DNA from: an uncultured Nitrosopumilaceae archaeon
GTDB lineage: Archaea > Thermoproteota > Nitrososphaeria > Nitrososphaerales > Nitrosopumilaceae
DNA length: 32,000 nucleotides
Direction of reading: 5' to 3'
Assembly (NCBI GenBank): GCA_964475825.1
Contig: CAYYXT010000002.1
Location: 75,177-107,176, forward strand
Both the position numbers and the translations under genes were made by a program. The notes under the pieces are model-generated. The model had not been told where the DNA came from, made no database searches, and saw only the letters and a list, made by a program, of their open reading frames with translations. Positions within the stretch are counted from its first letter, which is position 1; each line of letters starts with the position of its first letter. Shown in pieces: positions 1 through 32,000 of the stretch.

Positions 1-687
1 GTTATAGGATTTCACATTCTAGTAAATACTTCAAAAGATTCGGATGCACTAATCTATAGTTTTTCAATGATTATTCCAGGATGTGTGTCTATTTTTGCCT
101 TCATTACTGCAAGAAGATATGCTGGAACTTTGGTATATTCAAGAGCATACAACATGCTAGGAATCGCATTTTTGTTGATGTTTTTTGCAGAATTTACTTA
201 TTTTGTATATGAACAAATTTTAGAGTTGGAACCATATCCATCAATCGCAGATTTATTCTTTTTTGTGTTTTATCCAATGTTAATTCTTTATTTAATAATC
301 CATATCCGATTCTTTGCTCCACAAATCACAAAAATTGGAATAGCCACGATAGTGGGAACTCCGTTAATTATAACCCTTACATATCTTTACTTGACAATAT
401 CCGATGTTGGGAGTTTTGATTTCTATTATGGAATAATTTTTGTTGCTGCGGCGTCAACTACTTTAGGTCTTTCGATCCACACGGCCAGAATTTTTAAGGG
501 TGGGTTAATCGGAACAGCATGGTTAGTTCTAGTTATAGGAATTATGTTGAATGTTGTTGGAGATACTTGGTATTACTATATTGAAGTAAATGAAGGATAC
601 ACTTTAGAAGATCCAGTTAATCTTTTTTGGTATTCATCATACTTGCTTATTCTTTATTCATTATACAAACATAAAAAATCACTTTAA
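1..687 (+). CDS. Polytopic membrane protein, 5'-truncated by the window edge
   Basis: Frame 1 is open from nt 1 to the TAA at 685-687, so the listed ATG at 67 need not be the start. The product is a series of hydrophobic helices (GIAFLLMFFAEFTYFVY, LFFFVFYPMLILYLIIHI, WLVLVIGIMLNVVG). No catalytic motif recognised. Confidence 0.5.
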   Translation, partial: VIGFHILVNTSKDSDALIYSFSMIIPGCVSIFAFITARRYAGTLVYSRAYNMLGIAFLLMFFAEFTYFVYEQILELEPYPSIADLFFFVFYPMLILYLIIHIRFFAPQITKIGIATIVGTPLIITLTYLYLTISDVGSFDFYYGIIFVAAASTTLGLSIHTARIFKGGLIGTAWLVLVIGIMLNVVGDTWYYYIEVNEGYTLEDPVNLFWYSSYLLILYSLYKHKKSL

Positions 688-912
688 ATTACTAACTATA
701 ACCCGTGTGACTTCGATAATTGGTTAGAAAAACTTTAAGATTTAGAAAAAATTGAAAAAAACATTGCACCTAGTATTGACAAGAAATGTTATAAATTTTA
801 AATTTCACCATATCACTAGGAATATGCTAGATTAGATAATAGCACACATTTAACTGGAGACAAATCCCTACAAAAGTTTATCTAACCTTATCAATTAACT
901 ACGACTCGTCAA

Positions 913-1356
913 ATGCTAAATAAGAAAATAGAAAAACGTAACATCTCGAAGATTAACCGTTTTGGCTTATTTGCCAAAGAAATAATTTTCAAAGATGAAA
1001 TAATTTGGGTTCCTACAGACGATGCAATGAAGGTAATTCCTATAACTGATCTAGAAAAATTATCAACGGATGAACAACAAGACTGGATAAATCATTGCTA
1101 TCAAATGGGTGATCGTTATTACATGGATATTGATGATACACGATTAATGAATCACAGTTGTGAACCAAATACATTAGATTTTCCTAATGATAATCCAACA
1201 ATAATCATTGCTGCAAGAGACATTGAAAAAGACGAAGAAATAACTTGGAATTATCTGCCATTCATGAATCCATTTCAAGTCTTTCAGTGTAATTGTGGAA
1301 GTAGGAATTGCGTAGATATTGTTAAAAAGAATGCAGTTGTAAAACATAATTCTTGA
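913..1356 (+). CDS. SET-domain protein (lysine) methyltransferase with post-SET Cys cluster
   Basis: Contains the SET signature RLMNHSCEPNT, the EEITWNY motif, an N-terminal GLFAKE-type strand, and a C-terminal CNCGSRNC post-SET-like cluster. Total 147 aa. Confidence 0.8.
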   Translation: MLNKKIEKRNISKINRFGLFAKEIIFKDEIIWVPTDDAMKVIPITDLEKLSTDEQQDWINHCYQMGDRYYMDIDDTRLMNHSCEPNTLDFPNDNPTIIIAARDIEKDEEITWNYLPFMNPFQVFQCNCGSRNCVDIVKKNAVVKHNS

Positions 1357-1554
1357 TTAATTATTCTTTATACTGTGGTTATCTGATTATTTAATTTTTC
1401 AACATTTTTTGTATGACCACTATTTGCAAAGATTTTTCCATCCATTAGGATATTCATCCAATACAATTTTTAAGTATGAAAACATGGAAAAACGTTTCTA
1501 CTTTTGGAAATATGATTTTACGCCTGTTATTCTTATTCTCATACTGTCAGATAC

Positions 1555-1568
1555 GATATTTTTAAAAA
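1555..1568 (+). promoter_or_regulatory. Candidate TATA/BRE element for the 1590 gene
   Basis: gatatttttaaaaa is centred about 29 nt upstream of the ATG at 1590. This spacing recurs at other genes here and suggests leaderless or short-leader transcripts. Confidence 0.35.
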
Positions 1569-1589
1569 CCCCCTATCCCAAATATCTTA

Positions 1590-2087
1590 ATGGGAATCGA
1601 ATTACTTGATGAAACTAATGTCCGTTCTCTTTCTCCTGATGAGCGATTTTTAGTATGTGAACAAATATTGAAAAATGAAAAAGATGAATCAAAACGTTGG
1701 GATGCTGTATGGTTGATAGGTGAATTAGCAGAAAAAAAAGCTCAAAATGATCCAATGTTTAAAAAAGTATCTGATGTTCTTGAATGGGTTTTAAATAATG
1801 ATGATAATGGAGTAGTAAAACACGAAGCATGTTTTCAAATCGCTGCAAGAAACATGCGAAATAAAATTCCTGTTTTAGTAAATACTGCACTACACAACAA
1901 AAGTATATTGGCAAAACATGAAGCGATTGAATCTCTTGGACTAATGCGTGCATTTGAAGCAGAATCACTAATTCAGAAAGCCCTGGATGATTCTAGTTCT
2001 GATGTAAGAGAAACTGCGGCATTTGTTCTCAAGAGATTTGATCGGCTAAAAAATCATGGTGATTATAATCCCTCTGAGATTTTATAG
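1590..2087 (+). CDS. HEAT-repeat protein resembling one half of deoxyhypusine hydroxylase (two His-Glu motifs)
   Basis: Has HEAT-like helical pairs. Two HE dyads (VVKHEACFQIAARN and LAKHEAIESLGLM) are separated by 30 residues, with IPVLV between them. They are followed by SSSDVRETAAFVLKRF. The protein is 165 aa, about half the length of eukaryotic DOHH. Confidence 0.7.
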   Translation: MGIELLDETNVRSLSPDERFLVCEQILKNEKDESKRWDAVWLIGELAEKKAQNDPMFKKVSDVLEWVLNNDDNGVVKHEACFQIAARNMRNKIPVLVNTALHNKSILAKHEAIESLGLMRAFEAESLIQKALDDSSSDVRETAAFVLKRFDRLKNHGDYNPSEIL

Positions 2088-2191
2088 TCTCTAATTTTAT
2101 TTTCTATGTCTTCTCAATCTTCTAAATGAAACTCGTATGTTATGGAGAATTAAAATTAAAACAATGTGTTTTTTGATTTAAAATTTTAGAA

Positions 2192-2626
2192 CTAATTAGT
2201 TTTTCTGATGTAGTTTTTTACATCTAATGTTGTTAGTGGTTGGGCTGTCTCCCATAGCAGACTACAAAGGCTATGTATGTTACTTACCATCTCAGATGAA
2301 TTTGTACACAAAGAAAAATCTGATTCTGAATTTGTAGACATTTGACTTGCAGCTACCGAGTCTGACATTATCATTTGTTTGTCCTTTTGAACTACCATTC
2401 TTCCTTTTGATGGAATCTTACAAATTTTAGTCTCAGATGCATTAAACCTTTTTACAAATGGAATTAGTTTTGGATCATCTAGTTCTACAAGTAACCTGAC
2501 TTTACCCCCTTTCTTTTCACAAATCATGATCTTTTCAGGTATTGCACTATGATACATTCTAGATACATCTTCAAGTGTTGTTGAAATGTATACTGTATCT
2601 GATGAATTTTCTCCCCAACTGGTCAA
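2192..2626 (-). CDS. Hypothetical protein (start uncertain)
   Basis: 144-codon ORF. The only start in the open frame is TTG at 2626, because an upstream in-frame TAA lies 15 codons before it. The Ser/Thr-rich C-terminal half has no recognisable motif. No competing ORF of 60 aa or more exists on the + strand. Confidence 0.4.
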   Translation of the reverse strand: MTSWGENSSDTVYISTTLEDVSRMYHSAIPEKIMICEKKGGKVRLLVELDDPKLIPFVKRFNASETKICKIPSKGRMVVQKDKQMIMSDSVAASQMSTNSESDFSLCTNSSEMVSNIHSLCSLLWETAQPLTTLDVKNYIRKTN

Positions 2627-2704
2627 GACAGCATCCTGTTTGATCGTGAAGGAAATTTTGATGTATTTTTAATTGCTATTGACAGTCAAGATAGGCCAAA
2701 AGTA

Positions 2705-3661
2705 TTGAAACATGATTCAAAGTATCTGATTACACCCACTAATGGTATAATTGAAATCAAAAAGGATTCCACTTTTGCATTTTCTAAACTTCATAGTGAT
2801 TCATTTGCAATAACTGAAGAAGAAAACCTGATAGACCTGAAAGTCGTTCCAATCGGAGAAGGTGCTGATTTATCACTGGAAACAGAAAAAACCTTTGTCA
2901 CTCAACCCTCATCTAAAATGCTGGTGTTGTTTCCACTAGGTGAAATTAACGCAAATCATGAAAATAATCTTGGTATTGTGCAAATTGTTGATCTCCCGGG
3001 AAACCCAATAATTCCTTCATTTGATGTTAAATCAAAAATTGTTTCATCTGAAGAAAGTATAGTTCAAGTAATTGATGATGCTGTGATTCCATCTGGGATT
3101 TCTTATGCTACATTCCCAATTGAAACTACTGTAGTCGGCAATTCTATAATTTCAGCTAGTGCAAAAGGTGTGATTGGAACTGAAGGTGAAATAAGTACCG
3201 GTTCTTCATTAACACAATTAAAAATATTCACTAGCGGATTGGATGAACTAATTCCAGTTGATCAACCCGTAGAGATTAAATTGTTTATCGATGATGAAAA
3301 TGCTGAATCCGTAGCAGATGCATCAATTAAAATAGAAACTGATGGAAATTCCTTAGTTGATCCGGATGTGGTTAGAACTGGTCCTGATGGCAGTGCTGTT
3401 GTCAGATTAACTGCAACAAATGGCCCTAGTGTTTCCCTTAACCTTATTGCAACTGCAGAAGGATATTCAGAAGGAAAGGACACATTGACAATCAATGTTG
3501 ATGCCCCAGACAAAACTTTGAATGCTGTAGATCTTCAATTGCCTGAATGGATTGTTTATGTCATTATTGCAGCAATACTTTTGATAGGTGTTTTAGTTGT
3601 ATTGTTCCTGAAAAAATCAAAGGCACCATGGGAAGAAGAATGGGAAGAAGAAGAAATTTAA
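2705..3661 (+). CDS. Ig-like-domain cell-surface protein with C-terminal TM anchor and acidic tail
   Basis: Beta-rich repetitive sequence with an Ig/Big-like segment (GPDGSAVVRLTATNGPSVSLNLIATAEGYSEGKDTLTINV). The C-terminus reads LPEW, then a TM helix (IVYVIIAAILLIGVLVVLFL), then KKSK, then APWEEEWEEEEI. It has a TTG start and no N-terminal signal peptide is visible. Confidence 0.6.
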   Translation: MKHDSKYLITPTNGIIEIKKDSTFAFSKLHSDSFAITEEENLIDLKVVPIGEGADLSLETEKTFVTQPSSKMLVLFPLGEINANHENNLGIVQIVDLPGNPIIPSFDVKSKIVSSEESIVQVIDDAVIPSGISYATFPIETTVVGNSIISASAKGVIGTEGEISTGSSLTQLKIFTSGLDELIPVDQPVEIKLFIDDENAESVADASIKIETDGNSLVDPDVVRTGPDGSAVVRLTATNGPSVSLNLIATAEGYSEGKDTLTINVDAPDKTLNAVDLQLPEWIVYVIIAAILLIGVLVVLFLKKSKAPWEEEWEEEEI

Positions 3662-3685
3662 CTAGACCAAAACTTGTCTGAATAA

Positions 3686-4573
3686 TTGATACTCTCTATT
3701 TGGTTAAGAGTAATCCGTGTTAGATTTCTTTTAGCATCTGTAATTGCTGTATCTGTTGGTCTTGCAATAAACTGGCATCAAAATTCTATCGTTGATCCTC
3801 TTGATGCAGTTTTGATATTTGCCGGTGTTATGGCACTTCATGCTAGTGTTGATCTGTTAAATGATTATTGGGATTACAAAAGAGGAATAGATACAGTAAC
3901 AAAAAGAACTAAAATGAGTGGTGGAACTGGTGTTTTGCCTGAAGGATTGCTAAAACCATCATCTGTTTATCGTGCCGGAATTGGATTTTTGATATTAGGT
4001 TCTGTGATTGGATTTTATTTTATATTTACTGATGGAATAATTATTGCAGCGATTCTGGGATTTGCAATTTTATCTATCTATTTTTACTCTACTAAAATTG
4101 TGGACTCTGGGTTAGCAGAGTTTTTTGTTGCAGTAAAGGGCACGATGATTGTACTTGGAACATATTTTATACAATCAAATCAAATAACAATAGAGTCCAT
4201 TTTAGGTGGAATAGTTGTAGGTATTTTATCATCACTTGTTCTTTTTATTGCATCTTTTCCTGATCATGATGCAGACAAATCTAAAGGAAGAAAAACTCTT
4301 GTTATTGTAGTTGGTAAAGAAAAGGCAACATCTCTGTTTTGGGTATTTCCTGCAATCTCATATTCTGTGATTATACTTGGTATTTCTATTGGTGTTTTTC
4401 CAATCTTGTCTCTTATCACCCTGTTTAGCATCCCATTAATGGTGAAGGCTGGGCTGGGCTTGAAGAAAAATTTTAATTCTGTAGATGAACTGATGCCTTC
4501 CATGTCTTCCACACTGATGTTTAGTAGGATTACTGGTGCATTGTTTGTACTTAGTTTTTTGCCTAGTTTCTAA
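3686..4573 (+). CDS. menA: UbiA-family prenyltransferase, MenA-like (1,4-dihydroxy-2-naphthoate polyprenyltransferase)
   Basis: First Asp-rich motif is NDYWDYKRGID. Second motif is DHDADKSKGRKTLVIVVG (DxxxD..G..TL....G, the MenA style). Roughly 8-9 TM helices and a TTG start. Confidence 0.65.
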   Translation: MILSIWLRVIRVRFLLASVIAVSVGLAINWHQNSIVDPLDAVLIFAGVMALHASVDLLNDYWDYKRGIDTVTKRTKMSGGTGVLPEGLLKPSSVYRAGIGFLILGSVIGFYFIFTDGIIIAAILGFAILSIYFYSTKIVDSGLAEFFVAVKGTMIVLGTYFIQSNQITIESILGGIVVGILSSLVLFIASFPDHDADKSKGRKTLVIVVGKEKATSLFWVFPAISYSVIILGISIGVFPILSLITLFSIPLMVKAGLGLKKNFNSVDELMPSMSSTLMFSRITGALFVLSFLPSF

Positions 4574-4615
4574 TTGATGCTCTAGACATAAATTCAGTGT
4601 TGTTTGATAATTTTT

Positions 4616-5716
4616 ATGATTTCGGGTTTTGCTACCTCTGAGGGAACAAAAAAATTTCTCAAAAATTCAGGCATAAATTCATTGAATTTTAAGCAAATTC
4701 ACAATCTTACATTGTCTAATGTTGGTGTTGGTACATATCTTGGAGAGGCAAACGAGAAGACAGATGAACTTGTAAAAAATGCAGTTAAACAATCTATCTT
4801 ATCTGGAATTAATGTAATTGACACTGCGATTAACTATAGGGCACAAAAAGCAGAACGTTCTGTAGGAAAGGCAATTTCTGAATTAATTAATGAGGGAAAA
4901 ATTTCACGTGATCAAATTTTCATTAGCACAAAAAATGGCTATATTACAAATGACGCTGATGTAAAACAAGAATTCTGGGAATACATCAAAAATGAATACA
5001 CGCAAAAAGGAGTGATAAAAGAAGGCGATGTAACATCTGGCTATCACTGCATGACTACTGCATATCTTGATGACCAGCTAGAACGCAGTTTGAAAAATTT
5101 GGGACTGGATTGCATTGATTTGATGTATCTACATAATGCTGTAGAAGGTCAAATCAAAGACGTTTCAAAAGAAAAGTTTTTGGAAAATCTCAAATCTGTC
5201 TTTGAATTATATGAACACAAAAGAAAAGAAGGAAAGATCAAATTCTATGGCATGGCTACCTGGGAATGTTTCCGCGTTTCTCCTGATAATCCACAATACC
5301 TCTCACTACAAGATACGGTTGAATTGGCAAAAAAAATTGGGGGTGAGAATCATGGTTTTAGATTCATTCAACTCCCATTCAACATGTATTATGATCAAGC
5401 ATTACTTGCAAAAAATCAAACACTTGATGGAAGACTTGTTTCTGTATTAGAAGCTGCAGTCAAATTGAATATTGGAGTATTTACCAGTGTGCCATTAATG
5501 CAAGGAAGATTGTTAGCCCCTGGTGCAATGCTGGAGTTCAATGATCTAAAGCCATCACTTCGTGCATTACAGTTTATTCGTTCATCGCCCGGTGTTTTAG
5601 CTCCACTTGTCGGGCAAAAATCTCCTGAACACGTTTCTGAAAATCTGGAAATAATGAAAATTCCTCCCATGTCTGAAGATGAATTTCTTGCATTAGTTAA
5701 GAAACTAACTTTATAA
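4616..5716 (+). CDS. Aldo/keto reductase family oxidoreductase
   Basis: Shows GINVIDTAINYRAQKAERSVGKAI, CIDLMYLHN and a C-terminal SPEHVSENL-type segment typical of AKRs. The ORF opens at TTG 4604, but the in-frame ATG at 4616 (MISGFATSEGT) is preferred. Confidence 0.85.
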   Translation: MISGFATSEGTKKFLKNSGINSLNFKQIHNLTLSNVGVGTYLGEANEKTDELVKNAVKQSILSGINVIDTAINYRAQKAERSVGKAISELINEGKISRDQIFISTKNGYITNDADVKQEFWEYIKNEYTQKGVIKEGDVTSGYHCMTTAYLDDQLERSLKNLGLDCIDLMYLHNAVEGQIKDVSKEKFLENLKSVFELYEHKRKEGKIKFYGMATWECFRVSPDNPQYLSLQDTVELAKKIGGENHGFRFIQLPFNMYYDQALLAKNQTLDGRLVSVLEAAVKLNIGVFTSVPLMQGRLLAPGAMLEFNDLKPSLRALQFIRSSPGVLAPLVGQKSPEHVSENLEIMKIPPMSEDEFLALVKKLTL

Positions 5717-5803
5717 TCTCAAAAATATTATAAATTCTTACTTTCAAATAATTAATTCTATAGAAAGCTAATAAATGGGTCATTTGAGATTATAAACAGA
5801 AAT

Positions 5804-6169
5804 TTGGCATCTAAGATTTTTGACTACACAAAGATTTGTAAAACTATTTTATCAATAGACCCAAAAATTAGATTTGCTGGAGTGATTAATGAGCGAGGCA
5901 GATTAGTTGCAGGTGGAATGAAAGAAAATGTAGCACCACTAGAAAATGAAAAAGACGACGAGATGATCTTTATGGAGCTTGCATTAAGAGTAAAAATGAG
6001 AAAAGAATTCGATAAGCAATTAGGTCGTGTAAACTTTGCACTAGCATCAAGAGAACGTGCATTGGCAGTTAGTTTTTTAATTAATGATGATATCTTGTAT
6101 GTAGTTTCCGAACCTGATGCTGATTATGGTGTACTTCCAAAGAAGATACTGCAAATAATTCATTCATAA
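5804..6169 (+). CDS. Conserved-looking hypothetical protein (possible Roadblock/LC7-like small alpha/beta fold)
   Basis: 121 aa with a TTG start. The IRFAGVINERGRLVAGG strand-turn-strand is reminiscent of Roadblock/MglB-type domains. The fold assignment is a guess. Confidence 0.5.
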   Translation: MASKIFDYTKICKTILSIDPKIRFAGVINERGRLVAGGMKENVAPLENEKDDEMIFMELALRVKMRKEFDKQLGRVNFALASRERALAVSFLINDDILYVVSEPDADYGVLPKKILQIIHS

Positions 6170-6237
6170 TTTCTAATTTGATCTTTTTCTTATTTGATTC
6201 TACATATCTATAAATAGAATTGATCAGTGAAAAATTT

Positions 6238-6384
6238 GTGCCAGTAGATCCTGTTTGTGGAATTGAGCTTGCTGAAAAATTAGCTGTCATACATGACTAT
6301 GAAGGAAAAACACTCTTTTTTTGTTGCGATGGATGCAGAAAAATTTTCATAAGAAAACCAAAAAAATGGAAAAAAAATATCTAG
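6238..6384 (+). CDS. Small TRASH/YHS-type metal-binding domain protein (48 aa, below ORF-track cutoff)
   Basis: Hand translation gives (M)PVDPVCGIELAEKLAVIHDYEGKTLFFCCDGCRKIFIRKPKKWKKNI*. The C-x21-C-x3-C spacing and the DPVCG...FCC..C pattern match TRASH/YHS domains. The start is GTG 6238 (alternative TTG 6220) and the stop is TAG 6382-6384. Confidence 0.55.
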   Translation: MPVDPVCGIELAEKLAVIHDYEGKTLFFCCDGCRKIFIRKPKKWKKNI

Positions 6385-7328
6385 ATTGGAAAAGCTCCAC
6401 ACATACGACAAAATTTTGAATTTTCTATATTGAAATTACAATAAGGACAAGAACTAATTCCTTGTTTCTTTGTTGGTACTCCATACAAATTCCTATAAAT
6501 TTCGTAATAATGCATGGCTTCTTTTGTTCTAATTATTACTCCATCTGTTTCTTCTGTTTTCTTTTTCTTTTCTAAAAACAATTGATCGTTTATCACTGAG
6601 TCAAACAAATTTGAAAGTCCTGCAGTTCCAGAACCGTCCTGCATCGGTGATTTTTCCCTCCAAACAATTTGCATTGGTATGTTTTTCTCAAATGTTTTAC
6701 GAAGAATCCACTTTCCATGTATTTTTTCTCCCTCGTTTCTTACCTTGAGATCTGATGGAATTGTCTTTGAAAACTCTATTATTTTTTCATCAAGAAATGG
6801 TGATTCGACAACAATTCCAAGTGCTTTGCCTATTTTCTGAGTTGGAAAATGCATTACGGAGCATACTCTTTGAATTTCCTTTTCTAATTCATCTTTGGGT
6901 TTGTTGATCAAAAAACTATATCCTGCAAACAATTCGTCTGCCCCATCTCCTGTGATTATTCCCGGACTGTTTTGCTCCTTTACCCATTTTATTGCCAGAT
7001 ACATTACTATATTATTTCGAATTTCTATATCGTTGAAGTTTTTTAGAATTTTTATCGTCTCTTCTATGGCACTTAGAATATCTGATGTGCTTACCTGATT
7101 AATTGTTAACGGTATGTTGAATTCCTTTGAAACTCTCTGACAATATGTGAGATCACTTGCAACAAAATCTTTTGCTATAATTGCAACTGTATTTGGCTTT
7201 CGTTCTTTTAGGAAATATGCTATTATTGTACTGTCTAATCCTCCTGACAATGCTATTGTATTTGACTTACATGATTCACATGATTCTTTTAACATCTGAT
7301 GTAATTTTTTGGAAATGTTCTCCAACAA
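6381..7328 (-). CDS. Asparagine-synthetase-like PP-loop ATP pyrophosphatase lacking the glutaminase domain, with C-terminal zinc ribbon
   Basis: PP-loop SGGLDSTIIAYFL and the AsnB-type ITGDGADELFAGYSF motif are present. There is no N-terminal Ntn glutaminase domain, since the protein begins about 25 aa before the PP-loop. The C-terminus is CPYCNFNIENSKFCRMCG (CxxC...CxxC). TTG start. Confidence 0.8.
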   Translation of the reverse strand: MLENISKKLHQMLKESCESCKSNTIALSGGLDSTIIAYFLKERKPNTVAIIAKDFVASDLTYCQRVSKEFNIPLTINQVSTSDILSAIEETIKILKNFNDIEIRNNIVMYLAIKWVKEQNSPGIITGDGADELFAGYSFLINKPKDELEKEIQRVCSVMHFPTQKIGKALGIVVESPFLDEKIIEFSKTIPSDLKVRNEGEKIHGKWILRKTFEKNIPMQIVWREKSPMQDGSGTAGLSNLFDSVINDQLFLEKKKKTEETDGVIIRTKEAMHYYEIYRNLYGVPTKKQGISSCPYCNFNIENSKFCRMCGAFPI

Positions 7329-7445
7329 CTCGATTATATTTTTGAAACTAAAATAGGTTAGCCTAATGAATTCTAGACTGATTTACAATTCAGGCAACTT
7401 TATCCATTGCAAACTTTAAATCCTTTATCCGAACTTTGTGGTTTA

Positions 7446-7862
7446 ATGTTACTTCCCGCAGAAATTGAATCAAAAAGTCTGATTCCTGCATTAAGAGCAA
7501 TTCTTGCTAAAAAACTAGCAGAAGATCATAGTATTCGTGAAGATGAAATCTCAAAAATGCTGGGTGTTACACAAGCAGCTGTAAGCAATTACATCCGTGG
7601 AACACGTGGTGATCCATCTTTGATTGCAAAACTTTTGGCAGAAAAACAAGTTTCTACTCTTATCAATGAACTAACTGATCATCTCTCATCTGATAAGGCC
7701 TATACTCCATCCAGTCTTTCAAAATTTATTGGTCTTTGTAATTACATCAAATCAAGCTTGTTGATTTGTGAAATTCATCATAATCTTGAATCCAATATTG
7801 ATGAAAAAGTTTGCAAAGAATGCGAAAACATGCTTCTAAAAGGGCCTGGAAGCGTTTACTAG
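7446..7862 (+). CDS. HTH transcriptional regulator with Cys/His-rich C-terminal domain
   Basis: HTH segment EISKMLGVTQAAVSNYIRGTRG preceded by LIPALRAILAKKL. The C-terminus is CNYIKSSLLICEIHHN...CKEC. The ORF opens at TTG 7407, but the in-frame ATG 7446 is preferred. Confidence 0.6.
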   Translation: MLLPAEIESKSLIPALRAILAKKLAEDHSIREDEISKMLGVTQAAVSNYIRGTRGDPSLIAKLLAEKQVSTLINELTDHLSSDKAYTPSSLSKFIGLCNYIKSSLLICEIHHNLESNIDEKVCKECENMLLKGPGSVY

Positions 7863-8173
7863 ATTTTAATTAAAATAATTTCAATATTTGAAGTCATTCT
7901 TCCAATCCCAGCAGCAGCTTCGGTATCCAGTTTTATTTTTTGAACTTTGGAATTTCCATGCAACATCTTTTCTGTTATGATGTTTGCCACTGCAACTGCA
8001 TTTGGAATTGAATTGCCAACTGCTCTGAGAATTACTTTCTTTTTATTTCCCAATATTGGTAGGAGATCTATAGCTGATTGCATAACTGGGTCGTTTCGAA
8101 TGTAAACTATGGTATCATCAGATTTGTTGATCTGCTCTTGACCATATTCTTCCTTAATCTCTTCCATGAGCAT
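7859..8173 (-). CDS. albA: Alba DNA/RNA-binding chromatin protein
   Basis: KKKVILRAVGNSIPNAVAVANIITEKML and the C-terminal strands (MTSNIEIILIKI) match the Alba fold signature. 104 aa. Its 3' end overlaps the convergent gene by 4 nt. Confidence 0.9.
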   Translation of the reverse strand: MLMEEIKEEYGQEQINKSDDTIVYIRNDPVMQSAIDLLPILGNKKKVILRAVGNSIPNAVAVANIITEKMLHGNSKVQKIKLDTEAAAGIGRMTSNIEIILIKI

Positions 8174-8228
8174 TATTCAATAATTCGCAATTTTGTGTTC
8201 TATTAAGTTTTATCGACGATTGATTCAC

Positions 8229-8750
8229 TTAATCAAAGTAGTCGATTGGTATGTTTTGATAATCCCCATTTGGGAGTACTCTTCTAATAGTAATTGGAAT
8301 TACTCTTTGTTCTAATTCCTCCATTGCAATATCTAGTGATATCCTTGCAGTTTTTGGAATTGGAATGAATGGAGGTGCTCCTAGGGATAATTGTAATGCT
8401 CTTGCTCCCATAATTCTTGCTTTTTCAAATCTTGTTAATGTTGGCGGTCCAATTGTAATCTTACCTTTTTCACAAGGAATCTCTACTGGTTCATGCTCTT
8501 CAATTGTTTCTACAACCTCTCGTGTTTCAATCTCTTTGATTCTTTTTTCAAGTGCCTCTTGTTGTTTTTCAGTTAGTGGTTCTAGACCTTCATTTTTTTC
8601 AATTAATTTTCGATAAGTATCTAATGCTTTGTTTAATCCTGTGTTTACCTCTACGTCGCCATCAAAAATTTCCTCAGTTTCTGGAGCTTCTACATATTCT
8701 TCTGGCTCTTCTACAATTAATTCAGCTTCATTAGCATCCGACAAGTACAC
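8229..8750 (-). CDS. rpoK: DNA-directed RNA polymerase subunit Rpo6 (RpoK/Rpb6 homologue) with long acidic N-terminal extension
   Basis: The C-terminal 70 aa, LTRFEKARIMGARALQLSLGAPPF...IAMEELEQRVIPITIRRVLPNGDY, form the Rpb6/omega core. I place the start at in-frame GTG 8750 (or TTG 8744). The ATG at 8903 would add a hydrophobic junk N-terminus and overlap the divergent gene. Confidence 0.75.
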   Translation of the reverse strand: MYLSDANEAELIVEEPEEYVEAPETEEIFDGDVEVNTGLNKALDTYRKLIEKNEGLEPLTEKQQEALEKRIKEIETREVVETIEEHEPVEIPCEKGKITIGPPTLTRFEKARIMGARALQLSLGAPPFIPIPKTARISLDIAMEELEQRVIPITIRRVLPNGDYQNIPIDYFD

Positions 8751-8832
8751 AAATTCTCTCAAAGCGTTATATAATCCAATAATTCTAAAGTACAAATTGA
8801 GTTCGCCATCAGTCTCAAGAAAACAAATAGTC

Positions 8833-9183
8833 TTGGAAATTAAAGGAAAAATAAAGATCCAATGTGATCTAAAACGACATTTGTCACCAAGAACTGTTGG
8901 CACAATAATGAGATCTTTGCCATTGGAGGGACATGCTCATTTTCTAGGAAAAAGTATAGCGTACTTTGAGACTGCAGTTGATTCTGGAATTGAAAGATCT
9001 ACTAAAGAATTCAAAAAAGGAGATATTGCATTTTTATCATCCGCTGGAAGTATTTGCTTTTTCATTGAAGATGCTTCACCTGGAAAAATAATGACACCGA
9101 TTGGAAAAATATTGGGAAACATTGATGCACTAAAAGATGTGAAATCTGGAGATGTTTTTTGTCTCTATGAGGAAACTGCCTGA
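8833..9183 (+). CDS. Cyclophilin-like (TM1367-type) small beta-barrel protein
   Basis: GDIAFLSSAGSICFFIE and PIGKILGNIDALKDVKSGDVFCLYE resemble the cyclophilin-like TM1367 family layout as I recall it. I place the start at in-frame TTG 8833. The upstream part of the listed ORF (8629 onward) is low-complexity Ser-rich antisense of rpoK. Confidence 0.55.
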   Translation: MEIKGKIKIQCDLKRHLSPRTVGTIMRSLPLEGHAHFLGKSIAYFETAVDSGIERSTKEFKKGDIAFLSSAGSICFFIEDASPGKIMTPIGKILGNIDALKDVKSGDVFCLYEETA

Positions 9184-9485
9184 TAAATGTGATGGCCACT
9201 ATATCCACCAACACGTTTGACAAGTCCTTTCTTTGTTGATTCTATTAAAAATACATTTGCTGCTGAAATTTTAACTCCTGTTTGTCTTGCAAGATCATGA
9301 CATGTTACAACTTTAGAGTTTTGAATTATTTTGATTGCTTCTTTCTCATTTACCATTACTGTGATATCTGCCTTACGTGGTCCGCTTTCTCCCTTGTCTT
9401 TCTTGCCTTTTTTTGAATCCTTTGAATCCTTTGATCCTTGAGCCTTATCTTGTTTTCCTGGAGTTACTTTCTTTGTTCCACCCAT
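9165..9485 (-). CDS. rps25e: 30S ribosomal protein S25e
   Basis: Lys-rich N-terminal tail followed by a winged-helix core (VTCHDLARQTGVKISAANVFLIESTKKGLVKRVGGYSGHHIYQ) typical of eS25. Overlaps the convergent gene by 19 nt. Confidence 0.85.
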   Translation of the reverse strand: MGGTKKVTPGKQDKAQGSKDSKDSKKGKKDKGESGPRKADITVMVNEKEAIKIIQNSKVVTCHDLARQTGVKISAANVFLIESTKKGLVKRVGGYSGHHIYQAVSS

Positions 9486-9504
9486 AATCTCAGAAAAAAA
9501 TATT

Positions 9505-9517
9505 CCTCTTATAAACG
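9505..9517 (-). promoter_or_regulatory. Candidate TATA box for rps25e
   Basis: The minus strand reads cgTTTATAAgagg, centred about 27 nt upstream of the ATG at 9485. Confidence 0.4.
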
Positions 9518-9600
9518 ATGTATAATACTTGAATCTGAATCCTATTTTGTAAACCTGATGCAGATCAAAATCGTGTTATTTATGTCTAAATTTTTTTTCA

Positions 9601-9610
9601 AATATAAATA
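9601..9610 (+). promoter_or_regulatory. Candidate TATA box for the 9632 gene
   Basis: aatataaata is centred about 27 nt upstream of the ATG at 9632 and is preceded by a T/A-rich tract. Confidence 0.4.
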
Positions 9611-9631
9611 ACATCTTGTTTATAGATAATC

Positions 9632-9844
9632 ATGGGTATTGTTTCAAAAGGTGCTAAATGCAATGTTGAGGGCTGTGAAAAAGAAGGCGCTCGTTCATTA
9701 AACACCGCCAAAGTAGAAAATGCCGGATTACATGTAAGTTCCGTAGGCAAAAAGTCTGTTCTATGTAAAGATCATTATAAAGAATGGAAAAAAGAATCTA
9801 AAGACGATAGAGATCTAGAACGTGCTCGTTTTAACAAGTTTTAG
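9632..9844 (+). CDS. Small basic Cys/His (C-x4-C ... C-x2-H) putative zinc-binding protein
   Basis: 70 aa, KCNVEGCEKEG...VLCKDHYKEWKK, with a Lys/Arg/Asp-rich tail. It has good TATA spacing and is followed by a strong T-tract. Confidence 0.55.
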   Translation: MGIVSKGAKCNVEGCEKEGARSLNTAKVENAGLHVSSVGKKSVLCKDHYKEWKKESKDDRDLERARFNKF

Positions 9845-9877
9845 TCTTTTTTATTTTTCTTTGCTTTTTATTTTCTG
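9845..9877 (+). terminator. Oligo-T archaeal terminator region
   Basis: tcttttttatttttctttgctttttattttctg lies immediately after the TAG at 9842-9844 and contains several T5-T6 runs. Confidence 0.45.
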
Positions 9878-10109
9878 TTGGTGCCCGATTTGACATTATT
9901 TTCAATCGATGTTCAAAAAACTAACCATGTGCAGAACTTTTTTTCGATTTTGTTAATTTTATAATTATTTACAGAAAAAGAAAATTAATACTAAACAACT
10001 CAAATAACACCAAACATATGTAGAATGATTTTGTGGTAATGTCCTAAAATACATAACATTTCAGACTAAACTTTAAACTCTGAATCATTTACCTTACCTT
10101 GAGATTAAA

Positions 10110-10454
10110 ATGAAAAATCCTGATATATCGTTTGGATTGACTGAATACGAACTATCTGATTTAATCCAGCATAACAGTAATCTAGTAATATGTGACTTGA
10201 GAAAAAAGGAAGATTTTGCCAAAGGCCACATTAAAAAATCAATCCTCGTACAATACAATGAAGAAAACTTACTTGATATTCCAAAACTCTCAAAGGTAGT
10301 TTTGATAAGCAAAGATGAGGAACAATCAAAAAAAATGGTTATTGCCTTACGTTCTCATGATATTGATGCGTTCTATCTAATTGGCGGAATAAAAAACTGG
10401 TCAAAGGGACTTTACTACACAAATATTTCTTATGTGGGAACAGGATACCTATAA
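10110..10454 (+). CDS. Rhodanese-homology domain protein lacking the catalytic cysteine
   Basis: LVICDLRKKEDFAKGHIKKSI ... VVLISKDEEQSKKMVIALRSHDIDAFYLIGGIKNWSKG follows the rhodanese layout. Ser replaces the active-site Cys at the vvvyC position. Confidence 0.65.
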   Translation: MKNPDISFGLTEYELSDLIQHNSNLVICDLRKKEDFAKGHIKKSILVQYNEENLLDIPKLSKVVLISKDEEQSKKMVIALRSHDIDAFYLIGGIKNWSKGLYYTNISYVGTGYL

Positions 10455-10460
10455 CACAAA

Positions 10461-10808
10461 ATGAATATTATTGATTTGCATAACCCTCAAAGAATAAACC
10501 GTAAACCTGATGGTGTTGAGGTGTTGTTTTCTTCAGGTAATTTTGTAGACCTAGGATTTTCCGTACATAAAGTTGAACTTCGTCTATATCTGGAAAAAAC
10601 AGACGAGAAATTGGGATCTTATTCACTAATTACATCATTTGTTGAAACTGATAAGGGTTCAGTAGAGATGATTTATGATGAAGGATTCCGTGGAGAAGAT
10701 TCGCTTAATCGTACGGTGCAGTTTCTTACATCGAATTTGGGTATATCTGGATTAATTTTACGATCAATCATCACTTTACGAGATCGGATTGAAAAACAAA
10801 AGGCATGA
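10461..10808 (+). CDS. Hypothetical protein
   Basis: 115-aa ORF starting 7 nt after the preceding gene. Composition is coding-like and no motif is recognised. Confidence 0.45.
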   Translation: MNIIDLHNPQRINRKPDGVEVLFSSGNFVDLGFSVHKVELRLYLEKTDEKLGSYSLITSFVETDKGSVEMIYDEGFRGEDSLNRTVQFLTSNLGISGLILRSIITLRDRIEKQKA

Positions 10809-10992
10809 TCCAATATTTTCATCAAATCATAGTAGACTCCTGCTGTATGATATCTTCCTTTTTAAAAATAGCCACGTGACTTGTATCCTTTATGTGTAAA
10901 GACAGTATTTTATTAAACAATTCAAAAAGTAAACTTTTCAATCATATTTTATTATGATCCCGAATTAAATTCATCTTACTTTTAAGAATGTT

Positions 10993-11394
10993 ATGAAAGG
11001 CGATGTTTTACTACAAAATATCAAGGTTAGTGGGCTTGTTCCAGTATCTGCAGGAAAAAAAGCTAAAGAAACCAAATTAATGATTCGTGAAGCCATTATT
11101 ACCAAACTAGGAAAGAATGTTGATAATGTAAGAAAAAGATGCGCCGGAAAACCCCTGTCAATTAGTATTACTTTTTTTCTACACAAGGCAACACACACCA
11201 AAAAAGATCTAGATGGTCTTTCAAATACTGTCATCAAAATTCTTGGAGAAGAAATGTCTTCAAAGAAAGATGCCCTAAAAGGCCTGGAAATTGTGACTAA
11301 TACTAATCTGATTCACAGAATAATATTGGAAAAAAACGTAGTTAAAAAAGACATAAAGGAAGAATTCTCTTTTTCCATATATGAATGGGATTAA
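10993..11394 (+). CDS. Hypothetical protein with weak RusA-like (Holliday junction resolvase fold) pattern
   Basis: PLSISITFFLHKATHTKKDLDGLSNTVIKILG then LIHRIILEKN..FSFSIYEW parallels RusA (strand, then DLDNL.K...DAL, then DD..V, then terminal strand). The later acidic pair is replaced here by TNTN. Confidence 0.45.
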   Translation: MKGDVLLQNIKVSGLVPVSAGKKAKETKLMIREAIITKLGKNVDNVRKRCAGKPLSISITFFLHKATHTKKDLDGLSNTVIKILGEEMSSKKDALKGLEIVTNTNLIHRIILEKNVVKKDIKEEFSFSIYEWD

Positions 11395-11525
11395 TGATGA
11401 AATATTAGACACATCTACTTTCTGTACTTTGCATGGTGCCATTTTTTACTATACTGAAAACTTATTTGAGCAAAATTAGGCTCGATCTAAGCCATTTTAC
11501 ATTACAATGTAGGGCAAACTAGCCA

Positions 11526-11538
11526 AAGATTTAATTCA
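11526..11538 (+). promoter_or_regulatory. Candidate TATA box for thrS
   Basis: aaagatttaattc is centred about 28 nt upstream of the GTG start at 11560. Confidence 0.35.
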
Positions 11539-11559
11539 ATTATTAATTGGTTTGAGATT

Positions 11560-13434
11560 GTGCGTATATTACAACTACACTGTGACAGCATAGAATACAC
11601 TCCTACAAAAAAGGAGATCAAAAGTGCTGAGGAAATTACCCCTGAAACAAAAAGACTAGAGGAAGTCGTTGTTGCATTTGTAGCAATTGAACAAGGAGAT
11701 GACTCTTCTGTTGCCCAAAACGCAATATCTCAAATAAAAAACTCTATGGAAAAAATCGGCTGTAAAAAATTACTGTTATACCCATATGCTCATCTTAGCT
11801 CAAATTTGGCAGCTCCCTCAATTGCATTATCATTACTTAAAGAAATGGAGTCTTCTGCATCAGAGTTGGAAGTCTCTCACTCTCCGTTTGGTTGGACAAA
11901 GTCATACAAAGTTCAAGTAAAGGGACATCCCCTTGCTGAAAGTTCCAAAGTTGTAACAAAAGAAAGTACAGGAGAAAAAAGTTCAAACGAAGAAAAGGAA
12001 ATGACTTCTGATGCTCTAAAAGTTGAATCAAAAATTACATCTTATTGGAAAATACTTTCCCCAGATGGAACATTGAGCAATATCGGCGATTTTAATTTTT
12101 CAAAACATCCAAAACTTGAAATACTTGCAAAATATGAATCCGCAAAAAAGAGAGCTGTAGATGAGCCACCGCCACATGTTGCATTGATGAAAAAAATGGC
12201 AATTGCAGACTATGAACCAGCTTCTGATTCTGGAAACATGCGCTTTTTTCCAAATGGTCGTTTGATTAAATCGCTTATTGAAAGATATGTCACTGACAGA
12301 GTCAAAGAGTATGGCGGATATGAAGTCGAGACTCCAATTATGTATGATTCTCATCATCCTAGTATGGTTAGTTATTTCAATAGATTTCCGGCAAGACAAT
12401 ACAATATAGATTCAGAAGGGAAAAAACTATTTTTGAGATTTGCTGCATGTTTTGGACAATTTCTAATGGCAAATGAATATCAAATGTCATACAAGAATTT
12501 ACCCTACAGACTATACGAATTAACTCGTTACAGTTTCAGACGTGAACAATCTGGAGAACTGGTGGGATTGAGACGACTGCGTGCATTTACCATGCCTGAT
12601 TGTCATGCCTTTTGCAAAGACATCGAACAATCGATTCAAGAAATCAACGTTAGATTTGACTTGTCCCGTGATGTTCTAAAAGAACTTGGTATTGAAGATT
12701 CTGATTATGAAATGGCAATTCGATTTACTGAGGATTTCTATAATGAAAACAAGTCTTCCATTGAAGAACTAGTTAAGAAACATGGTAGACCAGTATTAGT
12801 TGAAATGTGGAAGGAGAAATTCTTTTATTTTGTTTTGAAATGGGAGTTTAACTTTGTCGATAACACTGGAAAAGCATCTGCACTTTCCACTGATCAAATA
12901 GATGTTGAAAATGGAAACCGTTATGGAATTGAATTTGTAGATGAACACAATGTTCGTAAAAATCCTATAATTTTACACAACTCTCCAAGTGGTGCAATTG
13001 AGAGAATAATCTATGTGCTATTAGAAAAGGCAGCACAAGATATCAAGGAAGGACGAAAACCTCAATTCCCACTATGGCTTGCACCAATACAAGTGCGCGT
13101 AATTCCACTAAAAGAAGAATTCTCCGGCATATGTGATACTTTGACTGATAAACTATCATCTCACAATATTCGAGTTGACATTGATGATAGAAACGAAAGC
13201 ATCGGAAAAAGAATCCGAGATGCAGAAAAAGACTGGATTCGCTATATCCTTGTAATTGGAGAAAAGGAAGCAAATTCAGAAAATCTAAGTATTCGAGACA
13301 GACAAACAGGAGATGTTAGAGAATTGACATTTGATGATTTTATTAATGAAGTAAGTGAGCAAACAAGAGGCAAACCATTCACTGGACTAAACCTTCCAAA
13401 GTATCTCTCACATAGACCTCAACTGATGGTGTAA
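11560..13434 (+). CDS. thrS: Threonyl-tRNA synthetase, archaeal type with N-terminal editing domain
   Basis: The N-terminus MRILQLHCDSIEYTP is the archaeal ThrRS editing-domain style. Class II motif 2 is FRREQSGELVGLRRLRAFTMPDCH, and a C-terminal anticodon-binding domain is present (QVRVIPL..., ILVIGEKE). GTG start. Confidence 0.95.
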   Translation: MRILQLHCDSIEYTPTKKEIKSAEEITPETKRLEEVVVAFVAIEQGDDSSVAQNAISQIKNSMEKIGCKKLLLYPYAHLSSNLAAPSIALSLLKEMESSASELEVSHSPFGWTKSYKVQVKGHPLAESSKVVTKESTGEKSSNEEKEMTSDALKVESKITSYWKILSPDGTLSNIGDFNFSKHPKLEILAKYESAKKRAVDEPPPHVALMKKMAIADYEPASDSGNMRFFPNGRLIKSLIERYVTDRVKEYGGYEVETPIMYDSHHPSMVSYFNRFPARQYNIDSEGKKLFLRFAACFGQFLMANEYQMSYKNLPYRLYELTRYSFRREQSGELVGLRRLRAFTMPDCHAFCKDIEQSIQEINVRFDLSRDVLKELGIEDSDYEMAIRFTEDFYNENKSSIEELVKKHGRPVLVEMWKEKFFYFVLKWEFNFVDNTGKASALSTDQIDVENGNRYGIEFVDEHNVRKNPIILHNSPSGAIERIIYVLLEKAAQDIKEGRKPQFPLWLAPIQVRVIPLKEEFSGICDTLTDKLSSHNIRVDIDDRNESIGKRIRDAEKDWIRYILVIGEKEANSENLSIRDRQTGDVRELTFDDFINEVSEQTRGKPFTGLNLPKYLSHRPQLMV

Positions 13435-13436
13435 AA

Positions 13437-14318
13437 ATGAGTTTTCTAGATTTATACATGAACAGAAATCCTATGATCACCGCTTCTTGTGGTGATTCTG
13501 AGCCTGTGGCAACTGTCTTTGGAATTCCGTTTGATTCTACACACTCTTACAAGCCTGGATGCAGATTCGGACCTGATGTTATTCGTGACGCATTTAACAA
13601 TATTGAGATATTTCACCCCCAATTTGGCATTGATCTGGAAACTGTAAACATTGAAGATTTAGGAAATACAACTCATACAGTTTTGGCAAGTGAGATGATT
13701 GACATGGTTGGCAAAATCACAAAAGAACTAGTTGCAAAGAAAAGACAACTGTTCATTTTAGGTGGTGAGCACTCTATCACATATGGTACATACATGAGTT
13801 TTCCAAAAGAAACTGGTTATGTTGTATTTGATGCTCATTATGATTTGCGTGATGAATATGCAAACGTCAAACTAAGTCATGCCGCCTACCTTAGAAGAAT
13901 TGTAGAAAAAAGAGGTACAGATAATATCTTACATGTTGGTGCACGAGCATTTGTAAAAGAAGAGCTAGAATTTCTAAAAGAACACAACATCAAAACAATC
14001 TCTGACAGACAAGTGCGAGAAGGAAAAGGTCCCCAACTTCTAAAGGAATTTACATCTTCCTTTGATTCTATGTATGCTAGTTTTGATCTTGATGTCTTGG
14101 ATCCTGCATATGCACCAGGTGTTGGAAATCCTGAAGCTGCAGGTATGACATCTCGCGAACTCTTTGATTTGATTTATTCACTTGAAAACAAAAAAGTAAC
14201 AGGTGTTGATATTGTGGAACTAAATCCTCAATATGATAACGGAGCTACTGCATCAATTGCAGCAAAGATAATGTCTACCTTAATTGCTATGAATTTGGCT
14301 CGATTAAACTATCAATGA
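13437..14318 (+). CDS. speB: Agmatinase (ureohydrolase family)
   Basis: Mn-binding motifs GGEHSITYG, DAHYDLRD and SFDLDVLDPAYAPGVGNPEAAGMT are present. The gene starts 2 nt after the thrS stop. Confidence 0.9.
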   Translation: MSFLDLYMNRNPMITASCGDSEPVATVFGIPFDSTHSYKPGCRFGPDVIRDAFNNIEIFHPQFGIDLETVNIEDLGNTTHTVLASEMIDMVGKITKELVAKKRQLFILGGEHSITYGTYMSFPKETGYVVFDAHYDLRDEYANVKLSHAAYLRRIVEKRGTDNILHVGARAFVKEELEFLKEHNIKTISDRQVREGKGPQLLKEFTSSFDSMYASFDLDVLDPAYAPGVGNPEAAGMTSRELFDLIYSLENKKVTGVDIVELNPQYDNGATASIAAKIMSTLIAMNLARLNYQ

Positions 14319-14385
14319 GTTGTATCTTAATTCGATGTGATGCTTTTGCAATATGAAAAATTTGTTAACAACCCAACCAAAATCA

Positions 14386-14398
14386 CTTTATTAAAAAG
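14386..14398 (+). promoter_or_regulatory. Candidate TATA box for the 14417 gene
   Basis: ctttattaaaaag is centred about 25 nt upstream of the ATG at 14417. Confidence 0.35.
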
Positions 14399-14416
14399 TC
14401 TAACTGGGAAAATCAT

Positions 14417-14998
14417 ATGTTAAATAACCTAAGGGACATGCTGCAGCCCATACTTGAAAAGATTGGAAAGGCATTTGCCTCAACAGGTCTCTCGCCAAAC
14501 TTTTGGACTTTGGCAGGTCTTGTATTTGCTCTTGCATCTGCACTAGTCTATGGACTAAGTATTGAATTTGGATTGATTATTGGTGGAATCCTATTGCTTG
14601 TATCTGGATTTTTTGATATGGTAGATGGGCAAGTAGCAAGAGTAACTGGCAAAACCTCTCAGAAGGGCTCTTATCTTGATTCAATGTTTGACAAGATTGC
14701 CGAAGTTGCAATATTTCTGGGACTGTTAGTTGGCGGATATGCAGAACCATATCTTGTAATGCTTGCAATTACTTTGTCACTATTAGTAAGTTATGCCAGA
14801 GCAAAATCCGACGCATTAAACATCAAGCTACAGGGAATTGGTATTGGGGAGAGAGCAGAGCGTTTACTGGTAATTGCAATTATTGGAATAATTGGATATA
14901 TGGAGCCAGCAGTGATTATTGTAGTAGTAATTGCAGGAATTACACTAGTTCAGAGAATGATTGTAACTGCTAAAAACATCAAAGAAAAAACTGATTAA
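14417..14998 (+). CDS. CDP-alcohol phosphatidyltransferase (archaetidyl-inositol-phosphate/serine synthase-like)
   Basis: Complete signature D-x2-D-G-x2-A-R-x8-G-x3-D-x3-D in DMVDGQVARVTGKTSQKGSYLDSMFDK. About 6 TM helices and 193 aa. Confidence 0.85.
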   Translation: MLNNLRDMLQPILEKIGKAFASTGLSPNFWTLAGLVFALASALVYGLSIEFGLIIGGILLLVSGFFDMVDGQVARVTGKTSQKGSYLDSMFDKIAEVAIFLGLLVGGYAEPYLVMLAITLSLLVSYARAKSDALNIKLQGIGIGERAERLLVIAIIGIIGYMEPAVIIVVVIAGITLVQRMIVTAKNIKEKTD

Positions 14999-15209
14999 AT
15001 GCTATTTTTGAAAAGAATTTTTCTATGTTGACTGATTTTGCTTAATAAAATTCAAATTAACTAACGTTTTTTTATATTGAAGAGATTTACTAAATTGCCC
15101 AGCAATGAAGAATAATAGAGCATTGATTGATGTACAAAATGATTCACTGTTTCACGATCTGAGCTAGGCAAAAAATTAAAATTTTAAAATAATTCTACCC
15201 CCTATAACA

Positions 15210-15263
15210 AATCCAATACATCTGGAATGATGGCATTAATTTGTAAATGACTTGTATTGGATT
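15210..15263. repeat. Perfect 11-bp inverted repeat with 32-nt spacer
   Basis: AATCCAATACA (15210-15220) and TGTATTGGATT (15253-15263) are exact reverse complements. The repeat lies about 60 nt downstream of the rps26e stop on the minus strand. Confidence 0.6.
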
Positions 15264-15321
15264 ATGATCAAACTAGCAATATGACTAAATTATAATTTCA
15301 AATCCACAAAACAGAATAATA

Positions 15322-15609
15322 CTAACGGAGTTTTCCGCGCTGTCTTCTGCTGTCTTCGGATCTAATTTTTAGAATCTTAAAGTGAATTGCACATGAAATA
15401 CAATACCATTTCAATACTGTTGGTGATGCGATGTATGCTCCTTGAGCACGTAGTTCTTTAGCCAAAGTATGTTCTACTAGATTTAATCTGGATGTGACTT
15501 TCTTTGCTTTGTCTTTTGGTACTGTGCAACCACAGTTTGTGCACTGTATAGTGCCTGATGATCCTTTGCCTCCTTTTGTACGTCCTCTACTTGCACGCTT
15601 AAGTGGCAT
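15322..15609 (-). CDS. rps26e: 30S ribosomal protein S26e
   Basis: RGRTKGGKGSSGTIQCTNCGCTVPKDKA ... YCISCAIH is the eS26 zinc-ribbon pattern (C-x2-C ... C-x2-C). 95 aa. Confidence 0.9.
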   Translation of the reverse strand: MPLKRASRGRTKGGKGSSGTIQCTNCGCTVPKDKAKKVTSRLNLVEHTLAKELRAQGAYIASPTVLKWYCISCAIHFKILKIRSEDSRRQRGKLR

Positions 15610-15630
15610 GAAAATAATCTAATTTGCCTC

Positions 15631-15638
15631 CTTATATT
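15631..15638 (-). promoter_or_regulatory. Candidate TATA box for rps26e
   Basis: The minus strand reads gAATATAAGg, centred about 26 nt upstream of the ATG at 15609. Confidence 0.35.
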
Positions 15639-15872
15639 CTTGTTTGATTTTGATTCTTCCTGCTTATATGAGATCATTCAAAAACTTCTATTCAAACTCC
15701 TTTAGTTTTATTTCGATAATTTCCACTTTATTCTAATCACAGTAATAGTTGCCATACTTATTGGAAGTGGTTCATGTATTGATTCTCTATTGGAGAAAAA
15801 GAAAATGAAAACTAGACTTTTGAGCATTCCTACAAACCTTAGATGTTCCTTTATTATGGGAAAATCCTCATA

Positions 15873-16685
15873 CTATCTTTTTTTGTGTTTTAGATAATCA
15901 AATATTATTTTGCCTGCCATCTCATCAGGTGTTATATCATGCCTGTTTGATTCCCTTGCAAGTTTTTTTGCTACAGTCTTTGACAAGTGAAATGAGATGT
16001 TTTGTTTTATTTGCATTGCCTTTGCACGCTGTAGCAGTTTTTCGTGAGATGATTTTGGCGAACGCACTAGCGCAGTAATGTATTTTTTTCGCAGCTTTGA
16101 ATCAATCTTTGATATTTTCTGTATGATTTTTTGCACCTTTGGGATGTTTGGTATGGCAAAGTATAGTTTGGTCATTTCATCTCTTGTAATCATTTCAGGG
16201 ACTAGTGATTTTAGACTGTCAGGAACTCCTGCAAATCCCAGATATTTTTTCAATGTAGCCATTGACATCCCCATTGACTTTGCAGCGGTTGATTTTCCAA
16301 CCTGCTCGCTCAAAAACTTGCAGGCCTCTGCAATATCTTTATGGTTCATGTCGTTTCTGTGTATATTTTCTACAACAGATGCTGCTTTTGCATTCTCTAG
16401 ATCGTATTCTGTCTTTTTGCTAATCAGGTGGACTGGAATCTTTTTTGCACCAAGGAGCTTCATGGCAGCAAGTCGTCGCTGACCTGACATTAACAAATAC
16501 GTGTTTTTGTCCTGTTTTTGTACAAGTGGCGGATTTAGTAGTCCCTCTGTTTTGATTGATTTTGCAAGCTCTGCTATTCCTTCCCTGTCGAGTTTTCTAG
16601 ATTGTGCCTCCTTCCAAACCTTGATTTGCTTTATCGGAATTTCTCTTAGTCTGTATGTGATGATTGGTTTGTACTTTCTTGACAC
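15873..16685 (-). CDS. ParB/Sulfiredoxin-domain protein with central HTH and C-terminal ribbon-helix-helix-like tail
   Basis: ParB N-terminal domain is LLNPPLVQKQDKNTYLLMSGQRRLAAMKLLGAKKIPV (GxRR box). HTH candidate is STAAKSMGMSMATLKKYL. The C-terminus ISFHLSKTVAKKLARESNRHDITPDEMAGKIIFDYL has a strand-helix-helix pattern. GTG start, and no ParA/Walker ATPase gene is adjacent. Confidence 0.8.
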   Translation of the reverse strand: MSRKYKPIITYRLREIPIKQIKVWKEAQSRKLDREGIAELAKSIKTEGLLNPPLVQKQDKNTYLLMSGQRRLAAMKLLGAKKIPVHLISKKTEYDLENAKAASVVENIHRNDMNHKDIAEACKFLSEQVGKSTAAKSMGMSMATLKKYLGFAGVPDSLKSLVPEMITRDEMTKLYFAIPNIPKVQKIIQKISKIDSKLRKKYITALVRSPKSSHEKLLQRAKAMQIKQNISFHLSKTVAKKLARESNRHDITPDEMAGKIIFDYLKHKKR

Positions 16686-16866
16686 TGTATTTTCTTGATA
16701 TCTTCTTTCTTAAGTGGTGATAGTCTATTGCAAGTCATTTTAGCTTTAATTCTTCAAACCAAATTCAACATTAAATTAACGAATCCATACAGCAACATCT
16801 ATTGGATATTTTTCTAGTTGAGCGTTAGATTTCCAAGCGTAAACTGGGGGATACTATTTTTACTAA

Positions 16867-16876
16867 TTATCGATAA
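16867..16876. repeat. 10-bp perfect palindrome TTATCGATAA
   Basis: Self-complementary on inspection. Located in the non-coding region upstream of the ParB-like gene. Confidence 0.5.
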
Positions 16877-16919
16877 AAAGGGGAACACTCCCACGCACAA
16901 AAATCCCTGCAACTAGATT

Positions 16920-16933
16920 ATAACGTACGTTAT
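16920..16933. repeat. 14-bp perfect palindrome ATAACGTACGTTAT
   Basis: Self-complementary on inspection, with a CG-containing core in an AT-rich spacer. Lies about 235 bp upstream of the ParB-like start. Confidence 0.6.
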
Positions 16934-17131
16934 GATTTGTTGGAGAGTTTATCTTGTAGTAATCCAAGAATTACAGAAAATCTTTTCTCTCTTGAAATGT
17001 ATCGCTTTAGTATGCTTTCTCATGTTATAATGGAGAATGTGATTGTTGAGAATTAGGGTTATGAGACAAATAACGATGTAATATTTTGAGACATACTTCC
17101 TATTATTAATCGTAATAGACAATGAATATTC

Positions 17132-17494
17132 ATGCTACTGGATTCAGATACGCGGGAAGGAGATAGAAATCTAGATTCTTATACAGATGAAGAAGGTCTA
17201 CTCAAAGATATACAACTTTCTGATTTAGCTTTAAAAATTTCAAAACTTACCTTCAGTTGGAATAATTATTCAGACCCTGTTAAAGAAGCATATAGACTTA
17301 TGAATATGGTTAGAAAATTTTCTCTAGACATTTCTGAGTATGAGCAAAGAATGGGCTCTAAACTTAGTGAGTATCAAAGAAATATAATTTATAATTCTAT
17401 GGAAGATTTAGAAAAACTAATTCCTTACATGAAAAACAAAATCAAACCTTCTGAAAGTTTAGAAAGTTCAAAGGCAAAGGAACTGATACATTAA
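17132..17494 (+). CDS. Hypothetical helical acidic protein
   Basis: 120-aa ATG ORF isolated in a low-coding region. Predicted helical and rich in charged residues, with no motif recognised. Confidence 0.4.
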   Translation: MLLDSDTREGDRNLDSYTDEEGLLKDIQLSDLALKISKLTFSWNNYSDPVKEAYRLMNMVRKFSLDISEYEQRMGSKLSEYQRNIIYNSMEDLEKLIPYMKNKIKPSESLESSKAKELIH

Positions 17495-17819
17495 TTTCAG
17501 AATCTTTGACAGATGACAAATTGTTAAGCCAAAACCGTTTCCTGTCTGCATTCAGATTTAGCCTTAGTTGTGACATTTCTCGAGGTCTACTGTATTCCCC
17601 ACGCGTTATGTCCCTGATCAAATTTGAACCATAAAATCCAATTTTTAAAAAGTAAGCATAACTTTCTCGGTGAGTTTTACCTAATTTTTAACAAACAAGG
17701 AGGAAATCTTAACCTATATTCTTGCGTATGATTAAGAAAATCTGATGGTTTATTTCTGCTATTTACTCAAAATCCAATTATGTTTTAATGCTAGATCAAA
17801 TATTTCTCATTGATAGATA

Positions 17820-17927
17820 ATGCGTGGCTTGTGTCATGTCTGCTTAAGATCAAATGTGGATTTAGTACTATTGAAGGGTATCATACTATGCCAGGAATGT
17901 TTTGAAAAACAGAATGCAAAAAACTAA
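17820..17927 (+). CDS. Candidate 35-aa zinc-ribbon micro-protein
   Basis: Hand translation gives MRGLCHVCLRSNVDLVLLKGIILCQECFEKQNAKN* (CxxC-x16-CxxC). It ends 26 nt before the PfkB gene and is below the ORF-track cutoff. Confidence 0.3.
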   Translation: MRGLCHVCLRSNVDLVLLKGIILCQECFEKQNAKN

Positions 17928-17953
17928 ATCGATATTGTTTGGAAATGTAACTA

Positions 17954-18823
17954 ATGAAACTAGCATTATTTTCACACTGCGCAATTGATACAATTACTAT
18001 TGATGGCACAAATCATGAACAAATTGGAGGTGCCGCCTGTTATGGTGGGCTGACTGCAAGGCAACTCAAATTTGATGTAGACCTTTACACAAAATTTGGC
18101 AGAGACTTTCCAAAGCAATATCTAACTCAAAATAAAATTAATTTTGAAAATGCAATATCTGAGAAACTCACAACCCGATTTGCAATAGATATCGCAGGCT
18201 CAGATAGAACACTCAAACTACTAAATGAATGCGATCCCATTGAATACACTACCATAAACGCAGATGGTTCTTTGGTCACACCAATCTTTCATGAAATTTC
18301 TGCTGATACATTTGCTAAAATAAAAAAAGACTCGAGTTTTACTCTAGTTGATCCTCAAGGATTTTTGAGACGAATGGATTCCGACAAAAATGTAATTTTA
18401 GAAAACACTGAACTTGATTTATCTGATGTAAATGCAATCAAGGTAAATCCTGAGGAGTCTCAGAGAATTGTTAGCGGCTCTCATGATGAGATGATGATGG
18501 CACTACAGAAAAAAGGTGTAGAGCATGTAATTTTTACAAATAAAACTGAAGTTTCATTACTAGTCAAAGACAAAATCTATTCTATAACATTACCAAACAA
18601 AGAAGTCTATGATACTACTGGTATTGGAGATATTTTTTGTGCGACATTTTGTTGCACAATGCTAAAAGAAAAAGACTTTCTTTGGGCATTGTGTTTTGCA
18701 GGAGGCTCTACACAGGCTGCACTTGACTCAAAACAGGTGGGTCTGCTTAAAATACCTCACAAGAGTGCAATTGAGACTAATGCTTCTTATTTTTACAATC
18801 TGGTAAAGTATAGATCGATTTAG
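17954..18823 (+). CDS. PfkB/ribokinase-family carbohydrate or nucleoside kinase
   Basis: Has the N-terminal GG motif (IGGAACYGG) and the C-terminal signature DTTGIGDIFCATF (DTxGAGD-type). Confidence 0.8.
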   Translation: MKLALFSHCAIDTITIDGTNHEQIGGAACYGGLTARQLKFDVDLYTKFGRDFPKQYLTQNKINFENAISEKLTTRFAIDIAGSDRTLKLLNECDPIEYTTINADGSLVTPIFHEISADTFAKIKKDSSFTLVDPQGFLRRMDSDKNVILENTELDLSDVNAIKVNPEESQRIVSGSHDEMMMALQKKGVEHVIFTNKTEVSLLVKDKIYSITLPNKEVYDTTGIGDIFCATFCCTMLKEKDFLWALCFAGGSTQAALDSKQVGLLKIPHKSAIETNASYFYNLVKYRSI

Positions 18824-18862
18824 TACTTTATCCTTTTATTGTACACCTAGTTTCATTTCTCT

Positions 18863-19864
18863 GTGCAAATAGGAATCTATGGTTCTGGTACAACAGACAC
18901 TGCAGCAAAGACCATAAAAAAAATTCTGGATGATGCTGAAATTGAATCATTTGTAATTACTGCAAAATCAAAAGTAAAGCAAGCTGATTGTATTTTGGTG
19001 TTGGGTGGAGATAAGGGAGTTAGAAATTATTTTCATCGACCTTTTGATTCAACATCACCTGTTTTAGGAATAAGTGAGGGTGAATCTAGTGGGTTTTTAG
19101 CTCAGGTAGATCTTAGGGAGTTTCCATCATATGTAAGAATACTAAAAAAACAAAATTACACCGTCGAGGAAGTTCCAAGACTTGGAGTAAAAATCGATGG
19201 AAAAAATGTATACCCTGTCTTAAATGACGTTGCGGTATTTTCATCAAAAAGTGCAATGCTTATGGAGCACACATTACGTGTAAATGATGAAGAAGTATGG
19301 CACGATAACAGTGATGGAATTATTGTATCTACCCCGATTGGCTCTTCTGCATATTCAATGTCTGCCGGTGGACCTATGTTATTTCAGGACTCTGGTGTAT
19401 TTGAGATAATTTCAGTGAACTCTTTAGATATTACACGAAGGCCAATCATTGTATCAAATAAAAGTTCTATTCAAATTAGTGATATTTCAGCTAGATTACA
19501 TTGTGAAGTTGTTCTTGATGGACTGGATAGATACAAAGTAAACAATATGGTGGAGTGTACCCAGTTTTTACCTCCTGCAAAAATAATCCGACTCAAAAAA
19601 GACTCTACTTCAATATCTGCACTTGCAAAGAAGGTCCATCTAGCTGAAGAACTACTTAGCATGCCTCCAAGCTCTAAATTATTACTAAAGACATTAGAAT
19701 ATGAAGGAGCGCTTACACAAAAAGACCTTGCAAACAAGACTCTGCTTCCAGGTAGAACCGTTAGATTGGCTCTTAGTCATTTGTTGAAAAAAGGCTATGT
19801 CAAAAAGAAGGTCTCAATTAGAGATGCACGACAAAAAATCTATGAGATATCGAAGATAGAATAA
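18863..19864 (+). CDS. nadK: NAD kinase fused to a C-terminal winged-helix (MarR/ArsR-like) domain
   Basis: NAD kinase motifs are LVLGGDKG (GGDG variant), NDVAVF and DGIIVSTPIGSSAYSMSAGGPM. The extra C-terminal 75 aa or so, LLLKTLEYEGALTQKDLANKTLLPGRTVRLALSHLLKKGYVKKKVSIRDARQKIYEI, form a wHTH pattern. GTG start. Confidence 0.85.
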   Translation: MQIGIYGSGTTDTAAKTIKKILDDAEIESFVITAKSKVKQADCILVLGGDKGVRNYFHRPFDSTSPVLGISEGESSGFLAQVDLREFPSYVRILKKQNYTVEEVPRLGVKIDGKNVYPVLNDVAVFSSKSAMLMEHTLRVNDEEVWHDNSDGIIVSTPIGSSAYSMSAGGPMLFQDSGVFEIISVNSLDITRRPIIVSNKSSIQISDISARLHCEVVLDGLDRYKVNNMVECTQFLPPAKIIRLKKDSTSISALAKKVHLAEELLSMPPSSKLLLKTLEYEGALTQKDLANKTLLPGRTVRLALSHLLKKGYVKKKVSIRDARQKIYEISKIE

Positions 19865-19897
19865 CTTTTAGATTTTATTTTTTAGTATTGTAAAATA

Positions 19898-20047
19898 TTA
19901 TGATAACTTTTTGGTATGTGTTGTATCATCACATGCATCTTTGATCCTTTTTTGTAAATCTGATTCGTAGCAAGCATTAGAACAAAAATTCTTTACTCCT
20001 ATCTGATATTCTTTTCCACACTTTGTACATCTTGTCAAATTTTCCAC
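19898..20047 (-). CDS. Candidate 49-aa FCS/TRASH-like zinc-finger micro-protein
   Basis: Hand translation of the minus strand gives (M)ENLTRCTKCGKEYQIGVKNFCSNACYESDLQKRIKDACDDTTHTKKLS* (C-x2-C-x11-C-x3-C with an FCS core). GTG start at 20047. Below the ORF-track cutoff. Confidence 0.35.
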   Translation of the reverse strand: MENLTRCTKCGKEYQIGVKNFCSNACYESDLQKRIKDACDDTTHTKKLS

Positions 20048-20161
20048 TCTCTGTTATTTTGGATTCTTTAATAGTATTGTTATTATTTCATTTATTTTTC
20101 TTGTAATTACCGTTATTGAGAAATTCTAAAACTATGATTAATTATTAAAAAATTTAATCTT

Positions 20162-21763
20162 CTATTTCTGTGCTGCAGCTTTTACAAATGCCTCAAATGA
20201 CTGCTCTGGATATCCAGGCCTACTATTAAACTCTGGATGAAACTGCACCCCAAGATAGAATTTATGAGATGGAATCTCTAGCATCTCCATTCTTTTGCCC
20301 CCGTCACTTTCAGCTGAAAATATCAGCCCATTTTTCTCAAATTCTGGAATGTATTTTTTATTGATTTCATATCTATGCCTGTGTCTTTTGCTAATTGTAT
20401 CTGCATTGTAGATTTTGTGCGATACTGTATTTGGTTTTATTTGAATGTCGTTTGCGCCAAGTCTTAATGATCCTCCCATATCTGATATATTTTTTTGTTC
20501 TGGAAGCAAATCTACAATTGGATTTTTAGCATCTGGTTTTATTTCAGTAGAGTTTGCATCCTCTAACTTCAAAACATTTCTTCCAAATGCAATTGCTGCT
20601 AGCTGAAATCCAAAACATATCCCAAGGTATGGTATGTTTTTCTCTCTCGCATAGTTTGCAGTTTTTATGATTCCTTCTGAACCCCTTGTTCCAAATCCGC
20701 CTGGAACTAGTATGCCATCATATTTTGATAAAGTGTTATAGTCTGTAATTGATTCTGAATCAATCCAATCAATTTCAACTGATTTTCCTAACTTTGCACC
20801 TGCGTGTTTTAGCGCATGATTGACACTGACGTAACTATCTGCAAGTGTAACATATTTTCCAACCATTGCAATTCTTACTTTCTGGTCTTCATGATTTGTC
20901 ATAGATTCCGCAATACTATTCCATTTATCCCAGTTTGCAGATGCATTTACCATTCCAACTTTTCCAAACTTTGTAAATAAGGAATCCATTATTCCCTGTT
21001 CATATAATATCTGTGGTACTTGAAAAATTGATTTTACATCATGACATGATAGTACGTCATTTGCAGTAACATTGGTAAACAATGCGATTTTTTTCTTTGT
21101 CTTTTCTTCTAGCGGTGTTGTGCATCTTACTGCCAAAAAATCAGGCTGAATGCCGATTCTTCTTAATTCCTGTGCACTGTGTTGTGTAGGCTTTGTCTTT
21201 TGCTCCCCCACCACATCCAATGATGGTGCAAGTGTCACGTGGACAAAAATTACATTTTGTGGTCCTTCTTCGATTCTCATCTGTCTTAGAGCCTCTAAAA
21301 ATGGCAGTGATTCTATGTCCCCTACCGTACCTCCACATTCTACAATCAAAAAGTCCAGCTTTTCTTCTTCGGCAATTTTTCTAATTCTATTTTTAATTTC
21401 ATCCGTGATATGAGGAATTATCTGAACGCATGCCCCTAGATATTCTCCTTTTCTTTCTGCTTCAATTACTGCTGAATATACCTGAGCTGTGGTAATGTTG
21501 TGGCTTTTTGGAATGTTCTGATTTAGGAATCTCTCATAGTTTCCAATATCCATGTCGCATTCACCTCCGTCTTCTGTTACAAAGACCTCCCCATGAGCAA
21601 CCGGATTCATGGTTCCTGCATCATAATTCAGATAGGGATCTATTTTGATACAAGACACTTTTTGGCCTGCTAACTGTAATAATTTTGCAATTGATGATGT
21701 TGTTACACCTTTTCCAAGGCCTGACATTACACCCCCTGTGACAAAAATAAGTTTCGTCTGCAC
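20162..21763 (-). CDS. pyrG: CTP synthase
   Basis: N-terminal [13 protein letters not shown], glutaminase nucleophile in [11 protein letters not shown], and QFHPEF near the C-terminus. 533 aa, GTG start. Confidence 0.95.
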
Positions 21764-21818
21764 ATTAAGAAAACAAGTATCTGGTTTTTGTATGTTTTGC
21801 TGATCAGACTCAAATGAC

Positions 21819-21846
21819 GAGATCTCTTATTCTGGTGTGAGATCTT
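21819..21846. repeat. Two GAGATCT(C/T) sites spaced 20 bp apart (the first is a perfect 8-bp palindrome)
   Basis: GAGATCTC at 21819-21826 and GAGATCTT at 21839-21846, lying 56-83 bp upstream of the pyrG GTG. Confidence 0.5.
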
Positions 21847-21870
21847 ACATACGTATGAAATTCTTTATTT

Positions 21871-21906
21871 TTTTTAACAAGTGTTTGGAATTTTTAACGA
21901 GCGTTT
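21871..21906. repeat. Imperfect 16-bp direct repeat, 20-bp period
   Basis: TTTTTAACAAGTGTTT (21871-21886) and TTTTTAACGAGCGTTT (21891-21906) match at 14 of 16 positions. Confidence 0.45.
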
Positions 21907-22015
21907 TTTATTTCTAAATGCCTATCTGTATCTGAGCACATCTAGATAGTGGTCTTTAAAATAGTTCCCACACATACCAGTTGAAAATAACAGACCACTA
22001 CTCTTTAACGAACTG

Positions 22016-22429
22016 TTAGAGTTTATCGCTAAATCTAGATCTGAATGCATCCACTCTGCTCTGAGTTTTGTATTCCCCTGGATGTGAATCTTTTCGTGAA
22101 CGTTCCTCTAGCATATGTTTGTGTTCTTCTCTGGCATGATGCAGTCTATCCTTTTCATGAATGAACTCTTTTTTACAGTATTGGCAGATTACGATAGTCT
22201 TATGATGTTCATGTCTGACGTGTTTTACCAAGTCATCATGGTTGTCAAATTTTGCATCACATTGTATACAGTCATTTTTCTTGTTATGAAAAAATCTCAT
22301 TATTTCATCTTCAAGACTTGTATATTTAAACTCAATATCTGTTATCAATTTTGAAACTTTGTTTGATTTGATCATTGGTTTTATGTAAAATGATTTGCAT
22401 ACACGCTCAAAGTTTACATCGTTATTCAA
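22016..22429 (-). CDS. Tandem classical C2H2 zinc-finger protein
   Basis: Finger 1 is CIQCDAKFDNHDDLVKHVRHEH, which equals C-x2-C-x3-F-x5-L-x2-H-x3-H. Finger 2 is CQYCKKEFIHEKDRLHHAREEH (C-x2-C-x12-H-x4-H). The C-terminal tail is basic. TTG start. Confidence 0.7.
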   Translation of the reverse strand: MNNDVNFERVCKSFYIKPMIKSNKVSKLITDIEFKYTSLEDEIMRFFHNKKNDCIQCDAKFDNHDDLVKHVRHEHHKTIVICQYCKKEFIHEKDRLHHAREEHKHMLEERSRKDSHPGEYKTQSRVDAFRSRFSDKL

Positions 22430-22457
22430 TAATATTGCGATTTTCTGGAATTAAATT

Positions 22458-22544
22458 ATGAAGGCAGAGTCTGAGCCCTGTAGTCACGAATATGCTCCTA
22501 ATGGAACATTATCGTGTCGAAAATGTGGCAAAGTTCGTTACTGA
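22458..22544 (+). CDS. Candidate 28-aa Cys/His micro-protein
   Basis: Hand translation gives MKAESEPCSHEYAPNGTLSCRKCGKVRY* (C-x-H ... C-x2-C). It is divergent from the C2H2 gene, starting 29 nt from it. Very short, so weakly supported. Confidence 0.25.
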   Translation: MKAESEPCSHEYAPNGTLSCRKCGKVRY

Positions 22545-22764
22545 TTCATTAAATTCTTAAAAACAGTGTTCTTATTTTATCTAAATGTATCTATCATCTT
22601 ACTTGTTTCTTTGATAGTCTGTGTTCTACTCTGTGGTGTTTGTTCCTTTTTTGTCTTTGATTAAAGACTTCATTACATTATATGTCATTTGAATCCTTTT
22701 TTGATTCCAGCCTTTAATCTCAACTGGTAAATTATTGGCTGTTTTTTGATTTAGTCTTTCAGAT

Positions 22765-23568
22765 TTATGTTTGGATAGTTTGTCTTTTGAGGCTTTTTGT
22801 AAATGTTGCAATGTGTGACTCTAATTTGTTTTGAGGGGTCTTTTCAATTAGTTTCAAAAATGCACTGCCTACAATTACTGCATCAGCTCCTGCCTTGATG
22901 TATTTTTTGACATCCTCAGGAGTTGAAACACCAAATCCCACGCCGACTGGAATCTTTCCTTTGGTGATCTTTTTGACCTCTTTGATTGCCTTTAGAGTAT
23001 AATTTTGGATTCCTATTTTTACTCCAGTAGTGCCATACACTGCAACTAAATATAAAAATCCTGAAGATGATTTTGCAATTTTTTCTATCCTTGATTTTGT
23101 TGTGTTTGGAGATACCAAAAATATTGTGTCTGCCATGTTTTTAGCAGATGCACGGTATTCTTTTGATTCTTCAATGGACATGTCTGGAAGAATGAATCCA
23201 TCAATTCCTGCATTTTTAGCCTCGGCAATAAATTTCGGGTATCCTTTATGATGCAAAATATTGGTATATGTCATTATAACCAGCGGTATATCTGTTTCTT
23301 TTCTGATCTTTTTTACAATGTTAAAAAATCGGTTGATTTTCATTCCATTATCTAACGATATCATGCTGGCATTTTGAATTATAGGGCCATCTGCTAGAGG
23401 ATCTGAAAATGGAAATCCTAATTCTATGATGTCTGCTCCTCCTTTGATTAGTCCTCTGACTGCAGCCATTGTTGCATTCTCATTTGGATATCCAACCATA
23501 ATGTATGCGATTAATGCCTTTTCTTTTTTGACAGATAGTTCTGCAAATTTTTCTTTAATTCTTGACAT
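22765..23568 (-). CDS. trpA: Tryptophan synthase alpha chain
   Basis: [17 protein letters not shown] and VGFGVS motifs. Its start overlaps the trpB 3' end by 14 nt. Confidence 0.95.
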
Positions 23569-24745
23569 GTTTGTTCAGATACCTTTGTACTTCTTCTACG
23601 TCCTTGTCTCCTCTTCCTGAAAGTGTAACTACAATTGATTCTGATTTTTTACTCTTTTTTGCAACTTTCATTGCTTCAGCTATTGCATGAGCTGATTCTA
23701 GGGCTGGAATGATTCCTTCAGTTCTAGTCAACATCAAAAATGCATCAATTACTTCAGCATCTGTTGCAGAGTGATACTTTACTCGTTTAGTGTCTTTTAG
23801 ATAAGAGTGCTCTGGACCCACACCTGGATAATCCAATCCTGCTGAAATGCTATGTGTTTCTGTAATTTGTCCTTCATCATCTTGCAATAGATATGTCATC
23901 ATTCCATGAAGCACACCTTTACTACCAGCTGACAATGTTGCAGAGTGATATTTTGATTTTAATCCCTTACCTGCAGCTTCGACTCCAATGATTTCTGCAT
24001 TTGTATCTACTAGCGGATAAAACGTTCCAATTGCATTTGATCCTCCGCCAACACATGCAATTACAATGTCTGGTGCTTTATTTGATATTTTTTTCATTTG
24101 TACTTTAATTTCTTCACCTATCACACTTTGAAAGTCCCGTACCATTACAGGATATGGATGAGGACCTACTGCAGAACCTAGTAAATAGTATGTAGATTCT
24201 ACATTTGTAATCCAATCTCTGATTGCCTCATTGATTGCATCTTTGAGAGTTTTAGAGCCTGATTTTACTGGATGAACTTTAGAACCAAGCATGTTCATTC
24301 TGTAGACATTTAGCTTTTGTCGTATGGTGTCTTTGTAGCCCATGTATACTTCGGACTTCATTCCCAAAACAGCACATGCCATTGCAGTAGCTACTCCATG
24401 TTGGCCTGCACCTGTTTCAGCAATGATTCTTTTTTTATTCATTTTTTTTGCAAGTAGTGCTTGACCTAATGTGTTGTTTATTTTGTGAGCTCCTCCATGT
24501 AAGAGGTCTTCCCTTTTTAGATAGATTTTAGCACCGCCGCATTTTTCTGATAAATTTTTTGCATAGTATAATGGAGTTGGTCTTCCTGCATATTGTTTGA
24601 GATAATAATCTAGTTCTTTTTTGAAATCTTTATTATCTTTGAATTTAAGATAGTTTTCTTCTAATTCCTCAATTGCAGGGACTAGTGTCTCTGGAATGTA
24701 CTTGCCCCCAAATTCTCCAAATTTGCCATCTTTAGGATATTTCAA
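23555..24745 (-). CDS. trpB: Tryptophan synthase beta chain
   Basis: PLP-lysine region [10 protein letters not shown] plus GGGSNAIG. The TTG start is embedded in TTGA, which overlaps the trpC stop. Confidence 0.95.
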
Positions 24746-25518
24746 TATGCATTCACCAATTTTCTGACATGTTCTTCGATATTATCGCTTTTCATTATGC
24801 TAGACCCTATTAGGAATGCATCTGCTCCACATTTTTTTAGATATTGAATGTCCTCAGGTGTCTCAATTCCGCTTTCCGATAGTATCGGCCTTGTCTTTTT
24901 GTATCCTTCAAGTACTCTTTCTATAGTTTTAAGATCAATCTCTAGTGTGTCTAGGTTTCTGTTGTTAATTCCAATTAGATCCGATTCAGTTTTTAGTGCA
25001 TTTTGAAATTCTTGTTTTGTGTGGACCTCTAGTAGAATTTTTAGCCCCTTTTTGTGACCATAGTTGATAAATTCATCAATCTCTTTGAGAAATCCTTGAT
25101 CAAATAATGATTGAATAACTAACATGTAATCTGCACCAATTTTTTCTGCAGCGTCAATCTGTACAGTATCGATCATGATATCTTTCATTAATAATGGGAC
25201 ATCTACTGCTCGTCTTATTTGCATAAAGTATTCCGGTGAGCCATTAAACATATGAGGCTGGGTAAGAACAGACAGCGCTTTAGAGCCTCCTGCAATCATT
25301 TGTTTTGCGATACTAACTGGGTCTGATAATGTTCTAATCTTGCCCAAAGACGGAGATGAAAACTTTACCTCTGTAAGCAGCGTTGCATGAGTGTTTAATT
25401 TTATTATTTGTAAAAAATCCTTGTTTGATTTTTGCAATTTTACATCTACATCATACACTCCGTCATCAATTGCAGTTTGTGAATTATTTACTAGTTTTCT
25501 TAGAATGTTTTCAGCCAT
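24742..25518 (-). CDS. trpC: Indole-3-glycerol-phosphate synthase
   Basis: EVKFSSPS and GINNRNL motifs. At 258 aa it is IGPS only, with no fused PRAI domain. Confidence 0.9.
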
Positions 25519-26558
25519 TATGCTACCTCCTTTAATTTTGAAATGTCTCCAGTATCTGCAACAAATCTTTCTAACAGTTTGAATGCTTTACCATCTTTAA
25601 TTGTGTTTAATGCTAATTCAACTCCGTCTTCAAAATTATTTACGATGTTTGCTACAATTAATCCCCCAGCTGCATTAAGAGCTGTCGTTTCTATCATGGC
25701 TTGATTTGCAGTATTGTTTAACACGCCAACAAATGCCTTTATTGCATCTTCTCTTGTTTTAATTTGAATGTCTCTTAGTGTTGACTTGTGCAGTCCAACT
25801 ACTTGAGGATCAATTGAATTCATCAATACTTTGTCATTTCTTAAAATACATACTCTGTTTGTTGCACTCGTAGAAAATTCATCCATACCGTCATCAGAGC
25901 GAACTGTCATGATATTTTCTGCTCCATTTCTTTTTAGAATTAATGGCAGTCTGTCTAAAAATTCAATAGAAAAAACCCCTATCATTTGATTTTTAACACA
26001 AGCTGGATTTGATAGCGGGCCTAAAAGATTGAATGCTGACCTTTTTCCTAATTGCTTTCTTACATTTGACACATGTCTCATTGCCGGATGAAATTTTTGT
26101 GCAAACATAAAACATATGTTGTGTTTTTGAAGTATGTCCGCAATTTTATCTGGCTCTGAGTTTAGATCATATCCAAAATATTCAAAAATATCTGCACTTC
26201 CAGAAACGCCTGAACTAGAACGATTGCCATGTTTTGCTACAATTCCACCAGCAGCTGTGACCACAAAAGAGGCAGCAGTGGACACATTGAATGTTTGAAG
26301 ATTATCTCCTCCAGTACCACACATGTCGATGACTCTTCCTTTGTTTTTAGGCTCTACTTTGAGGGCAAATTCCCGCATTTTATCAAGCATGCCAAGCAAC
26401 TCATCATCAGTTTCACCTTTTTCTGTTAGGCTGGATAGAAAATCTAAATTTTCTTTGTCATTTGTTTTACCTGATAACATCTCTGTCATGATGTAATTCA
26501 TCTGATCATATGTGAGATCTGTCTTTTGTTGTAGTTTTGAAATTAAATCTGAAATCAT
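25518..26558 (-). CDS. trpD: Anthranilate phosphoribosyltransferase
   Basis: CGTGGDNLQTFNVSTAA and KHGNRSSSGVSGSAD motifs. Its stop shares 1 nt with the trpC ATG. Confidence 0.95.
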   Translation of the reverse strand: MISDLISKLQQKTDLTYDQMNYIMTEMLSGKTNDKENLDFLSSLTEKGETDDELLGMLDKMREFALKVEPKNKGRVIDMCGTGGDNLQTFNVSTAASFVVTAAGGIVAKHGNRSSSGVSGSADIFEYFGYDLNSEPDKIADILQKHNICFMFAQKFHPAMRHVSNVRKQLGKRSAFNLLGPLSNPACVKNQMIGVFSIEFLDRLPLILKRNGAENIMTVRSDDGMDEFSTSATNRVCILRNDKVLMNSIDPQVVGLHKSTLRDIQIKTREDAIKAFVGVLNNTANQAMIETTALNAAGGLIVANIVNNFEDGVELALNTIKDGKAFKLLERFVADTGDISKLKEVA

Positions 26559-27148
26559 TTTTTATTTTTCACCTGTCTTATGAAATTTGAGAGAATCTTT
26601 TTTCCATCCTCTGTCATAATTGATTCGGGATGAAACTGTACTCCTTCTATTAGATACTCTTTGTGTCTTATTGCCATGACTTCTCCATCATCAGCTGCAG
26701 TAGCTGTCACTTCTAATACGTCTGGAATTACTGTTTTGTCTCCAACTAGTGAATGGTATCTTGTTGCCCTAAATGGATTCTTGACATCTTTGAATAATTC
26801 TGAATTTGTATGCACAACTGGACTGGTCTTGCCATGTCTTACACAACCTGCATTTGTAACCTTACCACCAAATGCCTGAATGATCCCCTGATGTCCCAAA
26901 CACACTCCTAATATTGGAGTGGTAGGTCCCATGTCTTTGATTACATCGCTACATACTCCAAAATATTTTCTATCTGCTGGAGTTCCTGGACCTGGTGATA
27001 TGATTATTGCATCATAGTTGTTTTGTTTTATTTGTTCTAGTGTTATCTTGTCATTTCTAATGACATCACAATCTACTCCTAGCTCACCCAAGTATTGTGC
27101 AATATTGTATACAAACGAATCATAATTATCAATAATTAGAAATTTCAT
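26555..27148 (-). CDS. trpG: Anthranilate synthase component II (glutamine amidotransferase)
   Basis: Catalytic triad context is GVCLGHQ and QFHPES. It has 4-nt overlaps with both trpE and trpD. Confidence 0.95.
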   Translation of the reverse strand: MKFLIIDNYDSFVYNIAQYLGELGVDCDVIRNDKITLEQIKQNNYDAIIISPGPGTPADRKYFGVCSDVIKDMGPTTPILGVCLGHQGIIQAFGGKVTNAGCVRHGKTSPVVHTNSELFKDVKNPFRATRYHSLVGDKTVIPDVLEVTATAADDGEVMAIRHKEYLIEGVQFHPESIMTEDGKKILSNFIRQVKNKK

Positions 27149-28494
27149 TTTGTTGCTTCCCTTAGTGCTTGAAGCATTGCATCAGCTTTATGTTCAGTTT
27201 CTTTGAATTCGTTTTCGGCAACAGAGTCTGAGACAATTCCTGCACCTGATTGCACAAATCCTTTGTTTCCATTGATGAATATACTTCTAATTGCAATTGC
27301 AAAATCACAGCATCCATTAAATGAAAAATATCCAACTGCTCCCGCGTATGGTCCTCTTGCTTCGGATTCCAATTCATCAATTATCTCCATGGCTCTGACT
27401 TTTGGAGCCCCCGATACAGTTCCTGCGGGAAATACTGCCTTAAATGCATCAAACATGTCGTTTTCAGGCGCCAAATTGCCCACAACATGTGTTACTATGT
27501 GCTGTACGTGACTGAATCGTTTGATCTGCATTAATTCTTCAATGTGCACAGTTCCATACTTGCATACTCTGCCTATATCGTTTCTTCCCAAATCCACCAA
27601 CATGGTGTGCTCTGCTAATTCTTTTTCATCATGGAGTAGTTCATCAGCCAACTGTTTGTTTTTTTCCTCATCATCTGTAATTTTTCTAGTTCCTGCAATT
27701 GGGAATGTTTCTACTTTGTCATTTGTAATTCTTACTAGCATTTCAGGCGATGCTCCAATGATAGTTTTGGTATCTTGTTTTAGATGATACATGTATGGTG
27801 ATGGATTCAGTCTTCGTAGTGTTTTGTATAGTGTTAGATTATCTCCATCTGTATCAAACGTAAACTTTCTAGATAACACTACTTGGAAGATGTCTCCATC
27901 ATGAATGTACTGCTTTGCCTTGTTTACGATATTTGAGAATTTTTCTTGATTCATGTTTGGTGTTACTTCCGTTGCTTTAAAATCTCCAAACAAATCACTA
28001 CTCATTTTAAATTGATCAAATCTATTTTGATTATGATAAAAATAAAATAATTTCTTGTGTATATTATCATACAATATGCCATCATCATAGATTCCAAACT
28101 CCATTAATGGTTGTGGTGACTCATGAGTATCTGGAATGTTTTCTACCAATCTGATTGCATCATAGTTTACAACACCTACAGCACCACCCAAATATCTGTA
28201 ACTTTGATCTTCTGATTTTCCTAGTAGTTTTTTTAGCTCCTCAAATGGATCATTTGTTTGGATGGTCTCAGTTTTACCGTCTCTTATGATTTGTACTTTG
28301 TCTGAATATCCTTTGAGAATTATTTTGGGGTCAAATCCCATCACCGATGTTTCAGATAGTACTTCCGGACCTGTTAGTGATTCAAAGAGAAATGAATGTG
28401 AGTAGTTTCTAGAAATTTTATTGTATATTTGAAATTGATTTTCAGTTAGCTCTAGTGGTATTACTTTCGGCTGAGAGTTTCCAAAGGTGTCCAC
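27145..28494 (-). CDS. trpE: Anthranilate synthase component I
   Basis: FLFESL, INPSPYMY, IAGTRK, FPAGTVSGAPK and RGPYAGAVGYF motifs. The ORF is open to ATG 28578, but the extra 28 aa (MNSHMRQKMCQNNHLINLNNKLVKFCLW) look non-conserved. In-frame GTG 28494 gives a normal-length N-terminus and has tttaaataataaa about 29 nt upstream. The start remains uncertain. Confidence 0.9.
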   Translation of the reverse strand: MDTFGNSQPKVIPLELTENQFQIYNKISRNYSHSFLFESLTGPEVLSETSVMGFDPKIILKGYSDKVQIIRDGKTETIQTNDPFEELKKLLGKSEDQSYRYLGGAVGVVNYDAIRLVENIPDTHESPQPLMEFGIYDDGILYDNIHKKLFYFYHNQNRFDQFKMSSDLFGDFKATEVTPNMNQEKFSNIVNKAKQYIHDGDIFQVVLSRKFTFDTDGDNLTLYKTLRRLNPSPYMYHLKQDTKTIIGASPEMLVRITNDKVETFPIAGTRKITDDEEKNKQLADELLHDEKELAEHTMLVDLGRNDIGRVCKYGTVHIEELMQIKRFSHVQHIVTHVVGNLAPENDMFDAFKAVFPAGTVSGAPKVRAMEIIDELESEARGPYAGAVGYFSFNGCCDFAIAIRSIFINGNKGFVQSGAGIVSDSVAENEFKETEHKADAMLQALREATK

Positions 28495-28591
28495 CCATAG
28501 ACAAAATTTTACTAGTTTATTATTTAAATTGATGAGATGGTTGTTTTGACACATTTTTTGTCTCATGTGACTGTTCATTCATACAGTCTAT

Positions 28592-28608
28592 TACGGTATG
28601 GTACGGTA
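28592..28608. promoter_or_regulatory. Tandem TACGGTA direct repeat (10-bp period) in the trpE-divergent intergenic region
   Basis: TACGGTA occurs at 28592-28598 and 28602-28608, within ttACGGTAtggtACGGTAcc. It contains two GTAC cores and abuts the TATA-like tttatat. Confidence 0.5.
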
Positions 28609-28610
28609 CC

Positions 28611-28617
28611 TTTATAT
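28611..28617. promoter_or_regulatory. TATA-like element usable in either orientation
   Basis: tttatat (atataaa on the minus strand) lies about 30 nt from the ATG at 28644 on the + strand and about 33 nt from the ATG at 28578 on the - strand. Confidence 0.4.
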
Positions 28618-28643
28618 GATAATTGATCGTATGTTAATTGACC

Positions 28644-28832
28644 ATGCAGGGGGCAAAATCAACACTGATGCAAGATCTATGTTTCAAAAGAACATCTGAA
28701 GTAAAATCAAGTGTCTCTGAAGTAGAGTGTTATATTTGTAGCAAAGGACTACAAGATGGTTATCGTATAACAGCCAAGACACTACCAAATGGGATGGCAT
28801 TGTTTTGTGATGTGCATTATTCATTACAATGA
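28644..28832 (+). CDS. Small Cys/His (C-x2-C ... C-x2-H) putative zinc-binding protein divergent from trpE
   Basis: 62 aa, ECYICSKGLQDGYRITAKTLPNGMALFCDVHYSLQ. The ORF opens at TTG 28638 and the ATG at 28644 is preferred. It shares the (L/F)CxxHY ending with the 9632 protein. Confidence 0.45.
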   Translation: MQGAKSTLMQDLCFKRTSEVKSSVSEVECYICSKGLQDGYRITAKTLPNGMALFCDVHYSLQ

Positions 28833-29017
28833 TATTCTGAATGTTTTTTTGGTTTACAACTATTGATTCAAATCTAGTTTTGTAAAAGGAATTTCATATA
28901 GTAGTTTGATCAAGACCATATATGTCTAGAAATGGCTTGATAATAATACTTGGTGGTATTATGTTAATTGTCATGGGGTTGACACTAATGGGTGCTTTCT
29001 AATCTTAGAGTTTAAAA

Positions 29018-29203
29018 CTATCTTAGGGAATTTGAATTTTTTTTGCAAAATTGACAAATTAATGAATTCGTTTTACGTCCACATGCTATGCACTGATTTG
29101 TCTTTCCCAAGTAGCCTGTTTTATCTGAGCTTCGAATTAACTTTATTATGATCAAGACAATAATTGCGGAGATTCCAACTGCAATGATGATTCCAAGTAC
29201 CAT
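29018..29203 (-). CDS. Small membrane-anchored zinc-ribbon protein
   Basis: N-terminal TM helix MVLGIIIAVGISAIIVLIIIKLI followed by CIACGRKTNSLICQFCKK (CxxC-x8-CxxC). 61 aa. Confidence 0.5.
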   Translation of the reverse strand: MVLGIIIAVGISAIIVLIIIKLIRSSDKTGYLGKTNQCIACGRKTNSLICQFCKKNSNSLR

Positions 29204-29320
29204 ACTCTTTGTATGTTTTATTACTATTCAAACCTTATCTAATTCTTCAAAACAAGGAAAACAAAAGATATTGAATTTCTTTCATGATAATTGATTGAAG
29301 TGACTTTTTGAAAATGATAT

Positions 29321-30478
29321 CTAACTCCAGACTTTTTCTTTAAACGTCCATTTTTTATTTAAAATGAAATTGCTGAATGCTGCAGTCGCAACTGCCAACA
29401 CTAGTGCAACTGGATAGGACACACTTAACTCATCCACCAAATAATACACCATTCCAAGCTGAACTAATGCGCCAATAGAGCTAAATCCTGCAAACTTACC
29501 GTACTGAATGGCAGTTCTTTTTGCAGTAAAATTTCTATCTTCAAATGTCCAATATTTATTCAAAAAGAAATTACTGGTAATTGAAAACATAATCCCAAGT
29601 ATGGTTGCATGAAGATACCATATGTCCAAATTCGATGTAAACAAAATAGATGTAAGATAATTAACTCCAAGCCCGCATGTTCCAACTGAAAAGAATCTTG
29701 CCGCCTTTGATGCAAATCTGACTGATGGTCTCGTTTCATTTCGCTGTTCTTTTTTTCCATATCTGTAAAGATTTCCCACTGCGTGGATGTATTCTAAAAT
29801 GATTTTTGTTCCAAGCTTGCTTTTTCCATTTTCTCTATCTGAAAACGTATATGGAATTTCTTTTATTGATACACCTTTTACCTTTACAATCATTTCCAAG
29901 AGAATCTTATAGCCTATTGCATCAAAGTTGATTCCTTTGATTATGTCTTTGTTAAATGCAAAAAATCCAGACATTGGATCAGATTCCTTTATGCCAAGAC
30001 CTCTCTTTGCAATAATTGTGGCAATCTTGCTGATCATTTTTCGTTTTATTGACCAACCCTGTATTGAACCTCCGTTGAGGTATCTTGATGCAACAACAAT
30101 ATCTGTTTTTGATTGTTTTAACGCATCAACAAGTTTTGGTATGAGTTGTGGAGGATGAGAAAAATCACTGTCCATTACAACAACTATCTTGCCTTTTGCA
30201 TGTTGTATTCCATTTAATATTGCAGAACTCAGACCTTCTCGTGTTTTTCGATTTATGACATTAACTGTATATCTTGTTTTTTCCTTCAATGACTTAAAAT
30301 AATCTTCAGCAATTTTGCCAGTGCCATCCGGTGAGTTGTCATCTACTACTATTGCTTCAACTATGGTGTTTTTTGGCAGGTGCTCTTTGATCAAATGTAA
30401 TATTCCTTTGATATTTTCAGACTCGTTATATGTGGGAATTATTATTGATACTTCCGTATTCATTACCCTTGACAACAC
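29321..30478 (-). CDS. GT2 dolichyl/polyprenyl-phosphate sugar synthase (DPM1-like) fused to a GtrA-like 4-TM domain
   Basis: IIIPTYNESENI, VVDDNSPDGT and VVMDSDFSHPP (the DxD region) are present. The C-terminal GtrA-like helices end in NKYWTFEDR and NKKWTFKEK. GTG start at 30478 (alternative ATG at 30463). Confidence 0.9.
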   Translation of the reverse strand: MLSRVMNTEVSIIIPTYNESENIKGILHLIKEHLPKNTIVEAIVVDDNSPDGTGKIAEDYFKSLKEKTRYTVNVINRKTREGLSSAILNGIQHAKGKIVVVMDSDFSHPPQLIPKLVDALKQSKTDIVVASRYLNGGSIQGWSIKRKMISKIATIIAKRGLGIKESDPMSGFFAFNKDIIKGINFDAIGYKILLEMIVKVKGVSIKEIPYTFSDRENGKSKLGTKIILEYIHAVGNLYRYGKKEQRNETRPSVRFASKAARFFSVGTCGLGVNYLTSILFTSNLDIWYLHATILGIMFSITSNFFLNKYWTFEDRNFTAKRTAIQYGKFAGFSSIGALVQLGMVYYLVDELSVSYPVALVLAVATAAFSNFILNKKWTFKEKVWS

Positions 30479-30527
30479 GAATCCACCAGATTTATCTCAT
30501 ATTAAATTTTTAAATTGTAAAATTTGA

Positions 30528-31967
30528 CTATTTTACACGTATACCCTCACGGATTTCGATCTTGGTTGCCTCCCCATTGGCTTGCATGCTTGTGTATGGA
30601 TATATTTTGGAATTAAACCCCGTTATCGTCCCCTCAAAAGTCTGTATTGTTGTAGATCTATCTAGTGCATTTTGCAGTTGAGGACCTCGTGCCAGATCAA
30701 TACGATAGTGCTCATCTACCATTATGACTGTTTTTTCAGTGATTGGCAGATAAAACAAAATAGACGAATAGTCTTTTGGGACATTTTCTCGCTCAAATAC
30801 ATCATACAATATCCAGGAATACACTGGACTTGTAAGAACAGTAACATTGTCATCATAATTTTCTAAAACATAAGATAATGCCTGAAATTGATTATCTGAT
30901 ATATCATTGATAATCAAAAGCGTTGTGCTAACAAAACCAAAAATTAAAACCACCGATACAATTCCTACATAAACCGAATTCTTTTTAATTATGCTAAACT
31001 TACGAATTGATTCTATCAATATGCCAGATGCAATACACATTGCTGGAATTATCATCATCCAATGAAAGTATTGCTTGTATCCAACACCACTTAGAAATAC
31101 TACAAATGGAATAAACCACAACAAGAGAAATTTGTCTCTGCGTAATACTGCAAGCGCTATTCCTGATAAACCCAATACAAACATCAATGGATCAATAACT
31201 GCAAAGAATCCAAATATGTCTAATATGCTGTTTGTTCTCTGTGTTTGCCATAACACACCTTTCTGCCAAAGATCAAACTGATCAAGCATAATTGCATTGA
31301 GCGGCCATATTAACGGAATCAACAAAAATGGAATTAGTAGCAGTAAAACATCCGAAAACTTTTTTCTGTCTGTGTATACAATCCATGCAACTATAAAGAT
31401 CATTGTAAATGCAGGTATTTTTGTAAATACTGCCAAACCCAATAAGCATCCTGAAAAAATAATTAACACTGTTTTTTGTCTTGTTTTGGTAGAATAGAGT
31501 GCCAGTAAAATTGCTCCTAATACAAGCGGCACCAAAATAGAATCAAGTAATATTCTTTTGAAAATCCATGTAAATGGCAGTACTGCAAAAAGAGATGCTG
31601 ACAGAAATGGGGCAATCCCACCGTATCTGATTTGAACAATTTTGTAGATTAGAAATGTATCCAACACTGCTAATAATCCCATAAATATTCTGGGAATCAT
31701 GTATAGTGATTGTAATGAATCTGGGTCTGTAGATGGCTTAAAGTCAGAATAGTTTGTTATGGTAAGAATAGATGCAATTGCAATTTGACCAAAATATGGA
31801 TGGTCATACACATTACCTTCCTGCGGGTTTCCAGTATCTAGAAGATTTACTGCACGTCTCATGTAAATTCCCTCATCAAAAAATATGTCTGGATATCCAA
31901 CAGGATTCCAGAGATGGATAAAACCAGAAAGCAAAAGTGGAATTAACAAGAAAAATAATTTATTCAA
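30528..31967 (-). CDS. GT-C fold membrane glycosyltransferase (PMT/ArnT-like, polyprenyl-phosphate-sugar dependent)
   Basis: The first-loop acidic motif is YPDIFFDEGIYMRRA, after an N-terminal TM helix. There are about 11 further TM helices and a C-terminal soluble domain of about 120 aa. TTG start. Confidence 0.75.
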   Translation of the reverse strand: MNKLFFLLIPLLLSGFIHLWNPVGYPDIFFDEGIYMRRAVNLLDTGNPQEGNVYDHPYFGQIAIASILTITNYSDFKPSTDPDSLQSLYMIPRIFMGLLAVLDTFLIYKIVQIRYGGIAPFLSASLFAVLPFTWIFKRILLDSILVPLVLGAILLALYSTKTRQKTVLIIFSGCLLGLAVFTKIPAFTMIFIVAWIVYTDRKKFSDVLLLLIPFLLIPLIWPLNAIMLDQFDLWQKGVLWQTQRTNSILDIFGFFAVIDPLMFVLGLSGIALAVLRRDKFLLLWFIPFVVFLSGVGYKQYFHWMMIIPAMCIASGILIESIRKFSIIKKNSVYVGIVSVVLIFGFVSTTLLIINDISDNQFQALSYVLENYDDNVTVLTSPVYSWILYDVFERENVPKDYSSILFYLPITEKTVIMVDEHYRIDLARGPQLQNALDRSTTIQTFEGTITGFNSKIYPYTSMQANGEATKIEIREGIRVK

Positions 31968-32000
31968 TTGCTACCTTATCTTAATGGATAATGACACTTT

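Follow-up and report, generated by a model that had tools for sequence, protein, structure and literature searches.

A candidate half-size member of the deoxyhypusine hydroxylase superfamily and its membrane-protein gene neighbour in Nitrososphaeria

Results

A short HEAT-repeat protein carries two invariant His-Glu dyads

The window, that is, the whole stretch of DNA analysed here, comprises 32,000 nucleotides from an uncultured Nitrosopumilaceae archaeon. At 1590..2087 on the forward strand it contains a listed ORF with an ATG start (hereafter the HEAT gene), encoding a 165-aa protein with four HEAT repeats and two His-Glu dyads, which we place in a family termed A. Two further forward-strand genes lie upstream. 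The 3' part of a membrane-protein gene, designated Mem, occupies 1..687, where it is cut by the window start (the tblastn alignment begins at nt 1), and a gene for a SET-domain protein of the protein-lysine methyltransferase type (Pfam SET, 6.3e-14) lies at 913..1356, between Mem and the HEAT gene.

An earlier note on this DNA had described a 165-aa HEAT protein with two His-Glu dyads 30 residues apart and IPVLV between them. The sequence that it quoted is the translation of ORF 1590..2087, and both the ORF and its sequence agree with the description. Dyad 1, H78-E79 in VVKHEACFQIAARN, is encoded at 1821..1826 (+). Dyad 2, H110-E111 in LAKHEAIESLGLM, is encoded at nt 1917-1922; together with E114, which is invariant in the alignments and completes an HEAxE motif, it spans 1917..1931 (+). 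The dyads are located on repeats 2 and 3 of the four-repeat unit and are separated by 30 residues (His-to-His spacing, 32), with IPVLV at residues 93-97. Downstream of both dyads is SSSDVRETAAFVLKRF, and SSSDVRETAAFVLKRFDRLKNHG covers residues 135-157 of the 165-aa protein. Repeat 4 contains E141-T142 (2010..2015, +), 31 residues past H110.

Reading the upstream sequence with the general geometry of archaeal promoters in mind, we found a TATA-like A/T-rich element, ATATTTTTAAAAA, at 1556..1568 (+), centred about 28 nt upstream of the ATG. This position suggests that the HEAT gene may be transcribed from a promoter of its own, into an mRNA with a short leader or none. Together with an oligo-T run past the stop codon, the element suggests a separate transcription unit.

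Searching a large protein database yielded 910 homologues from Nitrosarchaeum, Nitrosopumilus and their relatives, all of which are named 'HEAT repeat' or 'PBS lyase'. Conservation of the dyads among orthologues had been proposed as a check, and both dyads were kept in 120 of 120 close relatives and in 25 of 25 distant family members. In a family alignment extending down to 34% identity, only seven columns were invariant: R19, R36, H78, E79, H110, E111 and E114. The number of homologues and the invariance of the dyads indicate that the dyads of the window protein are not a matter of chance.

Pfam assigned only generic HEAT families to the protein (HEAT_2, HEAT_EZ and HEAT_PBS). HEAT_2 (PF13646) passed its gathering threshold (44.6 bits against a cut-off of 27.7; 1.8e-11), and HEAT_PBS stayed under its cut-off. 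The NCBIfam equivalogs for phycobilin lyases and NblB scored 12.8-19.4 bits against cut-offs of 300-600, far from membership. PBS-lyase-type HEAT proteins (CpcE/F, NblB, alphaRep) share the repeat type and the HEAT_2/HEAT_PBS match with family A, but lack His-Glu dyads. Consistent with the earlier statement that generic HEAT repeats are free of such dyads, the best-matching segment contained no HE at all in 32 of 34 long generic HEAT proteins.

The dyads are in register with those of eukaryotic deoxyhypusine hydroxylase

Among solved structures, human deoxyhypusine hydroxylase (DOHH; 4d4z) was the top match to the single sequence (E 4.5e-8). The two dyads aligned to H56-E57/H89-E90 and, more weakly, to H207-E208/H240-E241, in register with both halves of the enzyme, which bears out the previously noticed likeness to one DOHH half. 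A profile search for a DOHH signal, also proposed earlier, was run with 27 orthologues of family A; it returned DOHH at 2e-10, and the next match, a designed alphaRep, at 9e-4. In these alignments dyad 1 corresponds to H56-E57 and H207-E208, and dyad 2 with E114 to H89-E90(-E93) and H240-E241(-E244).

Family A has in common with DOHH (human 4D4Z/4D50; yeast Lia1) the HEAT fold, the location of the dyads on repeats 2 and 3 of a four-repeat unit, a similar dyad spacing (32 residues, against 33 in DOHH) and, at dyad 2, an HEAxExLG motif. Position +4 of dyad 2 is Glu in 100% of family A, of a second archaeal family termed C (see below) and of eukaryotic halves; in a third, family B, this Glu is not conserved. 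An E-T/S pair in the fourth repeat, 31 residues past the second His, is likewise common to family A and eukaryotic DOHH: by positional profile and alignment, E141-T142 is in the register of the E-T/E-S of DOHH repeats 4 and 8 (VAETC/VRESC).

The differences are also clear. DOHH has eight repeats in a chain of about 300 aa, whereas the window protein is a single four-repeat unit of 165 aa with about 20% identity, and within family A eight repeats occur only in a fusion relative, P0121. Each chain of the window protein carries two dyads, which are invariant and in the right register; four would come together only in a dimer, as suggested by that fusion. Repeat 1 contains a highly conserved DESKRWDAVW in family A, but RFRALFTLRN in DOHH. 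Substrate-binding residues of DOHH are E57/E208, E90/E241 and Gly63(65)/Gly214 (PMC9117371). The Glu residues of this set are present in the window protein (E79 and E111), but the Gly position is occupied by Ala85, which is invariant in the clade of the window protein; Gly is found there in about 60% of distant family members.

The match to DOHH had been judged far better than that to generic HEAT repeats. This holds insofar as DOHH is the best solved structure, but not for per-domain scores: with the family A profile, eukaryotic DOHH halves gave 18-35 bits and the best generic HEAT segments from 1.84 billion proteins gave 10-31 bits, so that the two ranges overlap. One long protein, P0214, reached 35.5 bits, but is itself a four-dyad protein. 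Because of this overlap, the argument for homology to DOHH is based on signature positions and architecture, not on bulk similarity. In our preferred reading, the 165-aa protein is one subunit of a DOHH-superfamily protein.

Archaea contain several families of half-size His-Glu-dyad proteins

We searched 1.84 billion representative proteins with the family A profile. For GTDB genomes we used a degenerate DNA pattern covering two dyads, which had been checked on known loci and gave at least 119 loci. For a metagenome scan, a broad family alignment (A3) was too diverse; the narrower alignment A4 was used and gave 79 family A loci. The profile search and the GTDB scan also recovered eukaryote-type DOHHs.

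Among the loci listed, family A occurred only in Nitrososphaeria (Nitrosopumilaceae, Nitrosotenuis and Nitrososphaeraceae). It is divided into the sub-branches A1 (the window type) and A2 and a more diverged group. Two metagenome contigs each carry two family A copies, 47-86 kb apart and each with about 70% identity to the window protein (L152/L160 on CXWL01004846.1 and L153/L161 on CXWL01001152.1), indicating that paralogues exist within one Nitrosopumilaceae genome.

Family B (about 162 aa) accounted for 102 of the 119 GTDB loci listed (within L009-L127). Its hosts include Nitrosopumilus (L072), Nitrosarchaeum (L083), Nitrosotalea (L017), Nitrososphaera, Nitrosocosmicus and Cenarchaeum, and also some non-AOA MAGs; at least one MAG, DATFCH01, has both families (L041 is A and L103 is B). 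Family B resembles family A in size, dyad spacing and hosts, and in having a tandem-fusion form (P0155). With the family A profile it scored about 50-56 bits, on par with the half-size group T5b, placing it among the closest outside relatives of family A. Its motif, VRHEAAFxLGQ...VRHEAAxALG, has Gly and Gln as in DOHH, but not the Glu at +4 of dyad 2. Family B is also far closer than family A to the generic HEAT consensus, and alphaRep heads its list of PDB matches. Its neighbours are Rad50/Mre11/HerA and a thioredoxin-like gene.

Family C consists of half-size proteins of 144-194 aa (P0414-P0533; loci L016, L020, L046, L081, L088, L105 and L106) from Thermoplasmatota, 'Euryarchaeota' and 'Halobacteriales' MAGs; the typical length in our survey was about 154-170 aa. 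Like family A, these archaeal proteins have two dyads with a spacing of 32. By contrast with family A, they are about 55% identical to the C-terminal half of human DOHH and share its ERFRAIFxLRN motif. The match of family C to human DOHH (1.4e-66) extends across both halves and takes in the inter-half linker SVDPAPPA; the corresponding value for the window protein was 4.5e-8. Some family C proteins carry the JGI label 'deoxyhypusine monooxygenase'.

Mean pairwise bit scores order these families. Against eukaryotic halves, family A scored 36-41, family B 56-57 and family C 84-95; A scored 51 against B and only 39 against C, and B scored 67 against C. Family A is thus the most diverged His-Glu-dyad branch by this measure, and is not the closest relative of DOHH in its genome or domain. 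As far as these comparisons can tell, family A is not a DOHH orthologue, and it is plausible that family C represents the true (split) DOHH. Since DOHH has closer relatives in families B and C, the earlier suggestion that the window protein is an ancestral pre-duplication form of DOHH is unlikely for the family A branch.

Tandem fusions re-create the two-lobed layout

The earlier note had proposed that a homodimer could rebuild the four-dyad site of DOHH. A natural counterpart is P0121 (316 aa), in which two diverged A units are fused in tandem to give four dyads; it was found on four independent contigs (A-A fusion entries P0121/P0271-P0273; L001). P0155 (363 aa) is a B-B fusion with a signal-peptide-like N-terminus. 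The A-A and B-B fusions have each arrived independently at the eight-repeat layout of DOHH.

We modelled P0121 with AF2 from an alignment of 59 sequences that placed its four dyads on those of four-dyad proteins. The model had a pLDDT of 90.9 and a pTM of 0.90 (pLDDT 62 for single-sequence AF2); the alignment contained eukaryotic DOHH, which may have steered it. In a Foldseek search of the PDB, human DOHH was the only global match to this model (TM 0.68/0.73, rmsd 4.0 Å, 311 columns). All others had TMq of at most 0.38 and TMt of at most 0.50, and the matches to alphaRep and other HEAT solenoids all had an rmsd above 12 Å. The predicted structure of the A-A fusion therefore has the two-lobed DOHH architecture (TM 0.68/0.73 to 4d4z). 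A natural A-A fusion with a DOHH-like model supports the homodimer idea, and we consider that the window protein probably works as a homodimer, with the dimer geometry taken from this 54% identical fusion homologue.

Family A genes mostly lie beside a membrane-protein gene

Mem is a protein of about 253-255 aa with 7-8 TM or hydrophobic segments, of which a full-length copy is encoded at L002:1337-2098. Its conserved residues are P103, P105, S106, D109, W199, D213, Y216, Y217 and W235. Searches of Pfam, NCBIfam and the PDB gave no match. NCBI names its relatives 'histidine kinase', but no kinase domain is present.

A Mem gene was found within 1.5 kb of the family A gene in 26 of 34 well-flanked loci and in 58 of the 79 metagenome A loci overall; no other neighbour of family A was as constant. 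A median of 99 nt separates the two genes, which stand in several orientations to each other. Mem was not nearby in about a quarter of the well-flanked A loci, and it was near family B genes in none of 102 loci. On one Nitrososphaerales-type contig, the paralogues A1 and A2 each lie beside their own Mem paralogue, an arrangement unlike that of a housekeeping enzyme with a single substrate. As Mem belongs to no recognisable family, the nature of its partnership with family A is a guess.

Other neighbours are less regular. SET genes adjoin family A in the window, at L006-8, L032 and L062 and on the fusion's contig, in four different arrangements. They are adjacent in 9 of the 79 metagenome A loci, and in about 10-15% of loci across Nitrosopumilaceae and Nitrososphaerales. 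We considered a SET-HEAT operon as a general rule and rejected it on the basis of the 9 of 79 count and of the HEAT gene's own TATA-like element. FkbM-type Methyltransf_21 genes lie beside A2 in four loci from different lineages (L006:6285-7175, L011:3933-4769, L019:6625-7461 and L031:2076-2909). On the contig of the P0273 fusion, HEAT146, Methyltransf_21, SET and FMN_red genes stand in a row.

TrmB-type regulators and a response-regulator gene are found near family A in several loci. In relatives, a TrmB-like regulator of about 281 aa adjoins A genes; in the window, the ORF at 2192..2626 (-) matches only residues 144-280 of it and, lacking the N-terminal wHTH half, looks like a truncated remnant.

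No DHS or aIF5A gene was found in the window, and neither was present in the recurrent neighbour clusters or among the Pfam-annotated neighbours of families A and B. The agmatinase gene at 13437..14318 (+), which had been pointed out as a possible polyamine supply, is genuine (Arginase family, 1.9e-74), but 11 kb separate it from the HEAT gene, to which it shows no linkage. We rejected a link between agmatinase or polyamines and family A, given this distance and the lack of recurrent adjacency. Elsewhere, a pyruvoyl arginine decarboxylase gene (L129:7267-7818) lies 2.8 kb from an A gene.

Discussion

To our knowledge, DOHH is the only characterised enzyme in which a HEAT-repeat scaffold carries a di-iron site that activates O2. 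By analogy, two copies of the window protein would associate with their concave faces together, and the four dyads, with the invariant E114, could build a His/carboxylate dinuclear iron site like that of DOHH. Such a site would serve as an O2-activating centre for oxygenase chemistry, acting on Mem itself or on a target that Mem supplies; less likely, the protein would be an O2- or iron-sensing subunit of Mem. Family A appears to be inherited together with Mem and, in part of its lineages, also with a methyltransferase of the SET or FkbM type. Because this branch is Nitrososphaeria-specific, forms paralogues and is co-inherited with Mem, we favour a target tied to Mem over a dedicated role in aIF5A hydroxylation. 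We hold this reading, a two-copy DOHH-superfamily di-iron oxygenase with a Mem-associated target, with about even confidence.

The earlier note had offered another function, in which the homodimer, as a split or pre-duplication DOHH, would be the aIF5A deoxyhypusine hydroxylase of ammonia-oxidising archaea. It had also stated that no DOHH is assigned in archaea, and published work agrees (PMC5178350, PMC6105217, PMC8153317; literature searched to 2021). DOHH is not discussed in a 2026 review, and a literature search for DOHH with Thaumarchaeota, Asgard or Nitrosopumilus found no paper. This vacancy speaks for an aIF5A hydroxylase, as do the DOHH-like dyads, their spacing and the repeat-4 E-T, the +4 Glu of dyad 2 that eukaryotic DOHH shares with families A and C but not B, and the DOHH-like model predicted for the fusion. 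Hypusine has been reported in Crenarchaeota (PMC5178350). The hosts of family A are aerobic, which also suits a hydroxylase. Crenarchaeota with hypusine include anaerobes, however, so an O2-dependent enzyme of nitrifiers cannot be the general archaeal solution, and family A is confined to Nitrososphaeria among the loci listed. Family A further departs from DOHH in its Ala at the Gly63/Gly214 position, its paralogous copies (two per contig in some genomes) and its tight linkage to a membrane-protein gene, with DHS and aIF5A outside its recurrent or Pfam-annotated neighbours. Given, in addition, that B and C stand nearer to DOHH than A does, we regard aIF5A hydroxylation by family A as improbable.

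Somewhat less doubtful, although still rather unlikely, is a non-catalytic role in which the HEAT unit would serve Mem as an adaptor or sensor in the cytoplasm, with the dyads binding metal or O2/NO as a signal, as in hemerythrin-type sensors. The Mem partnership, the name 'histidine kinase' given to Mem relatives and the regulator genes (TrmB-type and response-regulator) near several loci would fit such a role, but Mem has neither a kinase domain nor a family match, the FMN_red and methyltransferase neighbours are better suited to enzymology, and the sole characterised HEAT protein with such dyads is an oxygenase. The active unit might instead be an A-B heterodimer encoded in one genome, which would resemble DOHH with its two unlike halves (N- and C-terminal): A and B each hold a different subset of the DOHH signature positions and share lineages and, in one case, a MAG (DATFCH01, with L041 and L103). 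Yet the fusions seen are A-A and B-B, with no A-B among the 150 representatives listed; the 102 B loci contain no A-family gene, the sole cross-matches being the B genes themselves; and B is found in lineages without A among the loci listed. We therefore consider heterodimers very unlikely. The same low probability applies to an ordinary HEAT/PBS-lyase-type scaffold with incidental His-Glu pairs. The Pfam matches (HEAT_2, HEAT_EZ and HEAT_PBS alone) and the database names favour this assignment, but the dyads stay fully invariant in a family whose members otherwise diverge to 34% identity, generic HEAT segments are devoid of HE, and the lyase and NblB models of NCBIfam fall far under their cut-offs. 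The host organism, as far as we know, has no phycobilisomes.

Returning to the Mem-associated oxygenase, we tentatively suggest, with a confidence well below even, that family A represents an undescribed membrane-coupled branch of the DOHH superfamily, composed of homodimeric or tandem-fused di-iron HEAT oxygenases that would act on Mem or signal through it, with SET/FkbM methyltransferases and a flavin reductase as accessory proteins in some lineages. If this is true, one possibility is a cycle of oxidative modification or demethylation on a membrane protein or lipid of ammonia-oxidising archaea. The window gene would then exemplify an apparently distinct use of the DOHH-type metal-binding scaffold, tied to Mem, in globally abundant nitrifiers.

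Our analysis shows that archaea hold at least three half-size His-Glu-dyad families, along with natural tandem fusions. As candidates for archaeal aIF5A hydroxylation, these offer B and A in ammonia oxidisers and C in Thermoplasmatota, and half-size families bear on the origin of the eight-repeat eukaryotic DOHH.

Our searches also returned His-Glu-dyad proteins of other layouts. Short four-dyad proteins of 244-284 aa have second dyads of the FVVHE type (P0162, P0170 from L004, P0175, P0179 and P0199); the L004 contig, with a GC content of 30%, also contains an Arf/Roc/RagA-type GTPase gene. Some of the short four-dyad proteins are from Woesearchaeota; of the related loci in that group, L044 has a four-dyad ORF that is truncated, and L026 and L052 encode half-size proteins with two dyads. 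In P0161, P0167, P0181, P0188, P0231 and P0232, the first dyad is His-Asp (IIRHDAAF) and the second is still His-Glu.
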